A stretch of DNA of 64,000 bases from a virus (lineage: Duplodnaviria > Caudoviricetes), in the IMG/VR virus record IMGVR_UViG_3300028624_000003, positions 128,001 through 192,000 of that record; one strand, 5' to 3'. The notes under the pieces are model-generated. The model did not search any database. It saw nothing but the letters and a program-made list of their open reading frames with translations, and was not told where the DNA came from. Shown here piece after piece: positions 1-64,000 of the stretch (position 1 is the stretch's first letter; every line of letters begins with the position of its first letter). Position numbers and translations under genes: made by a program.

Positions 1-61
1 CCCAGACTCTAATGGAAAGCAAACAATAATTACAATTGTGACCAAATAGGAGGACTTTGGC

Positions 62-1594
62 ATGTTTGGAAACCGAGACCTTGGTATGAGTCGTACTGTA
101 GGAGGTATGACTTATCGTACTGCAGATCAGAATGCGGTACTGTACCTTTTCCCGAGCCAGCAGTATCATGACGTAAACGTGCGTCCTTCTCTGTTCGAAT
201 TTTCCGGTCAGTTTGTAGAAGATATACAGACTCGACTGGAAGATGACTTATATCAGCGTGAACGCAGCATCAGCGGATACGTTGAGCCGAATTCTGTTCG
301 AACGATCCCCGGGCTGTCGTCGACTATCCGTCCGTCAGCCACCGCGAATTTGATCAGGACCCGGCACTTTGAAGATCTGTGGACTTTCCTTCTGGTAATC
401 GACAATCCGCAAATACGTGGATCTCGAGTACATGGCAGTTCCGCAAATGCACGTCTGGTATATGTAGGTTACGTTCTGTCTGATAGCCCCGTGGTTAATA
501 ACTACGGTCGTCAGGTGATAGACGAAAATGCAGTACTGATGCCCATGCATGAGCTCACTGGTACGATCAGATCATTTGCGGGTCCTGGGGGATCAAGAAA
601 CTCAATCATGATCGCCAAAGACACGGACCTCATCGTACCTGATGTACTTCTGCGTACGGTTGACGATAGTCCGTATCTTCTCGATCCCGCATCACTCATC
701 AGCGGGTACGGATCAGATGGTGACGGTGTTTCAGTGGAGACGGATTTCTACAGCCGTATCGAAGGAAGAGATCTGATCAAAACTGACCGTGAACTCAGAC
801 TTCCGACCAGGCAACTGGATGGACTCTACCGAGGTCTGAGACATCTTCATAACGTCAACAGCGGCGGAAGTAGCGCAAACGACATGCGCGATAGATTCCG
901 GATGAGCACCGGCGATACTGATCGTGCGCTGGTAAGAAGTGCAATGGAACGAAAGTCTGCTGATCTGGCAATAGGTCTCGAACTCAATCGCCAGATCACG
1001 CTCGGATCTTTGTTTGAATCGTATCCTTCACTGAGGAGAAATACCGAGGTCATGCAGATTCCTTCAGGGATCAACGTCGATCTTCAAGACCTCACGAACC
1101 CCACGATGACCAACATCTGGACGAACTTCGTGGAGTTCAACATTCCTCCGATTCTCACCAGCTACGGATTCTGCGATGCAGTATTTCGCTACTGCTCGTG
1201 CAATCCCCTGGCAACGAGTCATCTCGATGATAAACCAATTCTCGAGATCAGTGATCTGGGTACGTACATCGAAGAAACCAGCGACAGTATTCGTGCGAAG
1301 TGGGATACTTGCTACGATGCACTTGAGCGTGACATATTCTCAATCGTTCGTGAAGTCTGCGGCGAATTCGATTTGACCGTCAGACACTCGGCAAATAACT
1401 ACAGCTACTTCCAGCTACAACTGCTCGATGAGCCGACTCCTCGTGACGGCTATGCAGTTCATCATGGTGCCATGTCACCGCTGCTGACTCCTCTGATCGG
1501 CAACAGCAGACACCGTGAACACAATGGAAGGCAACTGGACACACTGATTCAATGCGTCTCCGTGATCGGTGACGACAACATATGGCGACGCTAG
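62..1594 (+). CDS. Probable non-virion RNA polymerase specificity subunit (phiKZ gp68-like)
   Basis: 510-aa ORF with AGGAGG RBS. Size and position at the head of the nvRNAP beta/beta'/helicase block match phiKZ gp68. Assigned mainly by synteny. Confidence 0.55.
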   Translation: MFGNRDLGMSRTVGGMTYRTADQNAVLYLFPSQQYHDVNVRPSLFEFSGQFVEDIQTRLEDDLYQRERSISGYVEPNSVRTIPGLSSTIRPSATANLIRTRHFEDLWTFLLVIDNPQIRGSRVHGSSANARLVYVGYVLSDSPVVNNYGRQVIDENAVLMPMHELTGTIRSFAGPGGSRNSIMIAKDTDLIVPDVLLRTVDDSPYLLDPASLISGYGSDGDGVSVETDFYSRIEGRDLIKTDRELRLPTRQLDGLYRGLRHLHNVNSGGSSANDMRDRFRMSTGDTDRALVRSAMERKSADLAIGLELNRQITLGSLFESYPSLRRNTEVMQIPSGINVDLQDLTNPTMTNIWTNFVEFNIPPILTSYGFCDAVFRYCSCNPLATSHLDDKPILEISDLGTYIEETSDSIRAKWDTCYDALERDIFSIVREVCGEFDLTVRHSANNYSYFQLQLLDEPTPRDGYAVHHGAMSPLLTPLIGNSRHREHNGRQLDTLIQCVSVIGDDNIWRR

Positions 1595-1604
1595 AGGAGT
1601 AAAC

Positions 1605-2939
1605 ATGCCTGAGTACACACAGAAAGACGTGCAGGCGATGATCACTGGGATGATCGAGTTCGGTGACCATCTGACTGTGGACGTGGATGGACAGGTTCAT
1701 TGGGTCTCATCCCCCAAGGAACCTATCAGTGTACCTGTATCGGATGGTGCCACGGGCATCATCTATACGTACACAACCAATCCGGGACATCCGGATGCAA
1801 TCATCATCAACCCGTTCGCCGAGGGTATCACTGCATCCGTGGACCGTAACTGGTTCTATCGGGTACAAAACGTGATACTCTCGCAGACGTTCGGGGAGAC
1901 CATGAAGTTCATCGTGGCTATGGCTGCGAACAAAGAACAGGTCTGCCCGTATCCGGAAATCCTTCCGTACACCAAAGCAATCGCGGACGGTGTGGACGAC
2001 AAGTCGGTGGGAGAAATCCAGTACATCCTCGAGAAGTGCAATGATGGGTTCTGCTCCATCTTCTACAACTCGACCAGCAAAGAATCGAAACTCATCCTCG
2101 GTATCGAAGATGAATCCAGGACGTACCAAAAGAGCGTACCGACGAGCAAAGTTCGCAAGAAGACTTGGACGATGCTGCAGAATCTCGTACGGGCAATCTT
2201 CGGTACCGAAGGACCTGTACCGGATACCTACAAGTCGGCTACGGCCGAACTGGTTTGCCCGCATTTCCGTACGTTCTGCGACGTGTGGTATCGTACATGG
2301 AAAGCGTTGGCACCCGCTGCAGATGTCATGTACCTTCACATAGCCGAAAACAGAGAACTCGATCTGGTGGGTGATCTGAAGAGACTGGAACCGCATTTCT
2401 CGAGGATCGATATCTACCACAAAATGTGCCAGTGGTCTTCTTCGGTCAGTCTCGGGAAGTCGGTGAAAGATGCGGTGGCCAAGCCTGTGGCTGTTCGTCA
2501 CACCGCACCCCCTCCACGTGATGCGCTTGAACGTGACGATCCACGAGAAACCGATCGTCTCGACGATCGTGATCGCGGACGTGATCGCTACGACGATCGA
2601 CGTGGGCGCGGATACGATGACCGAGATCGCGACTGGGATCGCGGCAATTATCGCAGAGACGTTTGGAGCAGTCGTGGCTCCTCTCCGCGTAACCGTGATG
2701 ACGAACCGTACCTCACGGAAGAAGAACGGCGGAGACTTGACTACGAAGATCGTCAAAGCCGATACGACTATGCTGACCGGTATGACAGAAATCGCAACGA
2801 CTACCGTGGTGGTCGCAGCGGGTATATTCGCGGCGATCGCGGCAGTGTCATGTCGGGAAGTGCCGATCCTTGGGATCAAGGTTACGGCGCAGCACGTGGC
2901 GGCCGACGTTCTGCTGGCTATCGTGGCGGGTACCGGTAA
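1605..2939 (+). CDS. Candidate PicA/Imp1-like phage-nucleus import protein (phiKZ gp69-like) with Arg/Asp/Gly-rich disordered C-terminus
   Basis: Directly follows the gp68-like gene. GAGGAG RBS favours ATG 1605. Globular N-terminal region of about 300 aa plus a low-complexity tail. Assigned by synteny. Confidence 0.5.
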   Translation: MPEYTQKDVQAMITGMIEFGDHLTVDVDGQVHWVSSPKEPISVPVSDGATGIIYTYTTNPGHPDAIIINPFAEGITASVDRNWFYRVQNVILSQTFGETMKFIVAMAANKEQVCPYPEILPYTKAIADGVDDKSVGEIQYILEKCNDGFCSIFYNSTSKESKLILGIEDESRTYQKSVPTSKVRKKTWTMLQNLVRAIFGTEGPVPDTYKSATAELVCPHFRTFCDVWYRTWKALAPAADVMYLHIAENRELDLVGDLKRLEPHFSRIDIYHKMCQWSSSVSLGKSVKDAVAKPVAVRHTAPPPRDALERDDPRETDRLDDRDRGRDRYDDRRGRGYDDRDRDWDRGNYRRDVWSSRGSSPRNRDDEPYLTEEERRRLDYEDRQSRYDYADRYDRNRNDYRGGRSGYIRGDRGSVMSGSADPWDQGYGAARGGRRSAGYRGGYR

Positions 2940-2948
2940 GGTACATAT

Positions 2949-2995
2949 GGCGGGAGAGTCTCCGATGAGACTCTCCCTGCCTTTTCTTTTTGTTT
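2949..2995 (+). terminator. Intrinsic terminator
   Basis: GGGAGAGTCTC-cgat-GAGACTCTCCC followed by a T-rich tract. Confidence 0.85.
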
Positions 2996-3026
2996 AGGGT
3001 AAACATCCTGTGAAAGGAGAAACAAC

Positions 3027-4157
3027 ATGCCAGGATATAACTCACCGGATGGTAACCAGTTCTCGGAATTTGTAGGTATTGTTGTAGCGGACAAACCTAC
3101 TGATTCCAGAATCATCAAAGTCTATCTCAAAGAACTTATACCTTTTGTGACGGGAAATGTCGCTGCAGTAGAAAAGAAGAAACAAGTAGGATCTGATCTT
3201 ACTGGTACCGTAGCGGTAGTGACCACGTCCAATTACGTAGAAGCTAAATACATTGGATCTCCTAACCGGAGGTACCCTCCAGACGTACGAAAAAATGAAC
3301 AAGTTAGAGTCTGGAAATACGCAGACGCTGATGAGTATTACTGGGATTCTCTCGGACGTGACGATAATCTGCGTGGACCTGAAAGATTGAATTTTTCTGT
3401 AAGTGGTGCAGCAGGACCAGTAGAAGCACTCACAGATGAGAATACATATTTCCTTGAACTGGATACTTTGCATAAGCGAAGAATTCTACTCAGGACCAGC
3501 AAAGCAAATGGCGAAAAGTATGCATATCTGATCATGCTCAATGCAGACAACAGCAAATTGGTAGTCTGTGACGACGCAGATAACGAGATACTGATTGAGT
3601 CTGAACTACCTCGCGTACGTCTTCGCAATCGTGACGGTAGTCTCATAGATCTCGCAGCTAAAAATATTCTATCTTCTGCACCAGAAGACTACTTGGTCTC
3701 TGCAGGACGACAAGTAGTGTACCAAACGCCACTGGTTAGCATGGCCAACAAAGGTGGCGATGGCGCAATGGTGTGGGATGCTAAGAACATGGCGATGAAC
3801 CTCTCTGATACTTTCACGGTAAATTCGCCGTGTATCGGCTTGAATGGTGCAGCACATACTGACACACTAGTAGCCACACATGTACAATCCAGTGGGTATT
3901 CCACAGGAAATCCTGGGAGTCCTTACGAATCCACAGAAATCGATGTGGAGCAAGGTACTGGTACAGTCCCAGGGAATAGTCCTAACCGCGGTGGAGGTGG
4001 TGCAGATAACAGACACTGTGCCGCCTGGGAGCAAGTGAGTGAAGCTCTATTTCTGATCGCGGAGTGCTTGGAGAACTCGCAAGAAGGATGTCCCAATGCT
4101 GTAGCGATTCGCTCATTGGCAACTGCATCCAAAATGATGAAGAACCGAGGTGAATAG
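3027..4157 (+). CDS. Conserved jumbo-phage protein, possibly spike/baseplate-like (OB-fold plus beta-rich region)
   Basis: 376 aa, AAGGAG RBS. PDVRKNEQVRVWKY..D.YYW segment followed by short beta-strand-like repeats. Confidence 0.45.
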   Translation: MPGYNSPDGNQFSEFVGIVVADKPTDSRIIKVYLKELIPFVTGNVAAVEKKKQVGSDLTGTVAVVTTSNYVEAKYIGSPNRRYPPDVRKNEQVRVWKYADADEYYWDSLGRDDNLRGPERLNFSVSGAAGPVEALTDENTYFLELDTLHKRRILLRTSKANGEKYAYLIMLNADNSKLVVCDDADNEILIESELPRVRLRNRDGSLIDLAAKNILSSAPEDYLVSAGRQVVYQTPLVSMANKGGDGAMVWDAKNMAMNLSDTFTVNSPCIGLNGAAHTDTLVATHVQSSGYSTGNPGSPYESTEIDVEQGTGTVPGNSPNRGGGGADNRHCAAWEQVSEALFLIAECLENSQEGCPNAVAIRSLATASKMMKNRGE

Positions 4158-4158
4158 C

Positions 4159-4752
4159 ATGTCTGAATTGAATATCGATGGAGTATCCCGAATATTTGAA
4201 ATAGTTACCAAAAATGAACCATCTGATTCATTTTTCGGGAATCTGTTTTCAGAAAAACAGTCAGTCAAGTATAGTGCACCACTGAACTACCCTCAGTACA
4301 CTCACGCCTATTACTTGGAAGAACTCCTACTCGTGAAAGAACAACTGACTTCGTTCGCTGGAAAAGAAATGAAGATTGCTGAGGCGATTGATTCTCCGAT
4401 GTTTTTTAGCGAAGTAGAAAAGATGCTTGTGTCCGAATTACTCAAAGGAGACAACATCGAACTGACACACAGACTACTTCGAAACATCGAGATCTTTGGC
4501 ATCTCCAATCGATTTGAAGCGTTACTCGGTCGTCTGACCGTCACCATAGATCCGCAGATGCTTAAAATCGTTCGTGGTCGGATATACTACACAGTGTGCG
4601 AATTGTCTACGCTGTACAAAGTTGTACCTGTCACTAACTTCAAAAAGAAAGAAGTGCGGTACCAGGTAGAATGTCCGATACTGTTGGAACTTATCGAGAT
4701 GTATCCGTATCTTTGGCTTTTTTACATGCTGGTGATTCTACTGGACGAATAA
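4159..4752 (+). CDS. Hypothetical protein
   Basis: ORF coupled to the upstream gene; GAGGTG RBS before ATG 4159. Confidence 0.7.
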   Translation: MSELNIDGVSRIFEIVTKNEPSDSFFGNLFSEKQSVKYSAPLNYPQYTHAYYLEELLLVKEQLTSFAGKEMKIAEAIDSPMFFSEVEKMLVSELLKGDNIELTHRLLRNIEIFGISNRFEALLGRLTVTIDPQMLKIVRGRIYYTVCELSTLYKVVPVTNFKKKEVRYQVECPILLELIEMYPYLWLFYMLVILLDE

Positions 4753-4757
4753 GGATA

Positions 4758-4787
4758 GACTGGAGACACCCTGCGGTGTCTCCAGTC
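4758..4787. terminator. Hairpin between convergent genes (probable bidirectional terminator)
   Basis: GACTGGAGACACC-ctgc-GGTGTCTCCAGTC, perfect 13-bp stem. Confidence 0.75.
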
Positions 4788-4798
4788 ATACGCTTGAG

Positions 4799-5146
4799 CT
4801 AAAGCGAGTTCTGCGCAAGGACCTGTCGGTATGTCTTGAACTGTTCCCGAAGAAACGAGATAGTTTTTACTTCTGGAAAGATCATTTTCGACGCAGGTAT
4901 GAAATCCTCGTCACCAAAAATTCCATTCAACCAGAGGAATATCCAAGATAGACTTCTGGGGTACCGCATGCGCTCGAGGAGGTCTTCTGATCTATTTTCA
5001 TACATCACGATGATATCATCTGTAAGTTCAAGAATTGAGGCTTCGGACAATATGGCAGCGCGATGATCTTCCAGGAATAATGCCCACTCAGGATCAGTAT
5101 CTTCAAATTCTGGGAAATCCCGGTTGATTAGGTCGATAACGGTCAT
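4799..5146 (-). CDS. Hypothetical protein
   Basis: AAAGGGG RBS before ATG at 5146; fills the gap between the hairpin and the divergent promoter. Confidence 0.7.
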   Translation of the reverse strand: MTVIDLINRDFPEFEDTDPEWALFLEDHRAAILSEASILELTDDIIVMYENRSEDLLERMRYPRSLSWIFLWLNGIFGDEDFIPASKMIFPEVKTISFLREQFKTYRQVLAQNSL

Positions 5147-5181
5147 GTTAGTCCCCTTTACGCCCAGCAAATGTGTGGGCA

Positions 5182-5197
5182 TATATTACTAATTTGC
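5182..5197 (+). promoter_or_regulatory. phiKZ-type early promoter (TATATTAC-N5-TG)
   Basis: TATATTAC taatt TGC upstream of the nvRNAP beta gene; motif recurs about 10 times in intergenic positions. Confidence 0.7.
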
Positions 5198-5234
5198 AGA
5201 CCCATAGTATCAACTTCTACGATAGGAGAAGAAG

Positions 5235-7406
5235 ATGTCTTACGGTGAAATACCCAAGCCGGAATATTGGGAAGAAGCGGTAAAACAATATCCGCTTCTG
5301 AAAGATCTATCACTGGATCCCCGGCTTCTGGGCACCAAAGCAAATTTGTGCCCATTTCCCCAGCACAACACATCTCAGCGCATGTCGATGTTCTCCAGTA
5401 ACATCGTACAGGCTCCCATTCCTGAAGGAGCGGAAATTCCCGCAGTATGCTCCGGTTTTGAGCGGCACTTCATGGACTATACGTTCAATGACACGAGAAT
5501 GACTCAGGCTGGTACTACCATTGCCTACATCCAGAAGTATCGTACTCACGTAGGACAAGATCCTATCAAGTTTTCTCCGTCTGCTGTACTGGTATACATC
5601 GGTGATGAAGACGGTCTCGTCCACTGCATGGAAATTACCAGATATACGAAATGCTCGGACGGTTTTGGTTATCCGAACGTAGTCAAGGAACAATTGCTCC
5701 GGGAAGGTATCGGGATTCCTGCAGGAACTGTGATTGCGCATTCTCCTGCGGTACAGAACTCGAAGTATTGCCTCGGGGTAAACGCTAACGTCTGCTACAT
5801 GTCTGCAAAGGAGACAGTAGAAGACGCATTCGTCATCTCTGACGAATTAGCACGGAAGTTCAAATCCACTGGCATACGTACGCTGGTGATAGATATTGAC
5901 AAAAACATGGTTCCCCTGAACCTGTACTCCGAAGACAATATCGACTACAAGTTCATGCCAGATCTGCACGAACGTGTACGTGACGATGGAATCATTTGCG
6001 CATTCCGTACAGTGGATGATGCATCGATGATCGGTGACATGACAGATCGTGCACTGTGCCAGCCACAACATCCGCACGACGAAGTCAAGTTTGCAGAAGC
6101 TGGAGCGGTCATCATCGACATTGATGTATTCCGCAACGGAAGTGGCAGATCTCCTCAGTACAAGACACCTCCGCACATGTTCGCTCAGCTTGACAAGTAC
6201 ATCTCGAATGGTCTCGACTTCCATCGCAAGGTGGTTGACGTATATCACTCGGAATGCGTCAAGAAAGGACGCGATCCTGCACCTGAGTTTGTATCTCTGG
6301 TCACCAGATCGATGAGCATACTGGCTGCCGCAGGTAACTCTGAAGACAGATCCAGGACTCCTCTGCGAACTGCACCCAAGTTCTCCTTTAAAGGAGAACA
6401 GATCAAGTTTATCCGCATGGTGATCACTTACAAGTATGACAACACTGTATCTCTCGGCCACAAGACTTCTGGACGAGAAGGCGCCAAAGGCGTCATCAGT
6501 GCAATCGTACCGAAGAAGCACATGCCGGTGGATGGGTACGGTAACGTAGCAGATATCGTGATCTCTTCGGAGACACCTATCAACCGTATGAACTACGGTC
6601 AGCTCTACGAACAGCACATCAACTTCATCGCCAATCGGGTACTGGCAAAGTACTCACGTGAAGCGTATGAAGAGCGTCAGCGCATGGATGGACTGATCGA
6701 GTTCTATGCTGACGTCAACCCGTCATTCGCTGACATCGTTGCAAATAACGTAGAGACTCCTCGTAGGGTATATACGTATCTTCGTGAGCTGGATCGTCGT
6801 GGGTGGCCGGTAATCGTGGCACCTCCTGGACTAGATCGATTGCGTCCTAGCTGGGTACTATTCATGCAGAATAAGTATCAGGCAATACCCACTCCTGTCA
6901 GCTTCGATCTGTTGAGATTCAGAAGTGGTGGTGATCCTGAAGTTATTCGTCGGGTGCACACATATCGCCCGGTGATGATTGCCAAAAAGTATATCTACAT
7001 CCTCTGCAAAATTCCGCATGCCAGATCGTGTGGTATGACTTACGTCAACCAGATCGGGGCACCCGTACGATCGAAAGCAAAGGCGCAATCTCCTCTTGGT
7101 CTGGTACCTATCAGGATAGGAGAAGACGAAAATCGAAATCTTGCTATGGCGCTCGGTAATAAGCTGGCATACCGGCTTCTGTCGCTTTATGCTAACTCTC
7201 CGACCGCAACAGACGAACTGGCTTTTCAACTTCTCACGTCATCCAAACCTACAAGGTTGGATTGGCTAGACATGAATGATGAGTTGATCTCACGACACAA
7301 CGTCATGGGTACAATATCTCGTCACATGCTAGCCACTTGCGGTATCGATATTTCTCCGGAAAACACGATGCTCCGTAAGGACGAAGAAGCGAGGTTCCGC
7401 AGATGA
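5235..7406 (+). CDS. Non-virion RNA polymerase beta subunit, C-terminal part (phiKZ gp71-73-like)
   Basis: SQRMSMFSSNIVQA, VEDA, GHKTSGREGAKGVI, NRMNYGQLYE and PIRIGEDE correspond to conserved RpoB motifs. Confidence 0.9.
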   Translation: MSYGEIPKPEYWEEAVKQYPLLKDLSLDPRLLGTKANLCPFPQHNTSQRMSMFSSNIVQAPIPEGAEIPAVCSGFERHFMDYTFNDTRMTQAGTTIAYIQKYRTHVGQDPIKFSPSAVLVYIGDEDGLVHCMEITRYTKCSDGFGYPNVVKEQLLREGIGIPAGTVIAHSPAVQNSKYCLGVNANVCYMSAKETVEDAFVISDELARKFKSTGIRTLVIDIDKNMVPLNLYSEDNIDYKFMPDLHERVRDDGIICAFRTVDDASMIGDMTDRALCQPQHPHDEVKFAEAGAVIIDIDVFRNGSGRSPQYKTPPHMFAQLDKYISNGLDFHRKVVDVYHSECVKKGRDPAPEFVSLVTRSMSILAAAGNSEDRSRTPLRTAPKFSFKGEQIKFIRMVITYKYDNTVSLGHKTSGREGAKGVISAIVPKKHMPVDGYGNVADIVISSETPINRMNYGQLYEQHINFIANRVLAKYSREAYEERQRMDGLIEFYADVNPSFADIVANNVETPRRVYTYLRELDRRGWPVIVAPPGLDRLRPSWVLFMQNKYQAIPTPVSFDLLRFRSGGDPEVIRRVHTYRPVMIAKKYIYILCKIPHARSCGMTYVNQIGAPVRSKAKAQSPLGLVPIRIGEDENRNLAMALGNKLAYRLLSLYANSPTATDELAFQLLTSSKPTRLDWLDMNDELISRHNVMGTISRHMLATCGIDISPENTMLRKDEEARFRR

Positions 7407-9388
7407 TTATTCGTCAAGAAGACATGACGTACGAGATGGCTAAACGCATAGTCGAACGCGACAGAAACCCTCAAGGATGGGTTGATGTAGATTTCGTCGA
7501 TGGCGTACGTGACCACCTCGTTCAGCAAGTAGTCATACATCTCCCCATTTGGGAAATCTACCGTAAACTGGGAATACCAGTAAGACAAGCGCACTTTTTC
7601 GACTTCAAGTCGTTTAGCAAAAGTGTTTGGCAGCACCTACTCACCATGGTGTATACCGAATACTATCTGACAGCACCAGATACTGAACTGGACACATTCG
7701 CTCAGTATATTTGGGAAGCTACGAACTACATCGACGAGTTTGGTACAACCGAACTCGCAGAGCATCAGTGCAGCATATCCATCGTGGACTTGGCTGAGAT
7801 CATCGATGATCCAGTAGTCAAGACCATAATCGATGGAGTCAATCTGGACACGAGGTTCGGTACCAACTTGGTTGAGCAGAGCATCACCTCCGCTCGAGAC
7901 AAGTTATGCAAAGTACTTAGTACCAGAGGAGCTGTCAAAAATCAGGCACTCCTCTACTGGCAGCAGGCAGGATTGTTGAATCCTAACCAGCTCCAACAAA
8001 GTCTACTTGCGCTTGGTCTTCGTACAGAAATCAACGACCGAGTAATCCAGCGTCCAGTCTACGGATCTGCAGCCTCAGGTATGCGAGATATCGTAGACAT
8101 GGCGATCGAGCAGCAAGCAGGTAGAAAAGCTGCATCGATGAACCACGAAGCTATCCAGACTTCACAGTACTGGGGACGCAAAGCACACATTCTCGTATCC
8201 GCATTGCGCAAAACGTACTACACCGATTGTGGTGCACACAAGACGATTGTGCAGCACATCTCAGCCAGTAACGCTAAGAACTATATCGGCAAGTTCATCC
8301 GTCAGAACGATGGAAGTTTTGTGCCTCTCACACACAGGAACATCGGCCAGTTCGTCGACAGTAATGTCGATATGGTGACAGTCGGTGGATGCCGTCACAC
8401 AGATGGAGTATGTGCAGTATGCGGTGGCTTGCTGCTCAGAAACATTTCGGTCAGTGGCTTCACTGTGAAGTATCCTAAGTTCTTGTGTGGTTTCGACTAT
8501 GACGAGAGTGATGGTATCAACATCGGCATCAACTCTGCAGCTGAAACAGTCTCGCAGATTTCGCAGATGATCCTGTCCACCAAGCACCTGATTCGAACTT
8601 TGTCGCAGGTATATGTCGTACCTAACGAAGCCCTGCATTTGTTCGTCAGGACCGCACACGGAATAAACCTAACTCCTCAGTTCAGAAAGAGTGGAAATTG
8701 GAAACTCGGTGTGTACACCGAAGACATGTATGGAGCGCAGACAGACCTACTCGAGCTTACCGAAGAGACTACAATCTCTGAGGAACGATTCAGTAGTATC
8801 TCTTCGCTTCTCGTGAAAGATGCAGAAGGAATAATTTCCGAGGTTCCGCTCGTAGTCGAAGGCCAAAAGCCATTCTTCTCGATGGAGTTCCTCCTGTACA
8901 TGAAGGATCATTACACCGAACTTGAACTCGATGATAACGTGCTCTGGATCCCCATGGAGGGTATTCCCGATCTACCAGTTCTTCGAGCTGCGATCGTGAA
9001 TGACTCCACGTATGCGTACGTTTTGTCGATCATCAAGTTCCTTGAGAGCAAAATCCTCTCCAACTATACTTCGTTCGATAAAGCGCTCAATCACTTTGCC
9101 GAACTGGTATGGTCGAAGGTACCCAAAGTCAATATCATGCATCTCGAGATCATGTTGCGTGCTCACATGGTCGGTGGAGTAGATGACTGGGACATACCTG
9201 TGGTCGATGATTTGAATCGCGTAACTTTTGCCAGTTCAAAAGACGTGATACATAATCGCAACTACTCGGGTCAGTTCTCATTCGAAGAGCACAAACGTAG
9301 ATTCGCAGACCCCAAGATGTATCTCATCCCGAGATCTCAAGGTGTGTTTGACAGAAACTACGGTATATGTGGTGACTGGAAACGATAG
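7403..9388 (+). CDS. Non-virion RNA polymerase beta' subunit, C-terminal part (phiKZ gp74-like)
   Basis: Bridge-helix-like TSQYWGRK, Cys cluster DCG..CRH..GVCAVCGG, trigger-loop-like QMILSTKH; ATGA overlap with the beta gene. Confidence 0.88.
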   Translation: MIIRQEDMTYEMAKRIVERDRNPQGWVDVDFVDGVRDHLVQQVVIHLPIWEIYRKLGIPVRQAHFFDFKSFSKSVWQHLLTMVYTEYYLTAPDTELDTFAQYIWEATNYIDEFGTTELAEHQCSISIVDLAEIIDDPVVKTIIDGVNLDTRFGTNLVEQSITSARDKLCKVLSTRGAVKNQALLYWQQAGLLNPNQLQQSLLALGLRTEINDRVIQRPVYGSAASGMRDIVDMAIEQQAGRKAASMNHEAIQTSQYWGRKAHILVSALRKTYYTDCGAHKTIVQHISASNAKNYIGKFIRQNDGSFVPLTHRNIGQFVDSNVDMVTVGGCRHTDGVCAVCGGLLLRNISVSGFTVKYPKFLCGFDYDESDGINIGINSAAETVSQISQMILSTKHLIRTLSQVYVVPNEALHLFVRTAHGINLTPQFRKSGNWKLGVYTEDMYGAQTDLLELTEETTISEERFSSISSLLVKDAEGIISEVPLVVEGQKPFFSMEFLLYMKDHYTELELDDNVLWIPMEGIPDLPVLRAAIVNDSTYAYVLSIIKFLESKILSNYTSFDKALNHFAELVWSKVPKVNIMHLEIMLRAHMVGGVDDWDIPVVDDLNRVTFASSKDVIHNRNYSGQFSFEEHKRRFADPKMYLIPRSQGVFDRNYGICGDWKR

Positions 9389-9395
9389 TTAACAT

Positions 9396-9422
9396 GGAGG
9401 GGTAAACCACTTACCCCTCCTT
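9396..9422 (+). terminator. Hairpin/terminator
   Basis: GGAGGGGTAA-accac-TTACCCCTCC. Confidence 0.65.
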
Positions 9423-9441
9423 AATCGAAGGAGATTCTGCC

Positions 9442-9903
9442 ATGTCCAAAAAGTATTGTCTCGGTGTCAATCTCGTGGTGATGGAACCCAAGAACCACCC
9501 CACCTCAGGTGCCGAGGGTTTTTCTGTCACCTACCCTGATGGCTATGTGTCATGGATCCCCAAAGAAGCAAAGGAGTCCAGATACATCGAACTGGAGACG
9601 ACTCCGGAAGAAGCCGAACGTGATGAACTCGGTATTCGCCACGCAGATATCGAGAACTTCATTCTCGATGAATCTTCCGAGCTGAAGCAGGTTACGTACA
9701 ATGGGGAACATGTGAAGCGCAATCTGGTATCGACTGCGGTTCTCGCCAACGGATTCGTCATCACAAATGGCTCCACCAGCGTGAACGATCGTAAGTTTGA
9801 CGAAGAGATCGGTCGAGTGGTCTGCCACGAAGCCGCGCTCAATAAGGTGTGGGAATATCTTGGATTTCTTCTCCAGTGGGGCGTAAACGGTCTCAAGAGG
9901 TAG
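9442..9903 (+). CDS. Phage Gp49-family protein
   Basis: YPDGYVSWIPKE and LANGFVI..GS..V....FDEEIGR..C....LNKVWEYLGFLLQ signatures. Confidence 0.75.
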   Translation: MSKKYCLGVNLVVMEPKNHPTSGAEGFSVTYPDGYVSWIPKEAKESRYIELETTPEEAERDELGIRHADIENFILDESSELKQVTYNGEHVKRNLVSTAVLANGFVITNGSTSVNDRKFDEEIGRVVCHEAALNKVWEYLGFLLQWGVNGLKR

Positions 9904-9909
9904 AACGTC

Positions 9910-10461
9910 ATGCCGTACACGCTTCAGTTCGAAGAGCTTGATGAAAACGGTGAAGTTATCAAGCCTGACACTCAGCCAAGTGACAATTTGGCAGATCTTG
10001 AACTCACCGATCTGGAGTTGATCCCGGGAATGACAATTCACACAGGTCCTTCCGGGGACTTGCTCAATGATCCTATCACGGATCCTCGTACCGGTGTTTA
10101 TCACGGGGTTCGGTGGAACGAGGATGTGCAGGCGACCGACGAAGAACTTAAGGAAGCCGGCATCGTGGATGAGACTGCAACCGGTCCTGTGACGATGCAA
10201 CTAGGACTTCGGATATACGAGATACCTGCTCAGCTCTATCCGATCTCCTCGAATATACCGATGCCGGAAATGACCGAAGCAGAAATGCTTGAGTTCTCGC
10301 AACTCTCCACGCAATGGAATACGTACGTCAGCTATCGTAAAAGAGGACTGGCTACGCACGATGGTGCGGTCCATCCTTATTTTTCGATACAGACAGTCAC
10401 CGAGCTGCTCGACAGAATATCCGAGCTACTCGATGTTGTTGTTCCTAGCCGACCCATCTGA
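9910..10461 (+). CDS. Hypothetical acidic protein
   Basis: 183-aa ORF, GAGG RBS, ends before a hairpin. Confidence 0.7.
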   Translation: MPYTLQFEELDENGEVIKPDTQPSDNLADLELTDLELIPGMTIHTGPSGDLLNDPITDPRTGVYHGVRWNEDVQATDEELKEAGIVDETATGPVTMQLGLRIYEIPAQLYPISSNIPMPEMTEAEMLEFSQLSTQWNTYVSYRKRGLATHDGAVHPYFSIQTVTELLDRISELLDVVVPSRPI

Positions 10462-10469
10462 TTCAAACT

Positions 10470-10499
10470 GAGGGTAGACCCCACTCAGGGCCTACCCTC
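10470..10499 (+). terminator. Hairpin/terminator
   Basis: GAGGGTAGaCCC-cactca-GGGcCTACCCTC. Confidence 0.6.
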
Positions 10500-10563
10500 G
10501 GTATATGTTCACACGGTATATAAATCATATAACACAAAAACCCTCTGAACCTGAGGATTTCTA

Positions 10564-12030
10564 ATGGAGTCTCTGCGCATTGCTGTGTGTCCCACATATA
10601 TCGCAATCCCTTGTAACCATTACGGGGATCTGAGCGGTGGCGGGGATATACGTCGAGTCTTAGACAAATTTCGTGAGATGGAGTTTGAGTACCATTCACG
10701 CAAATGGCTTCTACGAAACCGCTACTACATCTTCGATCGATTGAACCAGGAAATGAGACTACCTCGCAATGCACTATCGTTAGTAACGGATACGTTGAGT
10801 GCACAAAGAATACCGTGTGAGGTAGTCAAAGGAGAGACAGTTACACCTAGAAGTATTGACATCGCGCTTGCTGATGGGTGGGAAGTTCGAGATTATCAGA
10901 AGAGGATTGTAGACCATCTGAGTGATACAACCAAACACATGCGTGGATCTGACTTGCAGACCGGTAAGGGTAAGACATTCTGCGCTAGTGCGACTATCAG
11001 TCGGTTAAAGCAATGCTCTATGGTGATTGCAGACGGTCTCCTCGAGCAGTGGGAATCTGCAGTAAAAGAACAACTGGCACTCACTGACGATGAAGTATAT
11101 ACACTGAAAGGATCTGGTTCGGTTATTCGAATCATGGGGTCCGAGATCAAGCCCAAAGTTTTTATCGCATCGCTCGACACACTGAGAGTATTTGCACTTG
11201 GTGGAGATACGTACACCAACTGCCCCACTTGGCTCGATTTTCAACGCTACTTTGGTATTGGTGTCAAGTTATTTGACGAGTACCATCGTAGTTTCCATGC
11301 GCTGAATACAATAGACCTGATGTCAAATATACAGAACAATCTGTATCTGTCGGCTACCCCGAAAAGAAATAAAAAGAGCGAACAAGCAATATTTGAGCTT
11401 GTCTATCCTGCTGACATGACTATCGGTGGTGAAGAATACGAAAAGTATGTAAACATCACAGGATATGCATACGGTATGGATATACCGAGGGAGTCCATGT
11501 TTAACACCTTCAAAGGTTACTCCCAAGCAAAGTACGAGCTGTATTTGTCGAACAATCCACGTGTTCGTCAGCGGTTCATACGAGAAGTGTTGCAGCCGAT
11601 CATACAGCAGCATTATTTGAAGTTGAAAGATCCTGGAGAGAAGTTGCTCATCTTTTGCGCCACAGTAAAACTGTGCGAACTTCTCAGAGACTATTTGCGT
11701 CACGAATATCCAGATATGGTAGTCAACACTGCGGTCGGTAAAGATCCTGAGTCCAACAAGTACGAGTCTGACATCATAGTCAGTACTCCAAAGTCATGTG
11801 GAACAGGTACTGACATTCCTCTTCTACGGACTGCCATCCGACTCGACTCAGACAGTAGCGAACCAGAGACAGAACAGAGACTTGGCCGACTCAGAAAGCT
11901 CGCAAGTGGAAATACACCCGAGTTCGTTGATGCGTATAATGGATGCCTGAGCAGACATAATGCACACTTCGCTACTCGCGCCAAGATATACAGCAGAAAA
12001 GGTCTACAATTCGTGAGAAGAACCTTATGA
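10564..12030 (+). CDS. Superfamily 2 (DExH) helicase (phiKZ gp75-like)
   Basis: Q motif RDYQ, Walker A QTGKGKT, DEYH, SAT and QRLGRLR motifs. Confidence 0.93.
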   Translation: MESLRIAVCPTYIAIPCNHYGDLSGGGDIRRVLDKFREMEFEYHSRKWLLRNRYYIFDRLNQEMRLPRNALSLVTDTLSAQRIPCEVVKGETVTPRSIDIALADGWEVRDYQKRIVDHLSDTTKHMRGSDLQTGKGKTFCASATISRLKQCSMVIADGLLEQWESAVKEQLALTDDEVYTLKGSGSVIRIMGSEIKPKVFIASLDTLRVFALGGDTYTNCPTWLDFQRYFGIGVKLFDEYHRSFHALNTIDLMSNIQNNLYLSATPKRNKKSEQAIFELVYPADMTIGGEEYEKYVNITGYAYGMDIPRESMFNTFKGYSQAKYELYLSNNPRVRQRFIREVLQPIIQQHYLKLKDPGEKLLIFCATVKLCELLRDYLRHEYPDMVVNTAVGKDPESNKYESDIIVSTPKSCGTGTDIPLLRTAIRLDSDSSEPETEQRLGRLRKLASGNTPEFVDAYNGCLSRHNAHFATRAKIYSRKGLQFVRRTL

Positions 12031-12062
12031 AAATGAGGGTACCTTTCGGGGTACCCTCATTT
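12031..12062 (+). terminator. Hairpin/terminator
   Basis: AAATGAGGGTACC...GGTACCCTCATTT. Confidence 0.7.
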
Positions 12063-12107
12063 CAATCATATGGACGTGCGATTCATTTTTCTTAAAGGAG
12101 TATCACT

Positions 12108-13175
12108 ATGCTGCTGATGGAGTTACCGGATGCCGGAAGAAAGATTATTGAGGAAGTCAGGTATCCCGATCTTTCACAAGCAGAAAGAGTATTTTCTTTT
12201 CCGGAACCTACTGCACACTTTGTATCTACCGGTGTCACTAGTAACGACGAGTTTTCTTCTATCATCGACGGAGACCCTGTTGTAAAATCTTTTCTATCGA
12301 TGAAGATAAATCTGGGGCACATCGTACGTCCTACAAACCGGTGCAAAGGACTCTTCCTTTATGTAAAAGGAGATCTCACTGTAGAAGGTACCCTCTCCAT
12401 GACTGCCAGAGGCTGTCAAGGAAGTGGTAAATACGTAGGAATCGATAAGTACAAAAGATCTGTATTTTTCGATGAGACTGACATCTTCTCCAGATATCGG
12501 AATATCCTAACCATCTCGAAGATTGGTGGATTAGGAGGTGCTGCGAGAATTGCTACCACAAGCGGTACTGGCAAGTATCAAATTCTTCCGGGTAATAATG
12601 GTGAAAGTATTCTCAATGGTTCCGGAGGTGGAGGTTCTGGTTGTGCGTTTTCTTCACATGGTGGTACCGTTACGTCAGGAAGAGGTGCATCTGGTACATC
12701 TTTCTCTGGTGGGGCTGGAGGCGGCGGATGCTGTAACGTAACCAACTCTGTGAATGGGTACAACGCAGCAGAAGAAGGTGGCGCCGGTGGTGCTGGTAGA
12801 GTATCGATACCTAGCGGAAATGGATTGACTCGTGCATCTGGTGGCGGTGCTGGTAACCCTGGAGGCGCGCCTCATTCCGTCAACGGAGGTACAGGTGTCA
12901 GTGGGTCTATTGGTACTGGCGGACTACTGATCTTATTTGTAGAAGGCAATATTCTCATCGGTAATTCCGGAGCGATTGAATCTTGTGGCTGTTCCGGCGG
13001 TCGAGGAGAAACTGCTTCTGGTGGAGGATCAGGAGGCGGGATTGTCGTTATCGCATGCGGTGGACAATTATTCAATCCGGACCGCGTCAGTGTGGCAGGA
13101 GGAGCTGGTGGGATAAACGGCCAGTACAACGGCGGAGCAGGTGGAGATGGTTCCAAGATTATAACTGCGATGTAA
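12108..13175 (+). CDS. Glycine-rich tail/adhesin-like protein, paralog 1
   Basis: LPDAGR start, PTNRCKG, and poly-Gly blocks (GTSFSGGAGGGG, GGGAGNPGG, SGGGSGGG) shared with the genes at 35442 and 44007. Confidence 0.75.
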   Translation: MLLMELPDAGRKIIEEVRYPDLSQAERVFSFPEPTAHFVSTGVTSNDEFSSIIDGDPVVKSFLSMKINLGHIVRPTNRCKGLFLYVKGDLTVEGTLSMTARGCQGSGKYVGIDKYKRSVFFDETDIFSRYRNILTISKIGGLGGAARIATTSGTGKYQILPGNNGESILNGSGGGGSGCAFSSHGGTVTSGRGASGTSFSGGAGGGGCCNVTNSVNGYNAAEEGGAGGAGRVSIPSGNGLTRASGGGAGNPGGAPHSVNGGTGVSGSIGTGGLLILFVEGNILIGNSGAIESCGCSGGRGETASGGGSGGGIVVIACGGQLFNPDRVSVAGGAGGINGQYNGGAGGDGSKIITAM

Positions 13176-13178
13176 AGC

Positions 13179-13217
13179 CAGAGAGAAGCCCTGCGGCTTC
13201 TCTCTGTATATTTTTTT
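13179..13217 (+). terminator. Intrinsic terminator
   Basis: CAGAGAGAAGCC-ctgc-GGCTTCTCTCTG followed by tata and T7. Confidence 0.85.
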
Positions 13218-13275
13218 GCGTATGTGCATTATGTCATAGCACTAAAGAACATTAATCGTTTGGAGTTTAAATCTC

Positions 13276-13866
13276 ATGAAAATTCACCTGTTCAACGACT
13301 CCGAAAACTTGAAAATATATCGACAACAGATGGTGGCTTGTACCGGTCACCGATTTGTAAAAAACGAAGAGTTTTCCAATCTTCAAGAAGGTGATATCGA
13401 GTACAACATTCGCAGGATGCTGAGGGACGCAATAGACGTAGCCCACCGCCGCTACGGGAAGAACATATTCATTTCCGGTGGAGCTACTGGTACAGATCAG
13501 TGGTTTGCACTGGAAGTACTGAAACTTAAAGAACTCGTTGATGATGTCATGCTGATCATCGCGAAACCATTCCCTTCGCAGGATATCCGTTGGCCGCTAG
13601 CTATTCGCGAGAAATTCCATTGGCTTTGTAGTCAAGCAGATCTCATCGTAGATGTTAATCCAGATCCATACGCAGCATGGAAGATGCATGCCAGAAATGC
13701 GTGGATGGTGGATCACTCATCAATGCTGATCGCGATGCACTGCGATGGGGTGGATGTCGGAGGGACTGCAGCTTGCCTTAGTTATGCCCACAAAAAGAGA
13801 GCATTCATTTACGAAATAGATCCCGCCAATCAAGGCTCAATCAGACTCTATAATGAACCGGAGTAG
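13276..13866 (+). CDS. SLOG family (YspA/DUF1273-like) protein
   Basis: CTGHR, FISGGATGTDQW, RNAWMVDHS..LIA and GGTA motifs. Confidence 0.85.
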   Translation: MKIHLFNDSENLKIYRQQMVACTGHRFVKNEEFSNLQEGDIEYNIRRMLRDAIDVAHRRYGKNIFISGGATGTDQWFALEVLKLKELVDDVMLIIAKPFPSQDIRWPLAIREKFHWLCSQADLIVDVNPDPYAAWKMHARNAWMVDHSSMLIAMHCDGVDVGGTAACLSYAHKKRAFIYEIDPANQGSIRLYNEPE

Positions 13867-14254
13867 TAACGTGCTCAAAATCTTTTCTAAGTTCAGTGAC
13901 CATGGCCGTAATCTGCTGTCGAAATATCGTCAGTTCACCAAAACCACGTCAGTGTACGACAAAGACCACACACTGGAATATCTGTCACTCGGACTTGTGA
14001 GTGAAGCTGGCGAGGTCGCAGGTGCAATAAAACGTGTGTTTCGTGGTGATAAGAAAAAGTACTCAGGAATAGACCAGATTCATCCTGAAGATAAAGAAAA
14101 AATCTTCAAGGAAATGGGTGATGTACTTTGGTATTTAACCGCGCTGGCTGATCAGTTAGGTACTACCGTAGATGACCTCATTGAGAACAATATGGACAAG
14201 CTCACTGACAGAAAGAAGCGCGACGTTCTCAAAGGTAACGGAGATGATCGGTAA
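13853..14254 (+). CDS. mazG: MazG-like nucleoside triphosphate pyrophosphohydrolase
   Basis: LGLVSEAGEV...KEMGDVLWY...N.DKL..R......GNGDDR, EXXE/EXXD metal motif. Confidence 0.88.
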   Translation: MNRSSNVLKIFSKFSDHGRNLLSKYRQFTKTTSVYDKDHTLEYLSLGLVSEAGEVAGAIKRVFRGDKKKYSGIDQIHPEDKEKIFKEMGDVLWYLTALADQLGTTVDDLIENNMDKLTDRKKRDVLKGNGDDR

Positions 14255-14281
14255 TTTGTATCTCTCTTAAAGGAGTGGCTC

Positions 14282-15568
14282 ATGTACCCTCTTGTACTTC
14301 TTCAGATTGTGGTGGTGATGCTGATAGATGCAATATTTCTTCAGCCGATCAAAATACTTATCGGACTAGTATCACGGTTTCTTTGGTGGCCCAGTGTCAA
14401 AGATACTGTAGTCAAGGAAAAGTGTACTGAGTTTGCTAAGAATGGTGTAACTCTCACCGAAAACCGAGTGAAAGACATTGTCTGTTCGTATGACTACACC
14501 AAGATAGTCAACGATGGCGACGCATTTAAGTGGCTCGGACTACTGTATGCATCTATCAGTCGTAATTGGACACTTCTCTGGACTTCTACTGGATACAGTG
14601 TTACCCCATCCAGAACATTTGAGTCAATTGCTGACTATCTGAAGAAATTGCACACACATATCGAGAGTTACGTAGGTGAAAATGGGTGCATTGGACGGTT
14701 TCCTGTAGGACACCCCGAAAGACACAATACAGTCGCGTTTTCTGGTGACATGCTTGTAGGATTCAACGCTTGGCTGTACCATTATTTAGCGAGAGAAGGG
14801 ACATCGATTTGTCCCTGCTTCCGAGAAAAACTTCGAGCGTTGTACAACACGACTGCGTTCAGTGTAAAAGGACCTAATGGTAGTAAGAAACGCTGGATGC
14901 AATTTGCGAACGCTAAATGGGAAACACATGACGTGACACCCAAAGAAGCTCGTGGATATGTGTACAGCATGTTTGGATTTTCCGGTGAAATGATGCGGTA
15001 CATCACGTGGCTGCATCTGGGCTACGCAGTGACAAACCAGAAAGTCTACAAATATCTTGCTCTGTTCGCGAGAGTCATCTTCGCACCGATGCTGATACTC
15101 AACCCTGCGGATGTTTCGATTTTCCCCGGACGAGTTTGTCTTGTCTCGTGGTTCACGATTCATAGCAACTTCTGTTCCGCATTGCTATACTCGAAGATAT
15201 TCAGGTCTTTTTCTGCAAAGAAAGCAGCAGCTGCGGTTCTCGAGCGTAACAAATGGAATACCGGTATGGTTACCATGTGGTACGCAATGACCGGTGCACC
15301 ATGTAGCAGCAAGAACAAATCCAAGTTACTTGGGTTTATCAACCTTCTCTCCCAGAAAGGTAGTAAACCATACACAGGTAATCTGAAGAAATTCTTCTCA
15401 CTCAAATCATTCAGTACGCAAATACTGGCTGAAGAGATTCCGACACCCGATCAGTTAGGTCACAAATATGCAGCGGAGAACAACCAGTTCAAACCGCAAA
15501 CGTGTGACGAAATTCGGAGAGAGTGGTTCAGGATCGAATCGGTGATATGCTACGCAAACATTTACTAA
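14282..15568 (+). CDS. Hypothetical protein with hydrophobic segments
   Basis: 428 aa, AAGGAG RBS, hydrophobic N-terminus; no family recognised. Confidence 0.75.
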   Translation: MYPLVLLQIVVVMLIDAIFLQPIKILIGLVSRFLWWPSVKDTVVKEKCTEFAKNGVTLTENRVKDIVCSYDYTKIVNDGDAFKWLGLLYASISRNWTLLWTSTGYSVTPSRTFESIADYLKKLHTHIESYVGENGCIGRFPVGHPERHNTVAFSGDMLVGFNAWLYHYLAREGTSICPCFREKLRALYNTTAFSVKGPNGSKKRWMQFANAKWETHDVTPKEARGYVYSMFGFSGEMMRYITWLHLGYAVTNQKVYKYLALFARVIFAPMLILNPADVSIFPGRVCLVSWFTIHSNFCSALLYSKIFRSFSAKKAAAAVLERNKWNTGMVTMWYAMTGAPCSSKNKSKLLGFINLLSQKGSKPYTGNLKKFFSLKSFSTQILAEEIPTPDQLGHKYAAENNQFKPQTCDEIRREWFRIESVICYANIY

Positions 15569-15569
15569 A

Positions 15570-15603
15570 AAGAAGATGGGGCTCTTCGGGGCCTCATCTT
15601 CTT
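15570..15603 (+). terminator. Hairpin/terminator
   Basis: AAGAAGATGGGGCTC-ttcg-GGGCCTCATCTTCTT. Confidence 0.75.
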
Positions 15604-15654
15604 CGGATCATCACATGTGTAGGACTTTATTCACTTTTGGGAGATACACTACTC

Positions 15655-16206
15655 ATGTTCGAAATGTTCCTACTCTCTGGGGTCTGTGTCGTACTTATCT
15701 TATTTGGTGCATTCAGTTACAAAGTTTTACCTGGGAAAGGATCATCTATGCTAGATATAAAAGGAAGTAATGATGACCAGTACTACGTAATGCTGGAAGG
15801 TATGGCGTGGTACGATAACGCAATCGAACAAGAAATGACAGAATTAAGAACAATGATTGTCAGTAATCGTTGTCAGTCAGAACAAGAACAAAGAATAAAA
15901 CGTATCGCATCTTTCCGTGCAAAGAGATGCTGCCACATTCTGTCATGGAATGAAAGTCAGGTAGGCGTAAAGAATCCCAGACTACTTCCTACAAATGACA
16001 CTACTGTAACGGAAATGCGTGATGAAATAGAAAAGCTAGAGGATCAGTACGAGACACTTAGAAAACATAAGTGTCGAGCTACTGAAGACACAGCCAGACT
16101 GCACCAAATAGATATACAAATGAGATACACTGAAGCGAAGATCAGAATAACAAAAACACTCCGTGCGGTACTCATCAAGTATTTCCAGTCACAACACTCA
16201 GAGTAG
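15655..16206 (+). CDS. Hypothetical protein with N-terminal transmembrane helix and coiled coil
   Basis: GGAG RBS before ATG 15655; the longer ORF start runs through a terminator. Confidence 0.65.
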   Translation: MFEMFLLSGVCVVLILFGAFSYKVLPGKGSSMLDIKGSNDDQYYVMLEGMAWYDNAIEQEMTELRTMIVSNRCQSEQEQRIKRIASFRAKRCCHILSWNESQVGVKNPRLLPTNDTTVTEMRDEIEKLEDQYETLRKHKCRATEDTARLHQIDIQMRYTEAKIRITKTLRAVLIKYFQSQHSE

Positions 16207-16226
16207 GGCAAATGCCCTACTCTGAG
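16197..16226 (+). terminator. Hairpin/terminator
   Basis: CTCAGAGTAGGGCA..TGCCCTACTCTGAG. Confidence 0.65.
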
Positions 16227-16252
16227 ATATGTCATTCATTCTAATTCGCATA

Positions 16253-16268
16253 TACATTACTTCTGTGA
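16253..16268 (+). promoter_or_regulatory. Early promoter motif
   Basis: TACATTAC ttctg TGA. Confidence 0.75.
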
Positions 16269-16301
16269 ATCACCACAAACAAACTTCACAGGAGTCGAAT
16301 C

Positions 16302-16604
16302 ATGTACCGCGCTATCAATCGCATTTTCAGCCGCATGGCTTCTCAGGTTCTGGACGCTGCTTATCGGGCAGCCAATCGCGTTATCACTTACACCGCTCGG
16401 GTCGTCCGGCAGGCTGGCCAGTACGTGGTCACCATCGTCATCGATGGCCGCATGTACTCGGAAATACTTACGCAGGAAGAAGCTCGCCAGCTGCTGTCCT
16501 ACACCACTTGCCGCATCGCGCAAGTGTGCGGTGCGTATCATCGTACCGCTAATGTCGAAACTGCCGCCACTTTCGTAGAGTGGCAGGGTGAACTTTCTTG
16601 GTAA
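16302..16604 (+). CDS. Small early protein (monocistronic)
   Basis: AGGAG RBS; has its own promoter and a downstream hairpin (16597-16637). Confidence 0.75.
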   Translation: MYRAINRIFSRMASQVLDAAYRAANRVITYTARVVRQAGQYVVTIVIDGRMYSEILTQEEARQLLSYTTCRIAQVCGAYHRTANVETAATFVEWQGELSW

Positions 16605-16809
16605 GGGATAGGAGGGAAACCTTCTATCCCTACCAAGGGATTTACAAATGCGGACATATTTTTTTGTAGGTGGGGTCCAACGCGGACCCCACCCAGTACG
16701 GAGAACTCCACTTCCACACGCCACAACGATGAGGACCCACCCATCGTCTTTCCACCCAGCCAAGGATGTGCGTCATAGTATTTCAGTGTATTCGTGTGTC
16801 AATGAAGTA

Positions 16810-16825
16810 TATATTACTACATTGA
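16810..16825 (+). promoter_or_regulatory. Early promoter motif
   Basis: TATATTAC tacat TGA. Confidence 0.75.
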
Positions 16826-16840
16826 TAAACCTATTCAAAA

Positions 16841-17173
16841 TTGGAGGCAAACATTAATTCACTCACAGATGTACTACGTGACTTGAACCGCACTGCGGCG
16901 ATAGTCACGCAAACTACCAGCAAGGAGAAACTCAGACTGGTATTCGTTAAGGGATCAGCACAACCATTTCAGCATCACCTCGATCTCCTCGGACAAGATG
17001 GTCACATCTACGCCTCGATTGATATTCCTTCTCATGTAGGCTTCTCGACCATCACCAAAATGATTACTGCCATGTCTCTCAATGCTTTGATTCTACTAGA
17101 GATAGAAGAAAAGATATTCTATCTCGGTGCACGAAATGGACGTGTGCGCGCGGTACAAAGTAGGCGCATGTAA
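16841..17173 (+). CDS. Small early hypothetical protein (start uncertain: TTG 16841 or ATT 16853)
   Basis: 110-codon frame after a promoter; GGAGG lies 5 nt before an in-frame ATT. Confidence 0.6.
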   Translation: MEANINSLTDVLRDLNRTAAIVTQTTSKEKLRLVFVKGSAQPFQHHLDLLGQDGHIYASIDIPSHVGFSTITKMITAMSLNALILLEIEEKIFYLGARNGRVRAVQSRRM

Positions 17174-17220
17174 CAAAACGTCTATTGCTACTGCCACTAG
17201 CAATGGATGAAAATAACAAC

Positions 17221-17251
17221 GAGTGGTACCTAGACCCACTAGGTACCACTC
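17221..17251 (+). terminator. Hairpin/terminator
   Basis: GAGTGGTACCTAG-accca-CTAGGTACCACTC. Confidence 0.7.
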
Positions 17252-17352
17252 ACTAAAATTCGAGGTATTATTTATTTTTTGGTAAGATATAAAATCGACG
17301 TGTATGGTATGTCCGTAAGGATATCTATCAGAAAATCATAATGGAGTTATTC

Positions 17353-20300
17353 ATGCACACACTCATTTGTACGGTAAAGCGTGATGGTAAAACTGAAGTA
17401 CCTTTTGATGCAAACAAAATCTCTGTGGCCATTTCCAAGGCCGCACATGCATCCGGTGAACCGGTTGATGCCGCGTCATGTACCGCCAAAGTGCTGCTCG
17501 CTCTGTCGGAAGCATCCGTTGATGGTAAGGTAGGAGTCGAAACGATTCAGGACGAAGTCGAACGAGTTCTGATGATGAATGATCACTACCTGACAGCAAA
17601 GAAGTACATCATTTACCGTCAGCATCGTGCCGACGGTCGTGCGTTCAAAATCTCCACTTTGACCGACCTCGTAGATGAATATCTTGGAAAGTGCGAATGG
17701 TCCATCAAAGAAAACTCAAACATGGACTTCTCTCTTCAGGGTCTTAACCAGTATGTGACAGCCAAGGCGATGAGTGCGTATTGGTTGGCAAAGATATTCC
17801 CGCCTGATGTGCGTGAAGCTCATAATAAGGGTACGATCCACGTACATGACCTCAATCTTCTTGCACCGTACTGCTGCGGCTGGGATTTGAGACAACTTCT
17901 CCTTGTCGGATTCAGCGGGGTCGAAGGATCCAATGACTCCAAGCCAGCAAAGCATTTCCAACAGATACTGGGACAGTGCTGGAACTTCCTTTTCACACTT
18001 CAAGGAGAAGCTGCGGGTGCACAGGCATTCAGTAACTTCGATACCTACCTCGCTCCGTTCATCAGGTTTGACAAGCTTTCGTACCGTGAAGTGAAGAAAG
18101 CTCTTCAGACATTTTTCCACAACATGACTACCAAAACACGTGTCGGATTCCAGTGCGTACCTGATACATACACGTGTCTCACTCCTGAAGGTTGGAAGTA
18201 CCATCACGAACTGCAGCCAGGTGACGAAATTTACGTCTTTGATGTGAATACTGGGCAGATCCGGTTGGATGTACTTACTCACGTGAATACGTACGAGTAT
18301 CGTGGGGAGATGATCCAGTTTACTGGTCGTAAGTTGAAGATGATGACGACCCCCAATCACAGGACGATCCGTCGCAAGTTCAACTCCAACAAATACGTGA
18401 TCGAGACTTCTGGTGATATATACGAGAAGTACGACACTCCAATCGATATTCCTCTGGCGGGTCACGTGAATCGTCAAGGCGTGGACATGACAGATGATGA
18501 GATCCGTCTGCTCGGTTGGGCGCTTACTGATGCTCACATGGACAATCATGGCACACGCATTCGTATCTATCAATCTCCCAAAAAGTACGCTCACGAAATT
18601 GCTCGTCTACTTACCAGACTCAATGCCGATTGGTATGCAGCTCCTGCTGGTGGTGGTGGCTATGGAGATGAAGTGTACAGATTTGACGTCAAGGGTGATC
18701 TTGCCCGAATGATACTCGACTACACTGCCGGATGTCGTGAGGCAATTCCGCTGCACTTCATGAACAACGCATCAGTGGATCAGATTCATGTGTTGCTGGA
18801 TACAATGATTCTTGCCGACGGCACGATCGAAGAAAGTGGACGTATTCGGATAGCCAAGAAAAATGACTACATGGCAGAATGCATACAAACTCTGCTGGTG
18901 CTGTCTGGATACGGTTCTACAAGAAATCGTCGTCTGTCTTGTACCGACACAGTGTCTGTATACAAGAAGCCGATCGCTACGACAAGAACAGAAGTCGTGG
19001 ATTATGAGGGTGTGGTTTGGTGTCCTACGACGGATACTGGCACATTCATCTGCAGAGCTGAAGACGGTACACCGTTCATCACGGGAAACTCTCCGTTTAC
19101 AAATATCACAATGGACTTGACTGTACCTCGGTACATGAAAGATGAACCAGTCATTCGTGGTGGTGAATTTACCGACTACACTTACGGTGAGTTCCAAGAA
19201 GAAATGAATATTTTCAATCGTGCACTTTGCGAAGTCATGATTGAAGGCGATGCATCTGGGCGCCAGTTCTCTTTCCCCATTCCTACATACAGCATCACCA
19301 AGGATTTCGACTGGGACAACGAAGTTCTCGAACCTCTTTGGAAGCTGACTGCGATGTACGGGGCACCCTACTTTACCAACTACGTGAATTCGGATCTCAA
19401 TCCGGAAGACGTACGGTCCATGTGTCCGCTTCACCCCGAAGAAAAGATTCATGTCAAGATAAATGGTTCATGGATGAACATGACCATCTACGCAGTGTAC
19501 TCCTTCTTAGCGAACAAGATGGATAAGTCCGAAGTGTACGTGATGCACAAGGGTAAAGAGATACCTGTGACTGGCGTTTCTGTACATGCTGCGGAGACGT
19601 TTGTACGTATCAGGACTGTACTCGATCCTGATGGAGTCATATTCGAGGGCGGCCATCACCAACCGTTCCGTACTGACGGTCTTGGACCTATGAAAAAGTC
19701 CACAGCTCGGTCGTTGAGAGTCGGGGAATACCTGCCTTACAGTGAATCTACTCGGGAAAACGTGGGATGTCCTGACGACTGCTTTGCTCAGGATGGTTAC
19801 GTGTTTGCAAAGATCACCCACAAGGAAATTCTGGGCAAGATTCATCCTTACGCTTACTGCATCGAAGTTGGTACGGAAGACCACTTGTTCGATCTGGAGC
19901 CCGGTGGTCTCGTGACGCACAACTGCAGACTGCAACTCGATCTTACGACGTTACGTCGTCGTGGTGGTGGTCAATTTGGTGCCAATCCTTTGACTGGTTC
20001 CATCGGTGTCGTCACTCTCAACCTGCCTGCCATGGCTTACAACGCAAAGGGTGACAAATCCAAGTTCTTCGAAGCAATCATCGATGGAATGGAAATGGCC
20101 CGAGAGATCTTGACTCTGAAGCGAGAGTTTGTCGAGAAGAACGTGACCCTTGGGCTGTACCCCTACACCAGACGGTATCTTGAAGATGTCGCGATGGTGG
20201 CTGAGAATGTCAAGGGAAAGAAAGAGTACATGTACAACCACTTCTCTACCATTGGGATAGTCGGTGGTAACGAGGCATGTCTCAACCTTCTTGGCAAGTC

Positions 20301-20922
20301 CATCATGGATGATGAAGGGAAGGATCTCATGATCGAAGTACTGACGATGATGCGCGAGCGTTGCCAGAAGTACGCAGAAGAGACAGGGTATCCGTTCAAC
20401 CTCGAAGCTACTCCTGCAGAAGGTGTAAGCTATCGTTTGGCTAAGCTTGATCAGGACCAATACCCTGACATTATCACGGCATCCAGTTGTGTATGCGGTG
20501 CAGATCCTTTCTACACCAACTCCACACAGGTTCCTGTCAATGCGACCACGGATATCGTGGAAGTCTGCGACAACCAAGACGATTTGCAGACACTGTACAC
20601 TGGCGGTACCGTGATGCACGTCATGCTCGGAGAAGCCGTAAAGGATCCTACTGTTGTGAAGAACTTGGTACGAAAGCTCTGCTCCAGCTATCGTATCCCG
20701 TACTTCACGATCTCTCCCAACTATTCCGTGTGTGCCAATCACGGATATCTGAAGGGAGTACAGGATTCGTGTCCCAAATGCGGTGGAGATACTGAGATCT
20801 ACTCTCGTGTGGTAGGTTTCTATACTCCTGTCAGTAGATGGAACAAGGGCAAGGTTCAGGAGTTCTCGATGCGTAACACGTACGAGACCAGCGCAGTCCC
20901 GCTTGGCGAAGAAGATAAGTAA
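17353..20922 (+). CDS. nrdD: Anaerobic (class III) ribonucleoside-triphosphate reductase with ATP cone and two inteins
   Basis: VKRDG ATP cone, IHVHDL, YCCGW, GAQAF, EATPAEG..YRLA, Zn site CANH..CPKC, glycyl-radical loop YSRVVGF. Confidence 0.95.
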   Translation: MHTLICTVKRDGKTEVPFDANKISVAISKAAHASGEPVDAASCTAKVLLALSEASVDGKVGVETIQDEVERVLMMNDHYLTAKKYIIYRQHRADGRAFKISTLTDLVDEYLGKCEWSIKENSNMDFSLQGLNQYVTAKAMSAYWLAKIFPPDVREAHNKGTIHVHDLNLLAPYCCGWDLRQLLLVGFSGVEGSNDSKPAKHFQQILGQCWNFLFTLQGEAAGAQAFSNFDTYLAPFIRFDKLSYREVKKALQTFFHNMTTKTRVGFQCVPDTYTCLTPEGWKYHHELQPGDEIYVFDVNTGQIRLDVLTHVNTYEYRGEMIQFTGRKLKMMTTPNHRTIRRKFNSNKYVIETSGDIYEKYDTPIDIPLAGHVNRQGVDMTDDEIRLLGWALTDAHMDNHGTRIRIYQSPKKYAHEIARLLTRLNADWYAAPAGGGGYGDEVYRFDVKGDLARMILDYTAGCREAIPLHFMNNASVDQIHVLLDTMILADGTIEESGRIRIAKKNDYMAECIQTLLVLSGYGSTRNRRLSCTDTVSVYKKPIATTRTEVVDYEGVVWCPTTDTGTFICRAEDGTPFITGNSPFTNITMDLTVPRYMKDEPVIRGGEFTDYTYGEFQEEMNIFNRALCEVMIEGDASGRQFSFPIPTYSITKDFDWDNEVLEPLWKLTAMYGAPYFTNYVNSDLNPEDVRSMCPLHPEEKIHVKINGSWMNMTIYAVYSFLANKMDKSEVYVMHKGKEIPVTGVSVHAAETFVRIRTVLDPDGVIFEGGHHQPFRTDGLGPMKKSTARSLRVGEYLPYSESTRENVGCPDDCFAQDGYVFAKITHKEILGKIHPYAYCIEVGTEDHLFDLEPGGLVTHNCRLQLDLTTLRRRGGGQFGANPLTGSIGVVTLNLPAMAYNAKGDKSKFFEAIIDGMEMAREILTLKREFVEKNVTLGLYPYTRRYLEDVAMVAENVKGKKEYMYNHFSTIGIVGGNEACLNLLGKSIMDDEGKDLMIEVLTMMRERCQKYAEETGYPFNLEATPAEGVSYRLAKLDQDQYPDIITASSCVCGADPFYTNSTQVPVNATTDIVEVCDNQDDLQTLYTGGTVMHVMLGEAVKDPTVVKNLVRKLCSSYRIPYFTISPNYSVCANHGYLKGVQDSCPKCGGDTEIYSRVVGFYTPVSRWNKGKVQEFSMRNTYETSAVPLGEEDK
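18154..19089 (+). mobile_element. Intein 1 in NrdD (312 aa) with LAGLIDADG-type endonuclease domain
   Basis: GFQ|CVPDT...TPNH...VWCP...ITGN|SPFTN; removal restores GFQSPFTN; LLGWALTDA and LLDTMILADG motifs. Confidence 0.9.
19426..19923 (+). mobile_element. Mini-intein 2 in the NrdD active-site finger loop (166 aa, apparently Pro-initiated)
   Basis: RSMC|PLHPEEKI...AYCIEV...LVTHN|CRL; removal restores SMCCRL. Confidence 0.85.
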
Positions 20923-20934
20923 ACACACGACATT

Positions 20935-20964
20935 TCTCCAGGGTACCATGTGGTACCCTGGAGA
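20935..20964 (+). terminator. Hairpin/terminator
   Basis: TCTCCAGGGTACC-atgt-GGTACCCTGGAGA. Confidence 0.7.
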
Positions 20965-20990
20965 TTAATAACTCAGTATAGATTCATGTA

Positions 20991-21006
20991 TATATTACGA
21001 CTTTGA
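20991..21006 (+). promoter_or_regulatory. Early promoter motif
   Basis: TATATTAC gactt TGA. Confidence 0.75.
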
Positions 21007-21052
21007 TGTGTGCTCTTCATCCTGAGTACATCATCTCGGAGGGATTTTAATC

Positions 21053-21448
21053 ATGTTGAAAGTTATAGGTCACACGTCCACGCTTTTCTCCAGTGTGATA
21101 CGTGAATTTCTGACTACATTCTACAGTATGGAGTACTGTGAATATAATCTCTTAGTAATTTTTCGTGGAGAGTGCACTAAGTTACCAGAAGAAATACTAG
21201 AAAAGATCAGAACTGAAATCGTCGAAAAGATACCAGCGTCTGCATTGCGAATATATTTGGAGTATACTGATGTTGTAGATAGTGTTGCAAAATACAAAGT
21301 CTGGACATTCGGTGAAGCTTCTAAGTATCTACCAATGCATCTGGATATGGATCCATCGCGATTCCGTGTATGGTCCGCGGAATTTACCAGATGCGCACTA
21401 CGTGCGGATGGCCCTGTAGACTTAGTCCATGTAACTGGTGAGGAGTAA
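21053..21448 (+). CDS. Hypothetical protein
   Basis: GGAGG RBS; first gene after an early promoter. Confidence 0.7.
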   Translation: MLKVIGHTSTLFSSVIREFLTTFYSMEYCEYNLLVIFRGECTKLPEEILEKIRTEIVEKIPASALRIYLEYTDVVDSVAKYKVWTFGEASKYLPMHLDMDPSRFRVWSAEFTRCALRADGPVDLVHVTGEE

Positions 21449-21451
21449 ATC

Positions 21452-22207
21452 ATGGGTTCGCGTTTTCTTGTTCGTGTGTACTATACTTCCAATCACAAAC
21501 ACGACATGGTCATGCGTCAGTTCCTGTGGCGGTACAAAGATCGTACAGTAGCTCACAGTACAACAGACGGTATCGAATACTACGATTTCGATATCTGCAA
21601 TGACGACTTCAACATCGATTCGATGCAACAAGACTGCGAACGAGTCACGCACTCCTCGAAGTGGGTCAAGGGTATTGATCTGAAAAATCTCCTGATCACG
21701 GTTCATACGGAACAAGGGAAAGCTGTCTTCACGTTCGGGAATCTCCCACAAGAATCCATCCCTGTCGAATTCCGGTTCACGCCTCCTCGTACGGTATCAG
21801 AACAGCATGAGGCGAATCTCATCGAGCAGTTCGACCTGCTGGTACGCAACCGGCTGGAAATGACCGATCTCCTTGACAACAATCCGAATCCGGTCGTACT
21901 GCTCTGCGGGTCCACCAAGTACTACGAAGACTTCGACCTCATTGAGAAGTGCCTTACACTCAATGGAGTGATCACTCTCAGTACAGGTCGAGTGTTCGGA
22001 CATCGTGGCGACATCGACATGTCCGGACCGGTTAAGAAGAGTCTCGATCGGCTTCACTTCAAGAAGATCGAACTGTGCGATGCTGTGTTTATCGTCAACC
22101 CCGAGCTCCGCATCGGCCTGTCGACATGTGATGAACTGCACTACGCAAAAGCACTCGGAAAACGAGTCATGTACATGATTAACCCGGTGGAATGCACTGA
22201 AGATTAG
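21452..22207 (+). CDS. Two-domain protein with a C-terminal nucleoside 2-deoxyribosyltransferase-like fold
   Basis: VVLLCGSTK...LDRLHFKKIELCDAVFIVN....IGLST..ELHYAKALGKRV. Confidence 0.65.
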   Translation: MGSRFLVRVYYTSNHKHDMVMRQFLWRYKDRTVAHSTTDGIEYYDFDICNDDFNIDSMQQDCERVTHSSKWVKGIDLKNLLITVHTEQGKAVFTFGNLPQESIPVEFRFTPPRTVSEQHEANLIEQFDLLVRNRLEMTDLLDNNPNPVVLLCGSTKYYEDFDLIEKCLTLNGVITLSTGRVFGHRGDIDMSGPVKKSLDRLHFKKIELCDAVFIVNPELRIGLSTCDELHYAKALGKRVMYMINPVECTED

Positions 22208-22229
22208 TTCAATATAGAGAGGTACTCAA

Positions 22230-22499
22230 ATGCTCGACGACGGAAAAACCGAAGAAAATCTGACCGCAAGCGATTTCCCTGCTGTCCACATCTACACCAA
22301 GCACAGCGACGGAAATGTGCTAGATGCGGTGTACACCCACCCCGACGGAGATCGTACCACGTACGTCCAATACGTAACCGACCCTGACGATGGAGACTCT
22401 GTGATGATGAGTGAATCCATCGTCCAGCTCATCGAATCACTCGGGTACACCGAGTGTGACGAAGTGAACTCCGAAGAAATCTTCGTAGAAGAAGACTAA
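22230..22499 (+). CDS. Small acidic hypothetical protein
   Basis: GAGG RBS; 89 aa, Asp/Glu-rich. Confidence 0.7.
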   Translation: MLDDGKTEENLTASDFPAVHIYTKHSDGNVLDAVYTHPDGDRTTYVQYVTDPDDGDSVMMSESIVQLIESLGYTECDEVNSEEIFVEED

Positions 22500-22515
22500 C
22501 TGAAAGCTGACACCC

Positions 22516-22548
22516 AGTGACGAGGTACTCTCAAGGTACCTCGTCACT
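22516..22548 (+). terminator. Hairpin/terminator
   Basis: AGTGACGAGGTAC-tctcaag-GTACCTCGTCACT. Confidence 0.7.
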
Positions 22549-22578
22549 ATTTGTAACCCTAACTATACGGAGAACAAA

Positions 22579-24909
22579 ATGTTTAACAATTTCGAGTGGA
22601 GTGATGCGCTGGACTGTCTCGTGTGGGTACTGGGGAAGAATTCTGATCTGGTCGTGTTTGATGAAGCCACAGTCTTTCGTGTGGCTTTGAGAAACAGTGA
22701 CGGATCTATTTCTTCAAAAGACGCGCATATGGTGACTTTTCCCATGACCCTTCCGTGGTGCGGAGAATGCATCATCGCAGTGGGTACAGACAACACGTTG
22801 TACATCGGTCTATGTGACGGAAATGGCATCAAATCATACATAGCTCCACTCCCACAAGAGCACTGGATGCGGTATATGCGCGAAACCACGTGGAATAACC
22901 GCAATGCTGCGAATGTCGCGATCAGTCTGTTGCAACAGATCGGTGAGCGCACTCGTAAGTACGAAGCCAGGACCGACCAAGAAAAGTACGATTCCGTCAC
23001 CAACGACGAACGGGTGCGGAAGGGTATTTTCGAACGCGCAGTAGATGCATTCGTTCAGCAGTTTTACGAGCACAGCTTGCTTGACGGCATATGGATCGGC
23101 TACACGACGCTCTCAGCCCATACTGCGTCTGGCATGCACAGATCACCGTCGCCACAACCTGCCATCAAATATCAGGACGTACGTACCGGTGAAATGTTTA
23201 CAGTGTCTCAGGCTGGAGGTTGTACGTATGTGGGTATTTCGATGAATGACGATGCTCCCCACTCGCACGAGGTCATCTCGCAGCGCGATGTCGAGGATTA
23301 CTTCGATCGCATCATCACGGACGACAATTGTCTTGCTATCCGTATGTTCAAACGCGTGTCCGGCTACGGACGAAACTTGTTCGATTGCATTATGGAGGAT
23401 GACGAAGGACTTCTGCGACTCTACTTCGAGCAGTGCGAAAAGACGGGCACCGTGCATGACACCGATCTGTCCCGTTACTTCTCCCCCTGTCATACTCGTA
23501 GAAATAGTAGACCCAGCGATTGTTGTAGCAAACTGATTTGCGTAAACGGACGCGAATTCGTTGTGGCAGTCGACAAGTACACGCTCGATGCGTCTATATA
23601 TCTACTTGAATCTTACGGGGGTAGGAAATATTCGAGTAGTGCGTGCACTATCCGAATATACAGGAAAGACTTCCTGAACTATCTTGACACGTATCGCAGG
23701 CAGAACCCCGGCACGCTCCTGCATTTCGAGGATCGGATCAGAACGCATGACAAAGCTGACCGCGACTTCGATCCCAGAATAGATCGCAGTGCATTTGGGT
23801 TGTACGACCATACGCCGACCCAGAACAACAAGAACTCCGGTCTGGACACGATCGTCGAGATGATTGATGATCTGCAGAAAACTGTGGACAACTTCGAAAG
23901 GATGCCGATAAGCATATTCCGGTCAATACTCGGTGCACTACGGTGCATCTTGGCTAGCAAGACTACAGAGGCTAACGTCAAAACACTTGAACGCAGCCTC
24001 GTTGCTTTGTATGACTCGGTGATGCGCAAAGTCGATCCACTCACTCGACTCGAAGCGAAAGAAGTACTCGATTCGATCGGTACAGTATTTCCGCGCCGTC
24101 AAGTAAACGAGCAGATACGAGCCAAGCTGCAACGCAAATACTGCAAAGTTGAATCGAATCCGCTCGTACTGACGATGCTCACGCTCTGCGACCTGACAGC
24201 GTCGTTCACGCAAGATCGTGCGGAGTCGAGTTCTCTGGACACGACTATACAGTATCTCGCTAACCTGGACGTGCTTCTGGCGAGCGTAGCCAAAATAATG
24301 TCCACACCCAACTGCAGTACCGTATTCGAACTGGTCATTATGAACATGAGGGAACTCGTCGTAACGATGCCGATCGAAACGGACAGAGACTTCGATAAGG
24401 TAGACGACTGGCAGAAGTTCATTCAGTTCAAGCCGCTACTCCGCGCAGTACGTTACAGGCTGCGCGATTATGCGGATGAGCATGGTGACAAGAACGTACG
24501 GAAGTTTCGTAGGGTGAAACCTGAAGCAGAAACTGCAGCAGAAACTGTCGCACAGAAGATCGCAGACCTCCCGACCATTCCCTTGGATCAGGATAGCCAG
24601 AAAGATGAAGAGAATGCTACGTCCGAACCCACCAAGTTCGTTACGATGGTCGAGGCGTTGAAAGAAGTCAGTTCCAGAAATCCGAAAGACATCTCGATTC
24701 TGGATACTATCCGAGCTCTCGACTTGAAGGAGTTGCGGAACAAGAAACACTACACTGCGAAATACCTTCGCGAAAAGGGCATCACGTCTGCTGCACAGTG
24801 GGCGGAGCTCTCCGAGCCGGATGCGGTGTACCTTCTGGGACGGTCCAAGTACTACGCGAAGATGAAGCAAGCCTTCCACAATCGCGGTATTCTGTGGCCC
24901 AGCGCGTAA
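22579..24909 (+). CDS. Large hypothetical protein with a possible C-terminal HhH/alpha-CTD-like domain
   Basis: 776 aa, GGAG RBS; acidic linker then TAKYLREKGITSAAQWAELSE. Confidence 0.75.
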   Translation: MFNNFEWSDALDCLVWVLGKNSDLVVFDEATVFRVALRNSDGSISSKDAHMVTFPMTLPWCGECIIAVGTDNTLYIGLCDGNGIKSYIAPLPQEHWMRYMRETTWNNRNAANVAISLLQQIGERTRKYEARTDQEKYDSVTNDERVRKGIFERAVDAFVQQFYEHSLLDGIWIGYTTLSAHTASGMHRSPSPQPAIKYQDVRTGEMFTVSQAGGCTYVGISMNDDAPHSHEVISQRDVEDYFDRIITDDNCLAIRMFKRVSGYGRNLFDCIMEDDEGLLRLYFEQCEKTGTVHDTDLSRYFSPCHTRRNSRPSDCCSKLICVNGREFVVAVDKYTLDASIYLLESYGGRKYSSSACTIRIYRKDFLNYLDTYRRQNPGTLLHFEDRIRTHDKADRDFDPRIDRSAFGLYDHTPTQNNKNSGLDTIVEMIDDLQKTVDNFERMPISIFRSILGALRCILASKTTEANVKTLERSLVALYDSVMRKVDPLTRLEAKEVLDSIGTVFPRRQVNEQIRAKLQRKYCKVESNPLVLTMLTLCDLTASFTQDRAESSSLDTTIQYLANLDVLLASVAKIMSTPNCSTVFELVIMNMRELVVTMPIETDRDFDKVDDWQKFIQFKPLLRAVRYRLRDYADEHGDKNVRKFRRVKPEAETAAETVAQKIADLPTIPLDQDSQKDEENATSEPTKFVTMVEALKEVSSRNPKDISILDTIRALDLKELRNKKHYTAKYLREKGITSAAQWAELSEPDAVYLLGRSKYYAKMKQAFHNRGILWPSA

Positions 24910-24918
24910 ACAATTAAT

Positions 24919-24948
24919 CGTAGGTGGGGTCATATGACCCCACCTACG
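24919..24948 (+). terminator. Hairpin/terminator
   Basis: CGTAGGTGGGGTC-atat-GACCCCACCTACG. Confidence 0.7.
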
Positions 24949-24964
24949 TCACATAGGAGTAATC

Positions 24965-25540
24965 ATGCTGATTGACATTTTTGTAAATCTTCCCAATTAT
25001 GAACGAGCTTATGCCAGTGAAATGGTCAAAAAGACATTACAAGAAGCTCATGCCATTCGTGAACATACTCCCAATGTGATAGAGCTTGAACTGTGGTACA
25101 CCAACAATCGCGGAATGCTCGGGAATAGGAAACCTAACCCGATGGTCAGATGCGTCTACATTCCGCACGATGCCACAGGTATTCCTCTCAGTGAACATAT
25201 CGTAGGACAGTACTACGGTACTTACGAGTACAAGTTCACTCCGAGGTTCCAGAACGAGCTACGCCGCACTTTCAAGATCAGTTCACCCGATAGCATCGCT
25301 CGGCTCCATCCGGGTACTGAAGGTCCTGATGGTCGCAGGTACATGTACATGCCACAGATGTCCATGAACCCAAATGCGTACATTTTCATTCCGTATCAGA
25401 ATCCCAAACATCTACTGACGCAGTCAGTACTGTGCATGAGCCGGTACGATAAAGCGCGCACGGCGCTGGATGCTATCTATGAAGATCATGGCGAACCAGT
25501 CAAGTATGCGACGTTTTCTTTCATGTACATGCAACAATAA
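24965..25540 (+). CDS. Hypothetical protein
   Basis: AGGAG RBS, 191 aa. Confidence 0.75.
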   Translation: MLIDIFVNLPNYERAYASEMVKKTLQEAHAIREHTPNVIELELWYTNNRGMLGNRKPNPMVRCVYIPHDATGIPLSEHIVGQYYGTYEYKFTPRFQNELRRTFKISSPDSIARLHPGTEGPDGRRYMYMPQMSMNPNAYIFIPYQNPKHLLTQSVLCMSRYDKARTALDAIYEDHGEPVKYATFSFMYMQQ

Positions 25541-25568
25541 GTTGCTAAAAACAAAAAAGGAGCGATAC

Positions 25569-26126
25569 GTGGAAGATACAAGATACACAAGAAGACTTCC
25601 GCGAGTCTTGAATAAGAAAGAAGTACCGAGACTCATGGAGAATATGGTCTACATCGGTAGACCATCTAAATGGGGTAACCCATTCCGAGTTCAGTACAAA
25701 AACGGGGTAGAAGTACCTTTTTCGCGCATGTCTTCTATCATTCAGTATGAAGAGTATCTGCAGATGAGTCATTCCCCGAAAGACTATCTGCACGAGTTAC
25801 GTGGCAAAGATTTGGTATGTTTTTGTGCGCCTCTCGCGTGTCACGGCGACATACTGATCAGATACGCCAATCGTGTGTACTGTCCGCACTGCAATAGTCT
25901 GGAAATAGGGTACACTACGTCCAGTCCCGAATACCTCGCAGAGTTTGGCGAAGAAGTTACCACCTATGCGCTACAGGGGTTCGACGGTAACTGGAATTAC
26001 ATAAGCGAACGCTACGACTCGTGGAGTTGGCTAAACTCTGCATCTGGTACGATGCACTGCATGACTTGCGGCCTATCGATAAACGTCGAAGACTATTACA
26101 ATTCGAATTTTAACATGGAGAAATAG
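25569..26126 (+). CDS. DUF4326-domain protein fused to a Zn-ribbon-like region
   Basis: VYIGRPSKWGNPF...ELRGKDLVCFCAPLACHGDIL, then CPHC...CMTC; AAGGAG RBS before GTG 25569. Confidence 0.8.
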   Translation: MEDTRYTRRLPRVLNKKEVPRLMENMVYIGRPSKWGNPFRVQYKNGVEVPFSRMSSIIQYEEYLQMSHSPKDYLHELRGKDLVCFCAPLACHGDILIRYANRVYCPHCNSLEIGYTTSSPEYLAEFGEEVTTYALQGFDGNWNYISERYDSWSWLNSASGTMHCMTCGLSINVEDYYNSNFNMEK

Positions 26127-26137
26127 AGGAGCTCAAG

Positions 26138-26494
26138 ATGGCTGACAAGAGTGACAAATGGTTCTGGTTCATGCTTCCTCTTATCCCTATCACAATCGTA
26201 CTCTACGATATATCGATGACCAGACATTCTTCGAGTACCGAAGTCTCTGCAGTGGTACAGCAGAAGGTATCTCAGCAAGTAAACGAAACCATTCCCGGGT
26301 ACCGTGTGGTAAGCTACAGAAAAGAACTCAGCAGTCCGTGCGCAATGAACGAACGTGGTATGACGTTTGTCGCTGCGCAAGAAACTGAAGATGGGATCTT
26401 CATGAAAGATCATATCGTACTCGGCATCGCATGTCTCAAAGACAGTGCAACAGACGTGTCTTCTGTGTATATCGACACGAATATCAGACGATGA
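26138..26494 (+). CDS. Hypothetical membrane-anchored protein
   Basis: GAGGAG RBS; N-terminal hydrophobic helix. Confidence 0.7.
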   Translation: MADKSDKWFWFMLPLIPITIVLYDISMTRHSSSTEVSAVVQQKVSQQVNETIPGYRVVSYRKELSSPCAMNERGMTFVAAQETEDGIFMKDHIVLGIACLKDSATDVSSVYIDTNIRR

Positions 26495-26499
26495 GAATA

Positions 26500-26530
26500 G
26501 GAGTAGGAGGTCCTCACGGGCCTCCTCTCC
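26500..26530. terminator. Hairpin between convergent genes
   Basis: GGAG.AGGAGGTCC...GGGCCTCCTCTCC followed by an A/T tract. Confidence 0.6.
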
Positions 26531-26532
26531 AT

Positions 26533-27765
26533 TTATTTTTTGTTAAGCCACCACTCGAGAGACTTCTTCAGTCGAATATGTTCTTCTAGACATTTTCTCA
26601 GTTCAGTATTACCCGCCGAAGTGATATGATTTCTCTTCATCAGCGAATCACTATTCATTGCGTAGAGATCGTCTATGTTCTCTACACAAAAACGAATCCA
26701 CTGTTCTGTCTTTTCTTTGCTGACTAATGGAGCTAGAATTGCGTATGGGCTAGGACACTCATGAATCTGTTCGGGAAGAGGACCCAGTCCAATGTAGTCA
26801 GGAAGTCGATCTTTGTGTGTCAGTCCGAGATCAATGAGAGAATCTACGTAGTTCACAAAATTCATGAACACATGAGTAGGTTCTATTAGTCGAATCGCTT
26901 CGAGATACTGTCTCTTGGAAAACGTAGCAATACGCATTACTCTCTTTGTGACTGTCGTATATTCCTTTTCTACTCCGAGATCTTCGAATGTGATTTCTTC
27001 GGAGTCATCGAAGAATGGCCCAGAGTTACCTACTTCAATCCCATCACGTGTAGGGTTGCCCACACGAATAGGAAACGTACGGAAACTGAGGATGACATTA
27101 CCACAGTACTTGGGATGTAATCCCAGTTCACCGAGTATTGTCGCAGGAAGTACCGATCTCGATGTGCAGTGAGGATAGTTCAGACCATGGTTTAGATCCA
27201 GTCCCAATCCTTGACCAGTTTCTACCATTACACGGTAACCAGGGATCTCTTGAATATCACGACGAATGTCGTACTTACGAACGTACTCAGTGAGTCTAGG
27301 GTCGTGCTCTGCTACTAATCCAGTACGCATTATCTTGGCAGCTCTAGCTGCTCCAGATCCGGATTGAGTAGATGCTATTTTCTCGATGCCACCATGCGCA
27401 GCTTCTACTTCTTTGTCTTTCTGTGTGATGATGGCAGCACGAGGATGAATAAATACTCTGCCGTCGTCGATGTTGAACTCATCCATCTCCTTCATCAGTA
27501 GATCATAATCGATGACTGAATCTGCTGAGAAGTATACCCCGCATCTGTCATGAATTATGGCTGCCACTGGAATGAGATGGGTGACGTGTTTCTTGCCATT
27601 CCAGTAAAAGGTATGTCCTGCATTTGGAGAAGTAGTGCTACATGCCAGATGTACGATAGGAGCATCCATAGCTATTCTACAAGCAAGAGCTCCTTTACCT
27701 GTACTACCGAACGATCCATCGATGATCATGTTGACTTTATTAGGAAGAAGAAATGATTCGAACAT
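26533..27765 (-). CDS. purZ: PurZ-type N6-succino-2-amino-2'-deoxyadenylate synthase (PurA paralog of the Z-base pathway)
   Basis: GSTGKG (Ser in place of the catalytic Asp of PurA GDEGKG), SPNAGHT, STQSGSG, YPHCTSR, RTFPIRVGN, SGP...DSEE..F.DLG.E.EYTTVTK, VFMNF, YIGLGP, all colinear with cyanophage S-2L PurZ as I recall it; GGAGG RBS. Confidence 0.88.
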   Translation of the reverse strand: MFESFLLPNKVNMIIDGSFGSTGKGALACRIAMDAPIVHLACSTTSPNAGHTFYWNGKKHVTHLIPVAAIIHDRCGVYFSADSVIDYDLLMKEMDEFNIDDGRVFIHPRAAIITQKDKEVEAAHGGIEKIASTQSGSGAARAAKIMRTGLVAEHDPRLTEYVRKYDIRRDIQEIPGYRVMVETGQGLGLDLNHGLNYPHCTSRSVLPATILGELGLHPKYCGNVILSFRTFPIRVGNPTRDGIEVGNSGPFFDDSEEITFEDLGVEKEYTTVTKRVMRIATFSKRQYLEAIRLIEPTHVFMNFVNYVDSLIDLGLTHKDRLPDYIGLGPLPEQIHECPSPYAILAPLVSKEKTEQWIRFCVENIDDLYAMNSDSLMKRNHITSAGNTELRKCLEEHIRLKKSLEWWLNKK

Positions 27766-27848
27766 ATCGAAGTCCTCCGAAATACTGTGTGTATTATTGC
27801 TACTTCTCGTAAGAATTGATTTCTACGTACTGGACAAAAATACACAAA

Positions 27849-27864
27849 TATATTACTAAACTGA
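27849..27864 (+). promoter_or_regulatory. Early promoter motif
   Basis: TATATTAC taaac TGA. Confidence 0.75.
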
Positions 27865-27916
27865 TAGACCTTACGTAATTTTGATCTACACGTGTATTTC
27901 AAAGGAGGTGAGCCAT

Positions 27917-28036
27917 GTGGAGCCAATATTTTACATTATTGCAGTCATTCTAATGACTATCATTATTCTGGTTAAGATCGTAAAGCCGTCAGAGATTTCT
28001 CTTAAGATTAATCTCGCTAAGCCGCGGTGGAATTAA
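27917..28036 (+). CDS. Small hydrophobic peptide (39 aa; not in the ORF track)
   Basis: AAAGGAGGTGA RBS, GTG start, MEPIFYIIAVILMTIIILVKIVKPSEISLKINLAKPRWN; lies between a promoter and a hairpin. Confidence 0.6.
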   Translation: MEPIFYIIAVILMTIIILVKIVKPSEISLKINLAKPRWN

Positions 28037-28074
28037 AACTCAAATCCAATTCAAAGTCCAAATAACATTCAAAT

Positions 28075-28102
28075 GGAGAGTGTCCTTTGCTGGACACTCT
28101 CC
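28075..28102 (+). terminator. Hairpin/terminator
   Basis: GGAGAGTGTCC-tttgct-GGACACTCTCC. Confidence 0.7.
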
Positions 28103-28147
28103 GGATTGCTTTCATTTTTGTTTAAAGTAAAATCTGCCGGAGGTTCT

Positions 28148-28927
28148 ATGGAACGTAAATATCTGTGGGGCTGTCTAGGTGGCATGTACCTGCATATATC
28201 TGAACGCATGGACGAAGTCACCGATTCTGTGGCCATGTATACCACAGATCACCCACGAATCGATGCGCTGATGATAACGAGAGCAGGAGAGGTCACGACT
28301 GTAAACGTAAGTTCAAACATACGTGACATGGTCGAAGACGTCTTACTCAGTGGTCGTACAGACCAATTGATTCATAGCCAATTTACTAACAGAACGGGAG
28401 AAGTGGAAAACGTCGAGTTTATTGTCCGAGACCGTAAGCTTCACATCGTACTGAATGGGGTAACACTCATTTCGTTCGACCTCATGTATACCACAATCTC
28501 AGGACGTAACAGATTGGTCGGTAATCGCGGAGACTACGCAGCCATCACAATGTCGTGTGTCGAAGCTACCGCAGCAGCGATGACTGCAGGGTGCGGTGGT
28601 AGAATACAGTCCAGAGTATTCCGGATATTTCCAGAGTTTGTGGATGAGATAGGCATCAGCTATCTCGACATCTGGAATCTGGATGAAGATACGAAATGGT
28701 CGTACTACCCGAAAGCAAATTTCAATGACATGTACGGCCAAGAGTTGAAAGAAGCCATCGAAGACACGGTACACGACCCGAGACTGTTGGTTGTAGCCAT
28801 AGGGCCTTCATCAGCATGTCCCCTGATTGAGCTGACCGGTGTAAATTATACGGAGCTATATCGGACGACCATGTCAAACATCATTCATCTGGAACGAGCG
28901 TTCCGGGTGGGTATATTCAAACCATAA
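28148..28927 (+). CDS. Hypothetical protein
   Basis: GGAGG RBS before ATG 28148. Confidence 0.75.
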   Translation: MERKYLWGCLGGMYLHISERMDEVTDSVAMYTTDHPRIDALMITRAGEVTTVNVSSNIRDMVEDVLLSGRTDQLIHSQFTNRTGEVENVEFIVRDRKLHIVLNGVTLISFDLMYTTISGRNRLVGNRGDYAAITMSCVEATAAAMTAGCGGRIQSRVFRIFPEFVDEIGISYLDIWNLDEDTKWSYYPKANFNDMYGQELKEAIEDTVHDPRLLVVAIGPSSACPLIELTGVNYTELYRTTMSNIIHLERAFRVGIFKP

Positions 28928-28933
28928 CTACGG

Positions 28934-28965
28934 CGAGTGGAGGAGAGAATACCTCCACTCGTTTT
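28934..28965 (+). terminator. Intrinsic terminator
   Basis: CGAGTGGAGG...CCTCCACTCG followed by TTTT. Confidence 0.75.
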
Positions 28966-29077
28966 AAATCTAAAAGGATGAACAAATGCAAACGATCCCT
29001 ATTGACATCGAAGTACTCGGCAAAGAAATCACACGACAAGTACAACAACATCCTGAACTCAATACAAAAAAGAGACA

Positions 29078-29893
29078 ATGGATGTGAGTAATACAGAAGG
29101 AGCATTGTTCGTACAAAATGGAGATACTTCGATCATGCTGTCACTGATATGCAAAGAAAGTAATGATCTGTACAAAGAACCAATCACGATACCTAACGGT
29201 ACTGTGGCCGTGTTTACTGACGGGAAGATGGCTGTTGTCATAAATCGTACGCTACTCACGGTATTGCAGACTATCGTAACAGAAGCTGAGCATGCGTTAA
29301 TCGAAGATGTCGAACTCGTATTAGATCCACATAAGGCTGAAGAAGTACTGACCGTGTTTGGTGTACTCGCACATGAACTTGGACACGTTCTTTCAGGACG
29401 CCCGACCAAGGACAACATGTCTCCTATTGATAACTGGAGCGACATGTGCGAAGATGAAACCATGGATGACTACCACCGCAGACTCGCTACAGAAATATCG
29501 AACGGTAGGTATCTAGAAATAGAACATGAAGCAGACGTATTTGCAGCAGCACTACTTCGCAGTAAGTATCCGCTGTACCGAGGTCACTTTGAGTTTCTTC
29601 ACCGAAAGTACTTACTAATCGATGCGTATTTTTGCAAGATCAATCAGATCCGAGCTCTGCGAGATGCTAACACACCCAAATACGCAAAGGTGACGTATAA
29701 CGGCAAGACTATTGAAGGTGATCCCAATACATTTACCTGGGGAATATGTCTTGTGAAAGAGACCGAAACGGAGCTCAAGTTCTTCAATCTGTCCTGTAGT
29801 GGGGATGAGGTGACTATCACTCTGATTAGTACGCTGGATAAATCGAAACTCAAACTCAATGAAAAGGATGAAGGTGAATCACATGCTGCGTAA
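29078..29893 (+). CDS. HExxH zinc-metallopeptidase-like protein (true start may be 28986 via a frameshift)
   Basis: LAHELGHVL...EHEADVFA, M48/ImmA-like arrangement. Confidence 0.75.
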   Translation: MDVSNTEGALFVQNGDTSIMLSLICKESNDLYKEPITIPNGTVAVFTDGKMAVVINRTLLTVLQTIVTEAEHALIEDVELVLDPHKAEEVLTVFGVLAHELGHVLSGRPTKDNMSPIDNWSDMCEDETMDDYHRRLATEISNGRYLEIEHEADVFAAALLRSKYPLYRGHFEFLHRKYLLIDAYFCKINQIRALRDANTPKYAKVTYNGKTIEGDPNTFTWGICLVKETETELKFFNLSCSGDEVTITLISTLDKSKLKLNEKDEGESHAA

Positions 29894-30461
29894 AGTATAT
29901 ACCGTTCTGACGTGCATCGGGTGGGCTATTCGTACTACCATTCATGCCAGGATTTTGGAACCTCGGAAGTTGCACCTGCGTGAACTCTTGGTACAGTTAA
30001 TTGCACAATTTCAGTGCATTTACAAACTACGTACGGATGGACTCAGTTGCTACACTTGGCCAGAAGGTACCACTCCAGTAATACCTGCATGGTGGATATT
30101 TGCATCCGACATCGTGGTTTACTTGATATCCGGATACCGAGAAATTCCGTGTGCTGCAGTTCACAGTGTGCTGATTTATGACGACGAAAACAAACCGCAG
30201 TTTGTGGTGGCTATTTTTCTGAATACCGCAAATGCATGCGCACCACACGATCTCACGACAGCTCTAGTGTATCATGAATTGGGTCACGTATTAGGTGCCA
30301 CCGACAGTGAACTGGACGCCGATTCCTACGCAGCGGACAATGGATACGCAGAGCCGCTGTATCATTGGCTTAGATCTATTGACTACGTCAATAACAAAGA
30401 AAGGTGCGATGCTTTGTATGATAGAATGCAGCTAGAAAAGAATGTCACTCAAGAAAATTGA
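29859..30461 (+). CDS. Second HExxH zinc-metallopeptidase-like protein
   Basis: VYHELGHVLG...ELDADSYAA...R; start may be ATG 29883. Confidence 0.75.
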   Translation: MKRMKVNHMLRKVYTVLTCIGWAIRTTIHARILEPRKLHLRELLVQLIAQFQCIYKLRTDGLSCYTWPEGTTPVIPAWWIFASDIVVYLISGYREIPCAAVHSVLIYDDENKPQFVVAIFLNTANACAPHDLTTALVYHELGHVLGATDSELDADSYAADNGYAEPLYHWLRSIDYVNNKERCDALYDRMQLEKNVTQEN

Positions 30462-30465
30462 GGTA

Positions 30466-30481
30466 TACATTACTTTCATGA
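30466..30481 (+). promoter_or_regulatory. Early promoter motif
   Basis: TACATTAC tttca TGA. Confidence 0.75.
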
Positions 30482-30511
30482 TGTACCCTACTCAAACAAA
30501 GGAGTTCGTTC

Positions 30512-30649
30512 ATGCCCGGATACCGTAAGCACAGTTGGCTAAAGCCATACCTCGCTCTGATCATCGTGATTTCGGTCTTGGTTGGTTGGGGGCAGTGGTA
30601 TGTCGCTTACCAGCCTTCCTCAATCATTTACGATCGAGTTCAGAGGTAG
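30512..30649 (+). CDS. Small membrane peptide (45 aa; not in the ORF track)
   Basis: AAAGGAG RBS; MPGYRKHSWLKPYLALIIVISVLVGWGQWYVAYQPSSIIYDRVQR. Confidence 0.7.
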   Translation: MPGYRKHSWLKPYLALIIVISVLVGWGQWYVAYQPSSIIYDRVQR

Positions 30650-30691
30650 TAGCAAAAATCTCCAATTTAACCGTTCGTAAGGAGTTACGAA

Positions 30692-30952
30692 ATGTCAAGT
30701 AAAGTTATCAAACACCTCGTGGCGATGATGGAAGACCCTACCACGACACGTGAGGATCTCAGACTCCTCAATGAACAAATCAGCAAAGGTTGGGCGCAAA
30801 ATAAGCAGCGCCCGAATGAAATATATACGAGGCCTACCAAAAAGGCCAAAAAGATGGATGCCGATGAAGAGACCGAAGAACTCGGTCAGACCGAGTACTA
30901 TCGGTGCACGACACGCCAACCTCTCTTCGTTGAAGGGGGACTGCGTCAATAA
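30692..30952 (+). CDS. Hypothetical protein
   Basis: AAGGAG RBS, 86 aa. Confidence 0.7.
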   Translation: MSSKVIKHLVAMMEDPTTTREDLRLLNEQISKGWAQNKQRPNEIYTRPTKKAKKMDADEETEELGQTEYYRCTTRQPLFVEGGLRQ

Positions 30953-30956
30953 CACG

Positions 30957-30984
30957 AAAGGGACCTTCGGGTCCCTTTATTTTT
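30957..30984 (+). terminator. Intrinsic terminator
   Basis: AAAGGGACC-ttcg-GGTCCCTTT ATTTTT. Confidence 0.9.
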
Positions 30985-31009
30985 GTCACATCTGATCAGG
31001 AGAATTGTC

Positions 31010-31711
31010 ATGCAATTTGCAGAAAAAGTGCAACTATCTACAATTGACTACCCTCAACAAACATGCTCCGTGATTTATACTCTGGGGTGTAATCTGAGGT
31101 GCCCGTATTGCCACAACATCGGACTGGCCAAAGGTACTGAACCTTCCGTGGATCTAGATAAGATCATAAAGAAGCTCAAAAAGAATAGGAAAATCACGGA
31201 TTTCGTCTGCATCACAGGCGGAGAACCTACTTTGCAGAATGGGCTTGTACCATTCGTGAGATTCCTGAGAGACGAAGGATTCTTCGTCAAGCTGGATACC
31301 AACGGAACCCGTAGCGATATTCTCAAAATGCTACTGGACCAAAATCTCCTGACTTACGTGGCGATGGATATCAAATTCCACAGCAATGAGCACGCACAGA
31401 ACTTCGGTACCAACGAGAAGTACTTGGAGCAAGTGTACAAGTCGATCAAACTACTCTATGAAAGCTCATGTCAATTCGAGTTACGTACGACTCCGATCCG
31501 AGATGTCAACAGCATGGAGTTCTTCTCCACCGTCAGCAAGCTGGTCGATTCTTTGGCAAAGGAGTATCGTCACTATGCTCCGTGGTACATCAATACCACA
31601 AAGCCTGCGTATAACGTAGACGAGCGCGATATTCTGAGCGAAGATGACCTCAACAAGATGATCGATTCCACTAACAGCAAATGCACCGGTGTTAGAATCA
31701 CCGTACGGTAA
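31010..31711 (+). CDS. nrdG: Anaerobic RNR activating radical-SAM enzyme
   Basis: IDYP, GCNLRCPYCHN (CxxxCxxC), ITGGEPTL, KLDTNG, VAMDIK, ELRTT; AGGAG RBS before ATG 31010. Confidence 0.92.
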   Translation: MQFAEKVQLSTIDYPQQTCSVIYTLGCNLRCPYCHNIGLAKGTEPSVDLDKIIKKLKKNRKITDFVCITGGEPTLQNGLVPFVRFLRDEGFFVKLDTNGTRSDILKMLLDQNLLTYVAMDIKFHSNEHAQNFGTNEKYLEQVYKSIKLLYESSCQFELRTTPIRDVNSMEFFSTVSKLVDSLAKEYRHYAPWYINTTKPAYNVDERDILSEDDLNKMIDSTNSKCTGVRITVR

Positions 31712-31808
31712 TAAAGATGCGGAGATGGGTAAAACACCATCTCCGTGTCTATTTGCACAAATGTGCAACTATATTACAGACCCTGCTCGTTCGTCGGTAA
31801 TTGAAATA

Positions 31809-31824
31809 TACATTACTAACATGA
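31809..31824 (+). promoter_or_regulatory. Early promoter motif
   Basis: TACATTAC taaca TGA (a second TATATTAC at 31770 lacks the TG). Confidence 0.7.
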
Positions 31825-31857
31825 CGAGCCTCATTAACTTTAACAGGAGGATAGGGT

Positions 31858-32511
31858 ATGCTTTGGAGTAACTTCATCACCGCAATCGTGACTGCTGTAA
31901 TGATCTTTCTTTCTCCTTCGGAAGGAAATGTTGCAGTGCGTCATGAAGCTACGGCAGATGCAGCTACTCGTACAGAATTTCGTGCACCCATATCGCGCAC
32001 GGTGGTTACAGTTGAATCGGCAGAAAAGTACGAGACTGCCAAGCTCATCCGCGAGACAGCGGAAATCATCAAGCTTCACGAAGGCTTCTCAGCTAAACCT
32101 TATCTTTGTACTTCAGGTCAGTGGACCCAAGGATATGGTAGAAAAGTAGAAGGTCCTCGTCGAGCGAATGTAGGACCTAAGCAAGCACATGCCTGGCTGA
32201 TAAAGGATCTCAATGAGATCGTAGACCAGCTAGATGCTGAACTCCCTTGGTGGAGAAACTTGTCACCTGTAAGACAGCAGGTGATTATGAATCTGGTGTA
32301 CAACTTGGGATCGTCGGGGATCTACAAGTTCAAGAACTTTCTGGCTGCCACAGAAAAAGGTAAGTTCACGAAAGCGGCACGCGAGATTCTTTATAGTGGA
32401 GCAAAGAAGACGAAATACTGGAAGCAAGTCGGTGACCGTGCGGTACATCTAGCGGAAGCGATGCGCACAGGGTCATGGACAGACGAACAGGGTAACCTGA
32501 TCTACACGTAA
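31858..32511 (+). CDS. T4-type (GH24) lysozyme/endolysin with N-terminal signal or SAR segment
   Basis: IKLHEG....PYLCTSGQWTQGYGR, VIMNLVYNLG, YWKQVGDRA..LA..MRTG; hydrophobic N-terminus. Confidence 0.85.
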   Translation: MLWSNFITAIVTAVMIFLSPSEGNVAVRHEATADAATRTEFRAPISRTVVTVESAEKYETAKLIRETAEIIKLHEGFSAKPYLCTSGQWTQGYGRKVEGPRRANVGPKQAHAWLIKDLNEIVDQLDAELPWWRNLSPVRQQVIMNLVYNLGSSGIYKFKNFLAATEKGKFTKAAREILYSGAKKTKYWKQVGDRAVHLAEAMRTGSWTDEQGNLIYT

Positions 32512-32538
32512 AATCCATCGGGATATGGAGAAAGAAGT

Positions 32539-33213
32539 ATGCGAGCCAACTGTGAAGTGATCCGTGATGAAGAAGGTAACGTCATTATACCAGCCGACGC
32601 TGTAAAATTCTTAGACATCGCAAGACGCATGAAGTTGACTCTCGTGGTAGCATCGAAGGTGTTTGCACCTATGTGCATAACTCCGGACCACATACTGGAT
32701 GGAATTCCAGAACTGACGACTATTCCCAAACGTGGTGCGGGGATATTCTTTCACATGAAAAGTGCTAACCCGTTGAACTGGTATGTCGATGCTAAATGTG
32801 TCGACCTCATGCTGTACAGGTGGCACTTCATGAATCCGTGCGCAAAAGCCAATATACTCAAAATAGACAAGAAAGTCAGAGAAACCGTGCGTCGAGAGGA
32901 TTTACGTGAAATTCTCCGTCCCCAATTGGGACACCTCATCGACATCGAAGGGACTCTCGGAACCATGAAGAAATTCGCAAGTGCTGAAGGATACTTACGC
33001 TACTCCATCAGAATAAATGATGTGAAGCGATTATCCGGCGAATTTCTAACAGCGCATCTGCATACTCAGGTAGATGTAGATACGTATGGTAGTTGTATGG
33101 CTTGGGGAATGGGTACAAAAGTCAAGGTACTCGGCCGTGTGATGGAGTATCAGGATACTCTCACTGGCGACACCAAGTATACAATTGAGAAAGTCCAGCT
33201 CGAACGAATGTAA
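32539..33213 (+). CDS. Hypothetical protein (possible C-terminal OB-like fold)
   Basis: GGAG RBS, 224 aa. Confidence 0.7.
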   Translation: MRANCEVIRDEEGNVIIPADAVKFLDIARRMKLTLVVASKVFAPMCITPDHILDGIPELTTIPKRGAGIFFHMKSANPLNWYVDAKCVDLMLYRWHFMNPCAKANILKIDKKVRETVRREDLREILRPQLGHLIDIEGTLGTMKKFASAEGYLRYSIRINDVKRLSGEFLTAHLHTQVDVDTYGSCMAWGMGTKVKVLGRVMEYQDTLTGDTKYTIEKVQLERM

Positions 33214-33222
33214 GAAATTTAA

Positions 33223-33257
33223 GAGAGGAGGGACTCCCACAAGGGGTCCCTCCTCTC
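33223..33257 (+). terminator. Hairpin/terminator
   Basis: GAGAGGAGGGAC.CCC-acaa-GGGGTCCCTCCTCTC. Confidence 0.75.
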
Positions 33258-33330
33258 GTGATGGTGATTATTTTTTTTTCGTTAATTTTATGCGTCCAGA
33301 TAGTTATCACTAGTATATAAGGAGAATCCC

Positions 33331-34662
33331 ATGATTTACGGATTCGTAGGTGATACTCTCTTCAAGCAGTTTTCAGCTGTGGAGAGTGGTGATGCAGGAT
33401 TGCCTCCTGTGTGTTATCTCGATGACACCATTGAGAACTATTTCGAACAACGTCTCACTGTAACAGATACACGGGAAACCCGACTCAATCCCAATCTTAA
33501 AGGTACAATAAGGTTGTACTTTGACGCGGCTAAATTGGGGGAAGACCATTTATTTTTGCATCTTCCTGAGGAAGAAAGACATCTTCTCTTCAAGCTCGTC
33601 GAGAAACTCTATACTGCAGAAAGTACTGCACTTGAAGTACTCGAAGAAGATCTGACGACAGATCCTCAGTACAGTGTAGTGTACATTCGTGAATCTCTTC
33701 GTCTCGGTACGAAATTCACGGGTACTGGACTTGCAGCAGATGTTCTTGGTCCTAAGACCATGCGAGATTACATTCAGTTCGAAATCAATCTCTCGGTAGG
33801 GAGAGTAGAATTCAAACTCTGGATGAGTCGTGTGATGTTTGCTGCAGACTATCCGCTGTCCACAATCTCGCGAGTGGCGTTCCCGTGCGAAGCCGGTATC
33901 CTCTTGAATCCCAGAAAAGTAGCCACGGTAGTAGACGCAATCATCCAGAGTACCAAGTTCAGCTTTATCTCGCTAGAGGACGAAGTACGTCTCGGTGACC
34001 ACAGTGGGCTGCTTGTCTATGAGACCAAGTACGTCATCAATTCGAATACAGTCAAGATGATGCCATTTGGTATCTTGTACAAGGGTGCAAAACCCGGCAC
34101 ACTGGAAATACGCAAAGCCATTCGGGATAAACTCCTTTCCACAGGACTCGCAGATAAATCGGTATGGGAAAACATTCTGCCGGACTTGTTTGTGGTGGGA
34201 CAATTCTTCATTGCTCCTATCTGGAACAACACGGTAGTGCGTCCGGAACGATCCATATTCCCTTCGATTCTCAAACTTGCCAGTATCGGTAACGTGTACA
34301 GGTCACTATTCCCGAACTTCGATCCGGAATACATCGCAGACAAACAGGAAATGCTCACGTGCGCACATAGTGAAATTTTCCTCTTGTGTCTGGCTGATCC
34401 ATCAAACGAGACCGCGTTCAGTATCCGTGCTCTTCATCCTACGTATCAGTTACATTCCCCGCAGAACTCGAATTACAACTACATGGAACGGAAGACGCGT
34501 GAATTCAGTCTGAGGCTCAACCGGTGCATGGGAGTTCTCATGGGAGAAAACGTACTGGACGAATTTGTCGAAAATATATTCGACAATCGTACGTATCTGT
34601 CTTTCGTAAGTGGTGGTATCGAGTATCACGTACTGACGAAGGACAGCTATCCTCAAAACTGA
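33331..34662 (+). CDS. Probable virion structural (tail/baseplate) protein
   Basis: 443 aa, AAGGAG RBS; W..ILPDLF....F.IAP.W segment recalls phiKZ-like tail proteins; sits in a tail gene cluster. Confidence 0.55.
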   Translation: MIYGFVGDTLFKQFSAVESGDAGLPPVCYLDDTIENYFEQRLTVTDTRETRLNPNLKGTIRLYFDAAKLGEDHLFLHLPEEERHLLFKLVEKLYTAESTALEVLEEDLTTDPQYSVVYIRESLRLGTKFTGTGLAADVLGPKTMRDYIQFEINLSVGRVEFKLWMSRVMFAADYPLSTISRVAFPCEAGILLNPRKVATVVDAIIQSTKFSFISLEDEVRLGDHSGLLVYETKYVINSNTVKMMPFGILYKGAKPGTLEIRKAIRDKLLSTGLADKSVWENILPDLFVVGQFFIAPIWNNTVVRPERSIFPSILKLASIGNVYRSLFPNFDPEYIADKQEMLTCAHSEIFLLCLADPSNETAFSIRALHPTYQLHSPQNSNYNYMERKTREFSLRLNRCMGVLMGENVLDEFVENIFDNRTYLSFVSGGIEYHVLTKDSYPQN

Positions 34663-34680
34663 TCTAGGGGAATGTAAACC

Positions 34681-35325
34681 ATGGAAACACCGAAGAGCAC
34701 CAAAATACTGTACTGCTGGAACTCGGTATATCCCAATGAACTCATGGGCGAAGTAGAAGTCCCTGAGAACATGGACCCAGCAGAATGTCAGACGAGCGAG
34801 ATTCCTCCCGAACACCGGGAAGGATTTGCAATTTGCAGAGATTGTCTTCGGAATACATGGGTGTACCAGCCAGACCATCGCGGAAAGGTTTACTGGACAC
34901 CTGACATGACCTGGAAAGATTCTGGGATTCCTGTATCTCTTCCTGGACCGATTCCTGAAGAATACACCTTCACTGCACCCGAGAAACCGATGTGTGTCCT
35001 TCGAGATGAAATCTCGAAACAGATTACGGACAAAAGAGTGCAGATGATGAATCAAGGTCTGACGATCGATGACGTGTGCTACGATACTGACCGAGCTGCA
35101 CAGATTCGCTACCTTGGGTTCATTGAGGCGCACAAGCATGACTCGGACTACAGGGTGGACTGGCTTACCACACAGGGTACTTGGGTACCAATGACTGTGG
35201 ACAAGTGCAGAAAGATCCACCGAGAAATCCAGAGATACATCGAGCAGTGCTTCCAGTGGGAGTACAAGAAACAAGAAGAGCTTCGAAATACTCCGAACGA
35301 AAAGCTTCAGCAATTCCGCGTCTAG
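34681..35325 (+). CDS. Tail-fibre assembly chaperone-like protein with DUF4376-like C-terminus
   Basis: W...PDHRG..YW motif of Tfa proteins; YDTD..AQ...DW.T..G.WV.MT; precedes a Gly-rich gene. Confidence 0.7.
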   Translation: METPKSTKILYCWNSVYPNELMGEVEVPENMDPAECQTSEIPPEHREGFAICRDCLRNTWVYQPDHRGKVYWTPDMTWKDSGIPVSLPGPIPEEYTFTAPEKPMCVLRDEISKQITDKRVQMMNQGLTIDDVCYDTDRAAQIRYLGFIEAHKHDSDYRVDWLTTQGTWVPMTVDKCRKIHREIQRYIEQCFQWEYKKQEELRNTPNEKLQQFRV

Positions 35326-35333
35326 TCACGCAA

Positions 35334-35361
35334 GTAGAGAGGGAGTAAAATCCCTCTCTAC
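35334..35361 (+). terminator. Hairpin/terminator
   Basis: GTAGAGAGGGA-gtaaaa-TCCCTCTCTAC. Confidence 0.7.
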
Positions 35362-35441
35362 CTTGAAATTTTATGTGCACTTAAATAAACAAATTGCAGC
35401 GTACTGAAATCTCTGCGTACCTTAAACTGAAGAGGACTGTT

Positions 35442-36506
35442 ATGGGCATCGTCTTTCACCTTCCAGACGCTGGACGTATTCTTCATCAGAAGTTCATCCC
35501 TCTTACTGCAGAGAGTATGTTTCAGTTCAACCTGAATCCTACTCAGGATTTCATGACCAACGGTGTCGTGACAAACGATGAATTCGTGTCCACGGTGGAT
35601 AGTCCTCCGGTGGTGAAGTCATTCCGGAATATGACCATCCAAGCTGGTCATACAGTACGACCTACGAACAGATGCAAAGGGATGTATCTGTACATCGCAG
35701 GAGATCTCACAATCAACGGTACTCTTTCTATGACACTCCGCGGAGCAAAGGGTCCCGGCAAGTACGTAGGTATGGATGCCAAGAATGGGCGTATCTACTA
35801 CCATCCGACGGATATCTTTACGTCTGTTGGACTACCGTTCATTACTCCCAATGGTGGTGCGATCACTGCGTATCCTCCCTACGACTATTGTGTCGATGGT
35901 AACCCCGGCACTGGCGGAGCGTGTGGTGGTGGTGGATCTGGTGGCAGGCATGCTGTACAGCCTGGAACAGCTAACGCTGGTCGCGGTGGTAATGGTACAT
36001 CGTTCTCGGGTGGTGCAGGCGGTGGTGGTGTATCTGTAAGAGGTGGTGCTACTACTTCAGGTACGGATGGCGAAGCCGACGGTGGTGCTGGTGGTATCGG
36101 TTACGGGCATAACCCTTCGCCGTATGTTAAGTCCGGTGGTGGCGGTGCTGGTAACCCAGGTGGCGCAGGACGTGGTAACGGTGGAGGATATGGACCCGGT
36201 GCTTCTGGTACCGGTGGACTCATCATTCTGATCGTCAAAGGAAAGATCATTTTCGGTCCGAATGGAAAGATTGAAGCCGCGGGTGGTGCTGGTGGATACG
36301 CACAGCCTAGCTGGACTTGGAATATGGCTTGGGGTTCTGGCGGTGGTGGTTCTGGCGGTGGTGCAATCCATTTGTTCACTGACCAGACGCTTACCACGGC
36401 AGATCAAGCTAAACTTCTCGTTCCCGGTGGGTTGGGTTACGTATCCGACGTACGTGGTGGTAATGGTGGAGCTGGATCCAAGATTATTCGTACCATTCCG
36501 AAATAA
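35442..36506 (+). CDS. Glycine-rich tail/adhesin-like protein, paralog 2
   Basis: GAGGA RBS before ATG 35442; same architecture as the genes at 12108 and 44007. Confidence 0.75.
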   Translation: MGIVFHLPDAGRILHQKFIPLTAESMFQFNLNPTQDFMTNGVVTNDEFVSTVDSPPVVKSFRNMTIQAGHTVRPTNRCKGMYLYIAGDLTINGTLSMTLRGAKGPGKYVGMDAKNGRIYYHPTDIFTSVGLPFITPNGGAITAYPPYDYCVDGNPGTGGACGGGGSGGRHAVQPGTANAGRGGNGTSFSGGAGGGGVSVRGGATTSGTDGEADGGAGGIGYGHNPSPYVKSGGGGAGNPGGAGRGNGGGYGPGASGTGGLIILIVKGKIIFGPNGKIEAAGGAGGYAQPSWTWNMAWGSGGGGSGGGAIHLFTDQTLTTADQAKLLVPGGLGYVSDVRGGNGGAGSKIIRTIPK

Positions 36507-36512
36507 CTACAT

Positions 36513-36545
36513 CTCTAGTAGGGAGCATCTGGCTCCCTACTAGAG
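36513..36545 (+). terminator. Hairpin/terminator
   Basis: CTCTAGTAGGGAGC-atctg-GCTCCCTACTAGAG. Confidence 0.7.
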
Positions 36546-36637
36546 TCAGTTAAAGTGAACGACACTCCTCTAAATATATGGGTAAATTTGAGCATTTCTG
36601 ACATTCTATGTGTCCACGACTATGGAGGATACTTACA

Positions 36638-37252
36638 ATGCAATTGACTGTAGGATGGGCTTATCGATTTCGATTCAAGCCAGACTTTTCCAAACTGGAT
36701 GGAACCTACCTAGTCGTTAAGATCTACACTTACGACGAATTGCTCGAGGATAACCTCGATCTGTTCGAAGGTCTTTACACTCATGTAGGAAAGACACAAG
36801 TCCAATTAGATGAAGACTACTTACAGTACCGTAATGGCAGTATCGCTAAGATCACGAATCCGGACGATTCTTCCATCGTGTACTACATACCTGAAGCGAT
36901 CCTTTCGGTAGAACCTGATCCGAATGTAAAACGATACCCTAAGCTGGCTATAGGCATAAACCTTGGGGTTTGTAAGGATGCGGCGGAAGTAGAGCACATC
37001 AAGAACACTGCTACCGAATTACTCGGAAAGATGTTCGGACTGGTCGACGACCCTGCAGTATTTTCTGTTTCTTCTGTATGGATGACTGAAGAAGAGTATT
37101 CACAAGTTCTACAGGATAGACAGCATGCGGGTCGTGAGATAGTCAACTATTTTGGCGAAAATCAGCGTCTATTGGCTGAAGTAAATCGACTGAGTGTCAT
37201 GGTCGAGAAATATAAAGAATACATCAAAACAATAGCATCGGCGAAGCCGTAG
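36638..37252 (+). CDS. Conserved jumbo-phage hypothetical (probably virion) protein with C-terminal coiled coil
   Basis: GGAGG RBS before ATG 36638. Confidence 0.65.
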   Translation: MQLTVGWAYRFRFKPDFSKLDGTYLVVKIYTYDELLEDNLDLFEGLYTHVGKTQVQLDEDYLQYRNGSIAKITNPDDSSIVYYIPEAILSVEPDPNVKRYPKLAIGINLGVCKDAAEVEHIKNTATELLGKMFGLVDDPAVFSVSSVWMTEEEYSQVLQDRQHAGREIVNYFGENQRLLAEVNRLSVMVEKYKEYIKTIASAKP

Positions 37253-37267
37253 CATGAGGAGTAGAGG

Positions 37268-39163
37268 ATGTACCTGATTCCTGACCTCACCGGCCAGAGT
37301 GAACTCTGTAAGGTGGAAAATGATGTACGGCTCATCATCGCAGCAGATCAGAAACTGGAGTTTCATACTCCAGTATTCGCAGATACTCTGAACATCATCC
37401 GGATCGGTACTACCAATGTCACGTTCATTCGTGGTGTTGATTGGAATTACGGTCCGAGTGATCATGACGTAACTGCGATGTCCGAAATGCAGATGAAGGA
37501 TGATACCTTTGACAAGATCTTGCTCAAGAGTATCGTGATCCTCAAGCCATTCGTATCACTCAAATACAAGGTAAGTCTGTCTTACCAGAAGCTTTATCCT
37601 GTTCCCAGCAAGGTAGCACGAGATCCTGCTGGTGAAACACTGAATGTAACTGGTGAACTCATTCTGGACATGCTTGAGTCCATCAGACGACATGAGCTTC
37701 TCCTTGCTCCGGTCAAAGACGTACACGGTATTGCACCTAACAATCCGTTGATGCTCGAGATCGACACTACGATGGAGCGAGCAGAAAACTTCATCGTCAA
37801 GGAGCGACATCAAATAAATGTACCTGCAAATCTGGAACACATTCATCCGATTGCAGGTTCTTTCTACAAAGAGAAGTTTGTGGCCTATAATGGCACCACA
37901 GGACGGACCCTCACAGAGGGTGAAGATTACGTCTTCTGGGGTGCAAATCTCTCTAAGACAGCGATGGCTCAGACTCCTTCGCCGGTCTATGACTTTATTC
38001 TCTTGAAGAAGCCGTTTGTAGGACCTATCGATATAACGTACCATGCGTTCGGTGGAGATCCTACGATTCATGATGTACGTACTCTCTCCGAGAGTATCAA
38101 CAACATCATGAACTATCTCGTAGAGAATCAGCTTCTTACTCCGCAAACGATCGGCAATGTACAGCCGCTTATTCTTATTCGAAACAAGATCTCTGAGCTG
38201 GAGGAAAAAATGCGTAGACTCGCCTCTGAAGGTCGTCCTTCTTACGGTGATGTTTCCCATGGGCGTTGTCTGAAGAAGCGTATAGCTGCTGACGATACGA
38301 ACCTTCATTGGTGGACCATTGCCGAATTGTACAAAGTCGAAGGGTCTGAAGAAATCTTCGTGTCTGACACGGCGAAACTTCGTATTTCGACTCTGCTCAC
38401 CAAGTTCGCATTTGACGTCATCATCAACGTCAACACGACCAATGAACTCAACAAGCTCAATGTGAATTGTATTTCCGCTACGTACCCCAAGGGATACATA
38501 CCCTTCGTGGACTACTCGGAGATGGAAAACATCATCCGTCCCCAGTTCCGTATCATCTGGAATGAAAACACGGTACAGGGTTCCGGTATCTATCTGCAGA
38601 TCGGTCTCCGTCTTAAGACAGTACGAGAAGAAACCATCGCAGTGGAAGACTGGAGTGGTGGTGAATCCTGTTGGAAGCTCATCTCCGATCCCGTAGAAGC
38701 GGTACTTCCTGAAGACAACACGATCACCCTTCCCAGCAAGAACCACATCTGGGATACCATCAATCCTGACTCTCGTCAGGTAAGCTATCTTGTACCCTTC
38801 CAAGATGGACATCTCATCTGGGCAGGTTCCGAAGCTCTCAACCGTCCGGAAAGCGGATGGAAGAACTTCACCCTCGTGCATACACTCGAAGACGATACGG
38901 ATATTCGGAACATCCGTCAGATCCGTATCGATCTGGAAGAAGTCGGCTCGACTGTGTTCCCAATCACACTGGACGTGATTCCCGGTTCGGAGAAATTGAC
39001 TGGTACCGCAGCGTTCACCTACAACGGTAAGCCTGCGTACATCAATGCGGTCCTGAATCGCAATCCGGTAACGAAGAAGATCGAACTGAGTGTCAATGCA
39101 GACATCAGTGCAGGCCCCACCTCGACTCGTCTTAACATGCGGCATGTTCTGATTTTCCTCTAG
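37268..39163 (+). CDS. Probable virion tail/baseplate protein
   Basis: 631 aa; internally repeated N-terminal module (PDLTG....KVEND / IDTTM....NFIVKERH...GSFY) typical of phiKZ-like tail proteins. Confidence 0.6.
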   Translation: MYLIPDLTGQSELCKVENDVRLIIAADQKLEFHTPVFADTLNIIRIGTTNVTFIRGVDWNYGPSDHDVTAMSEMQMKDDTFDKILLKSIVILKPFVSLKYKVSLSYQKLYPVPSKVARDPAGETLNVTGELILDMLESIRRHELLLAPVKDVHGIAPNNPLMLEIDTTMERAENFIVKERHQINVPANLEHIHPIAGSFYKEKFVAYNGTTGRTLTEGEDYVFWGANLSKTAMAQTPSPVYDFILLKKPFVGPIDITYHAFGGDPTIHDVRTLSESINNIMNYLVENQLLTPQTIGNVQPLILIRNKISELEEKMRRLASEGRPSYGDVSHGRCLKKRIAADDTNLHWWTIAELYKVEGSEEIFVSDTAKLRISTLLTKFAFDVIINVNTTNELNKLNVNCISATYPKGYIPFVDYSEMENIIRPQFRIIWNENTVQGSGIYLQIGLRLKTVREETIAVEDWSGGESCWKLISDPVEAVLPEDNTITLPSKNHIWDTINPDSRQVSYLVPFQDGHLIWAGSEALNRPESGWKNFTLVHTLEDDTDIRNIRQIRIDLEEVGSTVFPITLDVIPGSEKLTGTAAFTYNGKPAYINAVLNRNPVTKKIELSVNADISAGPTSTRLNMRHVLIFL

Positions 39164-39173
39164 GAGGTGCACA

Positions 39174-39392
39174 ATGATCGTAGTGCATCTTAAGAAGGAC
39201 ATCAAACACCAGCGATATTTCGTGGAGTCTTGGTACTTCGTGAGCAAACAAGAAGCAGCCAAGATAGAAGAAATTCCTGGATACCGTGTGGTAGTAGATC
39301 ACACAAAAATACCACCCGGATTCTACGAACGTCCGCACTGGTACTTCTACGAAGAAGGTCAGTTGCGTAACGGTTACGGAATCAACGAATAA
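39174..39392 (+). CDS. Small hypothetical protein
   Basis: AGGAGGT RBS, 72 aa. Confidence 0.7.
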   Translation: MIVVHLKKDIKHQRYFVESWYFVSKQEAAKIEEIPGYRVVVDHTKIPPGFYERPHWYFYEEGQLRNGYGINE

Positions 39393-39402
39393 TCCGACAA
39401 CT

Positions 39403-39436
39403 AGTAGGAGAGAGGCCCTCGGGCCTCTCTCCTACT
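39403..39436 (+). terminator. Hairpin/terminator
   Basis: AGTAGGAGAGAGGCCC-tc-GGGCCTCTCTCCTACT. Confidence 0.75.
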
Positions 39437-39453
39437 CTGAGCTTTTTTATGCA

Positions 39454-39469
39454 TATATTACTAATTTGA
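39454..39469 (+). promoter_or_regulatory. Early promoter motif
   Basis: TATATTAC taatt TGA. Confidence 0.75.
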
Positions 39470-39491
39470 ACCCAGATAACTAAATAGAGGA

Positions 39492-40532
39492 ATGATTTTC
39501 ACTCCTCTGGTAGAATGCTACACATGCAGCGAATACTACAACAAGAAAAAGGAGACAGTCATGCTGAAGAAATTCACATCGATATTTTCTGGACTATTCC
39601 ACAAAGAACAAAAAGCAAAAGAGACTATCCCTGATACAATCCCCGCGTTTGTGTCAGACCCCATTCGTGCGCAACTTATCGAAATGCTGTTCAGCGAAGA
39701 AATACCTCTTCCCACAAAGCCGTATAAGCCAAAGTTCGTGACATTTGAAGAATTGGAACACGTAGATGGGATGCACGATCCCCTCGTGGAGATTTCCACG
39801 AGTGAAGGACTTGTACAATACTTGTACACTGGCTGCAACTGGACTCGTAGAAATTGTTACAGTGTGTACAACATGTACCACTATATTCCAGTCAATCCAC
39901 TTCTCGACGGCTCTCTTTCCTTGGAGGAAAGTGTTAGACGACTTGATTCTGCTTCATTATGGGTGTACTCGTGGTTCCACACCACGTATATCTGGAATAA
40001 GCATATGTTCAATGAGCACTGGGTACACCCGATAATATCTAACGGCTGCGTCCACGAACTGCAATATGGTTTAGTTGTGGCATACAACGTAAACGAAGAT
40101 GGTCTAGTTGACGAGGATAGTCATCCATCTTACAATGCTGTGAGCAAATGTTTGATCGATATTCAAAAGATCGTCACTCTTGCTCAGACTCTCGGCGTAC
40201 CTGTATCGCATTCGAACATATTCAAAGATTTCTCTGAGTTCGAAAGTTATGCAAAGAACATCTCGGTACAGTTACGACGTGTCAGCGTGATCCCTCAGCT
40301 TCCGATCGCTTCGAAGTTTGATGGGTTTGTTCACTCGATGTGTACTGCAACATTAAGTGAATCACGTATACCACATGCAGTACATACCACGCTGAAAGGG
40401 ATAGCAGACCCGCGCATAGTTGTGGAGTACAACGGAAAACTTCACCGCATCGTACCAGAGACATACCAGTGGAAAGGTAGCACCCTCATCGTCACGATGG
40501 ACGAATCATTCAACGAACAACTATTTTCCTAA
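39492..40532 (+). CDS. Hypothetical protein (alternative start 39561)
   Basis: Long ORF after an early promoter; AAGGAG before ATG 39561. Confidence 0.75.
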   Translation: MIFTPLVECYTCSEYYNKKKETVMLKKFTSIFSGLFHKEQKAKETIPDTIPAFVSDPIRAQLIEMLFSEEIPLPTKPYKPKFVTFEELEHVDGMHDPLVEISTSEGLVQYLYTGCNWTRRNCYSVYNMYHYIPVNPLLDGSLSLEESVRRLDSASLWVYSWFHTTYIWNKHMFNEHWVHPIISNGCVHELQYGLVVAYNVNEDGLVDEDSHPSYNAVSKCLIDIQKIVTLAQTLGVPVSHSNIFKDFSEFESYAKNISVQLRRVSVIPQLPIASKFDGFVHSMCTATLSESRIPHAVHTTLKGIADPRIVVEYNGKLHRIVPETYQWKGSTLIVTMDESFNEQLFS

Positions 40533-40624
40533 TCACACAAAGCAGTAGGAGTTATGACCGCACTGGTCAGCGCAAAACGTAAGAACGTGTCGCGGTAACA
40601 TCCAAAAGAAATCACCAAGGAAAT

Positions 40625-41455
40625 GTGCACATGGAAAATGCAGATGATTCACGCAAGCGTAAGATCATTGACTTCTGGCCTGTAAAGATCGTGGTGAGTA
40701 TACTCACCAGAATACTGATACTCGTCGTGACACAATTTGTGTACATGCTGGTGTTCACTTCTGTGCTTAACGGGCAAAACAGTCTGCTCATCTTCCACAA
40801 AACAGGGAAGACAAGAATCGTCAGCTACAAGAAAAACTACCAGAGAAACAAAGATCTGCTTACATACGAGTCGGCCAGCGAGTACTGTAATCGGGTGTGG
40901 AACGAGATCATATATCGTGTACACGGAAAAATCAGAGACTCCAGTTGTATCGAGTACGAATCATGTAGCTCTGAGTGGTCGTGGGCTACAGTGACTTCCG
41001 TGGTTTCGTATTCCGATATGACATTCATCAGACCGCACGTGATCACCGAGATCCTGTGCTCGGTGTACACTGAAGTCATCACCCCATTCTACGCGAAAGA
41101 TGATAGCAAGACGCCGCACAGCTTGGGGCAGCTCTTGGATCGGCAGAGTCAGAATGCTGACCGTCTAGAAGCTTCGCAGTACTGGGATCTGATAAGTAGT
41201 CTGATCATTCTGGTGATATCTGACTACGAAAACCCAGAAGTAGTCATAGACGGAAACACGTTACAACGAGCAGTACTGCTTGCAGAACTGTATTCGCAGA
41301 TAGATCAATTGAACAGACCGAAAGCGTGCTCCGGTTGCCAGATAGTGGAGAGGACCCTCCATCGACTGAACAAGTCAGAAGAATTTGAGCTGGACGTGGA
41401 ATATCTTCTGGCGTCATGTCTGCCAGGATACAGACTTTACGTCACGAAAAAATAA
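40625..41455 (+). CDS. Hypothetical protein with N-terminal hydrophobic segment
   Basis: 276-aa ORF; start uncertain. Confidence 0.6.
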   Translation: MHMENADDSRKRKIIDFWPVKIVVSILTRILILVVTQFVYMLVFTSVLNGQNSLLIFHKTGKTRIVSYKKNYQRNKDLLTYESASEYCNRVWNEIIYRVHGKIRDSSCIEYESCSSEWSWATVTSVVSYSDMTFIRPHVITEILCSVYTEVITPFYAKDDSKTPHSLGQLLDRQSQNADRLEASQYWDLISSLIILVISDYENPEVVIDGNTLQRAVLLAELYSQIDQLNRPKACSGCQIVERTLHRLNKSEEFELDVEYLLASCLPGYRLYVTKK

Positions 41456-41501
41456 ATGTGTCCCTATCACCCAAATGACAGCGACCCCGAAGGAGGCTTC
41501 A

Positions 41502-42200
41502 ATGTGGTTCGTTAAGCTCGGCAAAAAATTGGCTACGTTTGCATCTCCGAATGACATCCAGCGGGTATGCATAGATGGTACTCCACCTTACGTGCACGGC
41601 CTGCAAGATCTTGGCATGATTCTCACCTGGGCTGAGATACACCCCGAAAGCAAGCTTTTCACCGGAAACTTGCTGTACAATGTCACTCCTCAGATGCAGG
41701 AATTCCTCACAACTTCGAATCCGCTGAAGAGTATCATCGATCTGGTCATCCGTACCGATATGCAGGAAATGCCTTCCTCGATCTACGCTGTCGGTATGCA
41801 GAACATGGACAAGATGGCAGAGGCCACCAAAAGCATTGAATTCCTTGTACAGGATCCTGAAGCTACCGATGTGAACAACATCAATGTGGTGGAGAGTGAT
41901 CCTCTGCAAGGAATGATCATTCTCAGCGAGATCCACTACCTCTACAACGGGAAGCGTCATCTTCTTCCCAGATTTGGGGTAGCGTTCGATGGCGAACGAT
42001 TCTCGCTCGGCGAGTGCATGTACTCGCACAACCCGCTTGTCGTAGACGGTATCATGAAGATCGATGCGCAGGGTTTCTGCGATGCTGGAGATCAGCTCGG
42101 TCTGAACATACCGAATACGTTCTCGTTCCAGTACAACGCATTCTGGGACGCAGCCAAAGAAAAGGAATACGTCGCTACCGCCGAAGAAATTCCGCAATAG
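41502..42200 (+). CDS. Hypothetical protein
   Basis: AAGGAGG RBS before ATG 41502. Confidence 0.75.
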   Translation: MWFVKLGKKLATFASPNDIQRVCIDGTPPYVHGLQDLGMILTWAEIHPESKLFTGNLLYNVTPQMQEFLTTSNPLKSIIDLVIRTDMQEMPSSIYAVGMQNMDKMAEATKSIEFLVQDPEATDVNNINVVESDPLQGMIILSEIHYLYNGKRHLLPRFGVAFDGERFSLGECMYSHNPLVVDGIMKIDAQGFCDAGDQLGLNIPNTFSFQYNAFWDAAKEKEYVATAEEIPQ

Positions 42201-42211
42201 TGATGAGTACA

Positions 42212-42243
42212 CAGGAGAGGATGTCCTAGGGCATCCTCTCCTG
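42212..42243. terminator. Hairpin between convergent genes
   Basis: CAGGAGAGGATGTCC-ta-GGGCATCCTCTCCTG. Confidence 0.75.
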
Positions 42244-42265
42244 CATATAGTTGACAGATTCGCTT

Positions 42266-43936
42266 TTATTTTTGTGGATCTCTTGACAGATTGAAGAATG
42301 TCAGACCAGTCAAGTCAGTCCGAAGACTCTTGATGAATTTCCCATCAGGAGTTACTAGACTTTTTGTACTGTTCAAGTATGCTTCACATTCTGCAGTACC
42401 TTCTACAGACATGACCGAGTTCAATGAACCTGTATCACCGTCGTAGTCAGCAGTGAGACCCTTAGTCTGTCCGGGGTGAATGATCGTACTGTCGAGATGG
42501 GGCTTGCCGAGTATCGGATACATGGGCAACTCTATTTCTTTCTCGTCGTACTGAGACATGAATCGTACTTTTCTCGAAGGAATAGTCGTACCGACTTTGA
42601 TTCGAGTAGGGTAGATTGATCCAATTTCGATTGCCGGGTATCGAGTAAACGTCATGAACTTCCCGGCAGTAGCACGGAATGTGGCAAGATAGAGCATTTC
42701 CATGTACGTCAATGGTCGTATGTATTTGCGATCGACATCGACGTTATGGTTATCCTTCATGAATGTAGTAAAGTCTTCCACACTTCTGAAAAGGTATACA
42801 CTTTCACCAGTATCGTACACCAAGAAGAGATAGTAGAACTTATCGTTCACGTCACGGATGATTACTGGCTTTTCGCGCATATGCACATTCTTGAACATGG
42901 AGATAAGATCTTCCATTCCTTCCGATGACAGCGCATTGTTGACTTCACTATTCGACACGTCAATGTATTCGGTGTTGTAAGTCTTGGTGTCGATACCAAT
43001 AACACGAGTACTCGACTGGGTAAAGATCTGACTGTAAAACAGTGCTCTGAGATTGTGAATGACCAAAGGTTGGAATCCCTTGGCTAGCTGAAACAATGGT
43101 GCAATTGTTTCGTCGTGTTTCTGGTATGTCGGGTCACTTACTGATGTACCTTTCAGCTCAGCACCCGAGATAACATTTCTAGTCCCATAAGCCAGTGCAC
43201 GTCGAGCGTATTTTCTCTGTGCGAATCCTGCTTTACCACTGAGGAATTCCTTGTGTACAGAGAATAGCTCGTAGACCTTCAGCTGTATATTGTAGCGAAC
43301 TCCATCGTAGATACGATTGAGCTGAGGGGAATCATCGCTACTCTTCACTTCATTGGCCAGTGCAAGAATGTACTTGTAAATGCTATTGATCTCTTCAACA
43401 GCCACTCTTCCATTCTCTACCTTCAATTCACGCAGTCCTGCAGGGAGTATCAGAAGCCGCTTTACGACAGCCGCACCGATAGATTTTGCCCGCTCAATTG
43501 CGAGGATTTTCATCTGTCTCGTGTGAGATTCTGTTTTCGGGAATTTGAGGCTATCGAAGCATGAAAGGAAGAAACTGAAGCCAGTATCAGATCCTACCTT
43601 TTCTTTGTCACACGGAATCAGTTCACCCGACTTCTTATCCAGATAAGCGTAGATCTTACCTGACATGATCTCACTGTATATTGGCTTCAGGTCGATTACG
43701 TTTTTGTATATCACCGGAGCCAAAATTGCAGTATTGAGAGACATAAATCCGCAGCGAGAGATTCTCTCAGCGGTACCTATCTGTCCGAAAATACCCTCAG
43801 AAAACAGCCCATCAGGATGAAGGTTCGTAGACGAAGGTTCCCAAATGAGCGGGGAAGTTACTTCGATCAGACCTTGTTCTTTGATGAGGTTGTCTATATT
43901 CAGAGGCCAAATGTTTACCGGGGATTGTGGCTTCAT
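42266..43936 (-). CDS. Virion RNA polymerase beta' subunit, N-terminal/catalytic part (phiKZ gp180-like)
   Basis: PDGLFSEGIFG, ILPAGLR, TRNVI, TRYP and catalytic ADYDGD motifs. Confidence 0.92.
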   Translation of the reverse strand: MKPQSPVNIWPLNIDNLIKEQGLIEVTSPLIWEPSSTNLHPDGLFSEGIFGQIGTAERISRCGFMSLNTAILAPVIYKNVIDLKPIYSEIMSGKIYAYLDKKSGELIPCDKEKVGSDTGFSFFLSCFDSLKFPKTESHTRQMKILAIERAKSIGAAVVKRLLILPAGLRELKVENGRVAVEEINSIYKYILALANEVKSSDDSPQLNRIYDGVRYNIQLKVYELFSVHKEFLSGKAGFAQRKYARRALAYGTRNVISGAELKGTSVSDPTYQKHDETIAPLFQLAKGFQPLVIHNLRALFYSQIFTQSSTRVIGIDTKTYNTEYIDVSNSEVNNALSSEGMEDLISMFKNVHMREKPVIIRDVNDKFYYLFLVYDTGESVYLFRSVEDFTTFMKDNHNVDVDRKYIRPLTYMEMLYLATFRATAGKFMTFTRYPAIEIGSIYPTRIKVGTTIPSRKVRFMSQYDEKEIELPMYPILGKPHLDSTIIHPGQTKGLTADYDGDTGSLNSVMSVEGTAECEAYLNSTKSLVTPDGKFIKSLRTDLTGLTFFNLSRDPQK

Positions 43937-44006
43937 TTATATGACTCCTATTAATAAATGGAAATCCATCCTATGATCAACTACTATTTCACAAAGGAGC
44001 ATAGAA

Positions 44007-45080
44007 ATGCCGTACCTGTTAGAACTACCTGACGCCGGACGCAATCTGATTCAAAAATTTTACGACATTCCTGCAGAAGGTATATTTACATTTTCGATGC
44101 CTACAGAAGAATTCGTATCTACCGGTGTCACTAGTAACGACGAATTTCCGTCAGTATTGGACGGAGATCCAGTAGTGAGATCTTTTAGTAAGATGACCAT
44201 TCAGGCTGGTCACATAGTTCGGCCTACGAACAGATGTAAAGGGATGTATTTGTTCGTAGAAGGTGATCTCATCATAGACGGCGAATTGACTATGACTGCA
44301 CGAGGAGCCAATGCTCCGGGTAAATTCGTAGGTATAGATCCACGTCGTGGGGTATTCATAAATTCGGAAGATATTTTCACTGCACTAGGACTCGCAGTAA
44401 TACAGCCGACAGGAGGAGCTGGTGCCCCTAAAAGAAGTATAGGTAGTGGAAATGAAAATTCGTATGGCGGCGGCGGTTATGCCGGAAGTCCGGGAATAAA
44501 CGGCGCCTGTGGTGGTGGAGGTGGTGGAGGATGTGAACACCAGAATGGTGGAAGTAGCACGGGAGGAGCAGGTTCGGAAGGTACTTCGTTCTCCGGTGGT
44601 GCAGGAGGTGGTGGCGTTGCTGCGGCTGGTCGTACTGTGACTGCGGGCAGTGGTCAGCCGAACGGAGGACCGGGTGGTAATGGCCGCTGTGATACCATAG
44701 ATTCGAATAACAAACGACGAGCAGTCGGGGGAGGAGCTGGAAATCCGGGTGGAGCTGGTCATAGAGTGGCTCCTTCTAATTATTCTGCATACTCTGGAGA
44801 GAATGGTACTGGAGGATTACTTATACTCGTAGTACAGGGTGATATAATTTTTGGCCCTGCAGGAAAGATAACTTCCAATGGATCCGGTGGTGGTAAAGGA
44901 CATAACGCGTCAGGTGGTGGATCAGGCGGAGGTGCTATTCACATATTCCATAAAGGAATTATAACTGATCCTACCAAAATACAAGCTCAAGGCGGCGCTG
45001 GCGCTACTTCTGCTGTAACTACAATTTATACTCGAGGCGGTAATGGTGGCGCGGGTTCTATTGTCATTACGAAAATCTAA
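44007..45080 (+). CDS. Glycine-rich tail/adhesin-like protein, paralog 3
   Basis: AAAGGAG RBS; LELPDAGR...PTNRCKG...poly-Gly blocks. Confidence 0.75.
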   Translation: MPYLLELPDAGRNLIQKFYDIPAEGIFTFSMPTEEFVSTGVTSNDEFPSVLDGDPVVRSFSKMTIQAGHIVRPTNRCKGMYLFVEGDLIIDGELTMTARGANAPGKFVGIDPRRGVFINSEDIFTALGLAVIQPTGGAGAPKRSIGSGNENSYGGGGYAGSPGINGACGGGGGGGCEHQNGGSSTGGAGSEGTSFSGGAGGGGVAAAGRTVTAGSGQPNGGPGGNGRCDTIDSNNKRRAVGGGAGNPGGAGHRVAPSNYSAYSGENGTGGLLILVVQGDIIFGPAGKITSNGSGGGKGHNASGGGSGGGAIHIFHKGIITDPTKIQAQGGAGATSAVTTIYTRGGNGGAGSIVITKI

Positions 45081-45084
45081 TGAT

Positions 45085-45122
45085 CATCGGTACTGGGAGG
45101 GTAATCCCTCCCAGTACCGATG
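45085..45122 (+). terminator. Hairpin/terminator
   Basis: CATCGGTACTGGGAGGG-taat-CCCTCCCAGTACCGATG, 17-bp perfect stem. Confidence 0.75.
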
Positions 45123-45160
45123 TTATAGAATGTACCTATCCGACACAAGGGAGTCTCGAG

Positions 45161-45967
45161 ATGGATATTTTCGACCTGAATGCAGTTCAAGCGGATGTGC
45201 AGCAAGAGTTTACTCGCCCTATCCGTTCTGTTTACATTGACTTGGCCTACCTTCAGGATTTCTATCTTGGGGGTCTTTTGTGTAAACACTGTAATGAGAA
45301 GGACTACACCCACATTTACGAAGGTATGAAAGCGTATAACGCTAGAGTCACCTACGAGAGAACAAAGTTCTTCCCTGGGTTGAATGAAACTGATGAGTCG
45401 TTGATGAAGTACATCACTGATCAAAATCATTCCGATAGTCTGATTCAGTGTTCACCAGTGACGGATTTCTTTCTGAAGCTCCCTGAATTTCATCGCAGTG
45501 CACAGGAAAGAAATAGCATTGTGGCGGAAAACAATACCGACAGCACAATCACGTACGTGATCAATCCGTATCCTTTAAAGTTATCTCCGACGAGTGTACA
45601 ACTTCTGAAGTTCAGAATGTCGTCGATTTTGACCAATTTTAGATTGGGAATTATCGAAACGAGATCTCGTGACATGTCAGAAATATCGATGAATACATTC
45701 GATACTTTTTTCATTGAGAATCTGAATGAACTCACGGATGATACTGGTAATCTGTACAAGTATTTTTTCCTGGAAAATAAGTTCTCAGATAGGTTGGTCG
45801 CAGCCCCTAGGCGCATAAACGATCCTCGTTTAGTTCGAGATATTGATATACTTACACCCGAGAAGATTGACGAAGCCTTAACCAATACGGATGCGATATG
45901 CAACTTGTTTGCCACGTTTTCGTATGTCGATATTCAAATTTTGTGTGAAGAATCCAAGGTAGGGTAA
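45161..45967 (+). CDS. Conserved jumbo-phage hypothetical protein
   Basis: AAGGGAG RBS before ATG 45161; the longer ORF start overlaps the hairpin. Confidence 0.7.
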   Translation: MDIFDLNAVQADVQQEFTRPIRSVYIDLAYLQDFYLGGLLCKHCNEKDYTHIYEGMKAYNARVTYERTKFFPGLNETDESLMKYITDQNHSDSLIQCSPVTDFFLKLPEFHRSAQERNSIVAENNTDSTITYVINPYPLKLSPTSVQLLKFRMSSILTNFRLGIIETRSRDMSEISMNTFDTFFIENLNELTDDTGNLYKYFFLENKFSDRLVAAPRRINDPRLVRDIDILTPEKIDEALTNTDAICNLFATFSYVDIQILCEESKVG

Positions 45968-45969
45968 TC

Positions 45970-48900
45970 ATGGCGAAAGACGATTTCGATCTTGGACCTG
46001 AATTCGATGACTTTTCTAGTGAGTTTGATGATCTCAATTTTGACGATCCTGTCTCTACCAATACGAAATCAAGCCGTGATCCTGTCACACAGGCAAAACA
46101 AGGTTTGACTTCTGGTCTGTCCGCCGCTGGTAAATCTATCGGTCCGAAACTTGCAAGTAAGATCGATCAGAACATACCCAACGTAGGTTCTCTCGTTGGT
46201 GAAGGAATGCAGCTAGCTTCGGGTGTACAAGCTACAGCTCAGAAGTTTGCACGAGATGTCACTCCTTCGATACTCCAACTCAAACGAAGTGCGCGTATAG
46301 TTGCACCGAAGCTGACTAAGTACCTACCTGAAAAAGTATCTAAGAGGATCGATGAACTCCTTAAGACTGAGCAATCTGTATCAGGTAAAGTATCTGTAGA
46401 AGCATCACGCAAAGCAGAGATAGACGAAAGTCTGGCGCTTATTTTCGCAGCACAAGAAAAGCGCGCACAGACTACCTACGTCGAAGATCGTGCTGAGCGC
46501 ATGCTCGATAAGACTACAGAAAAGATACGGCACGAAGACATGACGAAACTAGTCGACTCTATTCGAGTCGCTACTGAGTTTCAGAAGAACTTTACGTCCA
46601 CTGTCGGTATCGGATATCTCAAGAAGAGTCTGGAACTCAAGTACCAGCATTTGTTTGTCGCGAAGGATACCCTGTCTACTGTACAGGGTATGGCTAAGGT
46701 ACTTGAAACCAAACTCGAACAAATCAGACACAATAGTGCACTGCCGGATATTCAGAAACAGCATTTGTCCGAATCTTACAAAGACGTGATGCGTCAGTCT
46801 GTTTCACAGAGACTGAACCAGCATCTCTCTGGGTGGGGTGGACGAATACTCAAGAACATTCAATCGAAAATACTCGATCCTGTAGTCCAAGGTCTCGATA
46901 TGGCTGCTGGTGGCGCAGATATGTACGCCAGTATGTCCGAGGCTATGGAAGGGTTTGGTCCCCAAGAGACTGCCGCACAGAAAGTTGGCGGATTTGCAGG
47001 GGGTCTTGCATCAGGTAGAATAGCATCGTGGCTTTCTAAGAAAGCATTCGGTGATGGTACTACTCAGGGTATGCTATCCCCGTACGGTCGTAGCGTCGGC
47101 GATATCGCATCGCAAACGAAACTGAGACTACTTCTCAAGTCCAAAGAACTTCAAGAGAATGCAGAACCCGGATCATTCACTGGGTTCCTTGCTGACATAC
47201 TTGCACCAGGTATTAACCGTGGTGGCGGGGTAATTTCTAACGATATGCTCAATCCTACTGATGCAGTACCTTTCGATAGGTCTGTTCGGCAGAGCATCGT
47301 AGAAGTCATCCCTGGTTATCTTGCCAAATCCGTACAGTTGCTGACTAAGCTCGCTACCGGTGAAGATGCAGAAGAACTCACTTATGATCACACCAAACGG
47401 GATTTCGTGAGTGTTTCTGATTTCCGTAGTCGCGTAGTAAACGAAGCGTTTGGTGATGCTGTATCTCGCGGTCGCCAGATGGGTGAATTGGTAGGTACTT
47501 ACAGAGGTGTAACGGCCGCTGCTGGAAAAGATGTGGCCAGGTTTGATGAGATGTCGCAAGACATCGCGACTGTGCTCACTCATCATGCCCTTAAGAAGTA
47601 TCTGCTTAATCCCAAGGTACTGCAAAAATACGTAGAAGGTGAAGAACTCTCCGATAAGGAACAGAACTACATCTCTCGTGTTTTTGAAGGTATCGAGAAT
47701 CGCCGTGCTGTAGCAACTGCGATGATTGCACCTTTGATATCTACCGACGGTAAGGTAGATCTGATAGCAGAAGAGCGTATCAATAGAGTCATTATCGCTA
47801 TCATGGGTAGTGACAGCTATCTTGATACTCTTCCGAAATATCTGCACGGGCTTGGACAGAGCAGACATCTTAGCGATCTCTTTGAGTCAGATGGAGCCGG
47901 ATTTGCTTTTAACCAGAAGCGAATTCGAGAAATTCTGTTCGGCGGAAGTAGAGACGACTATGCTTCTTCCGTAACGGATACTTCTGACAGGATCAAACGC
48001 TTCTTGGATCAGGACGCGGATGAAAAATCAGCTACTCCTGAATTTGTCCGGAAGTTGTTTAAGCCGATATTTGGCGACCCTACTGAAAGAGAAAAGGCTC
48101 CAGACGCCACCGCAGACGGACTCACTCCGGAGACCTCTGCAGCTGTAGCAGTAATCGCCAAAGAAATCGAAAAGCGAAACCAGGGTACATTTTCTTACGA
48201 CCCTACTCGATCTTCAGGTGCGCGATATGCGCTAGGAAGTAATCTTCCTGCTGTGATCGATGCTGGTTATCGTGGACCGAGGTATACGTCTCTTCTGGAT
48301 TCTGAAGATATTCGTCCCGGTATCGTGAATTCGGACATCATCGATGCCGAAGTCTACGAGTCGACGCGTGGTACCACGGGTACCAGTAGCAGTGGACTGG
48401 AAGGAATATTCAAAGAACACGCAGAAAGACAACACCCCGTACCAGATCTGCTGCAGAAAATACTCGACAACATGGAGACGAACACCAAATATCTCGGTGA
48501 GATCAATGACAAGGTTCTGTCAATGCTTGCTGAGATTGGTGATGGTTTCTTTGGAAAGCTCACACACCGTGGTAAGGACTTCGGTAAATCTCAGCTGGAC
48601 AAGCTGATGAGACTGAAGACCAAAGCACAAGCTAAGATCAAAGATGCTGCAGAAGGTATGTATCTTCGTGCGCTCTATGGTAAAGACAAAATACGAGACA
48701 AGGGTGACGAACTCTATCTCCGTATGTTGTACGGGAAGGACTATCTTCTCGGAAATCAACTTGCAGGTACTCAAGGTATTCTCGGACGACTCACGGGTGG
48801 TCTTGTAGGAGCTGGTGGTACACTAGCGGGTGCCGGTGCGTCTGTTCTCGGTAGAAGTATTGGTAAGTACCAAGACTTCCGCAATAGCTGGGATAAGCGC

Positions 48901-51900
48901 AAGGAAGACTTCGCTAAGAAATATCGTGGAACCTACAAGCGGGGACTCGTCAAGGGTCGGCGGTTTGGAAGGAAAATTAAGTCTGCAGCGAATCTGAATT
49001 TCAGATATGTCGACATCTATCTGAAGGATAATGTGGAACCAGGTAAGCCTCTTCTGACAAAGAAGAAGCAAGTCGAAGGTGTCATCTTCTCCAACGGAAA
49101 GAAAGTCCAGTCTTCGTACGATATCAAATTACCTGTGCTCGATCCTGTCACGGGTGACACCCTGATCACGGAAGAAGATATCAGTATCGGACTCGTCGAC
49201 ATCGAGAACAGATCTCTTTCTACCGGACTCTCTGCTATCAGCTTGCTTAAGCGTGGATTCGGTTCCACGTTTGGTGGTCTCTCCAAGCTTAAGGATTTGT
49301 TCTCATCGTCAAATCCTCTAGCGAAGCTCGTTGGTAGTGCAGGTTCAGCATTCTTCGATCTCGTTGGTGCCGGTGGTAAATTCGGGTTCAAAGCATTCAG
49401 TAAGATGTTTGGGCTTGATGATACCAGTATCAATAAGGAGATACTGCAGTCTGTCGTAGGTGATAAACTCGACGCCATACTCGAGTTTTTGAAGTCCCGA
49501 TTCGGGGACGGCAACATACCTCCTACTGCACCTCAGACACAATCCACTTCTCCGGTATCCTCGGATATAACCGCAGGCGACCGTGACGGTGACGGTAAGC
49601 GAGACACGATCTTCGAAGAACTCGTCGCAAAGGACGAAGAGAAGAAAGAAGCAAGAGCACAAGCCGCGCAATTGTCCATGGCTGACTCTCTTAAGAAGTT
49701 GGTCGATTATAGTGCTAAGCAGCTTGACACTGCTAAGAGTACCCTTAAGGTACAGAAAGAAGTAGCAGATGAAGCCGGTGGCGGAATCATCGACAAAATA
49801 CTTGGATTCCTCGGACTTAGAAGTGCTGCAGGTGGTCTAGGTACGATGATAAAGGGTGCCGGTGGCGCATTACTCGCTAAGGTGGGTCTCGGTGGTCTAT
49901 TCGGTGGTGGAGCTGCTGCAGCAGCAGGTGCTGCAAGTACTACCGCCGCCGCTGGAGCAACTGCTACTTCCGCTGCTGTAGCTACTGGTGGAATCGGTGC
50001 AGCTATGTCCGGAATGGGTGGTGCACTGGCCGCTTCCCTTGCGTCCAACCCAGTAGGTTGGGCAATTGGTGGAACCATACTAGCTGCAGGTGCTGCGTAT
50101 GCTGGATATAAGTGGCTCAATCCTTCCGGGGATCTCGGAATAGAAACCCGTGCGAAAATATACGGGATAAAACTGGACGAATCCACAGGGATGTTCAGCG
50201 AATCCATGACTGCGAAAGTCATCTCGCTCGAAGAAGAAACCGATTCTATTCTGGACAACAAATCTGCACCAATGAACGACAGCTCGATTCGTAATTGGGC
50301 AGGTAGATTTGGATTTGACGTCAAGAACGCAGAAGAAATTCGTTATTGGGCGACGTGGTATCGGCAAAGATTTGTTCCTGCATTCCGTATTTATATCAGC
50401 CTAGTAAAGCAGGCAGGATATACGTACAGCAATGTGGATGATATCCCCGAAGAATCTATCGCTGCTATCGAAAAGGTATTCCTTGATCGAGTAGGTCCTC
50501 ACGTACAACAGTACAAGGATCTCACTCCCGACAAGAACGGATATGCCAAGTATCAACGAGCGCTTAAGAAGCTCGAAGAAGATGCCAAAAAATCTGGTGG
50601 CGTAGACCTGACAGAAGAAGAAATAGATGCAGCTCAGACAGGTCGGACTGCGCAATCCGATACCACCAGATACTCTTCGAAATACTCCAGCACCACAGTC
50701 AGGTCAGCTGCAGCCGCTAGAATGAGTAATGGAGATTACGACACTCCTACTGGAAAAGAAAAGCAGCAGCAGGCTAAATCTCCTAGCTTCTGGGAAAAGA
50801 CCAAATCATTCTTCGGCTTTGGTTCTGGTGGATCTGGACAGAATGTCGAACCTGTTGACACATCTGGATACAACCCTCCTCCACCGGATTCCAATGAACT
50901 AGGTGCACTTTCTGCTAAATTCGAGTCCGCCAAGCTTGGCTCTCTGGCTATCGGATTTGATGGTACTGGAGGTACATCGTACGGTAAGTACCAGATAGCG
51001 ACAAGAACAGGGACTTTTAACCGGTTCTTGAAGTTTGCTGCATCTGCTGGTGGTGACGGTACTGAAGTTGCTAAAAGACTGCAGAACGCAGGTGATCCCG
51101 ATACTGGAGGAAAGAACGGATCAGTTCCTAATGAGTGGAAGAAGCTCGTTATGGAAGGAAAGATGGGTGACCTGGAACACAAGTTCATACAAGCCACTCA
51201 TTACGATCCTGCTTTTGGTGGACTCAATCCTGAACTTCGGTCCATGGTAGAGAAATCCAAAGCACTTCAAGACGTACTCTGGTCCACTGCCGTACAGCAC
51301 GGCCCAGCAGGAGCAAAGAGCATCTTCAATGCTGCATTTGCTCAGGCAGGCAGCGCTCCTACACCGGATCAGATCATTAAGCTTGTATATGGGCATCGTG
51401 GGAACAAATTCCCATCGTCCACTGCAGCGATACAGTCATCCGTAAAAAGTAGATTCCGGACTGAAGCAGCTATGGCTCTCGCCATGCTTGCAAAGGAAAA
51501 GACTACTCCCGGGAATGAGAATCCTGACCAGCCTCCTGTATCTGGTACGAAGTATGAGGTACCTGCAGCCGAAGGAACTCCTCAGTCTGTAGCGTCCACA
51601 ACATCGCAGCAGAAAGCACCTGGTATTGACACTACGCGAGACTCGACGGCAAATGCGCCTCAGTCTGCAGTAGCCACTTCAAATACCGGTACTGGAGGAA
51701 TGCCTACAAGTCCTATCTCGTCAGCTACTACTGATGCGACGACACCTAGTGCCAAAACTACATCAGGACCTGCGGATAGCGGCGTAGCAGAGCTTAAGCA
51801 GTTGAATGCCAGCATGACTCAGCTTCTTAAGAGTGTGGATGCTCTGGTAGTCGGTCAGAACGTACTGTCCGAAATTCGTGACGGTATCAACTCTGGTTTT

Positions 51901-52050
51901 GCTGATGTGCGCGGAATGTCTTCTGGGTCTTCTGACTCAGTTAAGAGTGCTGTCGCCTCTCAAAGTGCTAGCTCAAGTGCTGCCCCGACTTCTACCGGAC
52001 CGGGGGCACCTGCTATTCCTATGAGACGTGCATCCAGACGTAGTGTCTGA
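45970..52050 (+). CDS. Large tail-associated (tape-measure-like) protein with C-terminal muramidase domain (phiKZ gp181-like)
   Basis: 2026 aa; KSLELKYQH and SIVEVIPGYLAK motifs; Gly/Ala hydrophobic stretch; LSAKFES...GG.SYGKYQI...VLWSTAVQHGP lysozyme-like domain. Confidence 0.85.
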   Translation: MAKDDFDLGPEFDDFSSEFDDLNFDDPVSTNTKSSRDPVTQAKQGLTSGLSAAGKSIGPKLASKIDQNIPNVGSLVGEGMQLASGVQATAQKFARDVTPSILQLKRSARIVAPKLTKYLPEKVSKRIDELLKTEQSVSGKVSVEASRKAEIDESLALIFAAQEKRAQTTYVEDRAERMLDKTTEKIRHEDMTKLVDSIRVATEFQKNFTSTVGIGYLKKSLELKYQHLFVAKDTLSTVQGMAKVLETKLEQIRHNSALPDIQKQHLSESYKDVMRQSVSQRLNQHLSGWGGRILKNIQSKILDPVVQGLDMAAGGADMYASMSEAMEGFGPQETAAQKVGGFAGGLASGRIASWLSKKAFGDGTTQGMLSPYGRSVGDIASQTKLRLLLKSKELQENAEPGSFTGFLADILAPGINRGGGVISNDMLNPTDAVPFDRSVRQSIVEVIPGYLAKSVQLLTKLATGEDAEELTYDHTKRDFVSVSDFRSRVVNEAFGDAVSRGRQMGELVGTYRGVTAAAGKDVARFDEMSQDIATVLTHHALKKYLLNPKVLQKYVEGEELSDKEQNYISRVFEGIENRRAVATAMIAPLISTDGKVDLIAEERINRVIIAIMGSDSYLDTLPKYLHGLGQSRHLSDLFESDGAGFAFNQKRIREILFGGSRDDYASSVTDTSDRIKRFLDQDADEKSATPEFVRKLFKPIFGDPTEREKAPDATADGLTPETSAAVAVIAKEIEKRNQGTFSYDPTRSSGARYALGSNLPAVIDAGYRGPRYTSLLDSEDIRPGIVNSDIIDAEVYESTRGTTGTSSSGLEGIFKEHAERQHPVPDLLQKILDNMETNTKYLGEINDKVLSMLAEIGDGFFGKLTHRGKDFGKSQLDKLMRLKTKAQAKIKDAAEGMYLRALYGKDKIRDKGDELYLRMLYGKDYLLGNQLAGTQGILGRLTGGLVGAGGTLAGAGASVLGRSIGKYQDFRNSWDKRKEDFAKKYRGTYKRGLVKGRRFGRKIKSAANLNFRYVDIYLKDNVEPGKPLLTKKKQVEGVIFSNGKKVQSSYDIKLPVLDPVTGDTLITEEDISIGLVDIENRSLSTGLSAISLLKRGFGSTFGGLSKLKDLFSSSNPLAKLVGSAGSAFFDLVGAGGKFGFKAFSKMFGLDDTSINKEILQSVVGDKLDAILEFLKSRFGDGNIPPTAPQTQSTSPVSSDITAGDRDGDGKRDTIFEELVAKDEEKKEARAQAAQLSMADSLKKLVDYSAKQLDTAKSTLKVQKEVADEAGGGIIDKILGFLGLRSAAGGLGTMIKGAGGALLAKVGLGGLFGGGAAAAAGAASTTAAAGATATSAAVATGGIGAAMSGMGGALAASLASNPVGWAIGGTILAAGAAYAGYKWLNPSGDLGIETRAKIYGIKLDESTGMFSESMTAKVISLEEETDSILDNKSAPMNDSSIRNWAGRFGFDVKNAEEIRYWATWYRQRFVPAFRIYISLVKQAGYTYSNVDDIPEESIAAIEKVFLDRVGPHVQQYKDLTPDKNGYAKYQRALKKLEEDAKKSGGVDLTEEEIDAAQTGRTAQSDTTRYSSKYSSTTVRSAAAARMSNGDYDTPTGKEKQQQAKSPSFWEKTKSFFGFGSGGSGQNVEPVDTSGYNPPPPDSNELGALSAKFESAKLGSLAIGFDGTGGTSYGKYQIATRTGTFNRFLKFAASAGGDGTEVAKRLQNAGDPDTGGKNGSVPNEWKKLVMEGKMGDLEHKFIQATHYDPAFGGLNPELRSMVEKSKALQDVLWSTAVQHGPAGAKSIFNAAFAQAGSAPTPDQIIKLVYGHRGNKFPSSTAAIQSSVKSRFRTEAAMALAMLAKEKTTPGNENPDQPPVSGTKYEVPAAEGTPQSVASTTSQQKAPGIDTTRDSTANAPQSAVATSNTGTGGMPTSPISSATTDATTPSAKTTSGPADSGVAELKQLNASMTQLLKSVDALVVGQNVLSEIRDGINSGFADVRGMSSGSSDSVKSAVASQSASSSAAPTSTGPGAPAIPMRRASRRSV

Positions 52051-52070
52051 TCGTAACAAAGGAATTCGAC

Positions 52071-53921
52071 ATGCTAGCTACACAAACACAGTTCAACGAC
52101 AACATGATGTCGTCCCGACTTCCGTTTGTTTTCCAGATAGGTAAAGAATTCGCCACGTTTCAAGAGACGTTGAATTATATCACCGATCCTGGAAATGACG
52201 GAATAATCAAAGGTACTCTGTCAGACTTCAATACGAAGCTGTCCGAGATTACACCTGAGATATACATGCGAGCAAACGTATCCACCACCAGAATTGGTGG
52301 AAACGATGCCATCAACTGCTATCCGCAGTTCTGTCGAAATGACGATATCATTCACCCAGTGACTGGGTTCAATGGAAGTACGTTTGACGGTCTGGGGCGT
52401 GTCTACAGTGAAGTGTACGACATGCCCCAGCAATTACTGCACATGACGTTCGGTTGTCCTCAGCACGGAGATATGCTTTCTTTTTACACCGACGCTATCA
52501 AAACAAACGTAGCAGATCTCGTCAACAAAGGCGAGCAGTCTACTACGCGAGTTCTTTCAGAGCTCATTGGGAAATTAGCGGTAGGTGCTGCAGTGGTGGG
52601 ACTGGCGATCAATATCCCTGCAATCCCTCTTCTTTACATGGCAAAGAAAGCAGCAGAAATAATTGACACAGACAGAGTCACCAAGTACTACGATTTTCGT
52701 GCGACTATGCCGTTGTACTACCGATATGTTAACAGCATTCTTGCGCATATCGCTGTTAACTTAGGTCTCATTCCCAACGGACCTGGAGGACAGACTGCAG
52801 GTCAAATGAACGAAACCTACAAGAATTTGTATTCGAACGATGGTGCAAATCCTGATGGTATACCTAGCATACTCCGAGAAGGGTGCGACATATATCGCAT
52901 CTTGGCTACAAGAGACAAATATCTCGGTACTGACCGAGGTAATGTTTCATCTGAAGACTATCTTCTCGGAGACGAAGACAGCAAGAAGACTGGGTGGTTT
53001 GATACGTTCTTCTCCAGAATAGACTCATCGATGCACGGTGCGGACAAATTTGTCGGTTTCCGTATCGAGAAGTCAGTGGATAGTAGCGAATCATTCAGTA
53101 ACAACGTCGGCGAATCATCCGTGGCAGGAATGCTGAATTCCAAATCTTTGAGTATGAAGGATTTGGCGTTCTCCGCTATGGGTGGTAAGGTAGCAGATAT
53201 TCCTGGCCTAGGTGTAGTAGGAGATGCACTTCAAGGGCTCTTACAGGGTGCGTCCAGTGTTCTAGGAGTAGTAGGTACTGGTGCAGGTATCATGACTGGT
53301 CAAGGGATGGTAGATATACCGAAAGTCTGGCAAGGTAGTAGCTTCTCCAAGAGCTACAACTTTAGCATGACTTTTAAAGCACTGGAAGGATCTCCTCTTT
53401 CAGTGTTTCAAGATATCGCACTCCCTCTATCTATGCTACTAGCTGGCGCAATGCCTCGCTCAGTCGGGGAAAACGGTTACACACAACCATTTCTTGTACG
53501 TGCTTATAGCAAGGGTATCTTTGCTGTTCCGCTCGGAATGATCACGTCACTTACTATCAAACGTGGTGCGCAGGAATTCGGGTGGAATAACTCGATGCTT
53601 CCGACACAAGTCGAAGTATCTTTCACTATCGAGGATCTCGCTCCTGTCATGCACATGGCATTGATGGACGGGGCAGCTGAATTCATGAAGATCTTTGGTG
53701 CCAACTCAGCATTCCAAGAGTACCTCCTTACGTTGTCTGGTATGGGACTCAACGAACGTCTGGTGTGGACACAGAAGCTCTTCAGGAAACTCGCCGTATC
53801 GCTTCGCATTGCACGAAGTACTTACGGCAACCCACTGTACTGGGCGACAGGTATCGGTAACTCCACCATCCCCAGACTAATGGCAGCATTCACGCCGTAT
53901 ACACGGTACGGAAACAAATAG
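52071..53921 (+). CDS. Virion structural protein (phiKZ gp182-like)
   Basis: TRIGGNDAINCYPQFCR..DI, ESFSN..GES, PKVW..SS, PFLV.....G...LGMI.SL.I.RG; follows the gp181-like gene. Confidence 0.75.
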   Translation: MLATQTQFNDNMMSSRLPFVFQIGKEFATFQETLNYITDPGNDGIIKGTLSDFNTKLSEITPEIYMRANVSTTRIGGNDAINCYPQFCRNDDIIHPVTGFNGSTFDGLGRVYSEVYDMPQQLLHMTFGCPQHGDMLSFYTDAIKTNVADLVNKGEQSTTRVLSELIGKLAVGAAVVGLAINIPAIPLLYMAKKAAEIIDTDRVTKYYDFRATMPLYYRYVNSILAHIAVNLGLIPNGPGGQTAGQMNETYKNLYSNDGANPDGIPSILREGCDIYRILATRDKYLGTDRGNVSSEDYLLGDEDSKKTGWFDTFFSRIDSSMHGADKFVGFRIEKSVDSSESFSNNVGESSVAGMLNSKSLSMKDLAFSAMGGKVADIPGLGVVGDALQGLLQGASSVLGVVGTGAGIMTGQGMVDIPKVWQGSSFSKSYNFSMTFKALEGSPLSVFQDIALPLSMLLAGAMPRSVGENGYTQPFLVRAYSKGIFAVPLGMITSLTIKRGAQEFGWNNSMLPTQVEVSFTIEDLAPVMHMALMDGAAEFMKIFGANSAFQEYLLTLSGMGLNERLVWTQKLFRKLAVSLRIARSTYGNPLYWATGIGNSTIPRLMAAFTPYTRYGNK

Positions 53922-53955
53922 CTGGAAGGAGGACGAAAGTCCTCCCTCCAGTTTT
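53922..53955 (+). terminator. Intrinsic terminator
   Basis: CTGGAaGGAGGAC-gaaa-GTCCTCCcTCCAG TTTT. Confidence 0.8.
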
Positions 53956-54002
53956 ATATTTCTACTATATTTGAGAGGTGTATGTACTAGGAGGAATTAA
54001 CC

Positions 54003-54341
54003 ATGTATAGAAACAGAATAGTACGCAGGTACCCGAGTACATATTTTCGAGGTTATGTATTCGCAGGCGATGACATGGCGTGCAATTGTGAGATAAAGAA
54101 AACGAATTCACGGGTTTTCGTATACTCTCTTTATACTGAGGAGAAGTATAGACGACAAGGGTGTGCCACTAGACTTCTCAATTACATCATGTCGTATTTC
54201 AAAAATTGTGACATGATCCTTCAAGTATACGAAACCAATCATGGAGCTCGTGCGCTGTATGACAAACTAGGATTCGTTGAACTGGATTATCAGTTGGACC
54301 AGTATGGCGAGAAGGTATTCAGACTACTCAAGCTAGCATAA
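54003..54341 (+). CDS. GNAT-family acetyltransferase
   Basis: LYTEEKYRRQGCATRLL (acetyl-CoA motif A), LQVYETNHGARALYDKLGF. Confidence 0.88.
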   Translation: MYRNRIVRRYPSTYFRGYVFAGDDMACNCEIKKTNSRVFVYSLYTEEKYRRQGCATRLLNYIMSYFKNCDMILQVYETNHGARALYDKLGFVELDYQLDQYGEKVFRLLKLA

Positions 54342-54360
54342 CCCAGTAAAATTTCTGATA

Positions 54361-54376
54361 TACATTACTACTACGA
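54361..54376 (+). promoter_or_regulatory. Early promoter motif (variant)
   Basis: TACATTAC tacta CGA. Confidence 0.6.
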
Positions 54377-54413
54377 AAGATCCATAACTATCCATAAGGA
54401 GGCGTAGTTTGAA

Positions 54414-54842
54414 ATGGACAATACCTTAGTAGTATTTGAACCATTCGAAGTCGATGCGGTCGCGCTCATCCTGGATTTTCATCGGTACGTGTTTCATGAC
54501 TACTACGTACTTAACCCGACAGAGCAATCTATCAAACTGGCACAAATCGGGATCGATGTAAACTACGGTGAACCTGTCGTACGTCTGGTCATCTCCAATG
54601 AGGATGAGAGAGACTGGACGTACAGCTATCCTGAACAAGTAAAAGAACAGCTGATCGATCTGCACGGATCTGACGCATACACGAGTGCGCCAGAATACTT
54701 TCCTTTACGTCTTCTGACTGAAGTACGTGAAGGTAAAATATTCAATCTCGGTGTTTTCTCGGGAATCAGGGCATCTCAGATGACGGCGCTCGGGGGCACA
54801 GAACTCACCTTCGAGCGCGTAATCTGGCACATGTCGGAATGA
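54414..54842 (+). CDS. Hypothetical protein
   Basis: AAGGAGG RBS, 142 aa. Confidence 0.75.
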   Translation: MDNTLVVFEPFEVDAVALILDFHRYVFHDYYVLNPTEQSIKLAQIGIDVNYGEPVVRLVISNEDERDWTYSYPEQVKEQLIDLHGSDAYTSAPEYFPLRLLTEVREGKIFNLGVFSGIRASQMTALGGTELTFERVIWHMSE

Positions 54843-54843
54843 T

Positions 54844-54875
54844 GAGTAGCGGGTGGGTAATCCCACCCGCTACTC
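54844..54875 (+). terminator. Hairpin/terminator
   Basis: GAGTAGCGGGTGGG-taat-CCCACCCGCTACTC. Confidence 0.7.
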
Positions 54876-54941
54876 GCATCCTGTGCACGTTAATTTTTTG
54901 TCTAATAGCTTATCGTATAGACTTTTAAGGAGGACTCCCTC

Positions 54942-57900
54942 ATGTTCGAAGATATCATCAGTGCAGGAGAAGAGCGGTTGATGTTCAATGCGTTCTTCCG
55001 TAAGCATTTCGCATTTCGTCAGGGTGATTTGGCTCCTGTATTCAAGCCACTTCCCTCGGATATCGTCCTTCCTGCTGGAAGCCTGATTCACGTCGTGGAC
55101 AACATGTACAGCAGAGACAACAGCCTTCCGTTGTCGGATGCACCCAATATGAGAATTCCTCTCATAGCCAACGATACCTACAGAAAGTTTGTACATCACC
55201 GTATTGCAATCGACACTGATGGACCCGTCAAGATAGACGAGAAGTATGTGTTCCGCACACAGAATCTCGCACAAAACCTGAAGCAATTCCGAAGCTGGAC
55301 GACCAAGCAAAAGAATTTGCGTGTAGTAGAGAATCTGAAAGATCTTCCTGCTACAAAAACTACGTTAGCGATCATAAACCACAACCCACTGTTTCGTACA
55401 GTAGTTCGTGGTATGCTTCCTAACTATCGTCAGTTCAAGATCATCTTTTCTTCGATTCTGAACACTGCGGCAAAATGCCCTAGCGACCGTACCCAGTACA
55501 TCGTCATTCCTTTATCGAAGCAGATGTACAACCGCAGTGACTTCTTCCTTGCAAAGAAACAAGAAACTCCATCCGCAATCAAGTCGAAGAATAGCTACCA
55601 CTATTTCTTCATGATGCACTGGTTGAACTTCCTCGACGTCGCAACAGACCTTTCACTCTTTGAGAGTTATCCTGAAGATCGTTGGGGAAACACGGTGATT
55701 GTGTTCACCTACGGTGTCGATGAGATGAAGTATGCCATGTTCTGGACTCTTCATGACGCAATTGCACTCAATCAACAGAACCGTGGATACAACAAGATCG
55801 TCAATCAGCTCAATGCGTTCGTACTGACAAACATGGGCGTTGAGCTTGAGAACACTGACAACGAACTTCAAGTCGAAGGCAAACTTGCAGAAGTTGTCGA
55901 CAAGGGTCAAGTAGTTAGCGATACTCCAGATACTGAAGTTGTCGCTATGGGACCGAAAGACGATCAAGAAACAGAACTGAGTGACGATCCTCAAGATATC
56001 GAAGAAGATGTTGCACTCAGTGAAAAGATCAAAGCTATGTTCAGTGATCTCACGAATGTGAAAGCACTGGACCCAGAAATAGCTCCGATCAAAATGGGCG
56101 GACTTGCGTACGCTGAGGGAGAAGAAGATACTCCTATTCGGTATACGAAACCTACGAAAACCGAGGGTAAGAGCAACCCTACAGAGACGGAGAATAATCC
56201 CGATTTCGCACAAGAAAAACCCGAACAAATGAGGGTTATATCTGACGAAATCGAAGAAGACGCGGAAACTCAGGAAGTAGGAGTACTATCGAAGATAACT
56301 CCTGTAACAACTCCTGAACAGATATCGGAAATGGGTAAAGCCCATCTTCAAGAGATCGACGAAAAGGTGGAAGAGCTTCTTCGTAAAGATCCTAATCTCA
56401 CACCGAAAGCAAAAGAACGTCTGCTCAGGATCTCTGCGAATTCCAAACAGGTTAAACTCAATGGGAAAACTATTGAGGAACACCTCACAGAATCAGTGGA
56501 TCCTACTCTCACGAGTCACACGCTCGATCACTTGGCTGATCAATTGGCAGATCCTTCGATGGCTAATGCCAGTATTCAGTCATTCGACCAGCTTTACATG
56601 GAGAAATTCTACCATCGTGATTTGGCTGCAGTTGCTGTGGGACTGAACAGTCACGGAATGTTTCTCACTGGAATCGAAGAGGTAGTACAGTCCGACGAAC
56701 TGAACCGTCTTGTACACTACAAAATGAAATTTGTAGACAAGAATGGCAAATCGCACAAGTTGCAGTTCAGTCTTCCTCAAGTAGACAAGAACGGCAATTG
56801 TCTGATCAATGGTGTGGAGTGCAAGCTTCGTAAACAGATGACCAACCTCCCGATTTGCAAAGTATCTCCTACCAGAGTATCTCTTGCCTCGTCATTCAAC
56901 AAGACGGTAGTAGAAAGGAATCTGGCAAAAGCTCACAGCTTCCTGCCTTACTTCCAGAAGCTCATGTCCATGGCTGCCAAAAATAAAGAAGGTAGCGAAA
57001 CAGGAGCGGCTCTGACCGAGGTAGATTACGGGAGTGTGAAGATCAATGATCGAATCTCCACGGAGTATGCTGACATTGCTACGCTCTACAAGAGCTTTAC
57101 ACTAGTCTGCAAGAATTCTGATACGTATCGGTTCGTACTGGATGTGAATGCGTACAGAACCGAAGTATACCAATTCTCAGGGCAGAGTAATGTATACTCC
57201 GAGAAGAATATCACGACACTCGCTGAGAAATACGGTACCCCTTTCGGGCTGTGCAAGATCGACGGTGAAAAATACCTACTGTTCATCCGTGCTAACAACA
57301 TCGTGACGATGATTAGCTGCAAAGCGGTGAACGTGAAAGGATTGACCAGCAAAGATATCGTAGCGCACAGAACGACGATTATCGACATGTTCTCCGCAAT
57401 CATTGGGAAGCCATCGACAAGACTGACTGAATGGACAGATATCAAGATTCTCGACAAGAAATTCCCAGTAGGGTTCTTGCTCTGTTTCCAGTTTGGTCTG
57501 AAGCATATACTCGACTATCTTGGCGTGCGGTACAGACGCACCGGAGTCCGCAGTCGACAAAGTCTGCGCGCAAGTGACATTGTCATTCCTTTCAAGGACG
57601 AAGCACTGATCATTCCGAGATACCCTCTCCGGAACTCACTGATCGTCACCGGATTGACGATGTTCAATACGAAGAAGTACATGTTCGAAGACTTCAATGA
57701 GAAAAACGTGTACTACGAACTCTTGACCGATAAGGGCTTCAAGACCAACTATCTCAAGGGCATCGAAGATACTTTCAAGTACTTCGTAGACCACAAAACA
57801 AAAGAGACCTTGATTCAGATGGGTGAACCCGCCACATTCAAGGATCTCCTCATTCGTGCTACCGATATGCTTTGTACTCCGAGACATCTCGAGTCGTCCG

Positions 57901-58373
57901 CTATCGGCAACCACAGACTCAGATCTTACGAACGCTTCAACATGATTGTCTACAACGAAGTCATGCGCGAACACGCTAACTTCTCCCGTCGGCAAGGTGC
58001 TGGAGCTACTTTCAGTATCAACCCGAATGCAGTACTGCAGAGACTCTTACAGGACCAAGCAATGATCGGTATTGAAAATATCAATCCGATCCAGGAAAGC
58101 AAGATCAATTGCAGTTTCACCTATACTGGTGCAGGCGGTCGTACGTCGCAAGCATTCGTGACAGAAGACCGCAGATATCCCAGTGACGGCATGGGTGTCA
58201 TATCGGAAGCCACTCCTGACTCAGGTAGTGTCGCTATCAACGCAGTAGCTCCTCCAGATCCTACGATAGCGAACATCTACGGATTGGTCGATCCTAAGCC
58301 AGTAGGAGAACTGGAGCCTGCTCAGATACTGAGTACTCCTGCACTCTTACTTCCTGGCGTGACACAGGACGAT
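54942..58373 (+). CDS. Virion RNA polymerase beta subunit (phiKZ gp178-like), exon 1
   Basis: LRKQMTNLPICKVSP, YTGAGGR, GVISEATPDSG.VA; ends ...PGVTQDD at the intron boundary. Confidence 0.9.
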
Positions 58374-59735
58374 CGAAGATAGACTTGAACTAGAGTAAAA
58401 ATAACCCTCCATTGTATGGAGGACAAACTCATGTTCATAAACAAAGATTTCCCAGGATTTTTCAATATTCCAGGTTTCTCACAATACGTCATTTCCCCTG
58501 ACGGTAAGGTAATCAATACCACAACAGGAGAAATGTTAAAAGGTAGCACTAATCCCGCAGGGTATCATCACTATCGGTTAAAATCAGACTCAGGAAAGAT
58601 AAAAACTATCGGTCGCCATCGGTTGATGTGTATGACATTCGTACAAAGGGATGAATGGGATTCCCTTGTCGTAAATCATATCAACGGAGTGAAAGGTGAC
58701 GATCGTCTGGTTAATCTGGAATGGGCTACATACACCGAAAATGCTGAGCATGCAGGAAGAATGGGACTGACCTCAAAGTGCTGTCCAGTTGATGTGAAAA
58801 GTTTGGATACGGGAGAAATCCTCAAATTCCCAAGTGCAAAAAAGTGTGCGGAGTATTTTGGTTTGAGTAAGGACGCAGTACTGTACAGGCTAAAGCAGCC
58901 ATCCAGTCGTGTGTATCCTGAAAGAATGCAGTACCGCATAAGCGCAAACGAACCCTGGCCTGACCCGGAAAACATCGAAAGTGCTGTGCTCGAAAATGGT
59001 CGAGCTAGGTCAATTCTACTTAGAGATGTGTGGACAAAAGAAATCCGTTGGTTTCCAAAACTCAGCGGATTGGCGAGATACTTAAACGTCTCTCCCGCCA
59101 CCATTACTAAGTGGATCAATTTACCTAACAATCCAGTACTTCCGGGCGGCATACAGCTGAAACTAGCAGCTGATTGTACTCCTTGGGTAGAGTACGACGA
59201 TCCTTACTTGGAAATGTCCAAATTTTCAGGTACTCGATACGTCGAAGTATTCGATTCGTTCACAGGAACTAACCGAATATACTCTTCACTCAAAGAGTGT
59301 GCACAGGATCGCAATCTCGCGATGTCTGTTGCACATTACAGGGTTAAGACCAATGGGAGATCTTTGTTTTCTGACGGATGTTACTACGGGTATTACCCGC
59401 TAAAACATCCGGGTCTATCAGGTCCTACCAAATAGCAATATTTGGATAGAACTCCCCTTAATTGCTGGAACACCCTTAGAGCCATTCTACCACAACGTAA
59501 GGATGAAATATACCTAAGCGTGATGGTTTGAAAAACGAATGGATTGGGCAATCAGCAGCCAAGCTCCGAATAGGAGAAGGTTCAACGACTAAGGCCTTGT
59601 CAGCCTGTACGGATCAAGTGATCCGGAAAAAGGGGACACCCTACTAGGGTGAAGATATAGTCTCGTCTTTAGTGAAAGCTAAAGCTGCAGGTAATGCTGC
59701 GGGTACTATCTAACGAATAGTATCGAAGATTAACG
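58374..59735 (+). ncRNA. Self-splicing group I intron (IA2-like) with homing endonuclease ORF in L1
   Basis: 5' exon ends in U and the intron ends in G. P AATTGCTGGAA, Q AATCAGCAG, R GTTCAACGACTA, S AAGATATAGTC. Splicing restores QDD|PKRANFVSIQ in frame. Confidence 0.93.
58431..59435 (+). CDS. Intron-encoded HNH homing endonuclease (NUMOD4-HNH-NUMOD1/IENR1 type)
   Basis: IPGFSQYVIS..GKV, HRL, VNHINGVKGDDRLVNLEW, repeated F.S...CA...G.S; GGAGG RBS before ATG 58431. Confidence 0.9.
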   Translation: MFINKDFPGFFNIPGFSQYVISPDGKVINTTTGEMLKGSTNPAGYHHYRLKSDSGKIKTIGRHRLMCMTFVQRDEWDSLVVNHINGVKGDDRLVNLEWATYTENAEHAGRMGLTSKCCPVDVKSLDTGEILKFPSAKKCAEYFGLSKDAVLYRLKQPSSRVYPERMQYRISANEPWPDPENIESAVLENGRARSILLRDVWTKEIRWFPKLSGLARYLNVSPATITKWINLPNNPVLPGGIQLKLAADCTPWVEYDDPYLEMSKFSGTRYVEVFDSFTGTNRIYSSLKECAQDRNLAMSVAHYRVKTNGRSLFSDGCYYGYYPLKHPGLSGPTK

Positions 59736-60887
59736 CCGAAGAGAGCTAACTTTGTATCCATTCAGCTGGCTCACCAGCTTCCGACGAAAGAAGGCGAGTG
59801 TATGCGTACTCGTACAGGATACGAGAGAGTCGTAGCTCAAAGAGCGTCTACTTATTACGCATACTCTGCATCACAAGACGGTAAGGTCATTGAAGTAGAC
59901 GAAGCTCTCGGGCTTTGTAAAGTGAAGTACAAAGACGGTACAGTTCAGGTCATCGAATTCGGTGAGAAGTACGGAGAGTGTGCGGACATGGTCACCACAC
60001 TCAAGTTGCAGCTTACAGTAAAAGTAGGTGATTCATTCAAGAAAGGTGACGTGCTCTCGTATAATCCCGAGTACTTCGAGTTTGACCCTATCGCAAGACA
60101 GGCAGATTGGAAACACGGAGTAATCGCTACTGTGGCGTTGATGGACTGCGGTCCTACTTTCGAAGACAGTAACTCCATCACGAAGGAACTTGGTGAAAAG
60201 CTGGAAATCCAGCCAATCGAGATCCGACAAATCGCCATAACAGCGGACACTGTAATCCATGCGCACAAGAGCGTGGGCGATGAGGTCGATGTCACCGACT
60301 ACCTCATGATCTTCGAAGACTCCGAAGCGGCCGACTTGACCGGTATGTCACAAGACGCGGATGCTTTGGAGTATCTCGCTAAACTGAACAGAAAAACACC
60401 CAAAGCAAAGTGCACTGGAACAATAGCGAAGATCGAAGCATTTTACGCTGCGCCAATAAGCGAAATGCATTCGAGTGTAGCTAAGTTCGTACGAGATGTC
60501 ACCAAGAAAAACATGCAGAAACACAAGTACTCGCAGGGTACTATTTCGGGTATGGATTTCCCTGAATCTAAGCCACTTCCAGTGGGAACAAAATTCAAGG
60601 GAGTGACATTCGAGAAAGACACGGTACTTTTCCGCTTCTTCATCCAAGAAAGAATTGGTTGCGGAGTGGGCGACAAGATCGTGTTTGACTCGTCTCTGAA
60701 ATCTGTCACTGGTAAGATTCACGAAGATATCAATACTGAGAGCGGTCTCAAGATAGATGCCGTATTCAGCGGCTCATCGATATCTAACCGAATCGTGAAC
60801 TCGCCCATCATCATGGGCATGGCAGAACGGATTCTGGAGACTCTGGAACAGCAGGCAATTGACATCTACTTCGACAAGTCCAAATAA
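59736..60887 (+). CDS. Virion RNA polymerase beta subunit, exon 2
   Basis: PKRANF..IQ, RTGYE, TFEDS, GVGDKIVF...LKSV, IDAVF...SI.NRIV. Confidence 0.9.
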   Translation, partial: PKRANFVSIQLAHQLPTKEGECMRTRTGYERVVAQRASTYYAYSASQDGKVIEVDEALGLCKVKYKDGTVQVIEFGEKYGECADMVTTLKLQLTVKVGDSFKKGDVLSYNPEYFEFDPIARQADWKHGVIATVALMDCGPTFEDSNSITKELGEKLEIQPIEIRQIAITADTVIHAHKSVGDEVDVTDYLMIFEDSEAADLTGMSQDADALEYLAKLNRKTPKAKCTGTIAKIEAFYAAPISEMHSSVAKFVRDVTKKNMQKHKYSQGTISGMDFPESKPLPVGTKFKGVTFEKDTVLFRFFIQERIGCGVGDKIVFDSSLKSVTGKIHEDINTESGLKIDAVFSGSSISNRIVNSPIIMGMAERILETLEQQAIDIYFDKSK

Positions 60888-60888
60888 A

Positions 60889-60919
60889 GAGATCGGGGAG
60901 CGCAAAGCTCCCCGATCTC
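60889..60919 (+). terminator. Hairpin/terminator
   Basis: GAGATCGGGGAGC-gcaaa-GCTCCCCGATCTC. Confidence 0.7.
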
Positions 60920-60945
60920 CACGGCATTCGAACGAATCATGAGTA

Positions 60946-60961
60946 TACATTACAACAATGA
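60946..60961 (+). promoter_or_regulatory. Early promoter motif
   Basis: TACATTAC aacaa TGA. Confidence 0.75.
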
Positions 60962-60993
60962 ACCCCACCTTCTAACCACTAGAGGTACTCATT

Positions 60994-61341
60994 ATGTTTG
61001 TTGCCACAGAACAAGAAATGCAGTCACTCTCCATTCGCGTGGCTGGGGTCAACGACCCCGAAGCAAAGATGAAGTTTTATCACGAGATTATAACCGGGGA
61101 TCCGCACAACTTTAACTCTCTGCGAATCCCCTTCAGATCGGTGGTAAAAGGATCTGTGCGCGTATGTACCAGACGAACCTATCCAGTATATGCGCTAGTT
61201 CCGAAGGAGTTGTACGACAAAATACTGTCGATACCTCTGGAATACCGTGCACAGTCACAACCACTCAGGAAGATGGTTTTCGATCTCTACGATCAGGTCT
61301 GCGACTACATGGTCGCACAAAAAGCAAAACACGAAAATTGA
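60994..61341 (+). CDS. Hypothetical protein
   Basis: GAGG RBS, after an early promoter. Confidence 0.7.
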   Translation: MFVATEQEMQSLSIRVAGVNDPEAKMKFYHEIITGDPHNFNSLRIPFRSVVKGSVRVCTRRTYPVYALVPKELYDKILSIPLEYRAQSQPLRKMVFDLYDQVCDYMVAQKAKHEN

Positions 61342-61352
61342 GGTGACCTATC

Positions 61353-62024
61353 ATGAGAAAAGCAGAAGTAGCTGCACTTGAGTCTTTATCCTCAATACTT
61401 ACAATGGACGATCTTGCAAATCCTCGTACAAAGGAGATGTTCTACTGGGTCATCGTAAGCGGACAGCTCCACGAGTTCTGCAAGCTAGAGATTCAGAAAA
61501 GAACCCCCATACCTGGTGGTGGTGCCGTGGTGTGGGATGATGCAACATCACCGTACGTTACAATTCCCAGCTACCTTTATCAGCAAATGGAAAAGGAAGT
61601 GGATCGCGTTAACTGCAAAATCATAAAGTACCAAATCGACGATCTTTACGATCAACTGGTGAAATGCATGACCGCGAAGGATCAATTGCGCAGGCTGATG
61701 GAAGCACTCGAGCCGCCCAAAAAATCCACAAACCGCAAAGCTGCAGTCAAACGAAAAGTCACTCCAGTTCAGATCAAGCTCGTAACTTGTCCGGTGTGCA
61801 AAAATGAAGAATTTCATGTCGTGACAAACGATATGGATGATCGGTGCAATGTGTGCAAGCTGATGCGTACCACGCTCGCAATCGATGAGCGACCTGAGGA
61901 CACAAAAAAGAACTGCATTGTGTACGATCGGAACACGAACTCGTACGTGCAGCTTAGCAAGAGATCCGGGGTGGTACAAACCATTCCTCGTGAAGACGTG
62001 GATAACATGTGCAACATGTGGTGA
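61353..62024 (+). CDS. Hypothetical protein with Zn-ribbon
   Basis: CPVC...CNVC; GAGGTG RBS. Confidence 0.75.
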   Translation: MRKAEVAALESLSSILTMDDLANPRTKEMFYWVIVSGQLHEFCKLEIQKRTPIPGGGAVVWDDATSPYVTIPSYLYQQMEKEVDRVNCKIIKYQIDDLYDQLVKCMTAKDQLRRLMEALEPPKKSTNRKAAVKRKVTPVQIKLVTCPVCKNEEFHVVTNDMDDRCNVCKLMRTTLAIDERPEDTKKNCIVYDRNTNSYVQLSKRSGVVQTIPREDVDNMCNMW

Positions 62025-62025
62025 G

Positions 62026-62066
62026 ATCAGGAGGGGTCCCTAAAGGCCCCTCCTGATTTATTTTTT
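62026..62066. terminator. Terminator between convergent genes
   Basis: ATCAGGAGGGGtCC-ctaaa-GGCCCCTCCTGAT followed by a T tract. Confidence 0.8.
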
Positions 62067-62840
62067 CTATACATTCTTCCGCAGTCGGACGCAGAGATCG
62101 GTGATAAATACCCACATCGCGATACAGAAGTTCTGTGCGTCCCACCCGATATTCGACGCACATATGAATCTTTCCAGATTCAATCTGGCGAGCTTAACTT
62201 CGTCTTCGGTAGGAGTCTTACCTTTGGGGTACAAAGGAATGGTCTTGTGCAGCTGAGAATACGTCGGCTTGTATGTCTTAGCAAGAATTCGTTCAGACTT
62301 GTCGCAGGCGTTCACGAGTGTCATAACGTCCTGCTTTCTCGATATGTTCAGCTTCGGCGCAAGCGCTGCTTTGTCAACTTTGAACTTTTCTTGTAGAGTA
62401 CTGAAGTCAGCATCGCAGTAGTACCGATTACTTGCATCCGGCCATACATTACACCCTACCGATTTGTACATTGCCTGAAGTTTCAGTACGTCAGTCGTGG
62501 TAAGACCCTTACTGATCGGATCGGAGTAAAGCTCGAGATAGTTTCGAACTTGAATTACTTTCTCATGTAGGTTGATCCAGTAGAGAAGAATGTTACCGAA
62601 TACATCAAGAAGTTTGACTATCTCTTCCTTCTTGACATTGTGAAGCGCAACCTTCTTTAGCCCTTCCATAATTTCTGCTTCAGTGCAGTGCTCATTGAAA
62701 AAGTCCATGGACTTCATGATGGTTCGGTGCATGCTACCTTTTTCGTCCAGCCACAATTTGAAGCGATCGAACGACTTGAAACCTTCGATAGCCACTTCAC
62801 GATCGTTGTAATGTTCGAAACTTTTGATTATCGGCTCCAT
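62067..62840 (-). CDS. Probable virion head/inner-body protein
   Basis: N-terminal SFE and AIE motifs resembling phiKZ prohead-protease (S/A/G-X-E) sites. Confidence 0.45.
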   Translation of the reverse strand: MEPIIKSFEHYNDREVAIEGFKSFDRFKLWLDEKGSMHRTIMKSMDFFNEHCTEAEIMEGLKKVALHNVKKEEIVKLLDVFGNILLYWINLHEKVIQVRNYLELYSDPISKGLTTTDVLKLQAMYKSVGCNVWPDASNRYYCDADFSTLQEKFKVDKAALAPKLNISRKQDVMTLVNACDKSERILAKTYKPTYSQLHKTIPLYPKGKTPTEDEVKLARLNLERFICASNIGWDAQNFCIAMWVFITDLCVRLRKNV

Positions 62841-62967
62841 GGTTGACCCTCACACGGCGTTATTCGGTTTATTATTTTTAGAGTAAGGTAAACTTTTCTG
62901 AGAACGTACCTTGTACAATCGATGGGTAAAGTAGTATTGCATACAATTAACTGACAGCATCATTTGT

Positions 62968-62999
62968 GATAGAGGGGGATCCGAAGACCCCTCTCTATC
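62968..62999. terminator. Hairpin/terminator
   Basis: GATAGAGGGGG...CCCCTCTCTATC. Confidence 0.6.
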
Positions 63000-63024
63000 T
63001 GAGTACGTCCTGCAACACGAACTA

Positions 63025-63987
63025 TTAGTTTTTCTTTGCGTTGAGTGCTTTGACAATGCGGTAGATCGTAAAAGTATCCTTCAAGACCTCGGAGAGCAGC
63101 AGCTCTCCGCGTATCTTGGAGAGAACACCGTAACGCTTGCGTCGTACCGCACTGGCAGAGATGCGGTCCACACTGTCTTTGGAATTCGCACGAAGAATGG
63201 CATCTTCTATCGTACGGTGAGTGATCTCACTCTGCCCATTGGCAACCGGGAACGGACTCTGCATGGTCTGCTGCACCGCATCGAGAGACTTTGCAAATCG
63301 TAGGATGTCAGCTGCAGTATAGCCTGCATCACCGACTGTCCCAGTGAACCGAGCGTAGTCGGTATCGAATAGCTTCTTTCCATGTACCTTATTGGTAAAC
63401 ATGGCGTCAGCATCGTCGATTTCGAATCCCATAGAATCTGCCAGCTTCAGATACGTCTCTATGGTAGAACCAAAAGACTCAGTAGAAACTACAGGTTCCA
63501 TAAGTGCCGCGATCGAAGTGGTGTAGTCCTGACGAACGCCGTTGTAGAACACGACACGGTTATTCATCGTGTCACGCTTCGGTACGTTTCGGACTACCAC
63601 TGCATCTAGCTGCTGCTTGGAGATGTGCCCCATCTTCGCCACTTCTCGTCCGAGAAGAATACTGACATTTTCGAGACACGCAAGCAAATGCTTGTTCTTT
63701 TCGATGTCAGCCTGTCTCGCATTCAGCATAGTGCGAGTCGTATTCTTATTGTATCTTGCTTCATCTGCACGGAGGGTTTCGAGTGCTACTGTACGAACCC
63801 CTTCACTCGGGTAGTGCATGGATTCACGTGCTGCGAGAGACGCCTTGAGTTCTTCTCCGGTACATTCCCAATCATGATAGCACTTTTCTTCTTCTGGTTC
63901 TGCTGTGACGATATCGTCTGCAGTCACTACTTCTTCCGCCTCTACCAGAGAAGAATCGGAGAGAAGCTGGTTTGGTTCTACGGCCAT
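63025..63987 (-). CDS. Probable virion head protein with acidic propeptide
   Basis: Glu-rich N-terminus with AVE/ARE/ALE/STE motifs; start is close to the window edge. Confidence 0.45.
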   Translation of the reverse strand: MAVEPNQLLSDSSLVEAEEVVTADDIVTAEPEEEKCYHDWECTGEELKASLAARESMHYPSEGVRTVALETLRADEARYNKNTTRTMLNARQADIEKNKHLLACLENVSILLGREVAKMGHISKQQLDAVVVRNVPKRDTMNNRVVFYNGVRQDYTTSIAALMEPVVSTESFGSTIETYLKLADSMGFEIDDADAMFTNKVHGKKLFDTDYARFTGTVGDAGYTAADILRFAKSLDAVQQTMQSPFPVANGQSEITHRTIEDAILRANSKDSVDRISASAVRRKRYGVLSKIRGELLLSEVLKDTFTIYRIVKALNAKKN

Positions 63988-64000
63988 GAAATTGAGTGTC

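Follow-up and report, generated by a model that had tools for sequence, protein, structure and literature searches.

A stand-alone purZ-type gene in a chimallin-encoding, phiKZ-like jumbo phage and a possible partial A-to-Z substitution

The window analysed here, a stretch of 64,000 nucleotides from a sewage-sludge virus, holds an intact open reading frame of 410 codons on the minus strand, the neighbouring genes all lying on the plus strand. The sequence-only reading had pointed out this lone minus-strand gene in a plus-strand region together with its motifs GSTGKG, SPNAGHT, RTFPIRVGN, EYTTVTK and VFMNF; the orientation was borne out by the neighbouring genes, and all five motifs are present in the frame. 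A Shine-Dalgarno-like sequence precedes the start codon, and a hairpin, putatively terminator-like, lies beyond the 3' end (Table 1). One metatranscriptome yielded a single 213-bp contig inside purZ at a depth of 2.6, too thin a signal to indicate expression, and one that may be DNA. On the other side of the gene, this strain has an insert of about 125 bp (27903-28036) before the next gene; three other strains lack it. A TATATTAC motif at 27849-27856 (+), which we take to resemble the phiKZ early promoter, points away from purZ.

Table 1. Position of purZ, of elements in and around it, and of the other genes discussed. Positions are those of the window unless marked as genome.
Feature	Position	Strand	Basis or remark
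purZ-type gene, 410 aa, succino-amino-deoxyadenylate synthase-like, lone large-phage clade	26533..27765	-	sequence, profile and fold matches
Shine-Dalgarno-like GGAGGA	27773..27778	-	7 nt 5' of the purZ ATG; sequence
G+C-rich hairpin between purZ and the convergent upstream plus-strand gene	26505..26526	.	sequence
Codon 277, ATG (Met), at the S-2L Arg280 position	26935..26937	-	alignment; private to this assembly
C-terminal extension of PurZ, residues about 341-410, two predicted helices	26536..26745	-	model and alignment
251-aa protein with C-terminal NDT-like (nucleoside deoxyribosyltransferase/dNMP hydrolase-like) domain	21452..22207	+	candidate partner
Nucleotide pyrophosphohydrolase of the MazG family, neither MazZ-1 nor MazZ-2	13853..14254	+	possible dGMP supplier
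NrdD, anaerobic ribonucleoside-triphosphate reductase with ATP cone, dNTP supply	17341..20922	+	
DUF5664 (dATP/dGTP hydrolase family)	genome 102070-102885, outside the window		above Pfam cut-off
Chimallin	genome 112610-114238 (L006:17610-19235)		fold match

The encoded protein matched the Pfam family of adenylosuccinate synthetases (PF00709, 1.6e-24). When solved structures were ranked by sequence, PurZ of S-2L came first (7ODX, 4e-45) and PurZ of phiVC8 second (5e-38), followed by weaker matches to archaeal PurA (7e-29), PurZ0 (5e-28) and bacterial PurA (3e-22 or weaker). The AlphaFold model (pLDDT 85.6) gave the same order in the fold ranking, again with 7ODX and phiVC8 PurZ as the closest. 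The NCBIfam model for PurZ (NF038379) was the top-scoring one and matched over the full length, yet the score of 216 bits did not reach the 300-bit cut-off; the remaining members of the clade that were tested were likewise under it (197-260 bits). Together with the signature residues described below, the sequence and fold rankings uphold the initial assignment to PurZ and rule out an ordinary PurA or a PurZ0.

For the pocket comparison we used the residue roles of S-2L PurZ (PMC8342488). Ser21, aligned with S23 of S-2L, replaces Asp13 of PurA, and residues S21, N48, H51, T133, R147, Q185, R234, V235 and T270-T273 match their S-2L counterparts. The dGMP pocket and the 2'-deoxy gate (S-2L G22, N49, A50, T132, R146, Q190, C204, T205, R240, V241, T273) are kept in full, and so are the valine that bars a 2'-OH (Val235 here) and the TTVT loop. 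Y203 of S-2L is a histidine in our protein, as it is in 17 of the 42 PurZ proteins from clusters. The ATP-selecting pocket (S-2L N305, F306, Q308, G335, P336) is made up here of N302, F303, N305, G328 and P329, replacing TKxD. The alignment shows pockets predicted to be of the PurZ type for both dGMP and (d)ATP. An arginine at position 275 was considered as a PurA-like, ribose-accepting trait and dismissed, since PurZ proteins from clusters carry the same arginine.

Another position, residue 277, deserves attention. At the site of S-2L R280, after the TTVTK loop, arginine was found in 42 of 42 cluster-type PurZ and in 42 of 43 other rows of the lone clade, the last one being gapped. All nine conspecific proteins have Arg277; the arginine is thus invariant at the level of the species, and Met277 is confined to this assembly, as is a second change, Gly176. 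Met277 either arose by mutation in this strain or is an error in the consensus, and this allele may be impaired. The invariance of the site suggests that it is important for catalysis. We take Arg305 of E. coli PurA to be its equivalent and to support such an importance; a paper on this residue was not found in the literature covered, most of it outside subscription journals. From its sequence, the enzyme of the species, with Arg277, is most likely active. The helical tail of about 70 residues is confined to this species and the relative closest to it, G001 (64% identical), and evolves faster than the core.

In summary, the protein resembles PurZ of S-2L (7ODX) and phiVC8 (6FM1/6FKO/6TNH) in the serine for Asp13, the dGMP pocket, the ATP-type NF-x-N pocket, the TTVTK loop and the fold (TM 0.83 by target), at an identity of 33-37%. 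It differs from them by its separate clade, the C-terminal extension, the Met277 allele and the score below the NCBIfam cut-off. The gene differs as well, lying outside any purZ-mazZ-datZ cluster in a 221-kb genome with chimallin, whereas those phages have genomes of about 40 kb.

The source record is complete, with 220,982 bp and a 127-bp terminal repeat, and phiKZ-type core genes were found across it: capsid, internal head proteins, DnaB-like helicase, RNAP subunits and a family-B polymerase (PF20286). The phiKZ-like context deduced from the window therefore holds, and the DNA polymerase, to be looked for in the rest of the genome, turned out to be of the phiKZ type. The nucleus-type shield, at first only a guess, gained a gene: fold search identified a chimallin, for which sequence searches of PHROGs and the PDB gave no match. 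The nine best PDB matches of its model (pLDDT 87.9, 118-row alignment) were the chimallins of Goslar, phiPA3 and 201phi2-1, with E 3e-15 to 2e-10 and TM 0.6. The phage shares with these nucleus formers the chimallin fold, the usual place of the gene upstream of an RNAP subunit, the divergent family-B polymerase, the gp120-type capsid and the internal head proteins. The sequence of its chimallin is just 10-12% identical to those of the solved ones, and a nucleus is predicted for this uncultured phage. This highly divergent chimallin belongs to a family with 326 metagenomic representatives of about 520-560 aa. Pfam scans of the genome gave no match for tubulin (PhuZ). Other genes at genome positions 1-127000 encode ThyX, dCMP deaminase, NAD ligase, gyrase/topoisomerase subunits, MYG1 exonuclease, ClpP, a chaperonin-like match and thrombospondin type-1 domains in two proteins. 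Four paralogues of about 355 aa (window 12108-13175, 35394-36506 and 44007-45080; genome 107576-108640) are about 50% identical across their shared part and multiplied in relatives too; no Pfam family was found for them.

Runs from 13 studies of sludge, wastewater and digesters contained near-identical DNA, in many cases only a partial share of it. A digester study supplied a 24-kb contig that spans 21300 to 27903, and contigs of further studies bridge purZ to both flanks. A chimeric assembly at this locus, which would have undone the initial reading, is rejected on the basis of these independent contigs. Among the best 60 of 203 PurZ-matching phage records, no cultured phiKZ-like member was found.

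DatZ/HD, MazZ-1, MazZ-2, DUF550, dUTPase-type DutZ and PolA-type DpoZ were searched for in the complete genome with single sequences, with Pfam models and with profiles built by iteration over some 50 loci, an approach that a very divergent dATPase could escape. None was found, although the same DatZ search was positive in the controls S-2L, phiVC8 and Bhz20. The helpers DatZ and MazZ/DUF550, which the window had left to be sought elsewhere in the genome, are hence not part of the detectable gene set. DpoZ is also absent in S-2L. There are no Z-system genes clustered with purZ at this locus, and the three analogues that are present, DUF5664, MazG and the NDT-like protein, are all unlinked to it.

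DUF5664 of phage Wayne hydrolyses dATP and dGTP, dATP ten times faster (PMC12884076). The DUF5664 gene of the present genome is syntenic in the relatives G002, G012, G018 and G030, absent from the complete, purZ-bearing G005 and retained in G012, whose purZ is a remnant. Its orthologue in the closest relative, G001 (L248:3106-3930), has dropped to 19% identity and lost the Pfam match, while its neighbours are 56-62% identical. DUF5664 thus tracks the lineage, and we rejected it as an obligate partner of purZ. MazG is a possible supplier of dGMP; as a purZ partner it is unsupported, and the other purZ-bearing phiKZ-like genomes do not share it. A YspA SLOG protein (window 13276-13866) adjoins it. 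NrdD, a protein of 1193 aa with an HNC motif near residue 860, contains a LAGLIDADG-like domain that is probably an intein, and its anaerobic type suggests an anaerobic host.

The NDT-like gene was singled out post hoc, from about 20 candidates, by comparing 12 jumbo proteomes. The family is present in four of the five phiKZ-like genomes with intact purZ, in G002 at a distance of 250 bp from it. The 28 phiKZ-like records that lack purZ, 8 of them at least 89% complete and many of them fragments, all lack the family too. The co-occurrence of the two genes in phiKZ-like phages (Fisher p about 0.006, post hoc and among related genomes) is suggestive only. Members of the family were likewise found in phages devoid of purZ, among them CcrColossus and A-1(L), and in such phages lie beside thymidylate genes. 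Compared with DmtZ of Ghobes, the domain gave a weak profile match (E 0.005) in which Glu228 aligned with the catalytic Glu103; of the DmtZ triad Tyr6/Asn77/Glu103, the tyrosine is missing at the first strand. The domain has no sequence match in Pfam or the PDB, and its Atlas scores of 0.87 serve as leads only. The phage is reminiscent of PurZ0 phages in that it lacks DatZ and that its synthetase comes with DUF5664 and an NDT-fold protein. It differs from them by the ATP-type PurZ pocket and the poorer PurZ0 match of its synthetase, by the absence of DutZ and DpoZ, by the unlinked genes and by an NDT-like protein that is not a DmtZ orthologue.

Contigs as long as 290 kb carry the closest relatives of this purZ (about 40-66% identity). 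In a midpoint-rooted tree of 103 sequences, with neither PurA nor PurZ0 as outgroup, these relatives fell into one branch or two adjacent ones (support 0.99 and 0.90, with no support for uniting them) apart from PurZ of small phages. No DatZ, MazZ or PolA lies within 6-10 kb of purZ in this clade, whereas most small-phage loci have them, and across 47 loci there was no conserved neighbour beyond lineage synteny. The neighbours are accessory genes: PARP, RNA ligase, RnlB-like antitoxin, NADAR, DUF4326, dUTPase and RNR. Carriers comprise several phiKZ-like genomes, including G001, G002, G005, G011, L022 and L160, and other large phages. Near-identical copies in genomes of 26% and 47% GC suggest transfer. 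In G012/G013, the 3' half of purZ alone is left at the same locus. This 5'-truncated remnant and the absence of the gene from the 8 phiKZ-like records that are at least 89% complete make purZ an accessory, losable gene. Judging from tree and loci, the gene described here belongs to a distinct clade whose members pass from one large phage to another as solitary accessory genes.

A cultured phage with a comparable gene is available. Flavobacterium phage MaF61 (168 kb) is also large and has an unclustered PurA-family gene of the Ser type, annotated as a putative adenylosuccinate synthetase (L010:9989-11332), and is therefore directly testable for Z. Unlike the clade described here, its gene sits on a long separate branch; the phage is not phiKZ-like and has a T4-like gene set with an HD protein elsewhere. 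Some further loci came up in the course of these comparisons. A 735-kb phage (LR756501 345353-346123) has a PurA-family gene and an NDT-like gene. Downstream of a relative of the lone purZ, a four-gene block (L015:11966-19502) with weak JetB-like (DUF6063) and JetD_C matches around a 1470-aa protein is possibly Wadjet-like. On a 264-kb contig of 24% GC (L020:10001-21032), genes for an epimerase and for methyltransferases come after lone purZ and may make up a further DNA-modification cluster.

The comparison of A-containing with GC-only palindromes, proposed as a check on Z in the DNA, revealed no Z-like signature. Observed/expected ratios of GC-only 6-bp palindromes were 0.67, 0.31 and 0.36 in three small phages with Z clusters, which avoid them, and 1.03 in the present genome (G000), which does not. 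We regard this as mild evidence at best against wholesale Z, given that the controls avoid certain A-containing sites too and that a nucleus alters restriction pressure. The most avoided palindrome of the genome was AACGTT, with 5 occurrences against about 33 expected (p 2e-9). This could not be used as evidence against Z because some A-containing sites are also avoided by the control Z phages phiVC8 and Bhz20, and data for an AACGTT-cutting enzyme on Z-DNA were not found in the literature. GGATCC is absent from G002, G018, G022, G030 and G041. The avoidance of AACGTT in this genome and the absence of GGATCC in these five indicate that phages encoding chimallin still show restriction-site avoidance.

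As a best explanation we tentatively propose, at somewhat less than even chances, an active dGMP enzyme that gives a partial, dispensable substitution of A by Z. By analogy with characterised PurZ, the enzyme would join dGMP and aspartate in the infected cell using ATP or dATP, and lyase and kinases of the host would complete dZTP. DUF5664, and perhaps MazG, would supply dGMP and lower dATP, while removal of dAMP might fall to the NDT-like protein. The polymerase, a family-B enzyme of the phiKZ type and not a DpoZ, would accept both dATP and dZTP. Partial Z would then make the DNA more tolerant of restriction during those stages in which it lies outside the chimallin shell. A precedent exists in that incomplete Z clusters in E. 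coli led to a lower but non-zero substitution, most polymerases not distinguishing A from Z (PMC8342488). A more far-reaching version, which we consider doubtful, would combine lone-clade PurZ, DUF5664, an NDT-like dAMP remover and the family-B polymerase into a third toolkit free of DatZ and DpoZ; it would provide substantial Z in nucleus-forming jumbo phages, with multisubunit RNA polymerases reading Z-DNA inside the chimallin shell.

Alternatively, PurZ may act on nucleotide pools and leave little Z in the DNA. Its product could be a substitute or source for A when host defences drain dATP, or the enzyme could convert dIMP/IMP to adenylate with ATP instead of GTP, for instance against a defence with dITP signalling. 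The company of accessory genes in place of DatZ, MazZ and PolA would fit such a role, as would the low GC content of many carriers (24-36%, versus mostly above 50% for cluster-type Z loci) and the palindrome result. The phage nucleus of chimalliviruses, moreover, already shields replicating DNA. We nevertheless find this explanation rather unlikely. Every feature that specifies dGMP is kept, including Ser21 and the ribose gate at Val235, and the residues separating the lone clade from cluster PurZ fall outside the listed pocket residues. Any dZTP made would in part be incorporated by non-selective polymerases, and a paper on PurZ with dIMP was not found in the literature searched, to which subscription journals contributed little.

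It is quite improbable that purZ is a recently acquired passenger, inactive or decaying in this lineage. The private changes Met277 and Gly176 may hint in this direction, as may the remnant in G012/G013, the varied insertion sites and a GC3 of 0.39, lower than the genome average of 0.50 +/- 0.07. The nine conspecific PurZ proteins, which come from several studies, are however intact with few changes, and the neighbourhood of purZ is the same in G001. Between the purZ genes of the two genomes synonymous sites are saturated while pN of the core is 0.19 (64% identical relative), which indicates that purZ has been kept for long under purifying selection.

The sequence-only reading had allowed for full as well as partial replacement of A. 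The partial form stays plausible with DUF5664, MazG and the NDT-like protein at hand. A full Z genome, in which DUF5664 and the NDT-like protein would take on the removal of dATP that DutZ/DUF5664/DmtZ carry out in PurZ0 phages, and the family-B polymerase would have turned Z-selective, is the least likely explanation: convergence on differing dATP-removing enzymes is documented (PMC12884076), S-2L attains full Z with a non-selective polymerase (PMC8342488), and our phage has all three analogues, but DatZ, MazZ, DutZ and DpoZ are absent, the analogues are unlinked to purZ and inconsistent among carriers, GC-only palindromes are not avoided, the phage's own NrdD makes dATP, and purZ is patchy, reduced to a remnant in a relative with a 57% identical polymerase and mutated at an invariant arginine in this strain, none of which a genome dependent on Z should be able to afford.

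Published surveys of PurZ phages list as partners DatZ/MazZ or DutZ/DmtZ, together with PolA or PrimPol, and the characterised Z genomes are all sipho- or podoviruses of about 40 kb with clustered helpers. The literature accessible to us, mostly other than subscription journals, contained no paper that connects PurZ with jumbo phages. The helper-less purZ clade, widespread in phages of 100-290 kb, would mean either that partial Z is common and overlooked or that PurZ serves a further function in conflicts over nucleotide pools. If Z is present in the DNA, the phage described here would be the first in which it occurs along with a phage nucleus, and would be a source of Z-adapted enzymes, namely a family-B polymerase and RNA polymerases.
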